Source: Armatimonadota bacterium
Lineage (GTDB): Bacteria > Armatimonadota > HRBIN16
Length of the DNA stretch: 64,000 bases
NCBI GenBank assembly: GCA_963677485.1
Contig: OY781964.1
Coordinates: 2,688,001 to 2,752,000 of the forward strand
Direction: 5' to 3'
Part shown: one piece after another, positions 1 to 64,000 of the stretch
Position numbering within the stretch: the stretch's first letter is position 1
Layout: every line of letters starts with the position of its first letter
Notes under the pieces: generated by a model
The model's database searches: none
Told to the model about the DNA's origin: nothing
What the model saw: the letters and a program-made list of their open reading frames with translations, nothing else
Position numbers and translations under genes: made by a program

Positions 1-2107
1 TGCTGCGGGAAGCATCGGCAGTTTCAACAGCCAGTTAGGCGTGCCGCTGGCCCTCTGCCGCATCCCGAAAGAGGTGGAGATCGCAGTGATCGAAGCCGGG
101 ATCAGCGCGCCAGATGAGATGGAGCGGCTCCAGGCGATCATCCGACCGGATTTTGGCATCTTGACCAACATCGGGTTGGCGCACGTGGCGGCGTTTGGAC
201 GTTCGGAGCAAATCGCCCAGGAGAAGATGAAGCTCTTCTACGATCTTCCGGCGGATGGATGGCTGCTCGCTCCAGCGGTCTGCCCTGAGGTCGAGCCGTT
301 GTTAGCGGCCGTGCCATGCCCCGTATACCGGTTCGGCGCGCCGAATGGCCAACTGCCCTACGTCGAAAGCCGCATGCGTCAGCATGACGGCACCACCATA
401 AACATCCGCTTCCCCGATGCCGGAAACAGGCTGGTTCTGTTGCGGAGCTTCTCCATCGAATCCATCGCCAACATAGAAGCGGCTATCTGTGCCGCCTGGC
501 TTTGCGGATTATCTGCCGACCAGATATGCTCTGCGCTGAACCTTCACGAGCCGGCTCAGACCCGTATGGAGATATGGCGGTCGCCTAACGGCCTCACGCT
601 CATCAATGATAGCTGTTCCTCTGACCCTATCTCCGTTCAAGCGGCTTTGCGCACACTCCAACAGATGAAGCAGCCGGGCCGTCGGGCGGTATTCGCGTTT
701 GGCGGAATGCGGGAGTTGGGCGATTATCAGCAGAAGGAGCACGAGCACATCGGTGCTCTGGCCGCGGAGGCGGGTGTGGATACCCTCGCGTTGTTCGGCG
801 GCGAGGAGCTGGAAGACACCGCGATCGGCTTCCACAAGCTGCGTCCTAACGGCAAGGCGATGCGGTTTGAAGGCGTGCTGGAGATGGCGGAGGCGATCAA
901 GCAGCAGTTGTGCTCAGGCGATACCGTGCTGTTCAAGGGGCCACGCGGCGGCGGAATTGGGCGCGCTGCCAGGATCATCACCGATGCCATGGCCTACAAC
1001 CGTATGATGGTGGATATGGGCGCGATTGCCGAAAATGTGGCCGCCATACGACGGCTGGTCGGGCCGAAGTGCAAGATACTGGGCATGGTCAAAGCCCTGG
1101 CTTACGGTAGCCATCTTGACCGGTTGAGCACGGAGCTGCAGTCGATCGGACTGGATATGCTGGGCGTCAGCACCGCCGATGAGGGCGTGCAGATACGTCA
1201 AGCGGGAGTCAACCTGCCGATTTTGGTGATGCTCTGCACGCCAGATGAGGTGGATAAGGCGGTTCAAGCACGGATGATCCCGGTGGTCTACAGCTTCGAT
1301 CTGGTGCAGCCGCTCGCTCAAGCGTGCGCTAAGGCGGGGACGGTGCTGCCGGTGCATCTGAAGGTGGATACAGGCATGGGCCGAACGGGCGTCCGACCAG
1401 AGCAGGTGCTGCAACTGGCTGAGCAGGTGCAGGCGACCGGCTGGCTGAAGGTGGCGGGGCTGTTATCGCACTTCGCCTGCGCCGATGACCCGTCAGAAGA
1501 TGAGTTCACCCTGCAGCAGATCGCACGGTTCGAGCAAGCGAAGACCGCTCTGGAGCAAAATGGGTATACCGAGCTGTGCTGCCACACCGCCGCGACCGCT
1601 GGTGCAGTGCGCTTCCCGCAGGCCCATTACGACATGGTACGGATCGGTCTGGGGCTATACGGGTGTTATCCTTCTGAGGCCGTGCAGCCGCTGATCCAGC
1701 TTACCCCAGCGGTGACACTGGTCAGCCGCATCACGGAAGTGCGCGAGTATCGCAAGGGTGACCGCATCGGCTACGCGGGCAGTTTCACGGTGCCTCGTGA
1801 CGGTTACCGCGCGGGCATTCTACCCATCGGATACAACGATGGTCTGCCGCTGATGCTCAGCAATGTGGGCGTGATGATGGTGGATGGCAAGCCCACGCCG
1901 ATTGTAGGGCGTATCAGTATGGACTCCTGCGCGATAGACCTAACCGCGGTGCCTCAGGCGGGTGTGGACACCGAGGTGCTCATCTACGGTCGGCACAACG
2001 GCGGCGAGATACGGCCTGAGCATGTGGCTGAACTGGCCGGCACCCACGTGTGGGAGCTTCTGGTGCGCACCGGCAACCGCGTGCAGCGCGTTTTCGTGGG
2101 GGAATAG
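1..2107 (+). CDS. alr: Bifunctional MurF (UDP-MurNAc-tripeptide--D-Ala-D-Ala ligase)/alanine racemase fusion, 5'-truncated by the window
   Basis: Frame is open from base 2 (GSFNSQLGVPL). MurF motifs EAGIS, TNIGLAH, RME, LINDS, GMRELG are followed by Alr motifs MVKALAYG (PLP Lys), HLKVDTGMGR, IGYNDG and GRISMD. Confidence 0.9.
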   Translation, partial: AAGSIGSFNSQLGVPLALCRIPKEVEIAVIEAGISAPDEMERLQAIIRPDFGILTNIGLAHVAAFGRSEQIAQEKMKLFYDLPADGWLLAPAVCPEVEPLLAAVPCPVYRFGAPNGQLPYVESRMRQHDGTTINIRFPDAGNRLVLLRSFSIESIANIEAAICAAWLCGLSADQICSALNLHEPAQTRMEIWRSPNGLTLINDSCSSDPISVQAALRTLQQMKQPGRRAVFAFGGMRELGDYQQKEHEHIGALAAEAGVDTLALFGGEELEDTAIGFHKLRPNGKAMRFEGVLEMAEAIKQQLCSGDTVLFKGPRGGGIGRAARIITDAMAYNRMMVDMGAIAENVAAIRRLVGPKCKILGMVKALAYGSHLDRLSTELQSIGLDMLGVSTADEGVQIRQAGVNLPILVMLCTPDEVDKAVQARMIPVVYSFDLVQPLAQACAKAGTVLPVHLKVDTGMGRTGVRPEQVLQLAEQVQATGWLKVAGLLSHFACADDPSEDEFTLQQIARFEQAKTALEQNGYTELCCHTAATAGAVRFPQAHYDMVRIGLGLYGCYPSEAVQPLIQLTPAVTLVSRITEVREYRKGDRIGYAGSFTVPRDGYRAGILPIGYNDGLPLMLSNVGVMMVDGKPTPIVGRISMDSCAIDLTAVPQAGVDTEVLIYGRHNGGEIRPEHVAELAGTHVWELLVRTGNRVQRVFVGE

Positions 2108-2229
2108 GGGCTGGGGAACAGGAAGGGTGGGTCGCCAACAAAACCGCGATCACACCACGAATATTTGTGGATGGCGATTGATAGGTAATGCCAATCGGGA
2201 GATTGGCGTGCCCAGGGCACCACGCCTGC

Positions 2230-3420
2230 CTACGCCTTCCTGGCCACGACCAGCCGGTTGGTATTGGTTCCCGCGGTGTTGTTGGAGGTGCCCCAGATGT
2301 TGGCCGTCTTGGTGAACTGCTGCTGGTTGATCATCACGCACTCCACCGTAAACCCTGCCTGGATCGCCACTGGGATCACTAGCTCCTCCAGACGCACGGT
2401 GGCCTTGCGAACCTCACCCACCTCGAAAGCCACCCATCCGCCGGGCTTGGTGACTCGGTACAGCTCCACAAACACCTCGCCGATGAACCGCTGCCACTCA
2501 TCTACGCTGGCCAGGCACTTGATCTGTTTGCCGATGGCCTCACTGTCCAGTTTGTTGAACCAGCAGCGCAGCCAGTTGTCCTGGGTGTATTGCACGATAT
2601 CCAGAAATGGCGGGGAGGTCACTGTGAGCTGCACGGTGTTGGCAGCGATGGGCATCGAGCGGGCATCGCAGCAGCTCCACATGGCCTCCGACCGCACAGA
2701 GGCTAGATTCTGAATCTGCTGCGGACTGAGTCCCTTCATAAGCTGTCGGTTCTTTTTCAGGATCAAGGCATGCACATCGCGGTATTCGGGCACCTGGTTT
2801 CGCTTGGCATTGATCTTGATCTGGCTGTCTTGACTCACCGCCTGGTTGGGCGGCAGGGTGTAGACGCTGAAAAAGCCGGGGGAGTGGCCCGTCAGCCGGT
2901 TGGTCGCGACCATCCGAATCCAACGGTCTTCCGGACTGTCAGTCAGCCTGTCACGCAGTGTGCATAACTCCTCCAGCGTTTGGGGGTGGTAGAACATGCT
3001 CAGATCGATGTCCGGGCTGGAGCCTTCCTTCGGAATCTGCTGGAGGCGATGGGTGATCGCATCGTAGGATGGCAGCTCCACACGCGGCCGGGCGAATATC
3101 TCTGACAGTGGGTTGACGTCGTTGTTATACGGCACACGTCCCAGCAGTGCTGCCTCCACCGCAGTGGTGCCACGCCCGCCGAAGGGGTCCAGCACCACAT
3201 CACCGGGGGTGGTGACCCGTTCAATAAAAAACCGGGGGAGCTGAGGTTTATAACACGCTCGGTAACTCACCTCGTGGAGGTTACTGGCCTGCCTCTGCTG
3301 GCTGGTCCAGTATTCTTTCACCCAGCAGGGGATGGTCCCACCGCCATCTGTGCTGATGGTGAGCATGGTATCTGACATCATGTCGGCTAGGGGATTTGGA
3401 AGCGTGGAGGTATCTATCAC
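2230..3420 (-). CDS. Orphan DNA methyltransferase (probably N4-cytosine)
   Basis: SAM-binding DPFGGRGTT and catalytic TSPPF motifs; AAGGAG RBS upstream of the GTG start. Confidence 0.85.
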   Translation of the reverse strand: MIDTSTLPNPLADMMSDTMLTISTDGGGTIPCWVKEYWTSQQRQASNLHEVSYRACYKPQLPRFFIERVTTPGDVVLDPFGGRGTTAVEAALLGRVPYNNDVNPLSEIFARPRVELPSYDAITHRLQQIPKEGSSPDIDLSMFYHPQTLEELCTLRDRLTDSPEDRWIRMVATNRLTGHSPGFFSVYTLPPNQAVSQDSQIKINAKRNQVPEYRDVHALILKKNRQLMKGLSPQQIQNLASVRSEAMWSCCDARSMPIAANTVQLTVTSPPFLDIVQYTQDNWLRCWFNKLDSEAIGKQIKCLASVDEWQRFIGEVFVELYRVTKPGGWVAFEVGEVRKATVRLEELVIPVAIQAGFTVECVMINQQQFTKTANIWGTSNNTAGTNTNRLVVARKA

Positions 3421-3442
3421 AGGGGTATAAGCTCCTTGGTGT

Positions 3443-3471
3443 TTGCATTGACGCTCAGGTTTCGGTAAAAT
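3443..3471 (+). promoter_or_regulatory. Probable sigma70 promoter of tRNA-Val
   Basis: TTGCAT-17 bp-TAAAAT, ending 12 nt before the tRNA. Confidence 0.5.
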
Positions 3472-3483
3472 AACACACGCTCA

Positions 3484-3560
3484 GGGCGATTAGCTCAGCT
3501 GGTTAGAGCGCTACATTGACATTGTAGAGGTCGCTGGTTCAAGTCCAGTATTGCCCACCA
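3484..3560 (+). tRNA. tRNA-Val (GAC)
   Basis: Acceptor stem GGGCGAT/ATTGCCC, D-arm AGCTCAGCTGGTTAGAGC, anticodon arm CTACA-TTGACAT-TGTAG, T-loop GGTTCAAGT and encoded CCA. Confidence 0.97.
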
Positions 3561-3732
3561 TTTCTTTTTTTGCCAAGGTCCCTTTTGGGGGTCTTGGCGA
3601 TTTCGGTTTTATGGGATGCATCCTTCCGATCGGTCCAATCCGTCCAATCCGTCGGATCGGGTGAATAGCCCAAAACACCCACTTGGCAAGTAGCGTACAA
3701 TATATATTGTGATAACTCCGGAGGAAACCACC

Positions 3733-3978
3733 ATGACGTATAAAGTAAGAGTGATCGTGACCCTTAAGCCTACCCTGCTGGATGCACAAGGCCGAACTGT
3801 GCAGGAAGCACTGAACTCCCTGGGTTGGGACAATGTGCATAGCGCACGTGTTGGCAAGGTGATCGAGCTTGAAATAGAAGACAACGGAACCGCAGTCGAG
3901 CAGCAAGTGGCTGAGATGTGTAACAAACTTCTGGCCAATCCCGTAGTTGAGAATTACAACATTGAGGTTCTTAAATGA
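3733..3978 (+). CDS. purS: Phosphoribosylformylglycinamidine synthase subunit PurS
   Basis: LDAQG, ARVGK and C-terminal LLANPVVENY motifs; GGAGG RBS; adjacent to purQ. Confidence 0.95.
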   Translation: MTYKVRVIVTLKPTLLDAQGRTVQEALNSLGWDNVHSARVGKVIELEIEDNGTAVEQQVAEMCNKLLANPVVENYNIEVLK

Positions 3979-4679
3979 AGTTCGGTGTTCTTGTCTTTCC
4001 CGGCTCTAACTGCGATCAGGACGCCTTCTACGCCATTCAAGAGGACCTGAAGCAGCCTGTAGAATACATCTGGCACCAGCAGACCAGTGTGGGCGACGTC
4101 GATGCAATCATCGTGCCCGGCGGGTTCAGCTATGGAGACTATCTGCGCTGCGGTGCAGTCGCCCGGTTCAGCCCGGTGATGCAGGCCGTAGAGGCCTTTG
4201 CACAGCAGGGCGGACTGGTCATCGGAGTGTGCAACGGCTTCCAGATTCTCTGCGAAGCACACCTTCTACCCGGCGCACTGATTCGCAATGACTGTCTGCG
4301 TTTCGTCTGCAAGCATGTCAAGCTAAAAGTTGAAAATGCCAGCACTCAGTTTACCCAGGATTGTCAGCCAAACGAGATTCTAAACATCCCTATCGCTCAT
4401 GGTGAAGGCAAGTACGTTGCTGATGAAGATACTCTTCAACGGCTTAACGCTAACGGGCAAGTGATGTTCCGCTATGTAGATGCCAGTGGCAACCCCACAG
4501 AGCAAGCTAACCCCAACGGTTCGGCACAGAATATTGCCGGCATATGCAACGAAAAGTTCAATGTATTGGGCATGATGCCACACCCTGAGCGGGCCTGCAA
4601 CATCCGCTTGGGCAGTAAAGATGGTATCAAGCTGTTCACCAGTATGGTGCGCAGCGGCATTTCTGCCCTCGGTAAATAG
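3975..4679 (+). CDS. purQ: Phosphoribosylformylglycinamidine synthase glutaminase subunit PurQ
   Basis: [25 protein letters not shown] and MMPHPER motifs. Confidence 0.97.
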
Positions 4680-4698
4680 CTGCAAGGAGGCATCGACC

Positions 4699-5136
4699 AT
4701 GGCTAATATCCTGAAAGAGGGAGAGCGCATCGAAATACTCGTGCGTGACCAATCTCCTGAAGATCTCAAAAACCGAAACTACTACACCTTCTGGGGTGGG
4801 CTCACAGGCGTCATCTATCGCATCTATGCTGACGGTAAAGCAGCAGTGCAGGTAGACAATGACGCGTTGCCGGATGTTGTCATCAAACGGCATATCCAGG
4901 CACAGGAGCGTATGAAGAAGCGATGGGTGGACAGCCTTTCCGATGAAGCACGAAACCGCCTGACCCCGGAAGAGAAGCAGTTCAAACTGAAGTACATGAT
5001 CCTGGTTGACCTGGGTGATCTGGTGGCTTCCAGCCGAATGCCATTGCCCAAGGAACAGCAGAAGCGTAAGTCGTCTGCCGATCTGGACCGTGCTGAGGCT
5101 CAATACCTCAACACCCCGCCGGAGCCCACGTTCTAA
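4699..5136 (+). CDS. Hypothetical protein
   Basis: AAGGAGG RBS before the ATG; lies between purQ and hisF, with its stop overlapping the hisF start. Confidence 0.75.
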
Positions 5137-5918
5137 TGCTGGCTAAACGAGTTATCCCCTGCCTGGATGTAAAAAACGGCCGTGTGGTGAAGGGTGTCAA
5201 CTTCGTGAACCTGCGAGATGCAGGCGACCCGGTTGAGCTTGGGGCTGAATACGACCGTCAAGGCGCGGATGAGTTGGTTTTCCTGGATATCACCGCCAGC
5301 CACGAGCAACGCGACATCGTGGCGGCGATGGCCGCCCGTGTGGCGGAGCAAGTCTTTATCCCCTTCACCGTGGGCGGCGGCATCCGTACCGTAGAGGACT
5401 TCCGGCAGGTGTTGAAGGCGGGTGCCGATAAAATCAGCATCAACACCGCAGCGGTGACCACTCCCCACTTAATCAGCGAGGCGGCGGAGCGGTTTGGCAG
5501 CCAGTGCGTGGTGGTGGCGATAGACCCCAAACGGGTGGGCACCAAACCAGACGGCACCCCAAAATGGGAAGTTTTTACCCACGGAGGGCGCACCCCGACT
5601 GGGCTGGATGCTATTGAGTGGGCATTGGAAGTCGAACGGCTGGGAGCGGGCGAAATTCTTCTGACTAGCATGGACCGTGACGGCACGCAGGATGGGTTCA
5701 ACATCCCTCTGACCAGGGCTGTGGCAGAGGCGGTCGGTATTCCGGTGATCGCATCGGGTGGAGCCGGCACCCCGGAGCACCTGGTGAAAGCGGTGACCGA
5801 AGGAAAGGCCGACGCGGCACTTATCGCCAGCATGGTTCACGACGGAAACTACACCATCGCGCTAATCAAGCAGGTAATGGCTGAACAGGGTATCCCAGTT
5901 CGGCAGATTACCGTTTAG
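5136..5918 (+). CDS. hisF: Imidazole glycerol phosphate synthase cyclase subunit
   Basis: [33 protein letters not shown] and IASGGAG motifs. Confidence 0.97.
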
Positions 5919-5963
5919 TCGGCGAAGAATCCCGACCCCGCATCGTGCTTGTAAGTAACTGCT

Positions 5964-6072
5964 CGTAGGGGCGTCCCTTGTGGGCGCCTAAGGGCAAGCA
6001 CGGGGGCTTGCCCCTACGTGCGCCCGTATATACGACCCGTTTCGGTAGGGGCAACCCCCCGTGGTTGCCCGT
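5964..6072. repeat. Cluster of GTAG-type REP-like palindromes
   Basis: GTAGGGGCGTCCCTTGTGGGCGCC, GGGCAAGCACGGGGGCTTGCCCCTAC and GTAGGGGCAACCCCCCGTGGTTGCCC; related copies at 50528-50750 and 61871-61960. Confidence 0.8.
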
Positions 6073-6174
6073 TTCCCAAAAACCGTCCGCCGGACGCACC
6101 TGTATCCGTTACAGTATCGGTTGCCGTGCCAGCACGGGCGGTTGCTTGTTGCTCATACTGAGGAGGCCTATAAA

Positions 6175-6774
6175 ATGCTGCGCCGTTATCCATCTCTTCG
6201 TGTGGTCATCCCACTTGCGCTGCTTCTCATCGCGATCAGCTTAGGCCGGTATCTCATCGAGGGTGCCGCAGGCGGCACCGCCCCCTTTGTGAAGTTGAGC
6301 CCGTCAAAGGTGAATTTCGTTCTTGTGGGTGATGATCTCCGTGCTGTGATATCCAACCACACCGTGTTTATCTATAATGCCGCGGATGTGCAGGGCAAGT
6401 CATTCGCTGCCGGACAAGAGCCCGCCATCAAGCCGGGAGCCCGTCCATTGACCGTAGAGCAGGCGATGGCCAAAGGTGGCCTTGTGATGACCGAGAAGCA
6501 GTTGAAGTCCGCGGAGATGCATACAGTAGATGCACCGAAACCGATGGTTGGGAAATACGCGGTTGTGCAAGTGCAATTAACGCCTGAGGGAAGGCAGCGT
6601 CTGGCGCGCTTCACCCGTGAGAATCCAGGCAAGCAGGTTGCGATCAGTGTGAATGGAACCTGGACGGCAACTTTTGATATCGAAGGCACACTAGCCGTCA
6701 GCGGGTTCACGATTGAACCCGTTTGGGCCATCCCTCTGGCCACTGACATGGCTGTAGCCATAAACGGTCAGTAA
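6175..6774 (+). CDS. Membrane-anchored protein with SecDF P1 head-like domain
   Basis: AGGAGG RBS; N-terminal TM helix; VQLTPEGRQRLARFTRENPGKQVAISVNG resembles the SecD periplasmic head. Confidence 0.6.
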   Translation: MLRRYPSLRVVIPLALLLIAISLGRYLIEGAAGGTAPFVKLSPSKVNFVLVGDDLRAVISNHTVFIYNAADVQGKSFAAGQEPAIKPGARPLTVEQAMAKGGLVMTEKQLKSAEMHTVDAPKPMVGKYAVVQVQLTPEGRQRLARFTRENPGKQVAISVNGTWTATFDIEGTLAVSGFTIEPVWAIPLATDMAVAINGQ

Positions 6775-7387
6775 CTTTTTCCCCCGGTTGCGAGGCCACC
6801 GCGCAAAGGTAGCCTTCTGCCGGTTCGCTCCACGTCAACTGGTGGTCTTGATGTACCGGCTGCCAGTGATCATCAAGAACCGCGTGCTCCAACCCATGGC
6901 CTATTCCGCATCCGCTGGCCTTTACTAGTGCCTCTTTGCCAGTCCATATGCGGGTAAAGGTAGATGCAAATTCATCAGCGGGTACCGACTGCAGCCTGGT
7001 GCATTCCTCGACACTAAAGAACCGTCTGGCGATATCCATGCCGCAGTGCTGGCCGCGGATGGCTTCGACATCCACACCCACCGGTCCTTCGGAGCTGAGC
7101 GCAATGGCCACCAGTTCACCGCTATGGCTGGCGTTGAACCAGACCCTGTGTTGCGGAAGATATGGCTTACCGTAGATATTACGCAGTATCTCAAGATCAG
7201 CCGGATGAACTCCAGTGCGTTCCGATAGAAGCCACCTGACAGCCGCGCGTGAGATGGAACTCCGAAGCTGGTCATCCTCGCGCCGAAACCGTTCGATCTC
7301 ACTGCGTTCCAGATCACTGAGAATCTGCTGCATGGCGTTGACATGCACACGCCACTCCGCAGTGTGAAGCAGGTAGAGATCAGCCAT
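6707..7387 (-). CDS. Sfp-type 4'-phosphopantetheinyl transferase
   Basis: YGKP, FNASHS, VGVDVE and WTGKEALVKA motifs; overlaps the NRPS stop. Confidence 0.93.
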   Translation of the reverse strand: MADLYLLHTAEWRVHVNAMQQILSDLERSEIERFRREDDQLRSSISRAAVRWLLSERTGVHPADLEILRNIYGKPYLPQHRVWFNASHSGELVAIALSSEGPVGVDVEAIRGQHCGMDIARRFFSVEECTRLQSVPADEFASTFTRIWTGKEALVKASGCGIGHGLEHAVLDDHWQPVHQDHQLTWSEPAEGYLCAVASQPGEKVTDRLWLQPCQWPEGWPKRVQS

Positions 7388-10300
7388 TGCTCTCAGCCTT
7401 GTTTGGCAGGTAATTCAACATGACCTCTGCTAGTTTCGACACATTGGGCTGCTTTAGTATGGTCTCGTGTGTGCCCGGAATCACATCGTTTGTGATTTTG
7501 AACTCCTTGGACTTCCAGCCCCAGTCGGCATCGGGTATGGCACCATCTGCCAGAGTGTCGCCGTAGATGAGGTGCAGGTTTCCAGGATGTCGGCTCTGAC
7601 GATACTTGCGTTCGGCTTCCAGGTTCAGCTTGCTGACTAGAGCCCGGTTCTTCAGAATTCCGCTATCTATATCGAGCCGAAAACCTCGCTCAAACTCACC
7701 TGACTTGACCTGTTGCTGCCATCGGATCTTGCCCATATACCAGTTACATATGCCCTTGGGGCCAAGTTTCAGCAGGGCACATAATCGAAGTAGTTTCAAG
7801 CCGATACCTGAGCTACAGGATTCAAGTGTGGGTGTTTCAATCAGTATCAACGAACCGACCTGTTCACCTGCGTCCTGCAGTTGGATGGTCATTTCCACTG
7901 CCACCATACCGCCATAACACCAGCCAGAAATGTGATATGGCCCATGCGGCTGCACAAGTTTCATTTTTTCTATATATACAGCAGCCATCTGCTCTACGGT
8001 ATTATGTGCCTGATCGGGGTGCGTCAGTCCTAGACTCTCAAGGCCATACACGGGATGTGATCCACCTATGATACTTGCCAAGTGAGCATATCCCATCACA
8101 TCACCTGGCGTGGAGTGAACTATGAACAACGGTGTGCCTGTGCCGTCAGCTAACTTAACCAAAATCTCTTCACGATGAATATCTGACAACGCATCCGCCA
8201 GCCTGCGGATGGTGCCACTCCGGATGACCTGGGCAGGTGTGATGGCCACACCGTAATGTGACGCCCGCACGATCATATCCATGATCATCAGCGAAAACCC
8301 GCCCAGTTCGAAGAAGTCGTCATCGATGCCAACAACCGTATTGAACAGTTGCTTCCATACTTCACAAAGCACTTCTTCCAGATGGTTGTTGGGCGGCACT
8401 ATTTGGTGCTCTTTAGTCAGTTTTACATCAGGCAGAGCATTAGAATCGAGCTTGCCTCCGGGGGTCATCGGCAGCTCCGGCATCAGTATGATGGCTGCCG
8501 GAACCATGTATCTTGGTAACTTGAGATCCAGATATTCACGCACAATCATTTCCGATACATCAGGTTCCGCTGCCAGATAAGCCACCAGTTGTTTGTTCGC
8601 GGCATCACCTTGCGCTATCACGACTGCCTGCTTCACGCCTTGCACCTGGCAGCAAGCCTCTTCTATCTCCGCCGGCTCCACACGGTAGCCGTGCAGTTTG
8701 ACCTGCCGGTCTGCCCGCCCGATATATTCCAGGTTGCCATCGTTGCGCCATCTTACCAGGTCGCCGGTGCGGTAACACCGCTGCCCATCGGCACTGGTCA
8801 CGAACCGCTGCTCAGTCATTTCGGGACGGTTGCGGTATCCGATCGCCACACCCTCGCCGCCAATCCAAAGCTCGCCCACAGTACCAAACGGCGCAAGCCG
8901 CCCTGAGGGTTCCACCACTATGGCGGTCGCCCCGAAACACGGCCGGCCTATAGGCGCCTCACCGTCGTGCTCCTCAAGAAGGGCGTGGTCAATGACGGCC
9001 ATGGAACATACCACGGTACACTCCGTCGGACCGTATGTATTGAAAAGTGTGACATTGGGGTATCTGTCGATAAAGCTCACCACATGGCTGGATAGTGCTT
9101 TTTCGCCTCCGATGATCACCATTCGTACAGACTCTGGCAGTGCTGGGGCAGCCGATGAGGCCACCGCCACACTGAAGTAGGCGGTCGGAAGGTCTAGCAC
9201 GGTCACTTGCCACTCGGAGAGCAGCCTTTGAAGCTCGTTAGCGTCATTTGCTGTCTCTGGGGTACGCAACACGAGCACTCCACCCGCTAACAGGCAGGGG
9301 TATATCTCTTCCATGCTGGCATCGAAGTTGGGGCTAGAAAACTGCAGCACCACATCGCTCTCCATGATGCCGTAACCGGCCATGGCCCGCTGCACAAAAT
9401 GGCTAAGGGAGCGATGACTGAGTTCCACGCCGCGAGGTGTTCCTGTACTGCCAGAGGTGTAAATCATGACGGCCGGAGCTTCCCAATCAATGGAGTAAGA
9501 TGCTGCTTCGGCATCAATGAGCTCTGTGTCGATATCCAGCAATCTCAATCCTTCACCCAGGCGACGTGATAACTCGGCCGTAGGCTGATTGTATAATATA
9601 CACCCCATCCCGCTATCGGTGACGATGTGCTGCAAGCGATCGTCCGGATAGGTGGCATCAAGTGCCACAACGGGGCATCCTGCCAGCATCACACCCAGCA
9701 GGCAGCCCACCAGCTCAGGGCTTCTGTTCACACAGACACCGACCGGCAGGGTCTTGCCTTTAAGTGTTGCGGCTACACTGTATGCATACCGGCTGAGCTC
9801 TGCTCTGCTCCACTCGCAACTGCGGTGGTCAATCTCATCCCACCAGCGAATCGCGGCTTTTTCAGGCTCGGACGATAGACGCTCAAGTATGAGCTGCGGC
9901 ACCGCCTTTAGCTCAACCGGCAGATCGGCATCAGTCGGCTTGCCAAACTCCTGTAAAGTGGTGGCTTCATCAACTGAGTGGCAGGGCAGGGCATCCAGAA
10001 GCTCATCGGGCTGATCAGCGATCTGCTCAAGGGCATGTATCCACATCCGCGCCCAGCGTTCCGCAGTGGACTGATCAAAGATATCTTTCCGGTAGTCCAG
10101 CACCAAATCGATGCTATCCGGCCTCGGGGACACCCACCAGGTCAGATCGAACAGGCTTCGTTCAGTGCCGACATAGTGCCAACTACTGCGAATACCTGGA
10201 AGATCGAGCACTCCTTGATTAACGTTTTGGTACACGAACATAACTTGGAAGATCGGAGAGTATGACAAACTGCGTTCTACTTTGGCCCCATTCAATACAT

Positions 10301-13055
10301 GCTCAAATGGCACCCCTCCATTTTCAAGGGCCTCATTACCGGTCTTTGCCACTCGCTCAAGCAATGAGCTGAAGCTATCGTCTTCTAAAACACTCGCTCG
10401 CATCACCAACGTGTTGATAAAGAAGCCGATGGTCTTCTCTATCTCGGCGCACTCCCTGTTGGCACAGAATGTGCCCACGGAGATATCTCTCTCACCGCTG
10501 AGCCGGTGCAGCATGTAGAAAAGAGTGGACAGTAGTAATGAGAATACGGAGCTGTTGCGTGCGGCCGCCAGTTCTCTCAGGCGACTGTAGAGTGCGCTGG
10601 GTATCGTCAAATGTATGTTGCCGGCAGTCTCACTGGCAAGGGCAGGACGGGCGTAATCCGTTGGCAAAGGCAGCAAAGATGGCACACCCTCGAGCTGTCG
10701 GTTCCAGTATTGCCGTTGGGTCTGCCAAACTTCCTGTGCTTCAGGAAGCTGCTGCCACAGACTGTAGTCGATATAACTTCTCATCGGTGTGGTAGCTTCC
10801 GCCAGTTCATCACTGTAGAGCTTGTTTAGGTCATGTATCAACAACCCCATGCTCCATCCGTCAGAGATGATATGGTGCATGATGATCATAAACAGACATT
10901 CGTTTGGTGCGACATTGATGACGAATGTGCGGAGAAGATGGGCGACACCAAGGTAGAACGGCTCTAGAACAAGCGAATGTGCGATTTCATGAGCATGCTC
11001 CCAGTTGTCCGCTTGATATTGCTGCATCGACACCTCAGCATCAGGCACAACCTCTTGCACGACGGTGTCGTTCTGCATGACGAACTGGGTGCGTAGCGAG
11101 GGCTGCGCCTTTACCACGGCGTTTACTGCACGCTGCATCTTTGCTGGATCAAATGGACCAGTGATATCCCATGCGAACACGATGTGGAACGCTGGGTTTT
11201 CTGGGCTCAATTGGCATAGGAACCATTCGCGTTGCTGGGAGTGGCTCAAAGGTGCCACAGTCTGGTTCTTGGCCACGGGTATGGCAGGCAAGCTGCTCAG
11301 CATATGCCGGTTTCGTAAGTCATCTGCCAATCCACGCACCGTGGGGTGGCTCAGTATCTGCATCAGTTTGACATCGATGTCAAGGATCACAGATAGTCTG
11401 TGCGCCAAAGTGGCCGCTAGAAGGGAGTTCCCACCCATGGCAAAGAAGTTATGGTCTATACCAATCGGAACCCCACCTAACAACTCTGTGTAGACATCAA
11501 GGATACCGGCTTCCCATGGGTCCCTCGCGGCAACGATCGTCTGCGATACCATATCGCTTGCTTCAGGAAGAGGCAGTGCGGGGTGATCGACTTTGCCATT
11601 TTGGGTCATGGGCATGCGTTCAAGCACCACATAATACAAGGGCTGCATGACCGGCGGTAAGGCTTTAGCACACAAGTTGCGGCACTCCTGCCTTATAAGT
11701 TCGGCATCGGCACCTGCGATCAAACATATGTATGATGCCAGGCGCTTAAATCCGTTCACCTCTACTGGTTTGACCACCACTTCGCGCACACAAGGCTGTT
11801 CTGCGATCACGGATCCGATCTCTCCGGATTCCATCCGTACGCCCATCAACTTGAACTGCCCGTCTGCGCGACCAACAAACTCGTAGTTTCCGTCAGGGAG
11901 CTGCTTTACAAGGTCACCAGAATGGTAGACCTTTGCATCAGGGTCAGTGCTGAAGGGATCTTTAATAAATCTTTCTGCCGTGAGCTCAGGACGCTTAAGA
12001 TACCCGTGTGACAGGCATATCCCCCCGATCAACAACTCGCCCGTCTCACCTTGACTGACCAGTGCGAGGTCATCATTCACGATGTAATGCGTGGTGTTTC
12101 GAATAGGTATTCCAATGGGGGCACGCCGGCCCGGATAGTCTTCGCTGTCATCTTCGCACACGGTGTAAAGCGTGCTGACCACTGTTGTTTCGGCCGGTCC
12201 GTAACCGTTGATGATTCTTAAGTGTGGTGAGAGACTCTCAATTTCGCGAAGGAAAGCCAGGGGGATGGGCTCCACTGCAACGAACAACTGCTTGAGTCTG
12301 CACTGCCCAGGATGGGCACGGCACCACTCCAGCAAATCTCCCACCATCATGGGTGGAATGTAACCAGCAGCGATACGGTGGTCGAACATCCATTGCACAA
12401 GAGCAGGGCCGTCGGCATGAATATCTGCAGGTACGAATTCCAGATGACCGGTACATTCAACAGCCTGGTAGATATCGTATATGCTGACATCCCAACTTAG
12501 GTTGCACCAGGACATGCACCGATCGCCCTGCTCTAGCGGGGCCCGGGCCTGGTATTCCTCCAGCATATTGACTACTGATGTCCAACGGCAGATAACGCCT
12601 TTGGGTTTACCTGTGGAACCAGATGTATATATGATATAGGTGCTGTCCTCTGGCACAACCACGGGGTCATCGCGTAACGTGCCCGTCCAGCTATCTGCAT
12701 TATCAAACTGCCAAACCGGGCCGCCTGAAAACTCCAGGTAGCATGCCACCTTGCTATGGGTGACTAGAAGGGCCGATTCGCTATCATCCAGCATAAACTG
12801 CAGACGAGAATCCTGGTGTTTTGGATCGAGCGGAAGGTAGGTAGCCCCAGCCCGCCTGACTGCGAGCATGGTGATGACCGCCTCGGCTGACCTTTCAATA
12901 CAGATCGCCACGCAGACACCGGGACGCACGCCAGCGGCCTGCATCGCATTGCTGAGTGCGATGACCAATGCCGCCGTTTCGTGGGCTTCGTATCTCTTAC
13001 TGTCCTGTACTAAAACACATTCTAAGTTGCGCTCTTGCCCATCGGTAAGCTTCAT
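7380..13055 (-). CDS. Dimodular non-ribosomal peptide synthetase (A-T-C-A-T-TE)
   Basis: Two A domains (YTSGSTG, YGPxE, GDL), T domains GGNSL and GGFSL, C domain HHIISDG, TE GWCYGG; GGAGG RBS before ATG at 13055. Confidence 0.93.
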   Translation of the reverse strand: MKLTDGQERNLECVLVQDSKRYEAHETAALVIALSNAMQAAGVRPGVCVAICIERSAEAVITMLAVRRAGATYLPLDPKHQDSRLQFMLDDSESALLVTHSKVACYLEFSGGPVWQFDNADSWTGTLRDDPVVVPEDSTYIIYTSGSTGKPKGVICRWTSVVNMLEEYQARAPLEQGDRCMSWCNLSWDVSIYDIYQAVECTGHLEFVPADIHADGPALVQWMFDHRIAAGYIPPMMVGDLLEWCRAHPGQCRLKQLFVAVEPIPLAFLREIESLSPHLRIINGYGPAETTVVSTLYTVCEDDSEDYPGRRAPIGIPIRNTTHYIVNDDLALVSQGETGELLIGGICLSHGYLKRPELTAERFIKDPFSTDPDAKVYHSGDLVKQLPDGNYEFVGRADGQFKLMGVRMESGEIGSVIAEQPCVREVVVKPVEVNGFKRLASYICLIAGADAELIRQECRNLCAKALPPVMQPLYYVVLERMPMTQNGKVDHPALPLPEASDMVSQTIVAARDPWEAGILDVYTELLGGVPIGIDHNFFAMGGNSLLAATLAHRLSVILDIDVKLMQILSHPTVRGLADDLRNRHMLSSLPAIPVAKNQTVAPLSHSQQREWFLCQLSPENPAFHIVFAWDITGPFDPAKMQRAVNAVVKAQPSLRTQFVMQNDTVVQEVVPDAEVSMQQYQADNWEHAHEIAHSLVLEPFYLGVAHLLRTFVINVAPNECLFMIIMHHIISDGWSMGLLIHDLNKLYSDELAEATTPMRSYIDYSLWQQLPEAQEVWQTQRQYWNRQLEGVPSLLPLPTDYARPALASETAGNIHLTIPSALYSRLRELAAARNSSVFSLLLSTLFYMLHRLSGERDISVGTFCANRECAEIEKTIGFFINTLVMRASVLEDDSFSSLLERVAKTGNEALENGGVPFEHVLNGAKVERSLSYSPIFQVMFVYQNVNQGVLDLPGIRSSWHYVGTERSLFDLTWWVSPRPDSIDLVLDYRKDIFDQSTAERWARMWIHALEQIADQPDELLDALPCHSVDEATTLQEFGKPTDADLPVELKAVPQLILERLSSEPEKAAIRWWDEIDHRSCEWSRAELSRYAYSVAATLKGKTLPVGVCVNRSPELVGCLLGVMLAGCPVVALDATYPDDRLQHIVTDSGMGCILYNQPTAELSRRLGEGLRLLDIDTELIDAEAASYSIDWEAPAVMIYTSGSTGTPRGVELSHRSLSHFVQRAMAGYGIMESDVVLQFSSPNFDASMEEIYPCLLAGGVLVLRTPETANDANELQRLLSEWQVTVLDLPTAYFSVAVASSAAPALPESVRMVIIGGEKALSSHVVSFIDRYPNVTLFNTYGPTECTVVCSMAVIDHALLEEHDGEAPIGRPCFGATAIVVEPSGRLAPFGTVGELWIGGEGVAIGYRNRPEMTEQRFVTSADGQRCYRTGDLVRWRNDGNLEYIGRADRQVKLHGYRVEPAEIEEACCQVQGVKQAVVIAQGDAANKQLVAYLAAEPDVSEMIVREYLDLKLPRYMVPAAIILMPELPMTPGGKLDSNALPDVKLTKEHQIVPPNNHLEEVLCEVWKQLFNTVVGIDDDFFELGGFSLMIMDMIVRASHYGVAITPAQVIRSGTIRRLADALSDIHREEILVKLADGTGTPLFIVHSTPGDVMGYAHLASIIGGSHPVYGLESLGLTHPDQAHNTVEQMAAVYIEKMKLVQPHGPYHISGWCYGGMVAVEMTIQLQDAGEQVGSLILIETPTLESCSSGIGLKLLRLCALLKLGPKGICNWYMGKIRWQQQVKSGEFERGFRLDIDSGILKNRALVSKLNLEAERKYRQSRHPGNLHLIYGDTLADGAIPDADWGWKSKEFKITNDVIPGTHETILKQPNVSKLAEVMLNYLPNKAESNG

Positions 13056-13173
13056 GGCGAAACCTCCAAGAATTGAAAGCTGTATATAATGACTATGATA
13101 CCATCGATTCTGGTCAGGCTGTAGTGGGCTGAATCGACATGTAGGTATCAATCTGTTTTATAAGGGAGCCATC

Positions 13174-13632
13174 ATGCGGAAATCGCCGATTCCGAACGCC
13201 AAATCACTGATGCTGACTGCCGTAGCTCTGGGTTTTTCGAACATAACATATGCTCTATTGGGCACATTCATACGCCTATCATCTGAGAAAAGGCAGGTCA
13301 AACCCTTACCTGTATGGACACCTGAAGCCATATATCTGATCTGTGGGATTATGTTAGTTGCGGCGGTGATGTTGTTTGGTAAACTGGCCGAGAAAAGCCG
13401 TCAAGCGCTTGCTGAAGGTGATACCACGCACCAGGGGATGATGCAGGCTCTTACGTTTTCCAATGTGATGATTGAGGTTCCTGGCATTCTGTCACTTGTG
13501 TACATGCTAATGGGTCACTCCATCACTCCTCTTTATGTCACCACTGTGTTGTGTGCTCTCACCTCGTTTGGTGCCATTGTGCCCAAAGTGGCTGCATATG
13601 TTAAAGAATCGGACATGAATTCGGGTAACTAA
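13174..13632 (+). CDS. Hypothetical 4-TM membrane protein (paralog 1)
   Basis: AAGGGAG RBS; hydrophobic segments; similar to the next ORF (GHxxxPLYV...IVPxxxxYVK). Confidence 0.7.
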   Translation: MRKSPIPNAKSLMLTAVALGFSNITYALLGTFIRLSSEKRQVKPLPVWTPEAIYLICGIMLVAAVMLFGKLAEKSRQALAEGDTTHQGMMQALTFSNVMIEVPGILSLVYMLMGHSITPLYVTTVLCALTSFGAIVPKVAAYVKESDMNSGN

Positions 13633-13664
13633 TACGTCAGGGCCAATCGATAGGAGATTACCGT

Positions 13665-14114
13665 ATGCCTTTAGTCAGAGTGAAGAGGAACCTGTTGCTG
13701 ATCGCGCTGGTGCTGGGTCTTGCCCATGCGATATACCTCGGGGCTGGGTTGGTCATTGGGAGATACAACCTGGAAGAGACCCTTATGCCAAGTGGGGTAG
13801 ATATTGCGCTTTATATCATGATCGTGCTTTTTATACCAATTACGATCTCAATTCTGAAAATTAAAACTGCTTCAGCGTTGGATTACGTAAAAAACGGTGG
13901 AGAAGGCCATGATAATATGGCACGAGCGGTCATCTATTCCGGTGTAGTAGGTCAGTTTCCTACCCTGGTATGCCTTCTGTCGGTGATGGCAGGGCACACT
14001 CCAGACCCACTGTATGTATCAGTGACCATCGGTTCGGTTGTGACACTGTTAGAAATTGTGCCTGAGATTGAACACTATGTTAAAGACGTATACGGTTTAT
14101 TGCCGCCCGCGTGA
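13665..14114 (+). CDS. Hypothetical 4-TM membrane protein (paralog 2)
   Basis: AGGAG RBS; same layout and C-terminal motif as 13174-13632. Confidence 0.7.
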   Translation: MPLVRVKRNLLLIALVLGLAHAIYLGAGLVIGRYNLEETLMPSGVDIALYIMIVLFIPITISILKIKTASALDYVKNGGEGHDNMARAVIYSGVVGQFPTLVCLLSVMAGHTPDPLYVSVTIGSVVTLLEIVPEIEHYVKDVYGLLPPA

Positions 14115-14629
14115 TTGGTTCTCATCATGCGCTTCAGCTCTTCATCCGCTGCATGATCAATCACACGTCTTCCATCGCTGAGAGTACGCATCGGGTTGGC
14201 TCCACACATCAGTAGCATCTGAACCATCCTGGGTTGTCCTGTCTGTGCTGCGAATACCAGCGCAGTATCCCCCTGTTTTGTGGGTAAATCGACAGGGCAT
14301 CCATTGGCCACAAGTAGCTCTACCGTATTGATATGCCCCTGCATCACAGCTAGATGGATCGGGCATCGGCCCTTATGTGATAGTCCAGTAATTTCAGCAC
14401 CCAAACTTATCATCAGTTTGGCAGTCTCTATATCACCGTTATTACATGCGGCGTGTAGAGCGGTCCATCCATTTTCGTCAGATGAATTCAATAGCCAACG
14501 ATCTGCCTTGATCATTGTTGACAGCATAACGATATTTCGTTGAGCAACAGCCTGTTGGAAATTACGAAGGCGTTTGCGTCGAAAAAAAAGAAACAACTCT
14601 ATTTCCTTCCTTGCACTCATTAAGGACAT
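14075..14629 (-). CDS. Ankyrin repeat protein
   Basis: Repeats GWTALHAA, GRCPIHLA and GDTALVFAA; exact start uncertain. Confidence 0.85.
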   Translation of the reverse strand: MSLMSARKEIELFLFFRRKRLRNFQQAVAQRNIVMLSTMIKADRWLLNSSDENGWTALHAACNNGDIETAKLMISLGAEITGLSHKGRCPIHLAVMQGHINTVELLVANGCPVDLPTKQGDTALVFAAQTGQPRMVQMLLMCGANPMRTLSDGRRVIDHAADEELKRMMRTNHAGGNKPYTSLT

Positions 14630-14940
14630 TCCAAAAATAAGAGGTATACCGACATATTAGTACCCTCTATTATATAGACGTGTCAAGTAGCCATTGCGCA
14701 CCCTTTTTCTTGATTATTTAGTAAAATGCACTGTGACATATTTAACAGGGTGGGACAAGGCGAGTTGATACAGGATACTTTAAGCGCAGGTAGCTGTGTA
14801 TCTACAATAGTGAAAGAGCACTACGGACTGGGCATTATGATGACTATGGCTGTAGACCACCTGACCAACGGCCAGAGGACCGAGAACCCGAGCAACTATG
14901 TCGTTTCCAACAGCTGCAGCGATTTAGAGGACCAAGCGGA

Positions 14941-16065
14941 ATGAGTGAAGCACCACCCCTGCGAATTTTGCTGCAGTGCCATGCCTTTCTGGCTTGCAAC
15001 CTTGGGTTAGCTAACCATCTCAGTGTCAATCACACGGTTAAGCTTCGCACGGTCAAACATGAGCTTGTTCCATTTGGTGATGATTGGGGATGGCAGCTTA
15101 GCGACCGCGTGAACTGCCGAGTTTTACCCAATATCCGGCTGAGAAGTGCGGATTATTATGTTCAACGGATGAAGCTGCTGAGCGAGGCGAAGAGCTGCGA
15201 TATTATCCACAACCAGTACCTCACTGACCCAGTGATGAATCTGATGATGATGTGGTGGATGAGGCGAACCGACAGGCCGAGTATACTGACGGTCCATGAT
15301 CCAAAACCGCACAGCGGAGATGATTATCTTTTCAAAGGTAAGCCTATCAGGCGGGCGATTGTCAATAAGCTGATAAGTAGCCATCCAAACATCCTGAGCT
15401 ATAGCGAATATACGGCGCAGCTCATGAAAGAGACCTACCCTAACGCCGGTCGGGGTTACTCGGCCGCAGTGTGGCATGGCCCGATGGACTACCTTACCCG
15501 TTACCCGGATCTACCCACACCTGACGGCACTCCGACCGTGTTGTTGGCCGGACGGTTATCAAGATATAAAGGTACCGATGTGATGCTACAAGCATGGAAG
15601 CAGGTTTCTGTAAAGCACCCAAACGCCAGATTGGTAATAGTAGGCACAGGCCTCGAATCCGCGTCTATTCATACACAGCAGGAGACACTGTCCAACGTGC
15701 AGTTTGTGAACAGATATGTGACTAACCGTGAACTGGCGGAATACTTCGCCCAGAGTCATCTGGTGGTGATGCCGTATCTGGATGCCACACAATCAGGGAT
15801 CCAAGCCACAGCCATCGCTTTTGAAAAACCGGTGGTCGCCAGCCGCGTGGGGGCTATACCCGAAATGCTTGACGAGGGTGAGTCCGGGCTGCTGGTACCC
15901 CCAGGTGACGCCGATGCTCTGGCGGCAGTAATATCTGCCTGCCTGGTGGATGGTGATCTATTGAATCATCTGCAGCAAGGTGCAGCCCGGCTGCATCGCG
16001 GTCGACTGGCATGGCCGCTGCTGTGCAGTCAGATCGAGGGGCACTACAGGGCGTTATTGAAGTAG
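14941..16065 (+). CDS. Glycosyltransferase family 4
   Basis: TVHDPKPH, GRLSRYKG, MPYLDATQSG, PVVASRVGAIPE and GLLVPPGD motifs. Confidence 0.9.
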   Translation: MSEAPPLRILLQCHAFLACNLGLANHLSVNHTVKLRTVKHELVPFGDDWGWQLSDRVNCRVLPNIRLRSADYYVQRMKLLSEAKSCDIIHNQYLTDPVMNLMMMWWMRRTDRPSILTVHDPKPHSGDDYLFKGKPIRRAIVNKLISSHPNILSYSEYTAQLMKETYPNAGRGYSAAVWHGPMDYLTRYPDLPTPDGTPTVLLAGRLSRYKGTDVMLQAWKQVSVKHPNARLVIVGTGLESASIHTQQETLSNVQFVNRYVTNRELAEYFAQSHLVVMPYLDATQSGIQATAIAFEKPVVASRVGAIPEMLDEGESGLLVPPGDADALAAVISACLVDGDLLNHLQQGAARLHRGRLAWPLLCSQIEGHYRALLK

Positions 16066-16119
16066 CAGGGTGCATTGCAGAACTTTGTTATTGTTAACCG
16101 TATGAATTGGCTGTTTCTG

Positions 16120-16150
16120 AGCCCGGCGCGGAAGAAAACCGCGCCGGGCT
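16120..16150. terminator. Hairpin between convergent genes (probable terminator)
   Basis: AGCCCGGCGCGG-loop-CCGCGCCGGGCT, 12-bp stem. Confidence 0.6.
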
Positions 16151-16166
16151 TGTGTTATATTCGCCG

Positions 16167-17285
16167 CTATTCGCCCAGGAACACGCTCTTGATCGCCTCC
16201 AGGTAGCCGTAGCCGTAGAGGTCGTCCGGCTCCAGATAGCTGGTCTCTGTCCACTCGTTCCAACTGTTGATGGTGATCAGTGGTGCCTGGTCGGGATGGG
16301 CATCGACATACACTTTAGCCTGCGCCATCGCCTTGCGGATGTTCTCCGGGGTGTTGTTTTTCACGATCCCGCCGCGGAACTCCTTGAACCTGGGGTTGTT
16401 GTCCCAGCCTACGGAGATATGCGGGAAGTAGGGGATCTTGTAGCTCGCTTCGATACGGGCCCATTCTTTGAGCACATCGACCATGATCTCGTTGTAGTCG
16501 CGGTCGATGTTTGCGAAGTGGCAGAACTGGTAGTGGGACATGCTGTCGAACTCCAGCTTCTCCACCATCTCGCCGGTGGTGGCTGTGATGCCGCCATCGA
16601 CGCCGCTCAGGTTGAAGTTCAGCTCACTCCACATCGTAAGCTGCAGGTGCAGGCCGGGCAGACCCGCCTTCACAGCCTGTTCGCGGAACCAATCGAAGGC
16701 GTCCTTCGTGGCGTCTGCTCCGCCCAGACCGCGCATCAGGTTCGCCAGGTCGTAGATCATGAACACCGGCTTGCCGTCGATGGTGTAGTAGTTGGGCAGC
16801 TTGAAGTATTTGTCGATCAAGCGCAGCGCGATGGTCTCGAAATCATCGCGGGTGACCGCGCCATCCCACACCCATGAGTCCTGAATGTGCGCCTGGCGGA
16901 TGTCCCAGGTGTAGTTCACGCTGTGGTTGGCCCACATCAAGTAAAACTTCACCTTGTCGTTGTTGCGCGCCTTCAGGTAGCCGTCGTTCAGGCAGTTCTC
17001 CAGGAAAGGACGGCGGTCATACCAGTACCAGTCGTAGATGAACACATTTACGCCGTGCGTGGCGGCGGCTTCGATTTCCATCTCCATCACGTAGGGGTCG
17101 GCCTCGTTCACGTATCCCCAGAGCGGTTTTCGGGGCCAGTTGTGGCCTGGGAACTTGGAGACGGAGTTCTTCACGGACTGCCACTCGCCCATACCCTCCG
17201 GCCAGAACATGCGGGTGCGCATCTCATCGCCGGTATAGGATGGCCATATGTAAGCGGCCACGTCATATTTCTGTTGGTTTGCCAT
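16167..17285 (-). CDS. Glycoside hydrolase family 99-like (WbsX-like) protein
   Basis: PLWGY, FIYDWYWY, LMWANH, GWDNNPR and NSWNEWTExxYLEPD motifs. Confidence 0.85.
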   Translation of the reverse strand: MANQQKYDVAAYIWPSYTGDEMRTRMFWPEGMGEWQSVKNSVSKFPGHNWPRKPLWGYVNEADPYVMEMEIEAAATHGVNVFIYDWYWYDRRPFLENCLNDGYLKARNNDKVKFYLMWANHSVNYTWDIRQAHIQDSWVWDGAVTRDDFETIALRLIDKYFKLPNYYTIDGKPVFMIYDLANLMRGLGGADATKDAFDWFREQAVKAGLPGLHLQLTMWSELNFNLSGVDGGITATTGEMVEKLEFDSMSHYQFCHFANIDRDYNEIMVDVLKEWARIEASYKIPYFPHISVGWDNNPRFKEFRGGIVKNNTPENIRKAMAQAKVYVDAHPDQAPLITINSWNEWTETSYLEPDDLYGYGYLEAIKSVFLGE

Positions 17286-17551
17286 ATTGCTCCTCGATGT
17301 CTGTTAGTTTGGATATCTCTGGGTGATTTTACCACAGATGGGGGGATGGTGGAGGGAGCAAAGGAGTCAGAAGCCAGGAGACAGAATGGGAACGATACTG
17401 CTCACTTGTCTTACTCATCCTACCTGTCCCGTTTGGATACAAATCCACCACGAATGCACACAAATGAACACGAAGAGGCAGCCTTGACATCGAGATCGTT
17501 TCCTCGTAACCTGAAGACTAGCCATCAAGGTTTACCGAGACGTGCCAGGAG

Positions 17552-17917
17552 ATGAAAATGAGCTATCGACCGTCGATGCGTCCCTACTATTACATATATA
17601 AAGTGCTGCAGATTTTAGCGTACTTGGTGCTCACAGTCGTCTACTCGATGTGGGGTGCTGATACACAATTTGTGTGGGTTGTGCTGCTGCTGTTACCAAC
17701 CATTGTGACCACCATCGTCTCGATCTGGCTGCCACGTCCCACCCGGCTGCTGGTCAGTGCCGTGTATGCGTTCGTGCTGCTCTATATGTTGGCGGCATAC
17801 CAGTTTGTCCCATCAATCACATTCATGTCAGAACTGACAGTCGTCGGCGTGCCTGTGCTGATTGAGGGTGCTCTGGCTGTGAAGTGCCTACGCGAGATGC
17901 GCAGATCTGCGCAATGA
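17552..17917 (+). CDS. Hypothetical membrane protein
   Basis: AGGAG RBS; four hydrophobic segments; hairpin at 17970-17999 downstream. Confidence 0.6.
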   Translation: MKMSYRPSMRPYYYIYKVLQILAYLVLTVVYSMWGADTQFVWVVLLLLPTIVTTIVSIWLPRPTRLLVSAVYAFVLLYMLAAYQFVPSITFMSELTVVGVPVLIEGALAVKCLREMRRSAQ

Positions 17918-18022
17918 GCCCTTCACGCCGCCAACACCAGGCCAAATCGTCGTAATATGATCACTGCAGCAGAATGACCCAGGTGAGTGGGTCATTCTGT
18001 CCATGCGTGCTAATTCGAAGAC

Positions 18023-19672
18023 CTACTTCTGCCCACCTGCCTGCGTAGAATCATAGGCCATGAACTCAGTGATCGAGGGGACGCCGCTTTCGGTGGAGTT
18101 GATGTAGAGGCGCACTTTAGAGGTAGTGATTCGCCATGTGGGCATGTAGCGCTTGCTTCCCATGGGGCTCCAACTGGTGAATATGTCCTTCCAGCTTGAG
18201 CCGGTCCAATACTGCAGAACGAAGTTATTGATGGATGAGCCGCTGACCTGTTCCACAACAAAGGTGTCCAGGCTGACGGGTTTGGCAAAACTCAGCTGCA
18301 CCCACTCCTTAGAGGTCGATGCACCGGACCAGGCTGTGGTCCCATCGCTGTCGTTCAGCTGCTTTGCGTCACCGCTTTTCGAAGAAGCTGAGGCTTTCGC
18401 CAGCAGAGCTTCGTTCTTGCCGAGTGGCTCGTTCTCTAAGATAGCTTCGACATTCCCGGTTCGAATCAAACCAGGGCTGCGGCTGCCGGCGATGGCTGGC
18501 AGGCCCGGGCGGTAGTAAATCCTGTTGTTCGCCAATGTTCCGGTGTGTTTGTCACCGCTCACCAGAAGGACCTGGTTGTAGTTGCCCATATCCGTTTGCA
18601 AAGCATTGTTGTAGAAGACATTATCGTGCATAGACAGGTTGGTGTTCGGTGCATTCCCGCCCGCACCGCTGTATATCATGGAAGCGGGTCCCGCAGTGTC
18701 GTGGAACAGATTGTAACGCATGGTCACGTTGTGACAGCCGGCCTCAAAGTCGAAATCTTCGCCATCTACCGTGTTGGGCTGGCGCTGGGTTTCCCCGAAC
18801 TCGTTGTATTCCACCACCCAGTCGCTGCCGCTCGATCCTATCGCGGAAACGCCACACCAGACGTGCTGGTCGCAGTTATGCATGAACTTGTTGCCGCGGA
18901 TCAAACCGCCGCCTGTGGCCACATACCACATTCCCGTCCATTCCATATGCATGAACATATTATCAGTGACATTACATGGGGTGCTGACGGTTGCCCCGAC
19001 GAAGTTGTCCTCGAATGTGCATTTGGTGATGGTCGCCATACCGGTAAGGGGACCCGTCAAAAGTACGCCTGCCTGCTGACTATTCTGATCGCCAGCGGTT
19101 CTAGGAAAGGGGCCACCATGCTTGCAGCCATGCATATACAGGTTTTCCAACCATAGGTAGGAGTGGCCAGGATCGGCAATACGGGCAAAAACCCCATACC
19201 GAGCATTGGTCAATTCCAGGTTCGTGATCTTCCAGCCATATGCATTGCCATCAAGGTTGACACAACGCCGGTCCGCTGAGAGTGTTGAATCCTGCCGGTC
19301 AATGATGGGACGAGCTCCGGTTCCATAGGAGCTGACCCGAGCTGGTGATTTTGCGCTCCCGTGACCTTTCAGATACAGACCATCATGCCAGATATCGCCG
19401 CACTTCAGCAGCAACTGGTCCCCGGCTTGGTATGTGAGCATCGAGGCCTTTGTCAGGCTCTTCCAGGGCCCATGTTTACCGTCCCACTTCGCGGCACGGC
19501 CGTCGTGGTTGTCGTTCCCTGAGGACTGACTGACATAGTAGATAGTTTTCGCGGCAGCGATCCGACCAGCCGGCTTCGGCGTGACCGCGGATTTAGTTTC
19601 ACCGGCCCGCAGGCACGATGATATCAGCACGCACATGGCCACGGCAAGCATCCTGAAGTAAATAGACTCCAT
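18023..19672 (-). CDS. Secreted right-handed beta-helix protein with C-terminal F5/8 type C (discoidin/CBM32) domain
   Basis: Signal peptide; YYVSQSSGNDxxDG..GPWKSL; VSSYGTGARP; DGEDFD; C-terminal ASASS..DG..TAW..WVQL..LQYW..VRLYI. Confidence 0.8.
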   Translation of the reverse strand: MESIYFRMLAVAMCVLISSCLRAGETKSAVTPKPAGRIAAAKTIYYVSQSSGNDNHDGRAAKWDGKHGPWKSLTKASMLTYQAGDQLLLKCGDIWHDGLYLKGHGSAKSPARVSSYGTGARPIIDRQDSTLSADRRCVNLDGNAYGWKITNLELTNARYGVFARIADPGHSYLWLENLYMHGCKHGGPFPRTAGDQNSQQAGVLLTGPLTGMATITKCTFEDNFVGATVSTPCNVTDNMFMHMEWTGMWYVATGGGLIRGNKFMHNCDQHVWCGVSAIGSSGSDWVVEYNEFGETQRQPNTVDGEDFDFEAGCHNVTMRYNLFHDTAGPASMIYSGAGGNAPNTNLSMHDNVFYNNALQTDMGNYNQVLLVSGDKHTGTLANNRIYYRPGLPAIAGSRSPGLIRTGNVEAILENEPLGKNEALLAKASASSKSGDAKQLNDSDGTTAWSGASTSKEWVQLSFAKPVSLDTFVVEQVSGSSINNFVLQYWTGSSWKDIFTSWSPMGSKRYMPTWRITTSKVRLYINSTESGVPSITEFMAYDSTQAGGQK

Positions 19673-20172
19673 TATCAATTCCGACCTTTCAGTTGGTTCC
19701 GTCTGGAAAGTGGTGTAACTGCCATCTTCCCTGGTATGGATGGTTGTTGGATTGTTGTTTAGCGAACATCACTGTTCCTGTTCTGCTATCAATTGTTTGT
19801 ACCATTTTATCCTCGGGTTGCGTGCTTTTGTGTGGAGTGAACCGCAACATGCCTATATCAACACGACTTCTACGATGGTACTCTGACATAATAGACGTAA
19901 AAATCGCATCGACCGATTACCAGCAACCGCAAAACACAAACTCCACCGTTCCTTCAGGCTCTCCGGCGATGATCTATTACGATGCTGCAGCACCGCTGCG
20001 TCGGTGAAAGTGCTATTCGCGTCTGGTGATATGGACGGCGTTGTGTGGAGTGGTGTTTCCGAAATAGTGATTTGGCTGATAACCTGACAACTGCGAGGGG
20101 GATGAAACTGGGGCACGGCCTCCGTGCCCCTCGCATCCGCTCCGGCTGGGAGGTGCCGGAGCGTGTCGGTCA

Positions 20173-22347
20173 TTAGTAACCCTTCAGCAGGGGCTTGATT
20201 TCGTCAGCGATCAACTGTTTGTAGTGCTGAGCCTCGTTCTGCTCGAACTGGCCCCCAAGCTTCTGAACACCATCGGCTGCCCCAAGATAACCCAGCCACA
20301 GCGTGTCACGCTGCAGCCATACGGCCTCGCGTGCCATCATAGTGGGCGTGACCAGCAGACTGAGTATCAGCACGCTGCCCGCCCATAGGCTGGCCAGCCG
20401 CCGGTTGAGGGCACCGAAATACCGGCTGTAAAGTGACATGGCGTACAGCCCAATGATCACGCTGCCTGCCAGCATCACCCATCCCGCGATGAACTGAGCC
20501 ATCGACACGATGTTTGCCATCATGTCGGTGTTTGGGTCATTCGAGAAGATGAGCCAGAAGCCAATCAACACGCAGCCATACCCGATGATTGCGTATTTCA
20601 GCTCAAGGCGTGCATCTGGCGTGCCGATGCCCAGATCCCGGCAGCGTTTGCGTGTTTGCTGCCACTCCAACACCATTGGGGTCAGCAACAGCAGGGCACC
20701 AGGTATGACCCACCAGAAGGAAGCAGACTTAAGCAGGCTGGTCTCTGTGAGCACCACAACAAGAAGGGCGGGAGCCAGCACGAAAGTGAGCAGCCGGATA
20801 CGCATCATCTTCCAGTCCGGCAGCAGGAATAACACCCGTTCACAACGGTAGGCCCCTACCACCATCCAGATGAAGGCCAGTATACTGCTCAAAATTAACA
20901 ACAAGGCGAAGACGGATGTCCACACCATCACGAGGGTTTCACCAGCCAGCTGGCTCTGTACCCGCTTGAGCGGGGTAAGCTGCGCGACACTGACTCCGGG
21001 GTAATATACATCGAGATCCTTGAACTCGAAGGGCAGAATGTCGATGCGCTTAGCATCTGCCTCGGCTTGTTTTTCTGTCGGCTCGAGTTTGACAGATAAC
21101 ACGGTGCGGCCATGCGCACTACTCGCTTGCTGCTTCGCCACTTGTTTTTGAAAGCGGCTGGGATACGCTGGCCTAATAAGCCGATCACTGTCGTTGAGAA
21201 AGCTGTTGCAGGCGTAGTATGATAACGTTTGTCTAGGTCTATAGTTGGAGTTCTCCGATTTCATTACATTTAGCTTCAAGGATTGTTGCACTACCCGCTC
21301 GGCAGTGGCATACTGGCCTTGTTCAGCCAGGTAGCGCACTAAGGTGCCGATGTTTTGATCGTTCATTGACCAAGAACTGTCAATCTGGCGAGCAAAAAAC
21401 CAGCGTGACAGATATTGCTCGTAGTAACGAGGTTGAGGCAGACGCTGCAGCATCCTTAGGTTAAACTCATCGGTGTAGTCGTCAAAGCGAGGCTTCTTTG
21501 AGGCTTCTTCCAGCAGTATCAAACAGCGTTCCAGTCCAGCCAGGCTGCTTATTTTGGTGCCAGGTTCAATTCGAGCAACCAAAGGTAGAAACGCCTTACT
21601 AAATTGCACCTTTAGCATGAGCATAGGGTAGAGTGCGTTGTCTGGGTCCTTCTGCATACCGATCGCAATGAATTTCAGGTAGTCTGCCGGGGTGATGGAG
21701 CCTTGTGCATAATAAGTCGAGTTGCCCCCTGGGGTGTTGGATATTATATTCCGTTTTGGGTTGAATACCACTTCGGAACCCACCAGGAAGTAAGCCAGCA
21801 TTTTGAGGGCTTCAGGCTCATGACTGTGCTTCTGCCAGTACTCTTTGAATCGCTCGGTGCGGAATGCATTCTTGTGGTTCTCTGGTATATCGATCTTACC
21901 GACGGCGTAGAAGTCGGCATGAGGAGGCGCAAACACCGAATAGGCAGGGAGGCGGAACTCGTCGGTCGTGACGGTCTGCGGATCGATCTGTACCTCGCGC
22001 TGGGCCTCTTGAATACCACCCAACCGCAGAAAACCTAAAGCCAGGCCTGCCAGCAGCATCACCGGCACCAGCACCCAACTGATCATGATGCGGGCCAGGC
22101 TGCGCAGAGTCATCCTGCGGCTGTTGGCGGTCAGTAGTTGGTCAGCCAGCTCTGCGGGTGGTCCAAACTGCGCCACGGTCTGCTCTTGGGCTTCCTCCGG
22201 GGACAGCTTCAGTTCAGAGCTTAGCTCCGCGGCACTCTCCTCCAGGTGGCTCATCAGCTCCTGACGCACATCCAAAAGCAGCTCATGGTCAGCTTTCAAG
22301 CCTTCGGTGGCTTGGTCAACCAGCTTCTGGAAGGGGCTTGTATCCAT
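20173..22347 (-). CDS. Multi-TM membrane protein with N-terminal permease-prefix-like domain and large extracytoplasmic domain (copy 1)
   Basis: N-terminal VRQELMSHLEE...AQFGPPAELA; TPR-like DPDNALY; C-terminal TM helices; directly downstream of PadR. Confidence 0.75.
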   Translation of the reverse strand: MDTSPFQKLVDQATEGLKADHELLLDVRQELMSHLEESAAELSSELKLSPEEAQEQTVAQFGPPAELADQLLTANSRRMTLRSLARIMISWVLVPVMLLAGLALGFLRLGGIQEAQREVQIDPQTVTTDEFRLPAYSVFAPPHADFYAVGKIDIPENHKNAFRTERFKEYWQKHSHEPEALKMLAYFLVGSEVVFNPKRNIISNTPGGNSTYYAQGSITPADYLKFIAIGMQKDPDNALYPMLMLKVQFSKAFLPLVARIEPGTKISSLAGLERCLILLEEASKKPRFDDYTDEFNLRMLQRLPQPRYYEQYLSRWFFARQIDSSWSMNDQNIGTLVRYLAEQGQYATAERVVQQSLKLNVMKSENSNYRPRQTLSYYACNSFLNDSDRLIRPAYPSRFQKQVAKQQASSAHGRTVLSVKLEPTEKQAEADAKRIDILPFEFKDLDVYYPGVSVAQLTPLKRVQSQLAGETLVMVWTSVFALLLILSSILAFIWMVVGAYRCERVLFLLPDWKMMRIRLLTFVLAPALLVVVLTETSLLKSASFWWVIPGALLLLTPMVLEWQQTRKRCRDLGIGTPDARLELKYAIIGYGCVLIGFWLIFSNDPNTDMMANIVSMAQFIAGWVMLAGSVIIGLYAMSLYSRYFGALNRRLASLWAGSVLILSLLVTPTMMAREAVWLQRDTLWLGYLGAADGVQKLGGQFEQNEAQHYKQLIADEIKPLLKGY

Positions 22348-22348
22348 C

Positions 22349-22687
22349 TTAGGCCTCCTGCAGCAGTAACACTGAGTTCACGTTTGTGGTATAGTTCTTC
22401 CAATCCTTCAAGCGTGTCTGCAGGCTCTCCAGGCCCGCCGGCGTGATGCTGTAGTACCGACGCGGCCTGTTGTAACCGTGCACCTCCACCCATTCGCACT
22501 GCAGTTGCCCGCACGACGCCAGCTTGTGCAGCACAGGGTATAGACTCCCCTCCTTCCACTTAAACTCGCCTTCGGTGCGTTCATTCACGAGTTTGATGAT
22601 CTGGTAGCCGTACATCTTTTCTTCTGATAGCATCTTGAGCACCATCATCTCGATGGCACTCGCCAGATAGTCAGCATGGTTTGCCAT
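22349..22687 (-). CDS. PadR family transcriptional regulator (copy 1)
   Basis: MYGYQI, EGSLYPVLHKL and RRYYSIT motifs. Confidence 0.92.
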   Translation of the reverse strand: MANHADYLASAIEMMVLKMLSEEKMYGYQIIKLVNERTEGEFKWKEGSLYPVLHKLASCGQLQCEWVEVHGYNRPRRYYSITPAGLESLQTRLKDWKNYTTNVNSVLLLQEA

Positions 22688-22812
22688 TTGGTCGCCTCCG
22701 AATACTTTGATGTTCTAAGTATACTATGCATAGATATAGAAAGTATAGTGGCGAATGAAAATCTGGTATATTTGCTGGCTGGGTGGAGCGACATAGGGCG
22801 AACGGCGGTCAC

Positions 22813-23286
22813 CCTTCCCCTCACCATCCGCGTCATCCGTGGTTCAGACAAATAACCGCGGATGAACGCCGATGAACGCAGATGGGAACCGGAACTGCCT
22901 CACGCGAAGACGCGAAGGCGTGAAGTGAACACCGTTGCCTGAACGGCCCCTACCGGGGCGGAGATGGCCTGCACCATCGATCCGACGGATGGTCTGGCGT
23001 AGGGGCGGGGTCACCCCGCCCCAGGGTGCGGAAATCGTGCCCCTACACATCGTCCGGCGGTAGGGGAGAACGGCGTTTCCTTCCCCTCACCATCCGCGTC
23101 ATCCGTGGTTCAGACAAATAACCGCGGATGAACGCCGATGAACGCAGATGGGAACCGGAACTGCCTCACGCGAAGACGCGAAGGCGTGAAGTGAACACCG
23201 TTGCCTGAATGGCCATGACCGGATCGGTGATGGCCAGCACCATCGATCCGACGGATGGGACGAATCGGACAGATGGTCTGGCGTAG
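22813..23286. repeat. Tandem ~266-bp composite repeat; second unit interrupted by IS110
   Basis: 22813-22943 is identical to 23079-23209; the second unit resumes at 25099. Confidence 0.9.
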
Positions 23287-23557
23287 ATACTGTGGCTTTT
23301 GTCAAGTCCCCAGGGGCAAATCTGGGGATTTGGACCTGAATATCAGACACTGGCTCTAGACCACGTAGAATAACGTTAATGTGATGTTTGTGGCATATAG
23401 ACCAAACCTGGATCCGCGACAGAAACAGGCTCAGATGGCATCAGTTGGTCCGTAGCACCTCACATGACGCTCGGAGTCGCGAACGGACGTGCGACATCTT
23501 CGTGGCTTCGAAAGATATCGTTATGCTTCGATGCGTGCTATCGGCAGACTGCCGCAG

Positions 23558-24850
23558 CTAGGATACTGGTGTCAGAACCCTCGGTTTGTTGCCCACCCGA
23601 CTGCGCGATGGCCGGTTTCGGGATGCGGGCCGACCACCGCCGGCAGGAGTGGGCTCATTGGTGGGATTTCCATCCACGCATCCCCGTCTTGGAACGCTCA
23701 CGTCCAGCCCAGGATCATTGCCTACACCGGCTATATCATGGGCCGCTCCGGCACGATCCTGGACATGTCCGTTCGCGTCGGTCAGCGGTTGCTGGTTGGC
23801 CGCATTTGAAGCTTGTTCGATGCCGAAGTTTGGATCATATGGCTGACGGCTGATTAATACCGACCACATGAGCACCAGCTGCTTGCGCATGATTGCGCAC
23901 CGGACAACTCGCTTGGACTTCGGTTTCTTATTGGGATTCTTTACCAAATTCGGATGCTGCAGTTCCTTCACGAAGTCGTGCATGCTCTGGCCAAGCTTTT
24001 TCGACTTACCGTTGACCATCTTCACCACAGTGCTCGATCCACAGTAGAGTAATGTCCGCATATATCGGTCACCCATCTTGGATATGGAGCCGTCGTATGT
24101 CTTGCAGCTTCCTGACCGTTGCGGGCAGGGGTTCATTCCGAAATAGCGCGCGACCGCTTTCGATGTTTCAAATCGTTTAGCATCACCGATTTTCGCAAGG
24201 AAATAGCTTGCTGTGACGTCGCCGATACCCGGAATGCTCTTCAGCAGAGCCATATCTTCGGTCATCTGCGGTGAACTCATCACAAGCTCTTTGATCTGAA
24301 CATCAAGCTTTTTGATGCCCATGTCATGAAAAGCGATCATCTCGTCCAGCACTGTGCTCCGCGTAAGCCGACAGCTTTGGCGCTGGGCGATCGCCTGTCT
24401 GTGTTGCACCAGCATACGGCGGTCATTGGTGTAACCAATAAGCGCATCATAGCATGCTAGACGAGGGACATAGAGTGAGACATTGTGACTTTTCACATAG
24501 TCAGCGATTAGCACGCTGTCAGAGCAGTCCGTCTTTTGTTCCCAGCCTTTGGCTTTGCGGTGATAGAGAACCCGTTTTGGCTCCAGTTGGACAGCATCGT
24601 GCTGGTGCTCGTAGAGGTAATCAAGCAGCGGTCGGCTGTAAGGCCCGGTGGCTTCAGCCGCATACAAGGCGGGAGTTCGGGTAAGCTTCTTCACCCATGA
24701 CAACAACTCCTTGTATCCGGCCTTGTTGTTCTTGAACTCCTTATGGTCTATCGGCTTGTGCGATGAACCTAATACAGACGCGTCAAACGTCAATTTCGAG
24801 ATGTCGATCCCGACATAATGGATGTAGATTTTGTCTTCAACTTCGTGCAT
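23558..24850 (-). CDS. IS110 family transposase/bridge recombinase
   Basis: GIDISK, AEATG, KTDCSD (DEDD), SIPGIG and QRSGS (catalytic Ser) motifs; GGAG RBS before ATG at 24850. Confidence 0.95.
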   Translation of the reverse strand: MHEVEDKIYIHYVGIDISKLTFDASVLGSSHKPIDHKEFKNNKAGYKELLSWVKKLTRTPALYAAEATGPYSRPLLDYLYEHQHDAVQLEPKRVLYHRKAKGWEQKTDCSDSVLIADYVKSHNVSLYVPRLACYDALIGYTNDRRMLVQHRQAIAQRQSCRLTRSTVLDEMIAFHDMGIKKLDVQIKELVMSSPQMTEDMALLKSIPGIGDVTASYFLAKIGDAKRFETSKAVARYFGMNPCPQRSGSCKTYDGSISKMGDRYMRTLLYCGSSTVVKMVNGKSKKLGQSMHDFVKELQHPNLVKNPNKKPKSKRVVRCAIMRKQLVLMWSVLISRQPYDPNFGIEQASNAANQQPLTDANGHVQDRAGAAHDIAGVGNDPGLDVSVPRRGCVDGNPTNEPTPAGGGRPASRNRPSRSRVGNKPRVLTPVS

Positions 24851-24884
24851 GTGGTAATCTCCAGTTGGTAGTGATTGATGGTGC

Positions 24885-25082
24885 AATCAACCAAATCAGC
24901 CTAGCGAACACGGGGTTTTCTCCCAAGATACTGTTCGATATGGGTTGATTGGGAGAAGGATGCCTATCTACGTCACGGTGTTTTCCACCAGGGGCGGTTC
25001 CGGCATCCAATCCTTCTCCTTCACCCCCAGCTAAGGGGTGAGATTAGCTCCCCGACTGCTTTTGGTGTCCGGGGAGCTCACC
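24885..25082 (-). ncRNA. Predicted IS110 bridge RNA
   Basis: 5' hairpins, then a target-binding loop (GGATGCC..ACCGCCCCT-GGTG/CACC-..CGTAG..GGCATCC) and a donor-binding loop (AATCAACC..ACAGTATCT-GGG/CCC-..GCTAG..GGTTGATT); guides match the observed target and donor. Confidence 0.88.
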
Positions 25083-25189
25083 ATATATAGCGTACTAGGG
25101 GCGGGGTCACCCCGAATCAGGGCGCGGAGACCGCGCCCCACACATCGTCCTGCGGGGCGCGGTCTCCGCGCCCTGGGTGATGAAGCCCT

Positions 25190-27358
25190 TTACGGGTTGA
25201 TGGAACCCGTCGCCGATGGGTCGCCTGTCAGCTTACCCATGCTGTCATGGATAAGTTGATTGGTGTGCTGGGTAAGGTTCTGCTGGAACCGCCCCTCCAA
25301 CTGTTTCACTCCACCCGGTGCGCCAAGATGCCCCAGCATGAGGGTGTCGCGTTGAAGCCATGTGGCCTCACGTGAAAGCATCCAGGGAGTAATCAGCAGG
25401 CTGAGTATCAACACACTGCCTGCCCATAGACTGGCCAGACGGCGGTTGAGCGCGCTGTAGTACCGGACGTAAAGCGACATGCCGTACAGCCCGCCCATCA
25501 CTCCGCCAATCATCAAACTCCATCCGATCACGAACCTCACCAGCGCCATGCTAGAACCGATGGCCTCATAATCCTGGTTGATGGAGCGGTACAGCACGTA
25601 GCCTATCACAATACTGCCAACACAGATGATCTTTGCGATCAGCTCACGAACGGCCTTTGGAGTCGCGATACCCAACTCATGGCACCGTCTGCGGGTTAGC
25701 GTCCACTCGTAAAGGGCGGGGATTCCGATCAGCAGCACGGCCGGGATGGCCCACATGACAGAGGCCTGTTTGATCCAGCCAAACTCCGCCATCACGGCGA
25801 CAAGGGCTCCCGGTATGAATACGCCGAATATCAGCGTGTTCCGAAGCCGGATCCAGTCTGGCAGCAGGATCAACACCCGTTGACCACGGAAGAGACCGAC
25901 GATGCTCCATATGATCGCCAGCAGTGTGCTCAGCACGAGCAGCAGCGCAAAGGCGGTCTGCCAGATCATGATCAGTGTCTCCGAAGCCAGCACACTCTGA
26001 AGCTTTTGCAGTGGTTTCAATTGGTCGAGGTTCAGTCCCCGGAAGTAGGCTGGATTGCGAATAATGGAAGCCGGAATGATATCCACTTTTTTGGCAGTTT
26101 CCTGCACAAGCCGTTCCGTTGGGTTCAACCCATCAGCGCGGTCGGTGGAGGCACCCGCTTTCGATTTCAAGATCTGGTCTATCTGCTGCGAGTAGCTGGT
26201 TGGTTTGATCTTGTTGACATAGTTGGTGTAGCCTTTCAGCAGTCCGATGCTGGTCGAATAGATCACGCTCTTGCGTTTTTCGATATTGGAACTGTCGGCC
26301 AGCAGCAGGTTGATTTTCATCGCTTGCTGAGTCAGCCGCTCGCAACCAGCCGCATCTCCTTTAGTTTGGAGATATTGCAGCACGCGCCAGGTGTAGCTGT
26401 CGAGACTTGATGCTGTCGTATTGATCTGGTCCACAACGGCCTCACGTGAGAGATACTGCTCGTAATATCTGGGTTTCGGCAGACGTTGGAGCATCTTGAT
26501 CCGAAATTCGTCGGTGTAGTCGCTGTAGCGAGGTTTGGACGCCGCAAGAGCCATCATTTTGAGGCCTGCATCCAGATCGGGCTGGCTGGAAAACTCGTAA
26601 CTTTGGATCAAACCAGCCTTTGGCTTAAACGCCTTCTGCAGGTAGACCTGCGCCATCAAGACTGGGTAGAGCGCGTTATCGGGATCTTTCTCCATGCCGA
26701 TGTTGACGAACTTGAGGTAGTCTGCCGGTGCGAGGCTCTCGTTGTCTTGAGGCGCCGCGGGGCCAGGTGTCGGCTCAAACGCCACGTGTGAGCCGACCAG
26801 GAAATAAGCCAGCATATGCAATGCGTCCGGATCATTCTGATGCTGCTGCCAGTATGTCTTGAACCGGTCTGTCTGATATCTAAATCGCTGGTTCTCCGGT
26901 GCGTCGATATTCAGCACCGTTTGCAAGTCTTTTGCTGGAGGAGCAAATACGGAGTAAGCAGGTAGAATCAAACCAGGTTCGATCGGCGCGGAGCGTATCT
27001 TGGCATCATTTTGCATCACGCGGATCGCGCCAAGCCGCGACACCCCCAAAGCCAGCCCAGCCAATAACATGACGGGTATCAGCAGCCAGCAGATCAGTAT
27101 TCGTGCGACGTGACGCCTGGACATCCGGTGCCTGTTGGCCTCAAATAACTGATCGGCCACCTCTACGGGTGAGCCGAAATGTGCTTCGGCCTGTGTCACG
27201 ACCTCGTCGGGAGTGACCGCCGGGTCAGCAGCCAACTCTCCAGCGCTCTCTTCGAGGTGACCGAGTAGCTCTTGCTGCACATCAAGCAGCAACTCATGGT
27301 CGCCTTTAAGTCCTTCAGTGGCCTGGTCCACCAGCTTCTGGAAGGGGTTGTTGCTCAT
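25190..27358 (-). CDS. Multi-TM membrane protein with permease-prefix-like domain (copy 2)
   Basis: Paralog of 20173-22347 (PFQKLVDQATEGLK.DHELLLDV; ALNRRLASLWAGSVLILSLL). Confidence 0.75.
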   Translation of the reverse strand: MSNNPFQKLVDQATEGLKGDHELLLDVQQELLGHLEESAGELAADPAVTPDEVVTQAEAHFGSPVEVADQLFEANRHRMSRRHVARILICWLLIPVMLLAGLALGVSRLGAIRVMQNDAKIRSAPIEPGLILPAYSVFAPPAKDLQTVLNIDAPENQRFRYQTDRFKTYWQQHQNDPDALHMLAYFLVGSHVAFEPTPGPAAPQDNESLAPADYLKFVNIGMEKDPDNALYPVLMAQVYLQKAFKPKAGLIQSYEFSSQPDLDAGLKMMALAASKPRYSDYTDEFRIKMLQRLPKPRYYEQYLSREAVVDQINTTASSLDSYTWRVLQYLQTKGDAAGCERLTQQAMKINLLLADSSNIEKRKSVIYSTSIGLLKGYTNYVNKIKPTSYSQQIDQILKSKAGASTDRADGLNPTERLVQETAKKVDIIPASIIRNPAYFRGLNLDQLKPLQKLQSVLASETLIMIWQTAFALLLVLSTLLAIIWSIVGLFRGQRVLILLPDWIRLRNTLIFGVFIPGALVAVMAEFGWIKQASVMWAIPAVLLIGIPALYEWTLTRRRCHELGIATPKAVRELIAKIICVGSIVIGYVLYRSINQDYEAIGSSMALVRFVIGWSLMIGGVMGGLYGMSLYVRYYSALNRRLASLWAGSVLILSLLITPWMLSREATWLQRDTLMLGHLGAPGGVKQLEGRFQQNLTQHTNQLIHDSMGKLTGDPSATGSINP

Positions 27359-27359
27359 T

Positions 27360-27698
27360 CTATGCCCCCTGTAACAGCATGACTGCATTCACGTTGGCGG
27401 AGTAGCTCTTCCAATCCTTCAGGCGGGTTTGAAGGCTCTCAAGTCCTGCTGTCGTGATACTGTAGTATCGTCGCGGTCTGTTATATCCGGGCACTTCCAC
27501 CCATTCACATTGGAGTTGACCGCAGGACGCCAGCTTGTGTAAAACCGGATAGAGGCTTCCCTCTTTCCACTTGAACTCACCATCGGTCCGTTCATTCACG
27601 AGCTTGATGATTTGATAGCCATACATCTTTTCTTCCGATAGCATCTTGAGCACCATCATCTCGATGGCACTCGCGAGATAGTCAGCATGGTTAGCCAT
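27360..27698 (-). CDS. PadR family transcriptional regulator (copy 2)
   Basis: Nearly identical protein to 22349-22687. Confidence 0.92.
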   Translation of the reverse strand: MANHADYLASAIEMMVLKMLSEEKMYGYQIIKLVNERTDGEFKWKEGSLYPVLHKLASCGQLQCEWVEVPGYNRPRRYYSITTAGLESLQTRLKDWKSYSANVNAVMLLQGA

Positions 27699-27749
27699 GG
27701 GGTCGCCTCCGCATACGTTGATGTTATAAGTATATTATGCCTAGATACA

Positions 27750-27986
27750 TGAGCAGATAGGCACATTGAATCACCGACACTGCTCAGCCAGCGGTGACGG
27801 GTTCCATCAACCTGCTAAAGCAGGCCTCGTCACCCGTCGCTAGTCAGCTGGCTGTCCGCTGAAGCGGACGCATTCCGGACTCCTCTGCGTCCGCTTGCGG
27901 GCTGCGACCCATCAGACGCGCGGTAAGGGAACCCCGTTAAGGGACGCCAGTCCCTTGTGGTGACTAAACCCGCGTCAATGGTGACT
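27750..27986. mobile_element. MITE-like structured repeat inserted upstream of PadR copy 2
   Basis: Absent from the paralogous promoter region at 22730-22780; second copy at ~37826-38031. Confidence 0.65.
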
Positions 27987-28105
27987 AAGTAGTTACGAAT
28001 CATCTGGTATATTTACTGGCTTCTCCGGCGTTCATGTCAGATCGGCTTGAGCTTATGTAATATGTGGATAGACCAACACTATTCGTCACCCAACAGGAGG
28101 CCGTC

Positions 28106-29050
28106 ATGGCTCAGCCGTATCTCACCACCGTTCTGGGCGATCGCCCCGCCAGCAGCATGAAGCTGATCCTGCCGCATGAGCACATTCTGGTCGATTTCGC
28201 CGGGGCAGACACCGCCAGCCCCAGCCGTTACGACGCGGAGGCGGTCTACCAGAAGGCACTGCCGCAGTTGAAGCAGGCGAAAGCACTGGGGGTGGAATGC
28301 GTGGTGGAGTGTACCCCTGAATACCTGGGCCGCGATGTGCGCCTCATGAGACGTCTGAGCCAGGCGAGTGGGATGCAGATCATCGTGCCCACGGGAATGT
28401 ATGCCGCCTCTAACTACAAGTTCATCCCGAAATGGGCTTATGATGCCAGCACTGAGCAGCTCGCTTCTCGCTGGATCATGGAGCATTGGGAAGGAATCGA
28501 GGGCAGCGGCATCAGGCCCGGATTCATCAAGATCGGTGTGAACCCGCAGATGGCCGATATGGAGCGCAAGCTGGTGCGGGCGGCCGCTCAAGCGCACCGG
28601 CAGACCGGTTTGAGCATCGCCAGCCACACCGGTGGAGGCCCGGCGATCGAGCAGCAACTAGCCATCCTGCGTGAAGAGGGCGTTCACCCATCGGCGCTGG
28701 TGTGGGTTCATGCCAATGGAGAGCCGGATTTCGAGCGGCTGGTCCGGGTGGCGAGAACGGGTTGTTGGGTGGAGTTTGACGGTCTGAGCGAGGGCAGTCT
28801 TGAGCAGCATCTGCAACTGGTGCTGCAGATGAAGAGGGCTGGTCTGCTGCATCGCGTGCTGATCAGTCACGACGCGGGCTGGTATGCGGTGGGTGAGCCC
28901 GACGGCGGCACCTGGCGGCCTTTCACGCTGCTGTCTGAGAAGCTCCTGCCCGCATTAGCCGGAGCTGGCTTGAGTGCGAGCGAAATCCGCTGGCTCACTT
29001 CAACCAACCCCGTCCGGGCGTTTGCGGTAGGTGTGAGGAAGGGATCGTAG
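28106..29050 (+). CDS. Phosphotriesterase-family amidohydrolase
   Basis: HEHILVD, LGRDV, GFIKIG, ASHT, WVHA and ISHDAGWY motifs; AGGAGG RBS. Confidence 0.9.
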   Translation: MAQPYLTTVLGDRPASSMKLILPHEHILVDFAGADTASPSRYDAEAVYQKALPQLKQAKALGVECVVECTPEYLGRDVRLMRRLSQASGMQIIVPTGMYAASNYKFIPKWAYDASTEQLASRWIMEHWEGIEGSGIRPGFIKIGVNPQMADMERKLVRAAAQAHRQTGLSIASHTGGGPAIEQQLAILREEGVHPSALVWVHANGEPDFERLVRVARTGCWVEFDGLSEGSLEQHLQLVLQMKRAGLLHRVLISHDAGWYAVGEPDGGTWRPFTLLSEKLLPALAGAGLSASEIRWLTSTNPVRAFAVGVRKGS

Positions 29051-29239
29051 GCAAGTACGACTGGGGATATCACACGCGACACCACGATGTAGGGACATGA
29101 CGTGCCGTGTCCATGGTAGGGACGTCTCACGCGACACCACAGGTGACGACGCGAAGACGCGAAAGATGCACATGACTTGGCAGTCGGGCCTATGCTGCCT
29201 GCCAAGTCATGTGCTCAGATCGCCTCATGTATGGCCTCG

Positions 29240-29298
29240 GTACATTTATTCGCCGTAAAAAGTGTACTGACACCACACTTATTCGTCGTAAAAAGTGT
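29240..29298. promoter_or_regulatory. Duplicated palindromic operator-like sites
   Basis: ACATTTATTCGCCGTAAAAAGTGT and ACACTTATTCGTCGTAAAAAGTGT directly upstream of the ATPase gene. Confidence 0.5.
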
Positions 29299-29335
29299 CG
29301 AGGGAGGGTATAGTAGGGATGTGAGGTGATGATTT

Positions 29336-30649
29336 ATGTATCGCAAAGCCATCGAACAGCTCCACCACTGGAAGCATAAAAGCAATCGAAAACCGCTCAT
29401 CATCAGGGGAGCTCGTCAGGTTGGCAAAACATGGTTGATGAAGGAGTTCGGAAAGACTGCCTACAAGGCATCAATCTATATCAACTTCGACAACAACCCG
29501 CAGATGGCGACACTGTTCGCGTCCGATATGAATACCGATCGCCTCATCACAGGCATTGAGCTTTATGCAGGGCAGAAGATCGATGCCGATCATTCCCTGC
29601 TCATTTTCGATGAGGTGCAGGAAGTCCCCCTGGCGTTGACCGCATTGAAATACTTCAACGAAAATGCACCACAGTATCACATTGTGTGTGCAGGTTCGAT
29701 GCTGGGAGTCGCGTTACACCAAGGAACATCATTTCCTGTCGGTAAAGTGGAGTTTCTCGACCTTTCACCGTTGTCATTTTCCGAGTTCATGCTGGCTATG
29801 AATAAGGCTCCGTTCGTGGAGTTGCTGGACAATGGCGACTTCGAGATGGCGACAACATTTCGCCAGGAGTATGTGGAGCTGCTCAAGCAATATTACTTCA
29901 TCGGTGGAATGCCTGAAGCGGTGCAGGCCTATACCGACAATTCCGATTTTAATGAAGTTCGTGACATTCAACAACGTCTCTTGACCGCGTATGAGCAGGA
30001 CTTTTCCAAACATGCGCCGAACGACGTGGTACCTCGTATCCGTATGCTTTGGAACAGCATCCCGTCGCAGCTTACAAAAGAGAACAAAAAGTTCATCTAT
30101 GGCCTGATCAAGGAAGGTGCCCGGGCGAAAGAGTTCGAAATGGCACTCATGTGGCTGGTAGATTGTGGCCTGGTGCATATGGTGCAGCGTGTCACGGTGC
30201 CAAATCTGCCTTTGAAGGCGTATGTGGACCTGAAGGCATTCAAACTGTTCGTGGTTGATGTAGGACTACTGTGCTGCATGACGCGGTTAAGCCAATCTGT
30301 GTTGCTTGACTGCGACCTATTATTCAAGGAGTTCAAAGGCGCACTCACCGAACAGTATGTCTTGCAGCAACTGGACACTTTGAAGGGCTTGGAAGTGTAT
30401 TACTGGACCAATGACCGCGGCAGTGCTGAAGTCGACTTTCTGGTCGACACAGGTGATATGGTCATACCGATCGAAGTGAAAGCAGAGACGAACCTAAAGG
30501 CAAAAAGCCTAAGAAGCTACTATGACCAGTTCCACCCTAGAATCGCCATCCGGTCGTCAATGACTGACTTCAAGCGAGAAGACTGGCTGTTGAATCTTCC
30601 GCTATGGGCGATCGAGACGGTGCCGAAGGCGATACAGGGGCCGGGGTGA
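29336..30649 (+). CDS. AAA_14 ATPase with DUF4143 C-terminal nuclease-like domain
   Basis: GARQVGKT, FDEVQ, GGMPEAV, DVGLL and EVDF..PIEVK motifs. Confidence 0.9.
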   Translation: MYRKAIEQLHHWKHKSNRKPLIIRGARQVGKTWLMKEFGKTAYKASIYINFDNNPQMATLFASDMNTDRLITGIELYAGQKIDADHSLLIFDEVQEVPLALTALKYFNENAPQYHIVCAGSMLGVALHQGTSFPVGKVEFLDLSPLSFSEFMLAMNKAPFVELLDNGDFEMATTFRQEYVELLKQYYFIGGMPEAVQAYTDNSDFNEVRDIQQRLLTAYEQDFSKHAPNDVVPRIRMLWNSIPSQLTKENKKFIYGLIKEGARAKEFEMALMWLVDCGLVHMVQRVTVPNLPLKAYVDLKAFKLFVVDVGLLCCMTRLSQSVLLDCDLLFKEFKGALTEQYVLQQLDTLKGLEVYYWTNDRGSAEVDFLVDTGDMVIPIEVKAETNLKAKSLRSYYDQFHPRIAIRSSMTDFKREDWLLNLPLWAIETVPKAIQGPG

Positions 30650-30652
30650 GGA

Positions 30653-31570
30653 CTATACTTCCTGTATATCTTCAGCTTGTTCCAGTATGTAGCGAGTATG
30701 CCCTTGCCCGATTTTATAGGTATGGAATGTAACTTTTACCATTTTGAGCAGATATCTCTCGTTGATCACTCTGGAATCGGCAACCCCCCTGCCTATCTTT
30801 CCTTTTAGTACCTGCCCCTCATAATCGAATTCAAAGGCACGGCTGTCCGGCAGCGAACCTTGGAATGAGCCTGCTAGAGTCACGGTTTCCTCGATCACAT
30901 TATCATCTCGAAGCCGGTCTGCCGCCATTTTTACGTCATGAACAGATCGATAACGGTAGGTGGCGGTTTTGTATGAGATGCTGAATGTGGCGTCCTTGTC
31001 AGCGAGATAATCGAGGTAGGCACTCACTTTCTTCAAAACACGAGGGTGACGGTATTCCAGTACATCCGCTATCTGGTCGTCTGAGCCTTCTGCAGCCAAC
31101 CTCAGTATCTCACCCACTCTGTCGACCGCGGTTTTCGTGTGGCTTGGAACATCGGATACGTTGTTGTCTTCATTGGGCAGTTCGATGACAAATCCAAACG
31201 ACCCTAAAGCCACCCCAGTGATATACATACCGTCAGTATCCTGCCCCGGCAGGCGTCCCCGTTCTTGGAGGTTGTCCGCATCATCGGCAGAGACAGACCG
31301 AACCATTTCGTCAAACAAGCTGATGGCCTTAGCCGCGAAGTTCGTGTTGATGCCATGAGTTCCTTGAACAGGTCGTCCTTGAAAAGTAATGGTGATCTTT
31401 TCGGCTGCAAACCCAGGTTCCGTACCGTCAGCCTGTTTTTCTAATACATGGAGCCGTGATGTCAGGCTGCGTTTTTCGAACACGTTCTGGGCAGGTGCCA
31501 TGGCGATAAGGCTCTTCACGAGTTCGATCTCCGACACTAAGCTGTTATACTCAGTACTGTTCATGCCCAT
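30653..31570 (-). CDS. Hypothetical protein
   Basis: Long ORF with GGAGG RBS, convergent with the ATPase; GSFGF motif; no function recognised. Confidence 0.7.
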   Translation of the reverse strand: MGMNSTEYNSLVSEIELVKSLIAMAPAQNVFEKRSLTSRLHVLEKQADGTEPGFAAEKITITFQGRPVQGTHGINTNFAAKAISLFDEMVRSVSADDADNLQERGRLPGQDTDGMYITGVALGSFGFVIELPNEDNNVSDVPSHTKTAVDRVGEILRLAAEGSDDQIADVLEYRHPRVLKKVSAYLDYLADKDATFSISYKTATYRYRSVHDVKMAADRLRDDNVIEETVTLAGSFQGSLPDSRAFEFDYEGQVLKGKIGRGVADSRVINERYLLKMVKVTFHTYKIGQGHTRYILEQAEDIQEV

Positions 31571-31665
31571 ACTCCTCCCTGTGGTCAGCTTGTAAACGGC
31601 TAAGTATCTCACTGTCCATGGCAGCCCCAGCCTGGGGGCGGGGTTGCCCGCCCCCGAAGCTCCCG

Positions 31666-32355
31666 CTAGTTCTCCGCCAGGCTGAAGGGGTTGAAGTCCG
31701 TATAACGGTCGTAGTGGTCTTCGCTCTCCGCGTTCTTCAGGTGGTTGATCACCAGGTAGGTCAGCGGGGTGGCCAGTGCTTCAATCGCAACCTTTACCAC
31801 GTAGTTCCACATGATCACGCTCAGAATAGTGCTCCAGGGCCACAGACCGCCAAACGCCAGCACAGTAAACAGCATGGAGTCAAACGCTTGGCCGACCACT
31901 GTGCTGCCGATGGTGCGCATCCATAGCCGTTTGCCGTTCATCCGCACTTTCATTTTCGCCATGATGTAGCTGTTGACAAATTCACCCACGAAAAAGGCTG
32001 TCAAGCTGCCCAGAACGATGCGTGGTGCTTGCCCAAGGATCAGCGCGAAAGGCTCTTGCAGGTTCCATCCCGGTGCGGCGGGCAGTGCGACCGCCAGAGA
32101 AAAGCTCAACGCCGCCACGATGCAGGCCCCAAAACCCATCCATATGACACGCCGCGATTTGGCGTATCCATAAACCTCTACCAGCACATCACCAAAGATA
32201 TAGCTTAGGGGAAATAGGAGGGTGCCGCCGTCGATATCGATGGTGGTGCCGGGGATTCTCAGCGCTTTGATGGCACAGACGTTGCTGACGATCATCACAA
32301 CCACGAAGATAGTGGTGATGATATCCAAATAGTGGTAGCTGCGGGATTTCTGCAA
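31666..32355 (-). CDS. Queuosine precursor transporter (YhhQ/VUT family)
   Basis: LFPLSYIFGDVLVEVYG, PRIVLGSL, RTIGSTVVGQ and C-terminal TDFNPF; TTG start after AAGGAG. Confidence 0.88.
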   Translation of the reverse strand: MQKSRSYHYLDIITTIFVVVMIVSNVCAIKALRIPGTTIDIDGGTLLFPLSYIFGDVLVEVYGYAKSRRVIWMGFGACIVAALSFSLAVALPAAPGWNLQEPFALILGQAPRIVLGSLTAFFVGEFVNSYIMAKMKVRMNGKRLWMRTIGSTVVGQAFDSMLFTVLAFGGLWPWSTILSVIMWNYVVKVAIEALATPLTYLVINHLKNAESEDHYDRYTDFNPFSLAEN

Positions 32356-32489
32356 AAAACTCTCCTTCAGGGGGCGACTCACTCTTATATTGTATCTTCT
32401 CGTACATCCCGAAGCGAACCCGCAGTGAGTGATGCGGTAAAATGAGACTATCAGAACACAAATCGAGAAGCACAAAAGGGAGAACCCCA

Positions 32490-33548
32490 ATGAGTGAGAG
32501 CACATTTACCGTGGGAGTGGTTGGCTGCAGCGGATACGCTGGCGGTGAGCTGACCCGCATCCTGACCGCACACCCCAACGCGAAGGTCACCTACCTCACC
32601 AGCCGCACCTACGAAGGCAAGAACATGGATGAGGTCTTCCCGGGCTTCGCAAACATCGACATGCCAACGGTAGAGGCGTTTGACCCGGATGTTGCTGCTG
32701 GTAAAACAAAATACCTGTTCCTGGCCACCGAGAACGGCCTGGCTATGAAGATCACCCCCCAGCTTCTGAAAGCCGGTTTGAAGGTGATCGACTTGTCGGC
32801 CGACTTCCGGATCCGGGATGTAGAGGAATACGAGCAGTGGTACCGCATTGCGCACTGCGCCACCGATCTGCTGGCGGAGGCGGTCTACGGCCTGCCAGAG
32901 CTGACCGACCACCAGACGATCGCGACCGCGCGGCTGATCAGCAACCCCGGCTGCTATCCCACGGCTTGCGCACTGGCCCTCGCCCCGGCATTGAAACTGG
33001 GACTGATTGACCCCGCCAGCATTGTAATTGATGCCAAATCGGGTGTCTCTGGAGCCGGCCGAAGCAAATTCAACCTGGCGTATCACTATGCAGAGCTGAA
33101 CGAAGGCATGAAGGCATATGGTGCCCCTGGACACCGGCACACACCCGAGATTGAGCAGACATTGTCAGGCTTCAGTGGTCAGCGGAACCCACTCTGCTTC
33201 TGTCCTAACCTGGCACCCATGTCGCGCGGCATCCTGGCCAACTGCTTCGCCACGCTCACCAAAGATATCTCACCAGAAGATGCCACCGCGATGTATCGGC
33301 AGTTCTACGCCGGCAAGGTGTTTGTCAGCGTAAAAAATCCGGGGCAGTTCCCCGTCACCAAAAATGTCAGCGGCACTAACATGTGCCACATCGCGCTAAC
33401 CGTTGACCCGCGCACCAACCGGCTGATCGTCAGCAGCGTGATTGACAACCTGGTGAAGGGGGCCGCCGGTCAGGCCGTGCAGAACTTCAACATCATGGCT
33501 GGTCTGCCCGAGACCGCCGGGCTGCTGATGCCCGCGATTTTCCCGTAG
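32490..33548 (+). CDS. argC: N-acetyl-gamma-glutamyl-phosphate reductase
   Basis: GCSGYAGGEL, IDLSADFR, NPGCYPT, HRHTPEI and DNLVKGAAGQA motifs. Confidence 0.97.
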   Translation: MSESTFTVGVVGCSGYAGGELTRILTAHPNAKVTYLTSRTYEGKNMDEVFPGFANIDMPTVEAFDPDVAAGKTKYLFLATENGLAMKITPQLLKAGLKVIDLSADFRIRDVEEYEQWYRIAHCATDLLAEAVYGLPELTDHQTIATARLISNPGCYPTACALALAPALKLGLIDPASIVIDAKSGVSGAGRSKFNLAYHYAELNEGMKAYGAPGHRHTPEIEQTLSGFSGQRNPLCFCPNLAPMSRGILANCFATLTKDISPEDATAMYRQFYAGKVFVSVKNPGQFPVTKNVSGTNMCHIALTVDPRTNRLIVSSVIDNLVKGAAGQAVQNFNIMAGLPETAGLLMPAIFP

Positions 33549-33633
33549 ACCGAATTACATATTCGTGTGGATCGGACGGATTGGACTTATAAGGTCCGAT
33601 CCGTCCGATTGCATGCCCGTTGCATGAGAGCTA

Positions 33634-35088
33634 TTAACCTCGGAAGATCGGCCTTTGGCTGACCATGACCGGCATCGCGAGTGGTCGAAACGGCATACCC
33701 CGTGTTTCAACAGCGAGGATGTTCATGAACTCACCAACCTCAATGCCAGTCGCCTCCCCTTTCACACGGTCGCGAATGTGCAGCACAGAGGATCCGGCCT
33801 CTTTGGCACCTACCACAGCCACATACGGTACCCAATCACCTTCGGCAGCTCGAACTCGCTTGCTTACGGTTTCGTTTCGGTCATCTATATCGCAGCGGAT
33901 ATCGGCAGCATTCATGCTCGAGGCCACGGCCTGTGCATACTCCAGATACTCAGCAGATACTGGGATAACCCTCACCTGTGTTGGGGCAAGCCAGAGAGGG
34001 AACGACGGCGGTGCCCCCTGGGATGCATCTACTGCAATCGTCTCCAAGATGGCGCATAATGCCCGTTCAATACTGCCAAAGCTGGATGCGTGCAGAATCA
34101 CGGGGCAGGCGTGCTTCATGCCATCATCGGCGATGTAACCAATATCAAAGCGTGCGCCATCTTTCACATCCCACTGAACTGTGCTCACCTGCACATTTGA
34201 ACCATCAGCCGTAATGCACTGATACTCGTTCTTGATGGCGTAGTAGTGGCTCATTTGTGGCATCAGCTTGAAAAACGAAGGCACACCCATCTGTGTACCA
34301 AGGCCCAGCAACCACTCCTTGTGATCATCGAAAAACTCCGTGGTGCCCTCCCAACCCATGACCCATCGACCAGGTGCGATGACATCATCCATTAACCGTG
34401 CAAACAGCATGCACAGCTTTTCGAACTCTATGGTGGCTTGTTCTGTTGTCGCACAGGCTGCATGCATATCACTCATCATGAAGCCTCTGACACGCTTCAG
34501 TCCGCTCACTTCGCCCTCTTGTTCATTACGGAAACAGCTTGCCTCTTCGTAGACCTTCAAAGGCGTCTGTTTGTATGTAAACCGAGTGTTATGCATGAGT
34601 GGGAAAGCCAGCGGATCGGAAGCGTATCGCAGGTAGCACGTTCCACGGCCTCCGTCTACTTTATAGTCCCTCTCGTGGAACTCACCCATTAGTTCACCAA
34701 CGGAGTTGCTGTCGCCACGAATCAGTATCGGGTTATTCACCTCGAAGGCTCCCCATTGCCGTGAGAGGCGGAGCGCATAATCCTGGATCAGCCGGTGTAT
34801 CAGCAGACCGTTGGGATACCAAACATAGTGACCCTTCTCGGAAACTTCGCAGTAATCAACCAACTGATGACGAAGCATGGTGTTGATGTGGGCGGGGACC
34901 AACCCAGTGTCAACTTTGTGACCCAGTTCGTTGTCGACAAACTGCTTGAGCATGGCTATATGGTTGCCTGGTTGCAAGAACAGGTCACAACTCGCATAGT
35001 TGTCTGGTGTGACCTCCCAGCACTGCCCATTGACGTCAGCTAATACATACCTGTCGAACTCACTCGGATGGTGCTTGTCAGATTTCAT
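33634..35088 (-). CDS. thrS: Threonine--tRNA ligase, archaeal-type catalytic + anticodon domains, no editing domain
   Basis: LVDYC..S..G...WYPNG, motif 2 FRNEQEGEVSGLKRVRGF.M.DMH, ILHAS.FGSIER, PLWLAPTQVRVIPVS, anticodon domain DIDDR..WVPY. Confidence 0.85.
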   Translation of the reverse strand: MKSDKHHPSEFDRYVLADVNGQCWEVTPDNYASCDLFLQPGNHIAMLKQFVDNELGHKVDTGLVPAHINTMLRHQLVDYCEVSEKGHYVWYPNGLLIHRLIQDYALRLSRQWGAFEVNNPILIRGDSNSVGELMGEFHERDYKVDGGRGTCYLRYASDPLAFPLMHNTRFTYKQTPLKVYEEASCFRNEQEGEVSGLKRVRGFMMSDMHAACATTEQATIEFEKLCMLFARLMDDVIAPGRWVMGWEGTTEFFDDHKEWLLGLGTQMGVPSFFKLMPQMSHYYAIKNEYQCITADGSNVQVSTVQWDVKDGARFDIGYIADDGMKHACPVILHASSFGSIERALCAILETIAVDASQGAPPSFPLWLAPTQVRVIPVSAEYLEYAQAVASSMNAADIRCDIDDRNETVSKRVRAAEGDWVPYVAVVGAKEAGSSVLHIRDRVKGEATGIEVGEFMNILAVETRGMPFRPLAMPVMVSQRPIFRG

Positions 35089-35124
35089 TTCAGGACCTCC
35101 TTAGACCACCACCACAGCAGAGCA

Positions 35125-35157
35125 ACAAAAAAAGCCACCCCGGTGGGGGCGGCTTTC
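35125..35157 (-). terminator. Intrinsic terminator (attenuator) upstream of thrS
   Basis: Minus strand AAAGCCGCCCC-CACC-GGGGTGGCTTTTTTT. Confidence 0.88.
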
Positions 35158-35180
35158 GAAATTGTTGATTTAGAGCACGT

Positions 35181-35270
35181 TCAGATACGCCGCAACCTCC
35201 GGAAAGAAGAGGTAGTGGTAGTAGTGGTGATATGACCGGCCATACAGATAGCTTGCGGTGTTGATCTCAT
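35181..35270 (-). CDS. Thr-rich attenuator leader peptide MRSTPQAICMAGHITTTTTTSSFRRLRRI
   Basis: ATG at 35270 after AAGGGGA; six consecutive Thr codons; TGA about 25 nt before the terminator. Confidence 0.88.
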   Translation of the reverse strand: MRSTPQAICMAGHITTTTTTSSFRRLRRI

Positions 35271-35435
35271 CGTACTCACGTCCCCTTTCTTGCCCGTCGG
35301 TAGGCGATACTTATGATATGTATTATACACGGTATGTGATTGATATCAATCCCGCAAACCCACCGTCTGTTGCTGCTTTGGATATACTATGCTAAATACA
35401 ATCCATAATCGCCAACCCAGGAGGCCGTTTATCCC

Positions 35436-37583
35436 ATGAAAGCTGCACCTGACCAATCGAGTATCGCTGAGATATCCGCAGGTTTCAAGAACCCCGAGGC
35501 GCCATATCGAGCACTGCCGATGTGCTCCTACGACTACGCGCACATCCAACAGCAGGCCAGCAGCGCGCGCAGTGCCGGCTGGGGCGGGATGAATGTGCAG
35601 TATCCAGACTGGGGCGAAGGCTACCTGCAGACCAAAGAGAGCTGGAGTAAGTTTGCCGAGGCGTTGAAGGCGTGCAAAGAGAACGGCTTGTCGATGTGGA
35701 TATATGACGAACGTGGTTATCCCAGCGGCAAGGCGGAAGCACTGGTTCTGAAAGACCACCCCGAGTTCGAGGCGCAGGGATTGTTCTATGACGCACTCGA
35801 CATCGGCGAGACCGAGCCTCGGTCGGGGGAGTGGAAGCTGCCCCCTGGTCAGCCTTACTATGTGGTGCTGTATGCCACCACCGGTGCACACACCCCGCTG
35901 GTGGGAAAGCCGGTGGAGCTGACGAGTCGAGTGGCAAACGGCGTGCTGAAGTATGAGCTAAAGCCCGGCAACTGGCGGCTGATGACCTTCGTGCAGGATC
36001 GATTGTTCAAGGGAACCCACTCGGAGATACTGGGCGAACGGTATATCAACATCATGGACCCTCGCGCCGTGCGGAAATTCATCGAGGTCACCCATGAGCA
36101 GTATTTCGCACGCCATGGTGATGAGTTTGGCAAGACCATACAGGCGTTCTTCACAGATGAACCCTCGCTGATGGGCGGGTATTTAGTGGACGAAACCCAA
36201 TCCTACCCGGTGCTGTCATGGTGGGATGGCATGCCAGGCGCGTACCGCCAGATGCGCGGGTATGACGTTCGTGAGGCCTTACCTGCGCTGTTCAACGACG
36301 TGGGAGCCGACACCATCAAGAAGCGTTGCGACTACTACAGTGCCGTCTCGCGATTGACCGCCGGCAACTACTTCGGTCAGATCCGCAAATGGTGTGAAGC
36401 GCATCACGTAGCCTCCACCGGGCACTGCGTGTGGGAGGAATCGCTGATCTACCACGCTTACTTCTACGGCAGCATTTTTGATTCCCTGGCAGAATTCGAC
36501 TGGCCGGGCATTGACCTGCTGGGCTGCTCTTATGGTGATATGTCGGGCTCGCGCACCGAAGGCGGGCCGGTCACCCCAAAACTGATCAGCTCGGTGGCGC
36601 ATCTCTACGGCAAACCGCGCACTGCCACCGAGTCGTTCTGTTTTGTGACCAAGCAAACCCCGCCAGCCGATATGCTCTCGGTGGTGGGCTGGCAGTGGGT
36701 GCTGGGCATCAACTGGCTGACCACCCTGAGTATGCAGGGGGAGCATACGCCGGAGGTGCAGCAGCTATTGAACGACTACACGGGCCGGCTGAGTTATCTA
36801 CTGACCCGCGGTAAGTTTGTCGCCGACGTGGCGGTTCTCTACCCCATCGCCTCGGTCTGGGCGGATTTCGTGCCCTCCAACCGCCCTGTTTGGCATATGG
36901 ATGTGAACCCCGGTGCGGCGAAGGTGGACGACGCCTGGCAGGCCGTCACCCGAACCCTTCTGGGATGTCAGCGCGACTTTGACTATATCGACGAGGCCAG
37001 TGTGGGCAAGGCGCGCATATCCACAGGCGCGATGGGCGTAGGGGAGTGCCGATACTCCGTGCTGGTTCTGCCAAATGTCACCACCCTGGAGTATGCGACG
37101 CTGGTCAAGATCATGCGATTCGTGGAGCGGGGCGGTACCGTCGTCGCGTGTGGCGATATCCCCAGCCAGCGTGCTGATGCCGGTTCCGTTACTGAGTTTC
37201 GAAAACTGTCCGACCAGTTGTGGAGCAGTTCCGCGGCGTGGAGCAGCAGGGTGATATGGCTGAAGTCACACGAGGCCTTGCCGAAGGCGATGGAGGCGAT
37301 TGGCGGAGCCGATGTGCGGGCCATCACCGCAGGGATGGATGTCTACAGCCATCATCGCTCGGTCAAGAGCGGGGACATCTATTATTTGCAAAACAACGGC
37401 GTAAAGACGGTCTCTGGTGATGTCAGCTTCCGAGCCACCGGCCGGGTTCAGATTTGGGATCCCGTGAGCGGTACGATGGAAGCAGCCAAGGCGAAGAGCT
37501 CCGGTCGGTACAGCACCGTGTCGTTGAACCTGCCCGCGCGTAACGGGCTGTTTTTGGTGTTCGACCGCAGCCGACAGGGGTAA
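35436..37583 (+). CDS. Glycoside hydrolase, GH106 (alpha-L-rhamnosidase)-like
   Basis: WIYDE.GYPSG.A, FFTDEP, PGIDLL, KLISSVAH and VAVLYP motifs; AGGAGG RBS. Confidence 0.8.
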   Translation: MKAAPDQSSIAEISAGFKNPEAPYRALPMCSYDYAHIQQQASSARSAGWGGMNVQYPDWGEGYLQTKESWSKFAEALKACKENGLSMWIYDERGYPSGKAEALVLKDHPEFEAQGLFYDALDIGETEPRSGEWKLPPGQPYYVVLYATTGAHTPLVGKPVELTSRVANGVLKYELKPGNWRLMTFVQDRLFKGTHSEILGERYINIMDPRAVRKFIEVTHEQYFARHGDEFGKTIQAFFTDEPSLMGGYLVDETQSYPVLSWWDGMPGAYRQMRGYDVREALPALFNDVGADTIKKRCDYYSAVSRLTAGNYFGQIRKWCEAHHVASTGHCVWEESLIYHAYFYGSIFDSLAEFDWPGIDLLGCSYGDMSGSRTEGGPVTPKLISSVAHLYGKPRTATESFCFVTKQTPPADMLSVVGWQWVLGINWLTTLSMQGEHTPEVQQLLNDYTGRLSYLLTRGKFVADVAVLYPIASVWADFVPSNRPVWHMDVNPGAAKVDDAWQAVTRTLLGCQRDFDYIDEASVGKARISTGAMGVGECRYSVLVLPNVTTLEYATLVKIMRFVERGGTVVACGDIPSQRADAGSVTEFRKLSDQLWSSSAAWSSRVIWLKSHEALPKAMEAIGGADVRAITAGMDVYSHHRSVKSGDIYYLQNNGVKTVSGDVSFRATGRVQIWDPVSGTMEAAKAKSSGRYSTVSLNLPARNGLFLVFDRSRQG

Positions 37584-37641
37584 CTGCAGCTATCGACCCT
37601 GAAGCGCAGTCTACCAGCACAACTCGGGCTCTTGTTTAGCT

Positions 37642-37786
37642 GATTCCGCGACATAAATGTCTCGGCTACTGATCAGCAAGCCCGCTAAAGCGGACTACGG
37701 CACTTCGTGCCGATGGTGGTAACGCCACCCCAGGCTGCTTCAGCAGTCTTGTTTTTCAATAGCCGAGACATTTATGTCGCGGAATC
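37642..37786. repeat. Palindromic element with 27-bp terminal inverted repeats
   Basis: GATTCCGCGACATAAATGTCTCGGCTA ... TAGCCGAGACATTTATGTCGCGGAATC; second copy at 61791-62075. Confidence 0.85.
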
Positions 37787-37825
37787 GGAGGCACACTAGC
37801 TCGTTTGGCATATGTGGGGCATTAT

Positions 37826-38031
37826 CTGCTCAACCATCAACGACGGGTTCCATCAACCTGCTAAAGCAGGCCTCGTCACCCATCGCTAATCATTTGGCTG
37901 TCCGCTGAAGCGGACGCCTCCCGGACGCCCCCTGCGCCCGCTTGCGGGCTGCAAATCATTAGCCACGCGGTGAGGGAACCCCTATACGGACGCCAGTCCG
38001 TGGGGTGACTAAACCCGTGGCAACGGTGACT
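37826..38031. repeat. Second copy of the MITE-like structured repeat
   Basis: Collinear with 27780-27986 (GACGGGTTCCATCAACCTGCTAAAGCAGG...GGTGACTAAACCCG). Confidence 0.85.
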
Positions 38032-38284
38032 GGTAGCCTGCGATTTACACCACCGATCCCGACGCGACGGGTTCTGCTATCCGCCAGACCGGCGCGGTCT
38101 TGAGCCTTCTGCATCCGCTAGCCTACACACAGACCGCCCCGGACATAGGCAACGTTTGGCTGCAATAAGGGCGAACAGCGAACTCGCACGTCACTGTGTC
38201 TCCTCAGAGTGACGCATTAGTTGCACTCATGACCTACGGGTTCCATGGCCCGCGTTCCGGCGGGGGATCGCACAACGGGAGCGC

Positions 38285-38335
38285 TTGACTTCATAATGGC
38301 AGAGATGTATAATTGATTAGTCGGTTAACTATCAA
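38285..38335 (+). promoter_or_regulatory. Sigma70 promoter with probable MarR operator
   Basis: TTGACT-17 bp-TATAAT followed by the imperfect palindrome TTGATTAGTCGGTTAACTATCAA. Confidence 0.65.
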
Positions 38336-38374
38336 CCGGATAACAGTTAGCCAAACCGCAGATGGAGCCAGCCA

Positions 38375-38830
38375 ATGAACCAGCAAGAAAAGCCAGCCAC
38401 CGCAATCGCATGGAAGCTACGCGATATCCAGCATCACCACATGTTGATGATCCACAATATTTTAGGCCGCCACAGCCTGCACTGTGGGCAGCCGCGTATC
38501 CTGCACACGGTGGCGGATATGGACGGGGCCTCACAGCGAGAAATCGCCGATAAGCTGCAGATATCCCCCGCCTCGCTGGCTATGTCTATCAAACGGATGT
38601 GCAAAGCCGGACTGCTTGAAAAAGTGGCGAGCGAAACCGACCAGCGGACAAACCAGATACGCATCACACCCAAAGGGATGCAGCAGCATATCGACTGTTT
38701 ATCTGAGTGTGCTGAGGCCGACGCGAGGATGCTGGAGGGGTTGAGCCAAGCAGAGATCGGACAACTAGGTGATATTATCTCGCGGATCTACGATAACTTG
38801 ATACACATGACGGTGGAAAAAGATGCTTAA
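38375..38830 (+). CDS. MarR family transcriptional regulator
   Basis: GQPRIL, SQREIA..L.ISPAS, GLLEK..DQR..I.ITPKG motifs. Confidence 0.92.
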   Translation: MNQQEKPATAIAWKLRDIQHHHMLMIHNILGRHSLHCGQPRILHTVADMDGASQREIADKLQISPASLAMSIKRMCKAGLLEKVASETDQRTNQIRITPKGMQQHIDCLSECAEADARMLEGLSQAEIGQLGDIISRIYDNLIHMTVEKDA

Positions 38831-40553
38831 AACTCTGCTGCCCTATCTGCGTAACTATAAACTGGCCGCAATCCTCTGCCCGATTTTGATGCTATTCGAA
38901 GTGTTCGGCGATATCTTGATGCCGCTGCTGATGGCGCATATCATCGACAAAGGCATTTCGCAGAAGGATATGCACACCATCATCTATACAGGTGTTGGTA
39001 TGATCCTGCTGGCACTGTTCGCGCTGGCCTGCGGTGCCTACGCCAGCCGTTTAGCGGCGGTGGCTTCCATTGGTGCTGGAGCCGAGATACGTAATGATCT
39101 ATTTCAGAAGATACAGTCTTTCTCTTTTGCTAACCTAGATAGATATAGTATCCCCTCGCTCATCACGCGCCTGACGTCAGATATCAACAATATCCAGCAG
39201 ATCATCATGATGAGCCTTCGAATCATGGTACGTGCGCCTTTTATGATGATCCTGGCTCTTGCCATGACACTATTCATCAACCCTCAACTCGCCATGGTGT
39301 TCATTGTGGCCATCCCGCTGCTGAGTATCTCACTGGTGTACATCATGTCCAAGGCACACCCACGGTTCAAAATACTTCAAACAAAGATCGACGGACTAAA
39401 TACCTCAGTCCAGGAGAACCTGATCAACATCCGCGTGGTGAAGTCTTTTGTGCGCACCGACTACGAGCAGCAGAAGTTCAAGGCGTCCAATGACGACCTG
39501 ATGAACAGTGCGCTTCACGCTTTACGGCTGGTGATCACGCTGATGCCGATCATGCAGCTCATCATGTTTGGCTGCATCATCGCCATCCTGTGGTTCGGCG
39601 GTAAAATGGTCAGCGTCGGCCATATGCAGACCGGCCAGTTGATCAGCTTCATCAGCTATGTCACGCAGATATTGATGTCGCTGATGATCCTGTCGATGGT
39701 GTTCCTGATGCTCACCCGCGCGAAGGCTTCGGTGGAGCGTGTGGTCGAGGTGATGGAGACTGAGCCAGATATCGTCGATCCAGCTCAGGCCGTCACATCG
39801 GTGGCGGACGGCTCCATTGAGTTTCAGGATGTGCATTTCAGGTATGCTTCGGGCTCAGGCGACGAAACACTCGCCAAAGTCACCCTGCGTATCGAAGCTG
39901 GCGAAACCATTGGAATCATCGGCTCCACTGGCTCCGCGAAGACCACTCTGGTGCAGCTCATCCCCCGGCTGTATGACGTGACCGCGGGTGCAGTGTTGGT
40001 GGGCGGGGTCGATGTGCGCAAATACGCTATCAGCCATCTTCGGGACGCGGTGGCGATGGTTCTGCAGAAGAACACTCTCTTCTCAGGTACTGTGCGGGAG
40101 AACTTGATGTGGGGAAATTCCAACTCCACCGAGCAGCAGATACAGCAAGCGTGCGAAGCTGCTCAAGCCTGGGATTTCATCAACGAGCTGCCGGAGGGGT
40201 TGGATTCCAGCCTGGATCAGGGTGGCGTGAACCTGTCAGGTGGCCAACGCCAGCGGCTGTGTATCGCCCGTGCCTTGCTGAAGCAGCCCAAAATCATCAT
40301 ATTGGATGACTCCACCAGTGCTGTCGATATGGCGACCGATGCGCATATCCGTGAGAGCTTTAATACCCGGCTGGCGGATGTGACCACGCTGATCATCGCA
40401 CAGCGTATCAGCTCAATTTCCCACGCCGATCGGGTGATCGTGATGGATGACGGTAAGGTGAACGGCTTCGGCACCCAGGAGCAGTTGCTAGAGAACAATG
40501 AAATCTACCGCGATGTTTATGAGTCGCAGCGGGAAGGGGCGTTAGCAGGATGA
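38823..40553 (+). CDS. Heterodimeric ABC exporter subunit (TMD+NBD, degenerate site)
   Basis: SLITRLT.D, GSTGSAKT, LSGGQ and ILDDSTSA motifs. Confidence 0.93.
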   Translation: MLKTLLPYLRNYKLAAILCPILMLFEVFGDILMPLLMAHIIDKGISQKDMHTIIYTGVGMILLALFALACGAYASRLAAVASIGAGAEIRNDLFQKIQSFSFANLDRYSIPSLITRLTSDINNIQQIIMMSLRIMVRAPFMMILALAMTLFINPQLAMVFIVAIPLLSISLVYIMSKAHPRFKILQTKIDGLNTSVQENLINIRVVKSFVRTDYEQQKFKASNDDLMNSALHALRLVITLMPIMQLIMFGCIIAILWFGGKMVSVGHMQTGQLISFISYVTQILMSLMILSMVFLMLTRAKASVERVVEVMETEPDIVDPAQAVTSVADGSIEFQDVHFRYASGSGDETLAKVTLRIEAGETIGIIGSTGSAKTTLVQLIPRLYDVTAGAVLVGGVDVRKYAISHLRDAVAMVLQKNTLFSGTVRENLMWGNSNSTEQQIQQACEAAQAWDFINELPEGLDSSLDQGGVNLSGGQRQRLCIARALLKQPKIIILDDSTSAVDMATDAHIRESFNTRLADVTTLIIAQRISSISHADRVIVMDDGKVNGFGTQEQLLENNEIYRDVYESQREGALAG

Positions 40554-42535
40554 GCACTGAGTGGCAAAAAGCGAAAGCCGTTCGTCGAGATCAGGGCATC
40601 GGAGGCCCCGGCCCGGGTCATGCCCCCTTCGCCACGGTAAAACCAAAGAACGCCGTCAAGACCTTGATGCGGCTATTCGCCACGCTGGCCGGCAGCCTGC
40701 CGCTGCTGATCGCCGCGATGGTGTTGACTATCCTCAGCGCCTTCGCCGGAGTGGCAGGCACCTATTACCTGAAGCCGTTCTTCAATGGTTTGATCGGCGG
40801 GGTCGGCCCGGCCGGGATGCTGGGCACGCTAGGCATGATGACGTTGATTTTCCTGGCGGGTGCGCTCTGCACCTACCTGAGCAGCCTGATGATGGTCACC
40901 ATCGCGCAGCGCACCACCAACCGCATCCGCACCGCGCTGTTCTCGCACCTGCAAAAGCTGCCGCTACGCTACTTTGACAGCAACACGCAGGGCGAACTGA
41001 TGAGCCGCTTCACCAACGATGTGGACAACGTAAATATGGCGTTGGAGCAGAGCCTGTCATCGACCATCACCTCACTCATCACCGTGGTGGGCACCTTCTT
41101 GATGATGCTGTGGTTCAGCCCATTTCTGACGCTGTTCATCGTGCTGATGCTGGTCGTGATGGGCTACGCGATGAAATACGTGGGCGGCAAGAGTGCTCGG
41201 TATTTCCGCGAGCAGCAGAAGTCGCTGGGAGCGCTCAACGGCTACATCGAGGAGATGATGGAAGGTCAGAAGGTGGTCAAGGTGTTCAACTACGAACAGA
41301 CCGCCCAGAAGGAGTTTGGTAAACGGAACGAGGAGCTGCGTTTGGCTTCGACCGATGCCCAGACCTTCGCCGGTATGCTGATGCCCATCATGGGTAACCT
41401 GTCCTACATGAACTACGCGGTGACCGCCATGGTGGGCGCGATTATGACCATCCGCGGGCTGATGGACATCGGCACCATCGCCGCGTACCTGCAATACACT
41501 CGGGCCTTCTCACAGCCCATCACGCAGATCGCCAACCAGATCAACATGCTGCTGGCTGCTCTGGCCGGTGCTGAACGTATTTTCGATGTGATGGACCAAA
41601 CCCCGGAGATTGACGAAGGCAAGGTTCGGCTGGTCCTGGCCACCCGCAACGCCGATGGCTTGCTGATCGAGCACGAAGGTGACCCCACTGCCGACTTTGA
41701 GCATAGTTTCCATGCCGCAGATGCCACGCCTGATGAGCCCCTGGAAAGCCTGCTGGCCTGGCGCACCGTGTCCGCCGATGGCACCGTCAGCCTGCGGGAA
41801 TGCCGCGGTGATGTACGCTGCGACGAGGTGGATTTTGGCTATGTGCCCGAGAAGCTGGTGCTGAAACAACTCAGTGTGTATGCCGAACCCGGGCAGAAGA
41901 TCGCATTCGTGGGCTCCACCGGTGCGGGCAAGACCACCATCACCAACCTGATCAACCGGTTCTACGAGATCGAATCGGGCAGTATCACCTACGACGGCAT
42001 CGACGTCCGCGAGATCAACAAGGCGGATCTGCGCCGCACGCTGGGTGTGGTGCTGCAGGATGTACACCTCTTCCAGGGCAGCATCCGCGAAAACATCCGT
42101 TATGGTAAAGCGAACGCCACCGATGAGCAGATTGTTCAGGCTGCGAAACTGGCCAATGCCCACGGTTTTATCAGCCGTCTGCCCGATGGTTATGACACGG
42201 TGCTGACCGCCGATGGCATCAACCTTTCGCAGGGTCAGCGGCAGCTTCTCTCCATCGCCCGCGCGGCCGTGGCTGATCCGCCGGTGCTGATTCTGGACGA
42301 GGCCACCAGCTCCATAGACACCCGCACCGAGCGGCTGATTGAGCGGGGTATGGGCCAACTGATGCATGGACGCACCACCTTTGTGATCGCCCACCGGCTG
42401 TCTACCGTGCGCAACGCCGACGCCATCATGGTGCTGGAGAACGGCGAGATCATTGAGCGCGGTAACCATGCCAGCCTGCTGCAGCAGCGAGGGCGGTACT
42501 ACGAGCTGTGTACCGGCATCGCGGAGCTGGCTTAG
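40550..42535 (+). CDS. Heterodimeric ABC exporter subunit (TMD+NBD)
   Basis: GELMSRFTND, GSTGAGKT, LSQGQ, ILDEATS and IAHRLST motifs. Confidence 0.93.
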   Translation: MSTEWQKAKAVRRDQGIGGPGPGHAPFATVKPKNAVKTLMRLFATLAGSLPLLIAAMVLTILSAFAGVAGTYYLKPFFNGLIGGVGPAGMLGTLGMMTLIFLAGALCTYLSSLMMVTIAQRTTNRIRTALFSHLQKLPLRYFDSNTQGELMSRFTNDVDNVNMALEQSLSSTITSLITVVGTFLMMLWFSPFLTLFIVLMLVVMGYAMKYVGGKSARYFREQQKSLGALNGYIEEMMEGQKVVKVFNYEQTAQKEFGKRNEELRLASTDAQTFAGMLMPIMGNLSYMNYAVTAMVGAIMTIRGLMDIGTIAAYLQYTRAFSQPITQIANQINMLLAALAGAERIFDVMDQTPEIDEGKVRLVLATRNADGLLIEHEGDPTADFEHSFHAADATPDEPLESLLAWRTVSADGTVSLRECRGDVRCDEVDFGYVPEKLVLKQLSVYAEPGQKIAFVGSTGAGKTTITNLINRFYEIESGSITYDGIDVREINKADLRRTLGVVLQDVHLFQGSIRENIRYGKANATDEQIVQAAKLANAHGFISRLPDGYDTVLTADGINLSQGQRQLLSIARAAVADPPVLILDEATSSIDTRTERLIERGMGQLMHGRTTFVIAHRLSTVRNADAIMVLENGEIIERGNHASLLQQRGRYYELCTGIAELA

Positions 42536-42634
42536 GGGTCGGAGTTCACACGCGGAGACGCGGAGGGCGCGGAGGGGAGCAAACGCAAAGGCGCAAAGGG
42601 GCAAAGACGCAGGGGATACGAATCCGTTGGTCAT

Positions 42635-42862
42635 TTGTCTGAACCACGGATGGACACGGATGAACGCGGATGGGATCAAACGCAAAGACGCAAAGGGGCA
42701 AAGGCGCAATGATATGTGATTACGCCGGTCATTCGTCTGAACCACGGATTTCACAGATGGGTTCAGATAGGTGCGGATGGGGAGGCAACCAATCGGGCGA
42801 ACGGCGTTCCCAGGAGAAATCCCCCTTTGCGTCGTTGCCCCCTTGCGTCTTTGCGTTGAATC
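42635..42862. repeat. Composite repeat, left direct copy flanking 43021-46316
   Basis: Collinear with 46801-47010 (AACCACGGATGGACACGGATGAACGC...ACGCAAAG...CCTTTGCGTC). Confidence 0.85.
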
Positions 42863-42936
42863 CCTCTCCACACCAACCCAGATGTAAACCAAAACTAGAT
42901 AAATCAGACCCGTTTTCGTAATCAGCTAAAAACCAC

Positions 42937-42964
42937 TTGACTCGCAAACCATATCGGGTATAAT
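42937..42964 (+). promoter_or_regulatory. Probable sigma70 promoter
   Basis: TTGACT-16 bp-TATAAT upstream of 43021. Confidence 0.55.
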
Positions 42965-43020
42965 GACCACATAACAGGCGTATATAAGCCTGGATACGAT
43001 CCAATGATGGGGGTATCAAT

Positions 43021-45201
43021 ATGAGTATGTACGTCGCCGTTCCGGTTTTGTTGTGTCTATTGCTGTTTACTGGGTGGGTAGCATGCGCCACGCCCAACAT
43101 GTGGAGTACGGGACAACCGATTAGTGCCAGCATGACCGAATCCCCTGCGGGAACAGTCCATGCCCCCGGCACCAAAAGTTACACCATTACCGCCACCGAC
43201 ACAGACACCGCCTTTCCTAACTATGTGGGTCCTGTGCCCGATACCCTGACCTACGCCTGGACCGCCACCAAAGGCACCATCTCCGGTGGAGCCAACGCCA
43301 CATGGACCATACCTGCCGATGTCAGAGGACTGATTAGCTGTCAGGTGGTGATTGATGATGTGGCCACGATGCCGCCCGGCGACTTTGGAGCACGGGATGA
43401 CACCGCTATCACCTTAACTCGAAGCATGACTGTGCCTTACGCCAACGCCCAGTATGAGACATTCGCCACTGACAATGTGTCTGGCGTAACCAAAATCCGC
43501 TACAAACTAAGCAATGTTGGCTGCAGTTGCCAGCAGCTCAAGGTAGAATACCAGGAGCAGGCCTCAAGCTTCCATACCTGCGACTGGACACCCATACTGA
43601 CTACGGGCAACCCGGCCCAACTGATCAGCACCACCACTGATGGCGATAGCGTGGTCAACCAGGTATACGAGCTATCCTGGAATACCCTGGGGCTGCATAA
43701 CGCAGACTACCAGTTACGGCTGAAGGCGGACTACAATTGCAACTGCCATCAGACGGCGTTCCGTAGCTTAGAGCAGACCCACACCGTGAATGTGAAGAAC
43801 CTGGATATCACCACTCGCAACCCAAACGGGAATGTGGATTACCTGCGATGGGACCCGGAGCAGAGTCTTGCTGATACCACCATTCAGAGTACGCTGGAAG
43901 ACCACGGCGGTACGTCCGGCACCACTCTGAATATCAGCATCTACCACTCCGACCGGACAGCCAACCCGACACCCGTCTGCACGGCTACCGTAACCACCGA
44001 CAGCAACCCTGTGTCCACATATACATGGGATGGGAAAGATGGCTCGGGAGCGACTTGTGCGCCTGGCATCTACCTGTTTACGGTCAACGCCACGCACAAC
44101 CAGACCGGCGGAGGGGACTCCGTAAGCGACCGTGCGTCGGATGCGTTCATCATGGAAGACCGTATGTTGAATGTGACAGGACAGGATGATAAGCTGGACT
44201 TTCAAGCGAAGGTTCAGGGAACAGTTGCTAATTCGACTATCATACGAATTGATCCACAATTAGCAGTCCTGGGATCATCAACAGGGACGACACCACTTAA
44301 CAGTCCGACGCCTACTACAACTTCCGACTGGCTTCAGGTTGCTAGAGTAGACCAAGATGGTGACTCCTCTATCTGGGTTATGTCAGGAAAAGACGGTACG
44401 CCAGAAAATGACAAAAGCCACACTGCAAGACCGGTATTGGCCTTAAATGATGACCTACCACCACTAAGTGTCTTAGGTGTCATTGGTGAAGAAAATTTTG
44501 GGGAGCCTATTGGATACATCCAAGCTATCTCTGCGTCGGCTGCATCTCTGTATAACACATTTGCACACGATACTTATCAAGGAGTATCACCAAATCGAGT
44601 AAAGCTTACGCATGCTAAACGACCGTCATTCGGTGGCATCTGTAACACCAACACATGCTCGATCTCTACAAGTTGGGTTCAGCAGAGCCTTGAAGAACTG
44701 CACCGTGGGCAGATAATAGAATCTCTCCATGCTATGCGGCAAAATAGATTATTCCTATTTGCAGGTCATAGTAATAATCTTCTCCTAATGTGTAAACAGC
44801 CATACTGTGCTGTAACATCGCTATCCACATCACGCATTAAAAATGATTGGGGCAAGATAGCTATACTAGTCGGGTGTGAGACGGCACGCAATGGTGGGGG
44901 GGTATCATTTGCACATGACCTAGCATCACGTGGCTGGCATGTAATAGGGTATAAACGCCTGCTGTTTTCTGACAAGGCTTCAGCTTTCATGGATGGACTA
45001 CGGGTATTTCTACCGATGTCCGACGTTCCTGGTAAATACGATCTGCCTATCACGGAACCATCTATCCGTACTTGGGTACAGTTGGCAAATGCATATGCCG
45101 CCGATAATTGCCCGAATTCTCCGAATGATGACGAACAAAAGGATTTAAAACGGGGAATAAAACCAATAAACTATTTCATATACATCCCTGCTGGGACATA
45201 A
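43021..45201 (+). CDS. Secreted Ig-like/FlgD-like domain protein with putative C-terminal His-Cys peptidase-like domain
   Basis: Signal peptide; LTYAW PKD-like segment; YTWDGKD..G....PGIY (FlgD-Ig); C-terminal FLFAGHS...ILVGCET. Confidence 0.6.
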   Translation: MSMYVAVPVLLCLLLFTGWVACATPNMWSTGQPISASMTESPAGTVHAPGTKSYTITATDTDTAFPNYVGPVPDTLTYAWTATKGTISGGANATWTIPADVRGLISCQVVIDDVATMPPGDFGARDDTAITLTRSMTVPYANAQYETFATDNVSGVTKIRYKLSNVGCSCQQLKVEYQEQASSFHTCDWTPILTTGNPAQLISTTTDGDSVVNQVYELSWNTLGLHNADYQLRLKADYNCNCHQTAFRSLEQTHTVNVKNLDITTRNPNGNVDYLRWDPEQSLADTTIQSTLEDHGGTSGTTLNISIYHSDRTANPTPVCTATVTTDSNPVSTYTWDGKDGSGATCAPGIYLFTVNATHNQTGGGDSVSDRASDAFIMEDRMLNVTGQDDKLDFQAKVQGTVANSTIIRIDPQLAVLGSSTGTTPLNSPTPTTTSDWLQVARVDQDGDSSIWVMSGKDGTPENDKSHTARPVLALNDDLPPLSVLGVIGEENFGEPIGYIQAISASAASLYNTFAHDTYQGVSPNRVKLTHAKRPSFGGICNTNTCSISTSWVQQSLEELHRGQIIESLHAMRQNRLFLFAGHSNNLLLMCKQPYCAVTSLSTSRIKNDWGKIAILVGCETARNGGGVSFAHDLASRGWHVIGYKRLLFSDKASAFMDGLRVFLPMSDVPGKYDLPITEPSIRTWVQLANAYAADNCPNSPNDDEQKDLKRGIKPINYFIYIPAGT

Positions 45202-45212
45202 TAGGAGTAACG

Positions 45213-46316
45213 ATGATGATCAAAAGATTGGTAGTTGCTTTGCTGGCAATCACAGTTACTATGATCGGCACTGCCGTTCGGTGTGATGCCCAATTACTTA
45301 CCCAAAATCAGGCAACCAGCGTTATACGGGGATGGCTAGGAAACGCGAGCTGGACACCAACGGAATGCGATGAATCTACGTATGTATGCCGATGTGGTAC
45401 CACTAAATATGTTTTTAGAATTAGAAATGCCACCGACGTACTGCGTAATGACCGTATATCCGGGAATCTACTATACTGGGCTTCAGGTTTTACCGATGAT
45501 GATAATAACGAAGACCCTCAAGTGCTCGAAGCCGCATTTAATGCCTGGGCACCTTCACACCTACCCCCGTCATTTTTGGCCAAAATGACTCGGTCCACAC
45601 CGTACTTCTGGTGCTATCGACAGGCTAATGGAATTGAACACCTAAGCACATCAATTGCGATATCCGTCAACGCACAAGGCCAGATAAACTACGCAAATAT
45701 CTGCGATTGTGTGTTGCCAGACTATACTGGTAGTATTCCTGTAACGCCTACACAAGCGATGCAGATTGCCGCAACATGGGTGTCTACGAAGTACGCAGGT
45801 ATTACGAATCAACTTTCTTGGCCACAACAATCTAGTAATCCGTACTATGGGTACAGGAATAATGCTCCAATTCTATACTATATGGTTTACTGTGTGTTGG
45901 ATTTTGGTAATGGACTGACTTCAGAACCAACCATCACTGTAAATGCAAATACAGGTGAGGTGTGGGATAATTCCAGTAGTATCGGTTCCGCAACGATGAG
46001 TAAACCTCATAAAACGACCATGCTCATCACCTTGTATGACAACAAGACCCAGATTGGCTACCCCAACTCACTGATGCCGTTAAAACCACTCCAGTCCCTC
46101 GCCAAAGGCCACAAGATCAGCGCAAAAGCGGGGGAGAAGGCCTTCACCATAGACGGCAAGCGGATTGCCCTGCCCGCGAAAGTGGTAGCCAAGGCAGGCA
46201 CGCTCTACCTCCCCTGGCAGGCATTGAAGTCGCTGCCGGGTGTGAAGTGCAGCTACGACGCGAAGCTGAACAAGCTGGACATCACCACCACACCGGCGGT
46301 GAAGAAGGCGAAGTAG
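45213..46316 (+). CDS. Secreted protein with PepSY-like segment and C-terminal copper-amine-oxidase-N-like domain
   Basis: AGGAG RBS; signal peptide; VTPTQAMQIA...ITVNANTGEV; FTIDGK..GTLYLP..L.G.K.SYD...LDI. Confidence 0.55.
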   Translation: MMIKRLVVALLAITVTMIGTAVRCDAQLLTQNQATSVIRGWLGNASWTPTECDESTYVCRCGTTKYVFRIRNATDVLRNDRISGNLLYWASGFTDDDNNEDPQVLEAAFNAWAPSHLPPSFLAKMTRSTPYFWCYRQANGIEHLSTSIAISVNAQGQINYANICDCVLPDYTGSIPVTPTQAMQIAATWVSTKYAGITNQLSWPQQSSNPYYGYRNNAPILYYMVYCVLDFGNGLTSEPTITVNANTGEVWDNSSSIGSATMSKPHKTTMLITLYDNKTQIGYPNSLMPLKPLQSLAKGHKISAKAGEKAFTIDGKRIALPAKVVAKAGTLYLPWQALKSLPGVKCSYDAKLNKLDITTTPAVKKAK

Positions 46317-46330
46317 GCACCGAAACCCAT

Positions 46331-46360
46331 AACCGGCGCGGGCACCCGCGCCGGTTTTTT
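46331..46360 (+). terminator. Intrinsic terminator
   Basis: AACCGGCGCGGG-CA-CCCGCGCCGG followed by a T tract. Confidence 0.85.
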
Positions 46361-46800
46361 CGTATTGGCTCCTCCCCTGTACCCGCTTGCGGGCTGCGAT
46401 ATCGATGACGCGCCGGCGATTCTGTCTGAACCACGGATCACGCTGATGACACGGATAGGTTCGGATGGAGAGGGAGGGCTAACCGCCAGACCGCGCCGGA
46501 GACGGGCCGCATAGTAATTGTAGGCGTACTGAGAAACCGGCGCGGTCAAGTACCCCCCGGCGCCTATGCGTCATTGCGTTTCGTCCTACCATTCGTGTCC
46601 ATTTGTGTTCATTCGTGGTTACAATAGAGTCCGTTACTCCATCGTGCCGATCGCTGCCCGCCTCGGAGAAAGACCGGCGCGGTCTTGGGTCTTGAGCTGC
46701 CGCTATCGTACTGTCAGACCGCCCCGGACATGGCCAAACAAAACCCGACGGCCAATTGGCGCATCGATAATGGGCACTCCGCTAGACCGCGATGTCGCTA

Positions 46801-47010
46801 TTGTCTAAACCACGGATGGACACGGATGAACGCGAATAGGATCAAACGCAAAGGCGCAAAGGGGCAAAGACGCAATGATATGTGATTACGCGGGTCATTT
46901 GTCTGAACCACGGATTTCACGGATGGCAAGGATAGGTTCGGATGGAGAGGGAGGGCTACAAGGTACTTCACCTTTGCGTCCTTGCCCCCTTGCGCCTTTG
47001 CGTTAGAATC
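46801..47010. repeat. Composite repeat, right direct copy
   Basis: Collinear with 42635-42862. Confidence 0.85.
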
Positions 47011-47015
47011 CGTTC

Positions 47016-49154
47016 CTAATCTGTGCCATCTGCGTCATCTGTGGATCTATTATCCCCTACCGGCAGAAGCGAGATACGCACCATCTCCTCGGTCTCCACG
47101 ACGGGTATACAGACAGACAGAACGCCGTCTTCCAACACGTACCCCATCACGGAGCCATCTGACACTCTTCGGCATCCCGCGAGTTCCCGGTCTTGCGGCA
47201 GACGCACCGAGGCGTGGATGTCATGCACGGGCACGTTGGGAAGCTCTAGCTGGTAGTTGGTGAAGCACAGCAGCAGACCATTGGTGTCCGCACTCTGCAA
47301 TACGGTGACCTCGACACAGCGGGGGGCATCGCACGCCACCAGCAGTTCCGATGCCGCATAGCGGTGCATCATGTCCATACCGAAGCTTTGCTGCGATTCG
47401 TTCTGCAGCGCGAACAGGGATGAGTAGAGGTAGACGCATCGGCCCTGGCCGTAGCTGTTGACAGTCAGACCAGCATACTCGCTTACCGCGCCGGGAGGGT
47501 TGGAATGGACGGAGGCATATTGTGCAGCATCGCCCGGGTTGAACAGCGGCTCTGACACCTGCCCCAGCACAGTGGCGGTGGTCGCCTTGACCATCGGTGA
47601 TGGCATGTCGGACAGCACATACTGAAGGTTACCTGTTGCTGTGCCATCGGGAACGGTGTCGGGCTCACCATGATATGCCAGGTAGTTCGTCCACTTCGAC
47701 ATCTTGCCGGTGTAAGTAACTCCAAACACATCAGCCAACTGGAAATCGCCTGAGGAGGTGCCGTCCGTGAGGTTGAGGGAGCTGCATCCGGTGGCGACCA
47801 ATGTGCCGCCGTCATAGACAAACTGCTGGATCGAATCCACCTCGGCGGTTGTCATGTTCATGGCGTTGTTGACTATTAATGTTCGGAGCCCGTGGAGATC
47901 AGGCCGGTCACTGGTGATGATCTTGTAGGGGATGTTGGCCCTTCCCAGTATGACGGATGTGCCGATGGTCTCTTTGATGGTTTGGATATCGCCGGGCGGA
48001 AGCATGTTGCTTCGGCCCCCGCTGGCCAGTTTCATGTCGGTGCCGTTGTCGCGAGGGTCAATATGGGAGGGCATTGAGAAATACAGTCCGACATCGGCCA
48101 ACAGACTCGCCTTCATGTCCCTCACGGCAGTCAGGAATGGCCGAACAGCAGCGTTCACCCGCCCGAGTTTGTCGTAAACCTCTGGGCAGAGGGTGCCGTC
48201 TGGGTTGATGGCGTCGATGAAGAAGCAGGCCCCGCCATTCGCCAGCGTGAGCGCGGCGTGGCACAACAGCTCCTCGTCACTTTTGGTGGAGGTGTGATCC
48301 CACAAGTTAACGCAGCGTGAGGTCATAAACTCGAAAGGCACATTCCGCGAGAAGGCTGACAGCACCTTGGTGACTATCGAGGCCTGATATCGCCCGCCGT
48401 AGAAGTCGCCGCTGGCGTATTCACATGCGGCGGCGATTCCGGGGCACTGGGCCGTCCTCCAGCCGAACAGCACTGGCGAGAACTGGTAGGTCACGCTGAT
48501 CTCCGGGCGTTCGGATTTCACATGCTGCCGCATGTCATCTACAAACTCAACCATCCATCTTTCGCGAGCCTGCTGGAAGGCGATCCAGGCTGGGTCAGAC
48601 CAGTTCACGATGTGCGGTATCTCCATGCCCGTTTCACGCCGGAACTTCGCGCGGCAGTGGGGGCATACGCAGACGATGGGCCAGAACACCATGTCGATGA
48701 ATATGCCATCCACATCATATGCGATCACTTCCGATATCTCCGCCTTCGCGGCCTTCACATACTCTGCGCTGTTCGGGCAGGCCAGCCAGAAGCGGCCCTC
48801 CTGCTGATGGCCGTCAAAGGCCTCCATGCGCCACTCGGGATGCGACTGCGCGGCGTGGTTGTGGAAGAGCGCGGTGGTGTAGGCGATGGGCACGATGCCC
48901 TCTGCACGCAGCAGATTCACGGTCTCGCCGAAGATATCCCGTCCGTGCAGGTTCGCATGCTGGTGCCCGACCTTCGTGGGATAGTAGCAGTTGCCATTAT
49001 GGTCGCAGGCATAGACCATGGCTGACTCAAACCCGCCTCTTTTGACCATGGCCACGTAATTGGCCGGGTCGAACTTGGTCATGAATGACGGGTCGTGTTC
49101 GGTGATGTGGTTGTCAATCAACAACCGTGTGTAACACTCTTCATACCAGGGCAT
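47016..49154 (-). CDS. Putative glycoside hydrolase (GHL6/GH42-like TIM barrel with trimerisation domain)
   Basis: CDHNGNCYYPT, HPEW, YDVDGIFIDM, C.C..C Zn site, FEFMTS and C-terminal GATase-like domain. Confidence 0.75.
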   Translation of the reverse strand: MPWYEECYTRLLIDNHITEHDPSFMTKFDPANYVAMVKRGGFESAMVYACDHNGNCYYPTKVGHQHANLHGRDIFGETVNLLRAEGIVPIAYTTALFHNHAAQSHPEWRMEAFDGHQQEGRFWLACPNSAEYVKAAKAEISEVIAYDVDGIFIDMVFWPIVCVCPHCRAKFRRETGMEIPHIVNWSDPAWIAFQQARERWMVEFVDDMRQHVKSERPEISVTYQFSPVLFGWRTAQCPGIAAACEYASGDFYGGRYQASIVTKVLSAFSRNVPFEFMTSRCVNLWDHTSTKSDEELLCHAALTLANGGACFFIDAINPDGTLCPEVYDKLGRVNAAVRPFLTAVRDMKASLLADVGLYFSMPSHIDPRDNGTDMKLASGGRSNMLPPGDIQTIKETIGTSVILGRANIPYKIITSDRPDLHGLRTLIVNNAMNMTTAEVDSIQQFVYDGGTLVATGCSSLNLTDGTSSGDFQLADVFGVTYTGKMSKWTNYLAYHGEPDTVPDGTATGNLQYVLSDMPSPMVKATTATVLGQVSEPLFNPGDAAQYASVHSNPPGAVSEYAGLTVNSYGQGRCVYLYSSLFALQNESQQSFGMDMMHRYAASELLVACDAPRCVEVTVLQSADTNGLLLCFTNYQLELPNVPVHDIHASVRLPQDRELAGCRRVSDGSVMGYVLEDGVLSVCIPVVETEEMVRISLLPVGDNRSTDDADGTD

Positions 49155-49165
49155 ATGCGGCCTCC

Positions 49166-50383
49166 TTAGAGCACCAGGTCTGGATTACCAGGTCCGAAGT
49201 GCTTCAACATGACGATGGGATCGGACAGCGAGGGGTTGGTGATGCTCACCCCTGACTTGGCGGCCTCTTCACTCACGAAATACTCATCGCAGGTCAGTTG
49301 GCCGTACCGAATCAGTGCAGGCGACTCGATGTCCCACACGCCCATTTTGCCATGACCCTGCAATACGATCAAACCATACGCGGCGGCATCTTTGATCACG
49401 ACAGAGCGTCCGGGCAGCACAGTCAGCTCCTTCGCCGAGTAGGCGGTGTTGCGGTAACAAATCCAGTTTTCGATGTAGCCTTCAGTGTTCATCTCATCCA
49501 GGCCCCGAACAGGTTTGGGCCGCATGAAGTGATTCTGTGCGAACTCAGGATCGAGGTTCGCCTCCCAGTCGATCACCTCCATGAGGTAGTCAAAATCGCC
49601 TAGGCGGTCTGCTGGCGTGTTCTTCCACAATAGCTCCTCAGCGATGATCTGGTCGCCGACCAGCGACTGGTACATCGCGAATACATCCGATGCGGTTTGA
49701 GGCTCGTAGGTGCAGAGGCTGCCCGGGGCGTGCAGAATACCGGGTGGGACATCCCAGCCCGTGCCGGGTTCCAGCCGATAGGCTTTCGAGAGGTTGGTGA
49801 TCTTATTGTCGCCCCTGGTGAAGTTCACCAGTGCCTGCCGCACCTGCTCTTTGCTGGTGCCAGGTTCAAAACCAAAGAAAGTATATGGGAAATCGGCTCC
49901 GTAGTTGTTGAGCTGGGTTGGGAAGAAGTAGGCTTCGGGCTTCCCCATCTGGCCGATCAGCGCCGCATGTTGGTTTCTGTGATGGATATGGTGTGGGAGA
50001 GGGCCTTTGTTGTCGAAAAACTTGGAGAACATGGGCCACTTTCCGAATTTGCTCCAGAGACGCTCACCGATGACAGCTGCCTGCAGCTCGTTGATGACAT
50101 CGAGGAGCCGAACCTGCTCGGTCTTCCCATCATGCTCCAGCACCACAAAACTGAGGCCCTCGTCCTGACCGGTGTCGGGGCCGTTGTCAGCCATCGTGGT
50201 TGAGGAGAACCAGCGTTCATCGATGCCGCCCCGTGCCCCACCCAGCGCGTAGTAGTCATCGGGGTGAAGCTTGATGCGTCTGCCGGGCACGCAGAACGAC
50301 CTCGGCACCCAGTTGGGAGCCAGTCTCAGAATACCCTTCCCGTCGTCCATCGCCGCCTGAGCCAGGAACCGTGTGCTCGCCAT
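49166..50383 (-). CDS. Cupin protein, class I mannose-6-phosphate isomerase-like
   Basis: ERW, PLPHHIH, GKPEAY, PGILHAPG and YEPQ..SD motifs; GGAGG RBS. Confidence 0.75.
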   Translation of the reverse strand: MASTRFLAQAAMDDGKGILRLAPNWVPRSFCVPGRRIKLHPDDYYALGGARGGIDERWFSSTTMADNGPDTGQDEGLSFVVLEHDGKTEQVRLLDVINELQAAVIGERLWSKFGKWPMFSKFFDNKGPLPHHIHHRNQHAALIGQMGKPEAYFFPTQLNNYGADFPYTFFGFEPGTSKEQVRQALVNFTRGDNKITNLSKAYRLEPGTGWDVPPGILHAPGSLCTYEPQTASDVFAMYQSLVGDQIIAEELLWKNTPADRLGDFDYLMEVIDWEANLDPEFAQNHFMRPKPVRGLDEMNTEGYIENWICYRNTAYSAKELTVLPGRSVVIKDAAAYGLIVLQGHGKMGVWDIESPALIRYGQLTCDEYFVSEEAAKSGVSITNPSLSDPIVMLKHFGPGNPDLVL

Positions 50384-50527
50384 ACCGATATCCTCCATCT
50401 CACTCGCAGGGTAGAGGTCGTGGAGATTGTGAACCGCCCCTCTGTGACCACTGTGGTTATCTTTCAGTTAGTTCGTGATGGACTGGTCATGTTCCTCTAT
50501 GTGCGATGTTCTGTAGCTGATGCTATC

Positions 50528-50750
50528 GTAGGGGCCACCCTTGTGGTGGCCCTAATCATTGTTCATTCGGTAGTGATTGTTTAGGGCGCCCACAAGGGAC
50601 GCGCCTACGACCAGCTACATACAAGCGCCAACGCAACCCCTGGAAACATCCTTACCCATAGACGGTGTCTTTCCCATTCCTGATCTGGGGCAACCACGGG
50701 GGGATTGCCCCTACCGTGGAAGACATGGACACGGCACGCCATGTCCCTAC
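50528..50750. repeat. GTAG-type REP-like palindrome cluster
   Basis: GTAGGGGCCACCCTTGTGGTGGCCC / GGGCGCCCACAAGGGACGCGCCTAC inverted pair, plus GGGGCAACCACGGGGGATTGCCCCTAC. Confidence 0.8.
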
Positions 50751-52867
50751 CCCATCTGTGGATACAGCTTCAGGCCATACACGGTCACGGTGTCCTGCGG
50801 ACGCAGCTTCTGCAGCGGGCAGCTCAAACTAATGGGCAGCCGACCTTGGGAATCGGCGCGGGCGGTGACGATGAGCTGCTGCTGGCGTGGGTGCTTGATC
50901 GCGGTGCATTTGGCCACACCGGACCCAGTGCCCGCCTTCAACTCGAGCCGGGTGAAGCGGTGCGCCATCTTGACATCAGCATACACGCTATACCGCTTGC
51001 CCGGTTGAAGTCCGCTCAGCATACACTGCATACCGCCCGATTTACTGGGGTGGAGCACTATCTGTTGGCCAGATATCTGCGCACCGGCCTGCCGCCAGCC
51101 GGAGGCGGTCAGGGCGAGTTCCGGCTGTTTGAGCGGCTTGATGGGCAGCACCACTTGCAGAAGCGCACTGCCGAATGCGGGCAGCACACCCTCCCACTCC
51201 GCCTGACCGTTCTTCACGGTGAGGGTGATTCTCTGGCTGGGCTTGAATGCTGACTTCAGCTTGTACTTGGGCGAGAGTCGTGCCCACTGCGCCCAGCCAG
51301 CGTTATCCACCGTCGCTCGGATGTCGATGGCCAGCGGCATGTATTTAGGCGCCAGCTTGATATCGCGGCCCAAGTGACCGCCATTCGGACCCAGCTCGTA
51401 TGGGATGTTGTAGCGCTGCCGGTCTTGCAGCCATTCCGTCCACCAGTTGTTGTGCTTTTCGTCTATGAGGTACAACTCGGCCTGAAGCGGTCCGTTCGCT
51501 ATCGGCAGGTGGTCGAGTTTCAAGCTCACGGGTTCATCACCGGTGGCGGAGATGCCTTCGCGCAGATGCACCATCAGGCAGCGCAGCACAGTGGACTTGT
51601 CGTGCTGCACATACGCCCCCAGGCGCACATCGGCCTCAGGGTTCAGCTCCTGACCAGCCTGGCTGACCGGCAGCACGCGGCTGCCCTCCAGCATCTTGCT
51701 GATTCGGATGGCATGGAAAACCGGCGGATGCACGGCGTGGTAGTACAGCAGACCCAGATCACCGGTGGTCAGCGCATAGCGGTTCCAGGCCAGCACCACG
51801 TTGGGCTGCTGCCCCGCGCAGATGTTCTTCATATTGTATAACGCGGCCCCACGCTGTTCTGCAAAGTCCGTTTCAGCTGCACAAACCTGCCCGTTCTTGT
51901 CGGTACCGCCGTATGAATCGAAATACCCATACTCCGGCATGTGGATTTCCAGTGCCGAGAGCTGTGGGTACTTCGCGGTGAGCGCGTTCAGGTAATCCGA
52001 CTTCCACTTCATTCCCGCGGCGAAGGTCATGCCGATGGAGGCTTTCGGGTTCTTGCGTTTGATCGGCGAGAAGGGGTTGATCCAGTCCTCGCTGAGCACT
52101 GTCCAGTCGCTGAAGCCAAACCAGCCGATGTTGGTGCCTTTTTTACCCGTGGCGTAATTGGTGCCCTCGGCCCAGTGCTTCACATAATCCTCAGCCTGGC
52201 CAGGGAAGGCGTAGTAGCATCCCATATAGAGCTGACTGCCCAGCACCTGCTCCGCGGCATCGATCCAGTAGTCCATCATCTTGATGCACTCTCGGCGGTT
52301 ATCCGATTCATTCATCAGCGTCTGCGTACCGGGGATGACGCACTTAATCTGCCAGTCCATCTCAATGCCGAACAGGAACGTCCAGTTGCGCACCGCATCG
52401 CGGCTGTAGGTGTCCGCCAGCCACTGGAACATGCTCTTCAAGTAAGTGTGCCACTTGGGGTAGCTGTTGGGCTGCCGCACAGGGTAGCCGTATTCGGCGG
52501 TGACATGCCCGCCTTCCATCAACGGGGCGGGCATTGAAGGAGTGCCCATCACCAGTAACGGGGTCAGACCCCAGCGCAGCGTGGTGTCGAAAAACGCCTT
52601 ATGCGCGGGTGTGGGTGTATATACGATGTCGCCCGCGCTGTTCGTGGCCCAGGGCGTGGTGCGCGCCGATGAGCTATCCTCGGCGAACCATCCGAAGCCG
52701 TAGCGCTGGGTGCCCTCAAAGCGCGTCACCGCGTAGTTATTCGGTGGGTTCGGCTCATCGTAGAAGGCGTTGCTTTGCACCGCCTGGGGCACATGCCGGA
52801 AGAGCATCCCCCCATTCAACTGACCGCCGCAATCGACGATGAACTGACATCCGTTAGGGTTGGGCAT
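50747..52867 (-). CDS. Glycoside hydrolase, GH39-like (uncertain)
   Basis: P..Y.KW..Y.......L...Y....VR.W pattern, IHMPEYG nucleophile-like motif, IDEKHNN..TEW; TATAAT and GAGGTG upstream of ATG at 52867. Confidence 0.6.
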   Translation of the reverse strand: MPNPNGCQFIVDCGGQLNGGMLFRHVPQAVQSNAFYDEPNPPNNYAVTRFEGTQRYGFGWFAEDSSSARTTPWATNSAGDIVYTPTPAHKAFFDTTLRWGLTPLLVMGTPSMPAPLMEGGHVTAEYGYPVRQPNSYPKWHTYLKSMFQWLADTYSRDAVRNWTFLFGIEMDWQIKCVIPGTQTLMNESDNRRECIKMMDYWIDAAEQVLGSQLYMGCYYAFPGQAEDYVKHWAEGTNYATGKKGTNIGWFGFSDWTVLSEDWINPFSPIKRKNPKASIGMTFAAGMKWKSDYLNALTAKYPQLSALEIHMPEYGYFDSYGGTDKNGQVCAAETDFAEQRGAALYNMKNICAGQQPNVVLAWNRYALTTGDLGLLYYHAVHPPVFHAIRISKMLEGSRVLPVSQAGQELNPEADVRLGAYVQHDKSTVLRCLMVHLREGISATGDEPVSLKLDHLPIANGPLQAELYLIDEKHNNWWTEWLQDRQRYNIPYELGPNGGHLGRDIKLAPKYMPLAIDIRATVDNAGWAQWARLSPKYKLKSAFKPSQRITLTVKNGQAEWEGVLPAFGSALLQVVLPIKPLKQPELALTASGWRQAGAQISGQQIVLHPSKSGGMQCMLSGLQPGKRYSVYADVKMAHRFTRLELKAGTGSGVAKCTAIKHPRQQQLIVTARADSQGRLPISLSCPLQKLRPQDTVTVYGLKLYPQMG

Positions 52868-53089
52868 TCGGCACCTCATGAGTGGTTTGGTATTGTATTG
52901 ATTATAACCGAAGGAGGAAGGAGAGGAGGAGACAGAAGAAAGGAGACGGGAGTCAGGAGGGGAGGGGATGAAGATGCTGCGTGTGTATGTGTGCGTGGAA
53001 CAAACTGTCATCGATCGAAATACAGGTATAATAGGACGATCCTTCAAGGGTAAGGCAGCACGTACATGAAAGCAGAATGAGGTATACCC

Positions 53090-53464
53090 ATGTCGACACC
53101 GGCCCAATCATTTACTGATTTAATTGTGTGGCAGAAGGCACATGCATTTGTGTTGACCATCTATGAACTATCCAACGCATTTCCGAAAACCGAGGTTTTT
53201 GGGCTCACATCGCAATTACGTCGAGCTGCAATATCAATTCCGGCTAATATCGCTGAAGGGTTCAAGAAACAAACACAACTCGATAAAGCCCGATTTATGA
53301 ATACCGCGGAAGGTTCGCTAGAGGAGTGTCGATACTATTTGATATTAGCTCATGATCTTGGTTATCTAGACAAAACTATCGCGTGGGAGCAGAGTACGGA
53401 AGTAGCACGGTTACTTAACAGTTACCGGATGGCGATCATGAGCAAGATACCATCAAAGCGTTAA
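53090..53464 (+). CDS. Four helix bundle protein (23S rRNA IVP/Avd-like family)
   Basis: FTDLIVWQKA, FPKTEVFGLTSQLRRAAISIPANIAEG and GSLEE.RY.L.LA.DLGY motifs. Confidence 0.93.
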   Translation: MSTPAQSFTDLIVWQKAHAFVLTIYELSNAFPKTEVFGLTSQLRRAAISIPANIAEGFKKQTQLDKARFMNTAEGSLEECRYYLILAHDLGYLDKTIAWEQSTEVARLLNSYRMAIMSKIPSKR

Positions 53465-53483
53465 GGCCTGTCAACTTAGGCAT

Positions 53484-53582
<99 letters not shown>

Positions 53583-54569
53583 CTAGCGGCTGGCGAGGGC
53601 GGCGTTGAGAGCATTGATAAGTTTTCCCGAGGTGAAGTCAGGATATCTCACAAACTCATCACCCTTGCGGTCATATACGATAGACGTGAACAAGCTGTTG
53701 ATGCCGTAACGTCCGCTGATCACCGGGTCCATGCTGTAAGAAACTACCAGCGTATTCACCTTGTTTTTAAACCGGTCCAACAACTCGTTTTGCACCATCA
53801 CCAGCGGCCTAAGGTCACCGCGCGGGGCTGTGAAGAATACTACGCTGGGCTTATGGCTGCGGCGCGCCGCATCGATCTGGCGAATTTCACTGCGGTCGAT
53901 CAGTTTTGTATAGATGGAGCTCGCCCATTTTCTATCGAGCTCGATTCGACAACGCTGTCCCATCAACTGGAAGTAGTCGAAAAGCATCCTGGACTTTTTG
54001 CGCTGATAGACGAAGTCATTGGCATCTATGATCTTCTGGGCCAGGTTGGTATCAAGGTCAACCTGCCTTTTGACGTAAAGCGCGTTCAGCATCTCTACCG
54101 AATTGACTTCTATGGAGGAGTATAAATGCTGGAAATAGGCACTCTGAAGCATGTCGAGAGGAGCGTCAGGGGCTATTTTGTTGGCTGCAGCCCATTGGCG
54201 TGCTTCTCCAAGCTCAAAAGTCTTCATGCATTTTGTTTCCAGTATCATGGGAAGCCGTACTTCAACACGCCGAAGCATTGAGGGGTCTTGGATCTGCTCT
54301 ACACCCAGCTCGCTCTCCTTCACCACTAGCTTACCCGAACGCGCCAGCACGCCATCGGGCAGATCGGCTAAGATGGCGGTGGTGAGTCCAGAAGAGAACA
54401 TGCCAGGAAAACTCAACTCGGTTTGGCTGGGAGGTATGTAGCCGGAGTTGCTGTCGATGACCGCGATTTGGGCCGCAATGATGATCCCTGCAAGCATGCC
54501 GACCAAGCTTGCAGAAACTATGCCGACTATATGGTTCTGTGGTTGAGGTGCTTCATCATTCATCATCAT
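53583..54569 (-). CDS. Membrane-anchored hypothetical protein with C-terminal thioredoxin-like fold lacking CxxC
   Basis: N-terminal TM; KPSVVFFTA...RYGINS...IVYDRKG. Confidence 0.55.
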   Translation of the reverse strand: MMMNDEAPQPQNHIVGIVSASLVGMLAGIIIAAQIAVIDSNSGYIPPSQTELSFPGMFSSGLTTAILADLPDGVLARSGKLVVKESELGVEQIQDPSMLRRVEVRLPMILETKCMKTFELGEARQWAAANKIAPDAPLDMLQSAYFQHLYSSIEVNSVEMLNALYVKRQVDLDTNLAQKIIDANDFVYQRKKSRMLFDYFQLMGQRCRIELDRKWASSIYTKLIDRSEIRQIDAARRSHKPSVVFFTAPRGDLRPLVMVQNELLDRFKNKVNTLVVSYSMDPVISGRYGINSLFTSIVYDRKGDEFVRYPDFTSGKLINALNAALASR

Positions 54570-55884
54570 TCCCTGCCTGGTCGGGAGGACTGTTCATCAA
54601 ACTGACGAGACACTGCGCTACACCATGTCCTTCGACTTTTGTAACCACGAACTCCAGGTTTTCGTATACCACACGGTCATTCATTTCCGGTGGCCTACCC
54701 AGCAGTGTTAACACCAGCCCACTGACCGAATCCACTTCTTCATGTTCAAGGTCGCAGCCTAGACGTTCCCCAAGTTCATCCAGCCTAACCGTGCCCTCTG
54801 CCAGTACTTGCTGTGTTCCTGCATTAAGTATAGCATCTGGGTTATCATTTCCTTCATCTATTTCGCCAACCAGTTCGGCAAACAGGTCACCGGTGGTCAC
54901 CACCCCGGCGGTACCGCCGTGTTCATCCATCACCACAACCAACTGGGTTCTGGTGACGCGCATGCGTTCCAGCACCGCTTCCAGCTCTGTGGTTTCAGGA
55001 ATGAATGGCGCTTCACGTATCATGTCACGGTTAAGCGGTTGCTCTGTGACAATCAGCCTGAGCACATCCTTGATATGCACCACCCCTATGATATGGTCCA
55101 GATCACCTTCATACACCGGATACCGTGTGTGCTGGTTTTCGGCTACCAGTTGTCGGAGCTGCTCATTGCTGGCATCCACCGGCAGGCCATCGATGTGAAC
55201 CCTCGGCACCATTACCTCACCAGCGGTCAGCTCCCCAAACTCAAACAGCTCCCGCATCACCTGACCGGCTTCACCATGCAGCAGCCCTTCAGCCTGGCTT
55301 TCCTGCACGATGAGTTCCAGCTCTTCCGGTGTGTGGTAGTAGTTGGTGTTGATCTGCCGTTTGACGCCAAACAGCCGCAGGATCAGGTTACCCAGCGAAT
55401 TCAACAGCCATACTAGAGGGGACAGAACCCTGTAGATCGCCACCATGATGGGTGCCACCGTAAGAGCAGTCTTCTCCGCACTGTCCAATGCCAGCGACTT
55501 TGGCACCATCTCGCCCAGCACGATGTGCAGGAAGGTCAACAACGCCATTGATAGTATGCTGCTGATGGTATGCACAACCACCCAGTCGGGCATGGTGACC
55601 GCATGCAGCAAGTTGGCGATGCCCGTGGCTAGTACGTGCTCACCATACATACCAAGCCCCAGGCTGGCGATGGTGATGCCAATCTGCGCCGTCGCCAGAT
55701 AGCGGTCTTGACGGATGGTGCTCTGCAGCACACGCAAAACCAGTTTAGCGCCGGAATGACCGTCAGCCGCATTCGTCTCAATGGTTGCGCGGGAGACTCC
55801 GACAATAGAGAACTCCGCGATGACGAAAAGGGCATTGAGCAGGATTAAAACTGCGATGATGAGGGTAGGAATGAGCACACTCAT
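54556..55884 (-). CDS. HlyC/CorC (CNNM-CBS-CorC) family transporter
   Basis: AEFS, QIGIT, GEMVPK, VMVPR, HTRYPVY and VMDEHGG motifs. Confidence 0.92.
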   Translation of the reverse strand: MSVLIPTLIIAVLILLNALFVIAEFSIVGVSRATIETNAADGHSGAKLVLRVLQSTIRQDRYLATAQIGITIASLGLGMYGEHVLATGIANLLHAVTMPDWVVVHTISSILSMALLTFLHIVLGEMVPKSLALDSAEKTALTVAPIMVAIYRVLSPLVWLLNSLGNLILRLFGVKRQINTNYYHTPEELELIVQESQAEGLLHGEAGQVMRELFEFGELTAGEVMVPRVHIDGLPVDASNEQLRQLVAENQHTRYPVYEGDLDHIIGVVHIKDVLRLIVTEQPLNRDMIREAPFIPETTELEAVLERMRVTRTQLVVVMDEHGGTAGVVTTGDLFAELVGEIDEGNDNPDAILNAGTQQVLAEGTVRLDELGERLGCDLEHEEVDSVSGLVLTLLGRPPEMNDRVVYENLEFVVTKVEGHGVAQCLVSLMNSPPDQAGNDDE

Positions 55885-57191
55885 GATTTCTCATCCTCTT
55901 TCTCATCACTCGCGACCGGCTTGACAATCACCCAGGTGATCACATTATCTTCCACGCTCTCCACTGTGGCCTCTGTACCATCAATGATCAGCACTTGCCC
56001 CGCCTGAGGGATATCACCCAGCTCCTCCATCACACGTCCTGCGACTGTGTGGGCCTGACCCTGCCATTCCACGCCGATATACTCGGATACCTCATCAATG
56101 CTCATCAGACCAGGCAGTCTCACTCTGCCGTCCGGAAGCACCACCGGCTCGGGATCGGCCTCTTTGAACTCATCGGCCATATCGCCTAATAGCTCACCCA
56201 GCACATCCTCCAGTGTGACCAAACCCTCCATGTCGGAGTATTCGTTGATCACAATCAACATATTAGTGCGCTTTTGACGCATCATAGTAAGCAGCCGCTC
56301 TACCGTCACGTTCTCCAGCACATACTGGACAGGTTTCAGCAGGCTTTCGATCGGAGGCATTTCGCCGCTTTGCAGCAGATGGTTCACGACATCTTTGGTA
56401 TGCACAATCCCTACGATATGGTCCATATCCTCGCGATAGGCGGGAAGCCTTGAAAAGGGGCTGTCTAGAATCTGCTGCCAGAGCTGTGTTTGGGGGTTTG
56501 ATAGATCGATGAACTCCACCTGACGGGTGGGCACCATGATCTGGTTCACATTCCGCATTCCGAACTGAAGGGCTTGATGCAAGCGCTGATGCTCATCGGG
56601 CTCAAGATAACCGCCGTCCCGGCTATCCACCAGCAGCATGTCGATCTCTTCGGGGCTGTGAATATGGTGGTGGCTGCCAGGGGTGTGTCCCATCAACCTC
56701 AAAATGAAGTGTCCGCAGCCATTCAGCACACGGATGGAGCCGCCGAAAAGAACCAAACTCCAACGCATCGGCCAGTAGGTGGCCATTGCTACCCGTAGAG
56801 TATATTGCAGGGCGAGTGATTTTGGGATCAGTTCAGCCACGAGTACTTGCGTCACCGTCATGACCACCAATACCGTCAATGCAGAGACGGAGGCAGTGGC
56901 GTGGGTGATGCCGAGTGATTGATACCAGGGTTGTAGAAGTCCAGAGAGGCGCGCCTGACTGTATGCGCCTAATACCAGGCTTGTAAGGGTAATACCAACC
57001 TGACAGGCCGCAATATAGCGGTCCAGGTGCAGTGGGCTGTCGATTTCGGCAAATAGCCGCGAAGCCATTGTGTTGCCTTGTAAGCTGAGTTGTCGCAGTT
57101 GAGTTTTTCGCACGCTCACGGCTGCGAATTCAGCCGCGACATACACCGCGTTGGCGGCGATGAGCAGTGCTACCACAATAAATTCTGTCAT
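55881..57191 (-). CDS. HlyC/CorC (CNNM-CBS-CorC) family transporter
   Basis: AAEFA, CQVGIT, AELIPK, FSRLP and GLVTLED motifs. Confidence 0.92.
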   Translation of the reverse strand: MTEFIVVALLIAANAVYVAAEFAAVSVRKTQLRQLSLQGNTMASRLFAEIDSPLHLDRYIAACQVGITLTSLVLGAYSQARLSGLLQPWYQSLGITHATASVSALTVLVVMTVTQVLVAELIPKSLALQYTLRVAMATYWPMRWSLVLFGGSIRVLNGCGHFILRLMGHTPGSHHHIHSPEEIDMLLVDSRDGGYLEPDEHQRLHQALQFGMRNVNQIMVPTRQVEFIDLSNPQTQLWQQILDSPFSRLPAYREDMDHIVGIVHTKDVVNHLLQSGEMPPIESLLKPVQYVLENVTVERLLTMMRQKRTNMLIVINEYSDMEGLVTLEDVLGELLGDMADEFKEADPEPVVLPDGRVRLPGLMSIDEVSEYIGVEWQGQAHTVAGRVMEELGDIPQAGQVLIIDGTEATVESVEDNVITWVIVKPVASDEKEDEKS

Positions 57192-57429
57192 ATCAGAAAA
57201 GGCTGCCAGCCTAAGTGGTCGTCTATGTCTTCTTCCATGCTACTCATTATACATCATATGAACACGGATACCTCTCAAATGTAAGCGTATTTCATCCGAT
57301 GTTGATGGCAGTGTGGCTGCCTTATTGTGATATATTCCGAAAACTAGTATTTTTGCGAACACTGCCTGGGGTACTAAATTGTTAAAATCTCAATGGTATG
57401 GTCCATCATGTATTAATATGGGGGGATTT

Positions 57430-57738
57430 ATGGCCATCTACTGGGGATTCATCTGCGGGATACTCTCTTCGAATTTGACGGAAGCCGGCAGCACGGGGCT
57501 GTTGTTCGGAGTATACGCAGTCTGCGAAGTGCTTTGGCGTATGAGGCATCTGCTGTTTAGGTCCGAGCATCACATCATTCATAGCGCCGCTTACGATCCT
57601 GCTGTTGGTCAGGCCTTGCTTCATGTACGGCACGCGTTCCGCGACTGGACATTCTATCTCTACCTCGGGCTGCGTCACGGGGCCATCGCCAGTGTCGCGT
57701 CTATCGTCGTCTGGGGCATCAAGCACGTCGCTAGCTGA
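57430..57738 (+). CDS. Hypothetical membrane protein
   Basis: GGGGGA RBS; hydrophobic segments; fills an intergenic gap. Confidence 0.4.
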   Translation: MAIYWGFICGILSSNLTEAGSTGLLFGVYAVCEVLWRMRHLLFRSEHHIIHSAAYDPAVGQALLHVRHAFRDWTFYLYLGLRHGAIASVASIVVWGIKHVAS

Positions 57739-57746
57739 CAAGGCGG

Positions 57747-58271
57747 CTACTCGCGTAAAGCCATCTCTCTTTTCAGTTTGCTCGCCCTGCGCCAGTAAGA
57801 CATAAAAAGCTTGGCAAAAATGGCTGTGAACACTACGCCTATGCTCACAGGTGCCAGCATCTCATGTTGGTAGTTCATGACGCCAAAGACCGCTATCGCG
57901 AATTCGATGATGGCGATAGTTCCGATCAATGTCATGATCCTCTGGTAGTGCTTCAGCCGCGATGGCAGATCAGTATATAGATCAAATGGTCCGTCGGTGC
58001 TTCTACGGCGGAAATAGGCCCACCGCCAGTAGGTGTCCACGCACTCAGCGCCTGTCTCCTCCACGAACTTGATATACGCCTGGCCTTCTATATGCGATGG
58101 AAGGTTGTCCATCAGCTCGATACGATAGGTATATTCCCCAGGTTCACCCTCTTCGAACAGATACTGGGGTACGCAGTAACTGATGAACTGGTAGCCTTTT
58201 GCCGCCATCTCATTGAGCCATTTTTCCTCTTTCTCAAAGTCCAGAAAGAGCCGAGTGACTTTATGTCTCAT
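57747..58271 (-). CDS. DUF2812 family membrane protein
   Basis: EEKWLNEMAAKG..Y.FE.GEP..Y.YR..W.YFR motifs; downstream of PadR. Confidence 0.85.
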   Translation of the reverse strand: MRHKVTRLFLDFEKEEKWLNEMAAKGYQFISYCVPQYLFEEGEPGEYTYRIELMDNLPSHIEGQAYIKFVEETGAECVDTYWRWAYFRRRSTDGPFDLYTDLPSRLKHYQRIMTLIGTIAIIEFAIAVFGVMNYQHEMLAPVSIGVVFTAIFAKLFMSYWRRASKLKREMALRE

Positions 58272-58594
58272 TGACTTCCTCCAATGATTGTTCTGCTGTG
58301 ATCAAGTAGCTGCTGCAAACGAATCACCTCATCAAGCATGATCTGATGCCCTGCCGGGGTGATTTCATACTCCTTCTTGCGGCTGCTGTCCGAGGCGCGC
58401 AACGCGCGGATCCACCCTTTTTCGAGCAGCGTACTGACCGCGCCGTAGAGGGTGCCCGGACCCAGTTGCACACGCTCTGCGGTCATCTCCTTCACAAACT
58501 GCATGATGCCGTAACCATGCATAGGTGTATGAAGTGCTAATAACACATAGAACACCGCTTCGGTCAGTGCGCCGCGGTCCGTGCTTTCAGGCAT
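58268..58594 (-). CDS. PadR family transcriptional regulator
   Basis: LTEAVFYVLLAL, HGYGIM, GPGTLYG and RKKEYEIT motifs. Confidence 0.92.
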   Translation of the reverse strand: MPESTDRGALTEAVFYVLLALHTPMHGYGIMQFVKEMTAERVQLGPGTLYGAVSTLLEKGWIRALRASDSSRKKEYEITPAGHQIMLDEVIRLQQLLDHSRTIIGGSQ

Positions 58595-58618
58595 TTGGTG
58601 TCCCCCTCCATCTGGTAG

Positions 58619-58687
58619 TATCGTCAGGCGATATATCGGCTGACGATATATATATCAAGTATATCGGCTGACGATATACTGTGTCAA
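58619..58687 (-). promoter_or_regulatory. Promoter with three palindromic PadR operator sites
   Basis: TATCG-N5-CGATA at 58619, 58634 and 58662; minus-strand TTGACA-18 bp-TATACT overlaps the third site. Confidence 0.75.
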
Positions 58688-58830
58688 TACTTTGCGGGTG
58701 ATATTTCAAAATCCGTCATCGATGAAGGCCAATCCAATGATTTGTTGCCTGCACTGTAGCTGCCGTGTTAGCATAGCAGTAGTCAACTACAATTGCTGTG
58801 CCCAGGCATACACAAGAGAGGTTTCGCACG

Positions 58831-60810
58831 ATGAAGTTCCCGCTGCTTTTACTCACATCCCTGTCACTGTCGTTCGCTGTCGGCACGGTCACTGCCGCCC
58901 AGCTCAAGCTTACCGGTCATATCGGCGGCCATAAGCTTAGTTTCACAGGCAAATCCATAGACAGCACCGCCAGCTATACGGTGAAAGGCCAGCCTGAGTA
59001 TCTCGCCATCACGGAGATATACCCAGACACCACCAAGGATGTGGAGTATCGCTACCAGCTCTCTGCACCCGGTATCGGTGTATACCATCGAACCCGGAAA
59101 AGCCTGGGGTTTGGGCCAATCAGCTACTTCATCAAGGTGAATAAGTATCCGCTGGGCAGCATCACCATCAGCACCGATGGCAAGCCGGTCTGTATTCAGT
59201 CCGTGCGCGGGGTCACCGCCCAGGAGCTGCGCAAGATCAAAACCGCCGACAGCTTCCAGCTGATGGGCCTCATCCCCACCACCAACCCGAAGGAACGCCA
59301 ACGGCTGGTGGATGTGCTCATGACCCGCCTTCGCACGCTGCCGGAGTATCACATCACCCGTGGTATGGCCTTCGAAATCCGCTACGCCAACATGGATGTA
59401 GGTGGCGTGAAGGCGGAGCTGGCACTCAGTCAGAAGTGGGCGAAGCAATACCAAGTGCCCATGATGCTGGGCATGGTCTCCTGGTGGGTGGGCACCCCGT
59501 TAGGTATTCCCGATGGGCTGGGAGGAACATTCAGCGACCTCAAATACCAGCAGGTTTGCTACTCCCCCGATGTGGAGATGCCCGAAAACCCCGCTTTGCG
59601 ATCTCTGCTGGGCGACCGTTATAACCACCACTACGGACTGACCACGCCCAATATATGGAGCAACACGCCCTGGTTGACGATGAACAGCGATGTGCTGAAT
59701 AACTACCGGTATAAGCGCATGATGGACACTATCAGTTCACTGAAGCAGATCAGTCCCAATGACACTAGCTGGGTGGCCAGCATCTTCCTTGAGAATGAGC
59801 CGCGTTACTGGGATACTCAGATGGAGGCGGGCAACCCGAAGGCGGGTCGGCAAGGGAAACCGCTATGGGGTGACTTCAACCCATTACTCATTGAAGCTGC
59901 CCGTAAAGATGGAGTGGATATCAACCCCGTAGACGGCATGTCCGATGTGGAGTTGTGCTGGCTGCACCAAAACGTCGGTCGGTATGATCAGGCTGCCGTG
60001 AACGGCCTCAACACCGCCATCAAAACACAGCGATGGGGATTAAAGCTGCCAGTATATACACACGCGATGCAGTTCCAGCACTTCTACGGTGGCGAACAGA
60101 TCAAGCATGCGACCTCTGAGTGGGCCTACGCGAAAAACGCCCTCACCGGTATCGAAGGGATATTCTGCACCGTGTCGGACTTCTACCGCATACGCGAGTG
60201 GGGGCCGTGGGTGAACCTGAACCGCGAAGAGACGGATGGTCTGCCCACCGACGCGCACCTGTGGGATATGCGTGTGGACTACATGATGGGCGGAGGGCTA
60301 TACAACAGCTACAACTGGCATATCCTGGGCGAAGACCGGTTCTTCGACTACGTCAACAAGTTCCTGGACAACCTGCCGGTGGTGAACCTTCGCCCCGCTC
60401 AAGTGCGGTACACCAGTGCAGATAGTCTGACCATGCGCGCTCCCATGCAGTTGCAGGCGTTCACAGGTGTGCGGCTGCCCGTTGAGGTGTTAAAGTCTTT
60501 AGGCGCCCAGATCAGCCTGGTGGTGAGGGACGGCTCCGGCAATGAATACAGCTCACAGCCGCAGTCCGTGGAGCTCAAACCTGGCCAGCACAGCTTGAGC
60601 TTCGAATTCCCAACTCCAGCCGAATGTGGCTACCAGTTGGATGCCACCGTGTCACTTCGGGTGACCGATGCGAAGGGTAAGGTGATTTCCGGTGTGGCGG
60701 GGTTCGTGCCCGCTTCCGCAGAGAATATGATGTTGTCCCTCGATCTGCAGGCCCAGCGCGGCCTGAGCCAGTGGGTGATACAGCAAAGCAAAGCCCAGAG
60801 CTGGAAGTAG
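58831..60810 (+). CDS. Secreted hypothetical protein, possible clan GH-A glycoside hydrolase
   Basis: Signal peptide; ENEP acid/base-like motif; AGAGG RBS. Confidence 0.55.
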   Translation: MKFPLLLLTSLSLSFAVGTVTAAQLKLTGHIGGHKLSFTGKSIDSTASYTVKGQPEYLAITEIYPDTTKDVEYRYQLSAPGIGVYHRTRKSLGFGPISYFIKVNKYPLGSITISTDGKPVCIQSVRGVTAQELRKIKTADSFQLMGLIPTTNPKERQRLVDVLMTRLRTLPEYHITRGMAFEIRYANMDVGGVKAELALSQKWAKQYQVPMMLGMVSWWVGTPLGIPDGLGGTFSDLKYQQVCYSPDVEMPENPALRSLLGDRYNHHYGLTTPNIWSNTPWLTMNSDVLNNYRYKRMMDTISSLKQISPNDTSWVASIFLENEPRYWDTQMEAGNPKAGRQGKPLWGDFNPLLIEAARKDGVDINPVDGMSDVELCWLHQNVGRYDQAAVNGLNTAIKTQRWGLKLPVYTHAMQFQHFYGGEQIKHATSEWAYAKNALTGIEGIFCTVSDFYRIREWGPWVNLNREETDGLPTDAHLWDMRVDYMMGGGLYNSYNWHILGEDRFFDYVNKFLDNLPVVNLRPAQVRYTSADSLTMRAPMQLQAFTGVRLPVEVLKSLGAQISLVVRDGSGNEYSSQPQSVELKPGQHSLSFEFPTPAECGYQLDATVSLRVTDAKGKVISGVAGFVPASAENMMLSLDLQAQRGLSQWVIQQSKAQSWK

Positions 60811-60838
60811 GGACAGCGAGAATATTGGAGATTTAAGA

Positions 60839-61720
60839 ATGAACGACACGGTGACATCAAAGAAAACAACACCATCTCGTGCGATTCGTGCGGAACAGCC
60901 GTTGTTCCGATTTGGCTTGGTCGCCGATATTCAGTATGCGGACAAACCAACCGCCGGCAGACGATCCTACGCAGAATCGCTGGCGAAGCTTGAGGCTTGC
61001 GCGGGAGAAATGAACCGCAGGCGGGTGGCTTTTGTGGTGAACCTCGGCGATATCATCGACGGCAGGGACAACAAGACCATTACGGACCTCGATCGGGCAG
61101 TCCGTTCCTTCCGCAAGTTTGGGGCTCAGGTGCGGCATGTCATCGGCAACCACTGCCTTATTACAGGACGACCTACGCTAATGAACGCCCTCCGGCTTAT
61201 GGCACCTTATTACGAGTTCAGCCGGCCGGGCTGGCGGTTTCTGGTGCTTGACGGCATGGATATCAGCTCACCGTGGCCTTCAGACGCCGTCTCGGCAGCC
61301 GAGGCCTCGGAGCGGCTGGCCGCCAACCCGAAGCTGATCAGCTACGACGGGGCCATAGGGCGAAGGCAGCTCGCCTGGCTGCGCAACCAGCTCCGGGCGG
61401 CTGCATCGGCCAAGCAGCGGGTGGTTGTCTTTTGCCATGAACCTATACTCGAGGCTGCGGCTGCGGCAGACACACTGCTTTGGAATGCCGAGGATCTGTC
61501 GAGCATTCTGGAAGAGTCTGGGGTGGTCGCTGCCTATTTCGCCGGGCATCACCATGCCGGTGGATATGCCGAGAGCCGAGGTATCTACCACGTGACGGTT
61601 CAGGGGCTGGTGGAGTCGCCGAAAGGCGGGACCGCTTACGCGGTCGTGGAGGTTTTCAATGACCGGTTGGAGGTAATCGGGCTTGGCGACGTACCAAGCC
61701 GCACCCTGATGCTTGGGTAG
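60839..61720 (+). CDS. Metallophosphoesterase, Mn-dependent ADP-ribose/CDP-alcohol diphosphatase-like
   Basis: FGLVADIQYAD, LGDIIDG, GNHC, FCHEP and AGHHHAGGY motifs. Confidence 0.85.
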   Translation: MNDTVTSKKTTPSRAIRAEQPLFRFGLVADIQYADKPTAGRRSYAESLAKLEACAGEMNRRRVAFVVNLGDIIDGRDNKTITDLDRAVRSFRKFGAQVRHVIGNHCLITGRPTLMNALRLMAPYYEFSRPGWRFLVLDGMDISSPWPSDAVSAAEASERLAANPKLISYDGAIGRRQLAWLRNQLRAAASAKQRVVVFCHEPILEAAAAADTLLWNAEDLSSILEESGVVAAYFAGHHHAGGYAESRGIYHVTVQGLVESPKGGTAYAVVEVFNDRLEVIGLGDVPSRTLMLG

Positions 61721-61790
61721 GAAACCTATGTGCCCACGCGCTAAGCACAGTTTATGCTCATAAATCCAGATTGGGATCGTATCGACCATG

Positions 61791-62075
61791 TTCCGCGACA
61801 TAAATGTCTCGGCTATTGATCAACAAGCACCCGCCCGTGCCTACCCGGCAGCCCAGGCTGTAACTGATACGGTCGTAGGGGCGTCCCTTGTGGGCGCCCT
61901 AAAACCAAAACTATCGAATCAACAACGATTAGGGCGCCCACAAGGGACGCCCCTACGACCAGCTATATACAAGCCCGCTAAACCGGGCTGGGGAGCTCCT
62001 TGCCGACAAAGATAACGTTAATGAAGACTGCTTCAGCAGTCTTGGTGTTCAATAGCCGAGACATTTATGTCGCGG
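61791..62075. repeat. Palindromic element (as 37642-37786) with a nested REP doublet
   Basis: Same TIRs; the extra 146 bp contain a perfect 30-bp inverted pair, 61871-61900/61931-61960. Confidence 0.85.
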
Positions 62076-62097
62076 CGTCGGCGGCACACGAGCTCAG

Positions 62098-62958
62098 TTA
62101 CCCCTCGCCGTCCTCACTCCACAACCGGACGATGCTGATGAACTCCTCAAGGCTCAATGTCTCGCCTCTGCGTTGCGGGTCGATGCCCACTTCTCGAAGG
62201 CTATCGGCCACAGCATCCTTCGAGATGTCGAGCACACCGGCCAGGCTGTTTCCCAGCGTTTTACGCCGTTGGCCAAAGGCGGCACGCGTGATCTGAAACA
62301 GAAGGTGCTCATCTGTAGTCGATAATATAGGCGGCACAGGATCGAACTGCACTACAGCACTTTGCACTTTTGGCGGTGGATAGAAAACCGAGGCGGGAAC
62401 ATTACGCAATAACCGCACCGTACAATGATAGTGGGCGAAGACACTGACAGAACTGCACCCTTTTTGGCCGGGTTTGGCCAGCAGCCGATCGGCCACCTCT
62501 TTTTGTATCAGCAGCACGGCGCGGCGCCATCCGGTGAGCTCTGTGAATAGAACCTCCAGTATGGGTGCTGTGATATTGTAAGGGATGTTGGCAACCACGC
62601 AGTAGCCATCGGTGCCAAAGCATTGACGGGCTAGATCGGCAGGGTCTGAACGCAGAAAATCACGTTCGACAAGCTGCACGTTTGGGTAGTCAGCTAATAT
62701 CTCCCGCGTGAGGGGCAGTATTTTGTTGTCTATCTCAAAGCTCAACACCTTCGCAGCACGCTGCGACAGCGCAGTGGTCAGGGTGCCGATGCCGGCACCT
62801 ATCTCCAGTGCCCCTTCGCCGGGCAGGAATTCTGCCGCGTTGGCGATGGCCTGCAGGATGTTCTCATCGGCTAGAAAATGCTGGCCATGGCGCTTATCGG
62901 TGTGCATACCATGCGCGGCTAACAGCTCTCGAATGACGGAAGGTGTAGTTAGTCTCAT
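62098..62958 (-). CDS. rsmA: 16S rRNA m6,2A1518/1519 dimethyltransferase
   Basis: GQHFL, EIGAGIG, VANIPYNIT, QKEVA.R, FYPPPKV.S and AFGQRRKTL motifs. Confidence 0.97.
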   Translation of the reverse strand: MRLTTPSVIRELLAAHGMHTDKRHGQHFLADENILQAIANAAEFLPGEGALEIGAGIGTLTTALSQRAAKVLSFEIDNKILPLTREILADYPNVQLVERDFLRSDPADLARQCFGTDGYCVVANIPYNITAPILEVLFTELTGWRRAVLLIQKEVADRLLAKPGQKGCSSVSVFAHYHCTVRLLRNVPASVFYPPPKVQSAVVQFDPVPPILSTTDEHLLFQITRAAFGQRRKTLGNSLAGVLDISKDAVADSLREVGIDPQRRGETLSLEEFISIVRLWSEDGEG

Positions 62959-63018
62959 CCATTCTTTGTACCCGATTTATGCCGAAGCTGTCCATACTAA
63001 GGTATCCTCAAGATAGAA

Positions 63019-64000
63019 ATGAAAGAAATGGGGTCACTGCGTTTGAAGCGCATCATAATTCTCCTGGCCGCAGCGTGTGCGATTTTCAACACACCACTCT
63101 TTGCCAGTCCGAAGGCTGTCAAAGAGGCCTACTCGTCAGCCTCCAGAGCTATGGTCACCTTGATGGTCGATACGACAGTATCCGGTGCTGGTCAGAAAGA
63201 CTCGGTGAAGCACCTTGAGAGCTGGGCCGTCGTGGTGAACCCAGGAAACTATGTGGTCGCACCGCTGCTTGATGCTGACCCCGTGTTTGCTTTAAGCCTG
63301 GTACGTACAGCCATGAGTGCTGCGGGCCAGAAGCCCACTGAGGTCTCACTCACACCTGCCAAACTGAAAATCCGGTTGGACGATGGTAAAGAGATTGACG
63401 CCGAGATTGTCAAGCGCGATGAAGCCGAAGGCCTGGCGTTGCTCCGCCTCACTAACCCGCCCGACAACCTTCAGGCGATGACCATTGGTAAAGTGCGTGA
63501 AGCCAGAATGGGTGATGAGATTGTGGTGTTACAGCCCATGGGCAGCGGCTACGGTACCGACGTGGCGGTGACCCCATTGACCATCAATATGGCCATTCAC
63601 AAACCAAACTATTACACAGTGTTGTTTAACCAGTTGCATACCGGATGCCCGGTCTTCAGCCGCGACGACGGTTCACTGCTGGGTGTGGTGGTACCCCTGG
63701 TCTCTACCAACCTGAACTCCTCGATGGTCACATCTGGATTGCTGACCGTCGCCTCCGGGGTATCCCTCAAGAAGCTGGCTGGCCTGCCGGCCGATCCGGT
63801 TGAGTCATCGGCAAATGTCAGGGAAAAGATGGCGGAAAAGATCAACCCTGCGTTGGTTAGCCTGTCATGGATATTGAAACAAACCGGGCCGAACGGCCAG
63901 CCTGAGGAGAGCAAGCGTGTAGGGCAGGCTGTCCTCTTGAGCCCTGATGGTCTGATGGTGTGTGATGGTGCCGCGATGGGTGTGTTTGCCGATCAGGCTA
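63019..64000 (+). CDS. Secreted protein with tandem degenerate trypsin-like domains, 3'-truncated by the window
   Basis: My translation (absent from the ORF track): signal peptide, LKIRLDDGKEIDAEIVKRDEAEGLALLRL, HTGCPVF...LLGVV, then a second unit INPALVSL...GQAVLLSPDGL. Confidence 0.65.
   Translation, partial: MKEMGSLRLKRIIILLAAACAIFNTPLFASPKAVKEAYSSASRAMVTLMVDTTVSGAGQKDSVKHLESWAVVVNPGNYVVAPLLDADPVFALSLVRTAMSAAGQKPTEVSLTPAKLKIRLDDGKEIDAEIVKRDEAEGLALLRLTNPPDNLQAMTIGKVREARMGDEIVVLQPMGSGYGTDVAVTPLTINMAIHKPNYYTVLFNQLHTGCPVFSRDDGSLLGVVVPLVSTNLNSSMVTSGLLTVASGVSLKKLAGLPADPVESSANVREKMAEKINPALVSLSWILKQTGPNGQPEESKRVGQAVLLSPDGLMVCDGAAMGVFADQA

What the first reader, a model, noticed from the sequence alone, without database searches (positions are those of the whole stretch)
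24885..25082. IS110 bridge RNA with all four guides readable, programmed against this genome's REP-like repeat
Seen (minus strand): target CCCGCCC-CT-ACGCC from the empty site and donor ACAGTAT-CT-AGTAC from joining the element ends. The upstream non-coding region folds into two internal loops. Loop 1 (24958-25008) holds ACCGCCCCT (24990-24998; 8/9 match to left target+core) and CGTAG (24968-24972; complement of CTACG). Loop 2 holds ACAGTATCT (24926-24934; 9/9 match to left donor+core) and GCTAG (24901-24905; pairs CTAG plus a G-T wobble). Known: this is the IS621 bridge-RNA layout, and from memory the IS621 donor ACAGTATCTTGTAT is almost the same. Inference: a divergent, naturally retargeted RNA-guided recombinase with two 5' hairpins. 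The mechanism class is described; this ortholog and its target probably are not.
Basis: partly seen in the sequence, partly recalled or inferred. Interest (0 to 1): 0.88.

Follow-up and report, generated by a model that had tools for sequence, protein, structure and literature searches.

The report
Bridge RNA of an IS110 element
This is a mobile element of a known type, and its own small RNA spells out both the genome site it jumps into and its own ends; it is a clear new example, not a new mechanism.

Summary
Confirmed. Window 23285-25098 (minus strand) is an 1812-bp IS110-family element present 12 times in this genome. They lie in two stem/internal-loop modules upstream of a DEDD/Ser recombinase gene that resembles IS621 (PDB 8wt6, E 2.5e-28).

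Evidence that the RNA guides recombination:
- After in-silico excision, 6 of 9 perfect 11-nt target sites are occupied, against 4 of 191 one-mismatch, 1 of 1550 two-mismatch and 1 of 12,888 three-mismatch sites.
- Sister elements share nearly the same scaffold but carry different left-target guides, and each matches its own flank in 8-9 of 9 positions.
- The right-donor guide shows the IS621 discontiguous 9-nt/7-bp scheme, with two compensatory changes.
- 6 of 27 stem pairs covary.

One refinement. The guide fits a 20-bp palindrome family best (41 loci, 10 occupied). The window copy sits at a one-mismatch site in a different REP-like repeat.

Transcription, circle formation and activity were not shown. 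A TTGACA-17-TAYGCT promoter would form only across the joined ends.

Verdict: a new member of a known kind, of moderate-to-low interest. Its clade-specific features are a roughly 90-aa C-terminal tail, extra 5' structure and no linker between the two modules.

The parts
23285..25098 (-). Whole IS110-family element including the CT core at both ends (1812 bp plus one core)
   Evidence: 12 copies in G000: 10 of 1812 bp and 2 of 1796 bp. Identity stops at these positions. A 1820-nt contig has 11-13 times the depth of the flanks in runs X1 and X3.
25099..25105 (-). Left target of the window copy (7 nt before the core); 1 mismatch to the left-target guide
25097..25098 (-). Left CT core
   Evidence: CT lies at both junctions in 12 of 12 copies.
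25089..25094 (-). Candidate -10 hexamer (TACGCT), 17 bp from the TTGACA in the right end once the ends are joined
   Evidence: same position and spacing in all 5 elements tested (scores 9-10 of 12). The integrated window copy has no site of 7 of 12 or better, and the scan found no minus-strand promoter-like site. This is an inference, with no RNA data.
25046..25078 (-). 5' hairpin 1
   Evidence: Fold; 4 pairs with compensatory changes.
25021..25041 (-). 5' hairpin 2 (this element's own fold only)
   Evidence: Present. Not recovered in the consensus fold.
24952..25019 (-). Target-binding module: outer stem, internal loop, capping hairpin
   Evidence: Helices 1-3 are 100% paired, with 4 compensatory pairs.
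24990..24998 (-). Left target guide (9 nt including core), same sense as the target top strand
   Evidence: Matches 9 of 9 in 6 of 12 copies and 8 of 9 in the window copy.
24968..24972 (-). Right target guide (GUAG plus a fifth position C), complementary to CT-AC(G)
   Evidence: The right flank starts CTAC in 11 of 12 copies and CTACG in 4 of 12. CTACG is also found in B, C, L050 and L051.
24966..24967 (-). Handshake dinucleotide of the target loop (AU); can pair with donor positions 7 and 6 (T, A)
   Evidence: Read. The scheme is from the Hiraizumi 2024 passages. Inference.
24884..24951 (-). Donor-binding module
   Evidence: Helices 4 and 5. The single-sequence fold uses an alternative register for the outer stem.
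24926..24934 (-). Left donor guide, identical to the last 9 nt of the right end including the core
24901..24909 (-). Right donor guide: 9 nt that pair discontiguously with 7 nt of the left end (2 pairs, 2 unpaired, G-T wobble, 4 pairs)
   Evidence: Sequence. The same scheme is described for IS621 nucleotides 157-165.
24899..24900 (-). Handshake dinucleotide of the donor loop (GC); the G can pair with target position 7 (C)
   Evidence: Inference.
23558..24850 (-). Recombinase gene, 430 aa (stop included)
   Evidence: Pfam DEDD_Tnp_IS110 (1.8e-21) and Transposase_20 (4.4e-22). IS621 8wt6 at E 2.5e-28, with D16, E66, D108, D111 and S246 aligned to IS621 D11, E60, D102, D105 and S241.
23285..23557 (-). 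Right end, with TTGACA at 23305-23300, left donor at 23293-23287 and core CT at 23286-23285
23280..23284 (-). Right target of the window copy (ACGCC)

Best explanation
This is a recently active IS110-group insertion sequence. Its left end encodes a bridge RNA of about 200 nt (roughly 25082 to 24884, minus strand).

How it most likely works. Steps 1-3 are inferred by analogy with IS621; step 4 is shown here.
1. The element leaves as a circle, joining right end to left end at the CT core. That junction builds a sigma-70-type promoter: TTGACA in the right end, TACGCT 17 bp away in the left end.
2. The promoter drives the RNA and, on the same transcript, the recombinase.
3. In the RNA, the first internal loop reads the target. 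Its 5' strand pairs with the bottom strand left of the core, and its 3' strand pairs with the top strand right of the core. The second loop reads the joined ends in the same way. A DEDD/Ser recombinase tetramer then exchanges strands at CT.
4. The preferred target is the 3' arm plus CTAC of a 20-bp GC-rich palindrome repeated 41 times. The element has filled most perfect sites. It has also landed at a few one- to three-mismatch sites, and the window copy is one of these.
For: Shown here:
- Copies: 12 copies with at most 2 substitutions each, and none of the differences falls in the RNA region. Ten have an intact 430-aa frame.
- Occupancy by mismatches to the 11-nt target: 6 of 9, 4 of 191, 1 of 1550 and 1 of 12,888 sites.
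- Guide versus own flank, 9-nt identity: 8, 9, 9, 8, 8, 9 on the diagonal against 4-8 off the diagonal. This covers six rows: elements A, B, C, L050 and L051, plus L052, whose guide and flank are identical to C's.
- Element C in genome G003: 6 of 9 copies match 9 of 9 and 3 of 9 match 8 of 9.
- The right-target guide matches CTACG in A, B, C, L050 and L051.
- Right-donor guide: compensatory changes at donor positions 10 and 14 between element A and the B/C type.
- Stems: 99.3% of cells paired and 6 of 27 pairs compensatory. Slid controls give 36-48% paired and 0-1 compensatory pairs.
- A covariance model of the two modules finds matches directly upstream of recombinase genes only 22-24% identical, in 3 of 32 metagenome loci (E 5e-8, 4.5e-7, 1.3e-3).
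- The catalytic residues are conserved.
- The junction promoter lies at the same place in 5 of 5 elements.

The pairing rules are taken from Durrant 2024 and Hiraizumi 2024 (passages).
Against: - No RNA 5' or 3' end, no expression level and no circle junction was observed. All sequencing runs on offer were assembled contigs, and one search lists no joint from right end to left end.
- The only RNA-library signal is contigs of an about 95% identical relative in two biofilm metatranscriptomes of one study. DNA carry-over could explain that.
- Rfam 15 holds no matching family, so family membership rests on my own model.
- One copy sits at a 3-mismatch site and one has AT rather than AC after the core, so the guides are not the whole story.
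- The occupancy test uses a guide that was recognised with knowledge of the flanks.
- The sister-element sample is small (5 distinct scaffolds, effective number 1.24), and L028/L030 in G003 look like one duplicated insertion.
- The single-sequence fold does not give the outer donor stem in the comparative register.
Confidence: 0.9

Rival explanations
1. The element and its RNA are real but no longer active. The guide-target matches would then record past transposition only.
For: No circle junction or empty-site joint appears in the contig data. Two of 12 copies carry a 16-bp deletion that splits the gene.
Against: Ten copies are identical or differ by 1-2 bases over 1814 bp, with intact frames and catalytic residues. 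The same 16-bp deletion occurs at two loci with different flanks, which suggests mobilisation in trans after the deletion arose. Contigs drop rare variants, so a missing joint carries no weight.
Confidence: 0.06
2. The leader is mainly a 5' UTR or a set of protein-binding subterminal repeats. Its matches to the ends and the target would then be DNA-level recognition sites for the recombinase, not RNA guides.
For: The left donor guide is a direct copy of the right-end tip, as a subterminal repeat would be. The RNA has not been observed.
Against: The left-target guide copies the host flank, not the element, and changes with the flank in otherwise near-identical scaffolds. The right guides are complementary rather than identical, and lie on the opposite side of a capped internal loop, as RNA-DNA pairing on both strands requires. 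The stems show compensatory changes. For IS621, with the same layout, the guiding role was shown experimentally (passages).
Confidence: 0.03
3. It belongs to the IS1111 (seekRNA) branch, whose guide RNA lies downstream of the recombinase gene.
For: It is in the same protein superfamily and also targets palindromic repeats.
Against: Both guide modules lie upstream of the gene in the left end. I found no guide-like module in the 273-bp right end beyond the left donor and TTGACA, although that end was not folded separately.
Confidence: 0.01

Closest known systems
IS621 of E. coli and its 177-nt bridge RNA (Durrant 2024, PMC11208160; Hiraizumi 2024, PMC11208158; passages read)
   Same: - RNA in the left end, upstream of a DEDD/Ser recombinase.
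- Two pseudo-symmetric stem/internal-loop/hairpin modules.
- A 9-nt left-target guide and a 4-nt right-target guide (extendable), both including a CT core.
- An identical left donor, ACAGTAT-CT.
- A right-donor guide of 9 nt pairing with 7 nt, with two unpaired bases and a G-T wobble at donor position 12.
- A first handshake position that pairs in both loops.
- The -35 box of the promoter in the right end.
- A palindromic-repeat target.
   Different: - The protein is recognisably related only over residues 10-274 (E 2.5e-28), and is 430 aa against 326-328.
- About 63 nt of structure lie 5' of the first module, against about 33 nt in IS621.
- No linker between the modules, against about 11 nt in IS621.
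- The right donor differs at positions 10 and 14, with matching guide changes.
- The position after the left donor guide is U rather than A.
- The target is a different repeat.
- No experimental data.
ISCro4 / IS622 bridge recombinase (PDB 9t56; Perry 2025 preprint, search listing only)
   Same: Second-best structural relative (E 5e-26), with the same domain order.
   Different: Same differences as for IS621. I did not read that paper beyond its listing.
ISPpu10 and ISPpu9 of Pseudomonas putida (bioRxiv 10.64898/2026.03.19.712850, abstract read; PMC12288879, search listing)
   Same: IS110-family elements that insert next to GC-rich stem-loops or REP sequences present in many copies. For ISPpu10 the target stem-loop is reported as a second specificity determinant. 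Here every preferred target (elements A, B, C) is the 3' arm of a hairpin followed directly by the core.
   Different: A gating role for the hairpin is not shown here. Six of 7 perfect sites inside perfect palindromes are occupied against 0 of 2 outside. Those two also differ at the position 5' of the 9-nt guide, so the two effects cannot be separated.
IS1111-type elements with seekRNA (review PMC13604230, search listing only)
   Same: RNA-guided DEDD/Ser recombinase.
   Different: The guide RNA is placed on the other side of the gene (recalled, not read here). This element has the IS110-group placement.

Membership tests
IS110-family DEDD/Ser recombinase | RuvC-like DEDD domain plus Tnp domain | tested here: met
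   PF01548 at 1.8e-21 (residues 13-158) and PF02371 at 4.4e-22 (residues 201-285).
IS110-family DEDD/Ser recombinase | Catalytic D, E, D, D and the serine nucleophile | tested here: met
   D16, E66, D108, D111 and S246 align with IS621 D11, E60, D102, D105 and S241. The PDB chain numbering is offset by 2. All are invariant in 8 of 8 clade members.
IS110-group bridge RNA | Encoded in the left end, upstream of the recombinase gene, on the same strand | tested here: met
   Modules at 25019-24884; start codon at 24850.
IS110-group bridge RNA | Two stem/internal-loop/capping-hairpin modules supported by covariation | tested here: met
   27 pairs, 99.3% paired, 6 compensatory; slid controls 36-48% paired. 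The sample is only 5 sequences.
IS110-group bridge RNA | First loop: 5' strand equals the target top strand left of and including the core; 3' strand complements the core plus the right target | tested here: met
   Six of 12 copies are perfect over 11 nt.
IS110-group bridge RNA | Second loop: the same relation to the joined element ends | tested here: met
   Left donor guide 9 of 9. Right donor guide fits the IS621 discontiguous scheme, with compensatory changes against the B/C type.
IS110-group bridge RNA | Guides covary with targets across orthologs | tested here: met
   Matrix; alignment.
IS110-group bridge RNA | Sequence and structure similarity to bridge RNAs of other IS110 elements | tested here: inconclusive
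   My own model hits 3 of 32 distant loci directly upstream of their recombinase genes. There is no Rfam family to compare with. The IS621 RNA sequence itself was not available to align.
IS110-group bridge RNA | [quoted passage not shown] | tested here: inconclusive
   A consensus match is conserved in 5 of 5 elements. No transcript data.
IS110-group bridge RNA | The RNA is made, binds the recombinase and directs recombination | not testable with these tools
   Only contigs were on offer.
IS1111 / seekRNA group | Guide RNA downstream of the recombinase gene | tested here: not met
   Both modules lie upstream of the gene. The definition is recalled.

The most novel reading that the evidence does not exclude
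This small clade may add two things to the IS621 scheme. The clade here is the 8 aligned proteins, the only ones above 40% identity in 5.8 billion clusters; all carry a conserved C-terminal tail (about 60-90 aa beyond the canonical fold) that is predicted to be disordered.

1. A target-hairpin gate. Every preferred site is the 3' arm of a GC-rich palindrome, perhaps read by the tail.
2. An imprecise exit. Two perfect-match palindromes carry the core plus the first 6 nt of the left end but no element. This could be a 3-nt scar left by recombination at a GT pseudo-core inside the left end, and it would make the best sites immune to re-insertion.
Probability: 0.08. Interest if true: 0.55.

Novelty: new member of a known kind. 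Interest (0 to 1): 0.3.

Why it matters
The finding adds a fully readable natural bridge RNA from a lineage far from IS621; outside the clade, the nearest proteins are about 30% identical or less.

It also offers a built-in natural experiment. Several near-identical scaffolds differ almost only in the seven programmable positions of the left-target guide. Each sits at its matching site, and one genome's perfect sites are almost saturated.

This is useful as an orthogonal candidate for bridge-recombinase engineering. It also gives field evidence on mismatch tolerance: the occupied share falls from 6 of 9 perfect sites to about 2% at one mismatch. It does not change the understanding of the mechanism.

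Tried and rejected
- Rfam scan of 22800-25500 at E up to 10: no bridge-RNA family. Only sub-threshold radC and microRNA-like hits on the flanking repeats.
- E. coli genomes, distant DNA mode: no match, so IS621 could not be fetched for a direct RNA alignment.
- The search for related loci with the single protein in genome contigs: nothing found.
- Metagenome scan with the alignment: returned only B/C-type and distant loci, none of the 61-95% identical A-type relatives seen as proteins.
- Read laying: no right-end-to-left-end joint and no empty-site joint at this locus. These are contigs, so this says nothing about absence. RNA-library contigs (X15, X16) cover 24041-25104 but not 23347-24040; I draw no conclusion from that gap.
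- Footprint test through the orthologous locus in G003 and G004: the intergenic region is not conserved and lacks the palindrome there, so there was no test.
- C-terminal tail: no Pfam family at E up to 10. The AlphaFold model has pLDDT below 35 for residues 342-430 (only 8 sequences in the alignment), so I did not run a fold search.
- A long-range helix enclosing both modules, and pairing of the left-end tip with the ribosome-binding region, were predicted for the B/C type. Both are partly broken in this element, so they are not part of the model.
- Supplementary files of Durrant 2024, which list orthologs and targets, could not be seen. This bears on whether this ortholog is already catalogued.
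- Searches for prior print: only. I made no search for this specific element or its palindrome.

Full report
**What is there.** On the minus strand of the window lies a 430-aa open frame (23558-24850). It carries both IS110 Pfam domains. A DNA search of the window's own genome (G000, one 5.22-Mb contig) found 12 copies of the surrounding sequence.

Anchored comparison of the copies and their flanks puts the ends at window 25098 and 23285, with a CT dinucleotide at each junction. Ten copies are 1812 bp. Two are 1796 bp and share one 16-bp deletion that splits the gene. Apart from that deletion, the copies differ from the window copy by at most two substitutions, none in the first 250 nt. In two isolate-type runs, the element assembles as a single 1820-nt contig at 117 and 154 times depth. 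The unique flank has 10.2 and 11.6 times depth, which fits about 12 copies.

**Check of the observation.** I read positions off the ruler output.
- The window copy's empty site is CCCGCCC-CT-ACGCC.
- The joined ends read ACAGTAT-CT-AGTAC.
- The leader folds better than all 200 shuffles (-90.1 kcal/mol, z -3.66). The fold has two 5' hairpins and then a stem/internal-loop/hairpin module at 25019-24952.
- The second module (24951-24884) forms in a slightly different register in the single-sequence fold, because a pentamer is repeated in its 3' strand. The register I use is the one conserved and covarying in relatives (helix 4).

**Do the guides mean anything?** Three independent lines say yes.

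*Occupancy.* I cut all 12 copies out in silico. I then listed every genomic match to the 11-nt target implied by the RNA, that is, the 9-nt left guide plus the two further bases read by the 4-nt right guide. The occupied share falls steeply with mismatches:

| Mismatches to the 11-nt target | Sites in the genome | Occupied |
|---|---|---|
| 0 | 9 | 6 |
| 1 | 191 | 4 |
| 2 | 1,550 | 1 |
| 3 | 12,888 | 1 |

The window copy is one of the four one-mismatch insertions. Ten of the 12 copies sit directly after a 20-bp perfect or near-perfect GC-rich palindrome that occurs at 41 loci. The 10 nt of RNA loop that end in the left guide are identical to the palindrome's 3' arm plus the core. Only one perfect site inside such a palindrome remains empty (G000 3624470). 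The two other empty perfect 11-mers are not in good hairpins.

*Covariation between guide and flank.*
- The same genome holds a sister element, B (G000 1296590-1298392). Its DNA is about 70% identical over matching stretches and its protein about 45% identical.
- A congeneric genome, G003, holds 9 copies of a third element, C.
- Two metagenome contigs (L050, L051) carry further B/C-type elements.
- The B/C-type leaders are about 90% identical to each other but differ in the seven non-core positions of the left guide. Each guide matches its own left flank in 8 or 9 of 9 positions. Non-cognate pairs match in 4 to 8 positions.
- In G003, the guide matches 9 of 9 in 6 of 9 copies and 8 of 9 in the other three. 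Two of the 9 copies look like one duplicated insertion.
- The five-base right guide is complementary to the first five bases of the right flank in A (window copy), B, C, L050 and L051. Within element A's 12 copies, CTAC follows in 11 of 12 and the fifth base matches in 4 of 12.

*The donor loop.*
- The left donor guide equals the last nine bases of the right end.
- The right donor guide fits the unusual scheme solved for IS621: two pairs, two flipped-out bases, a G-T wobble at donor position 12, then four pairs down to the core (Hiraizumi 2024, section 'DNA recognition mechanism').
- Element A's left end differs from the B/C type and from IS621 at donor positions 10 and 14. The guide carries the matching changes.
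- The dinucleotides after each right guide, which are the handshake guides of IS621, can each make the first handshake pair (read).
It is identical to the B/C-type donor.

**Structure and family.**
- On an alignment of the two modules from five distinct elements, 99.3% of cells form standard pairs and 6 of 27 pairs show compensatory changes. When the partners are slid, only 36-48% pair and 0-1 pairs are compensatory. The sample is small and the sequences are related, so this is supportive rather than decisive.
- A covariance model built from that alignment finds full-length matches immediately upstream of recombinase genes only 22-24% identical to this one, in 3 of 32 metagenome loci searched.
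- Rfam 15 has no corresponding family.
- The protein aligns to the solved IS621 and ISCro4 recombinases (E 2.5e-28 and 5e-26). All five catalytic residues are in place.

**Expression model (inferred).** When the ends are joined, a perfect TTGACA in the right end lies 17 bp from TACGCT in the left end (TATGCT in B, C, L050 and L051). Position and spacing are the same in all five elements. The integrated window copy has no comparable site.
- This mirrors the junction promoter reported for IS621 (Durrant 2024 passage).
- For IS621, weak expression from integrated copies and inefficient excision are reported (PMC13626964, abstract). A preprint argues for single-strand, copy-out excision (10.64898/2026.08.31.748434, abstract). 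Nothing here discriminates between these models.
- Contigs of an about 95% identical relative occur in two RNA libraries of one biofilm study and cover the left end. Contigs cannot show a transcript.

- The RNA is not primarily programmed against the repeat beside the window copy. That flank belongs to a composite REP-like unit whose second hairpin ends in a sequence one base off the guide. That 11-mer occurs 45 times and is occupied once. The perfect match is the other palindrome family.
- Only the first of the two 5' hairpins has comparative support.

**Novelty.** The mechanism class, guide-target covariation over thousands of orthologs, and REP or stem-loop targeting are all in print. What is particular here is a small, distant clade.
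- Only seven database proteins exceed 40% identity. All of them carry a conserved C-terminal tail; the next relatives are about 30% identical and lack it.
- The tail is predicted to be disordered, from a shallow alignment, and has no Pfam match.
- The clade has extra 5' RNA structure and no linker between the two modules.

I file it as a new member of a known kind. I could not check the supplementary ortholog tables of Durrant 2024.

Noticed in passing
G000:C1 2010689-2010716 (+) and 2851067-2851094 region (-); outside the window: Two perfect-match palindromes are followed by the CT core plus the first 6 nt of the element's left end, and then by unrelated sequence, with no element present. The flanks of the two sites are unrelated to each other. 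This could be a 3-nt scar of an imprecise exit, a truncation, or a repeat variant.
   Followed up: partly
G000:C1 1369196-1370991 and 1871159-1872954; outside the window: Two copies at different sites share the same 16-bp deletion, which splits the recombinase gene, yet keep an intact RNA region. This suggests a defective copy was mobilised in trans.
   Followed up: partly
G000:C1 1296590-1298392 and 2667671-2672044; outside the window: A sister element B has the IS621-identical donor and a different left-target guide. Its second copy is interrupted by a 2.56-kb IS21-family element, with rve/Mu-transposase and IstB ORFs.
   Followed up: yes
window 23561-23825 (recombinase residues about 342-430): A C-terminal tail is conserved in all 8 clade members, including an invariant Cys and several Gly and Ala positions. 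It is absent from the approximately 320-330-aa relatives, has no Pfam match, and is predicted disordered.
   Followed up: partly
window 22796-22992 and 23064-23258: A 197-bp direct duplication (93% identity) lies just downstream of the element. It contains an approximately 70-nt repeat that gives up to about 30 matches genome-wide. It gives weak sub-threshold Rfam radC-RNA matches of 26.5 and 24.2 bits against a cut-off of 40.
   Followed up: partly
L046 and L026, element positions 2-8 and about 240-246: In B/C-type elements the left-end tip can pair with the ribosome-binding region (7 pairs, invariant there). Two of the 7 pairs are broken in the window element. This could block translation of read-through transcripts that include the tip.
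   Followed up: no
window 20173-22347 and 25190-27388 (minus strand): The element lies between two paralogous ORFs of 724 and 732 aa with similar N- and C-terminal sequence (translations). The insertion is intergenic.
   Followed up: no
G003:C1 5014205-5017696 (L028, L030): Two copies of element C lie about 2.2 kb apart with the same right flank and near-identical left flanks. This is probably a duplication of one insertion rather than two separate events.
   Followed up: no
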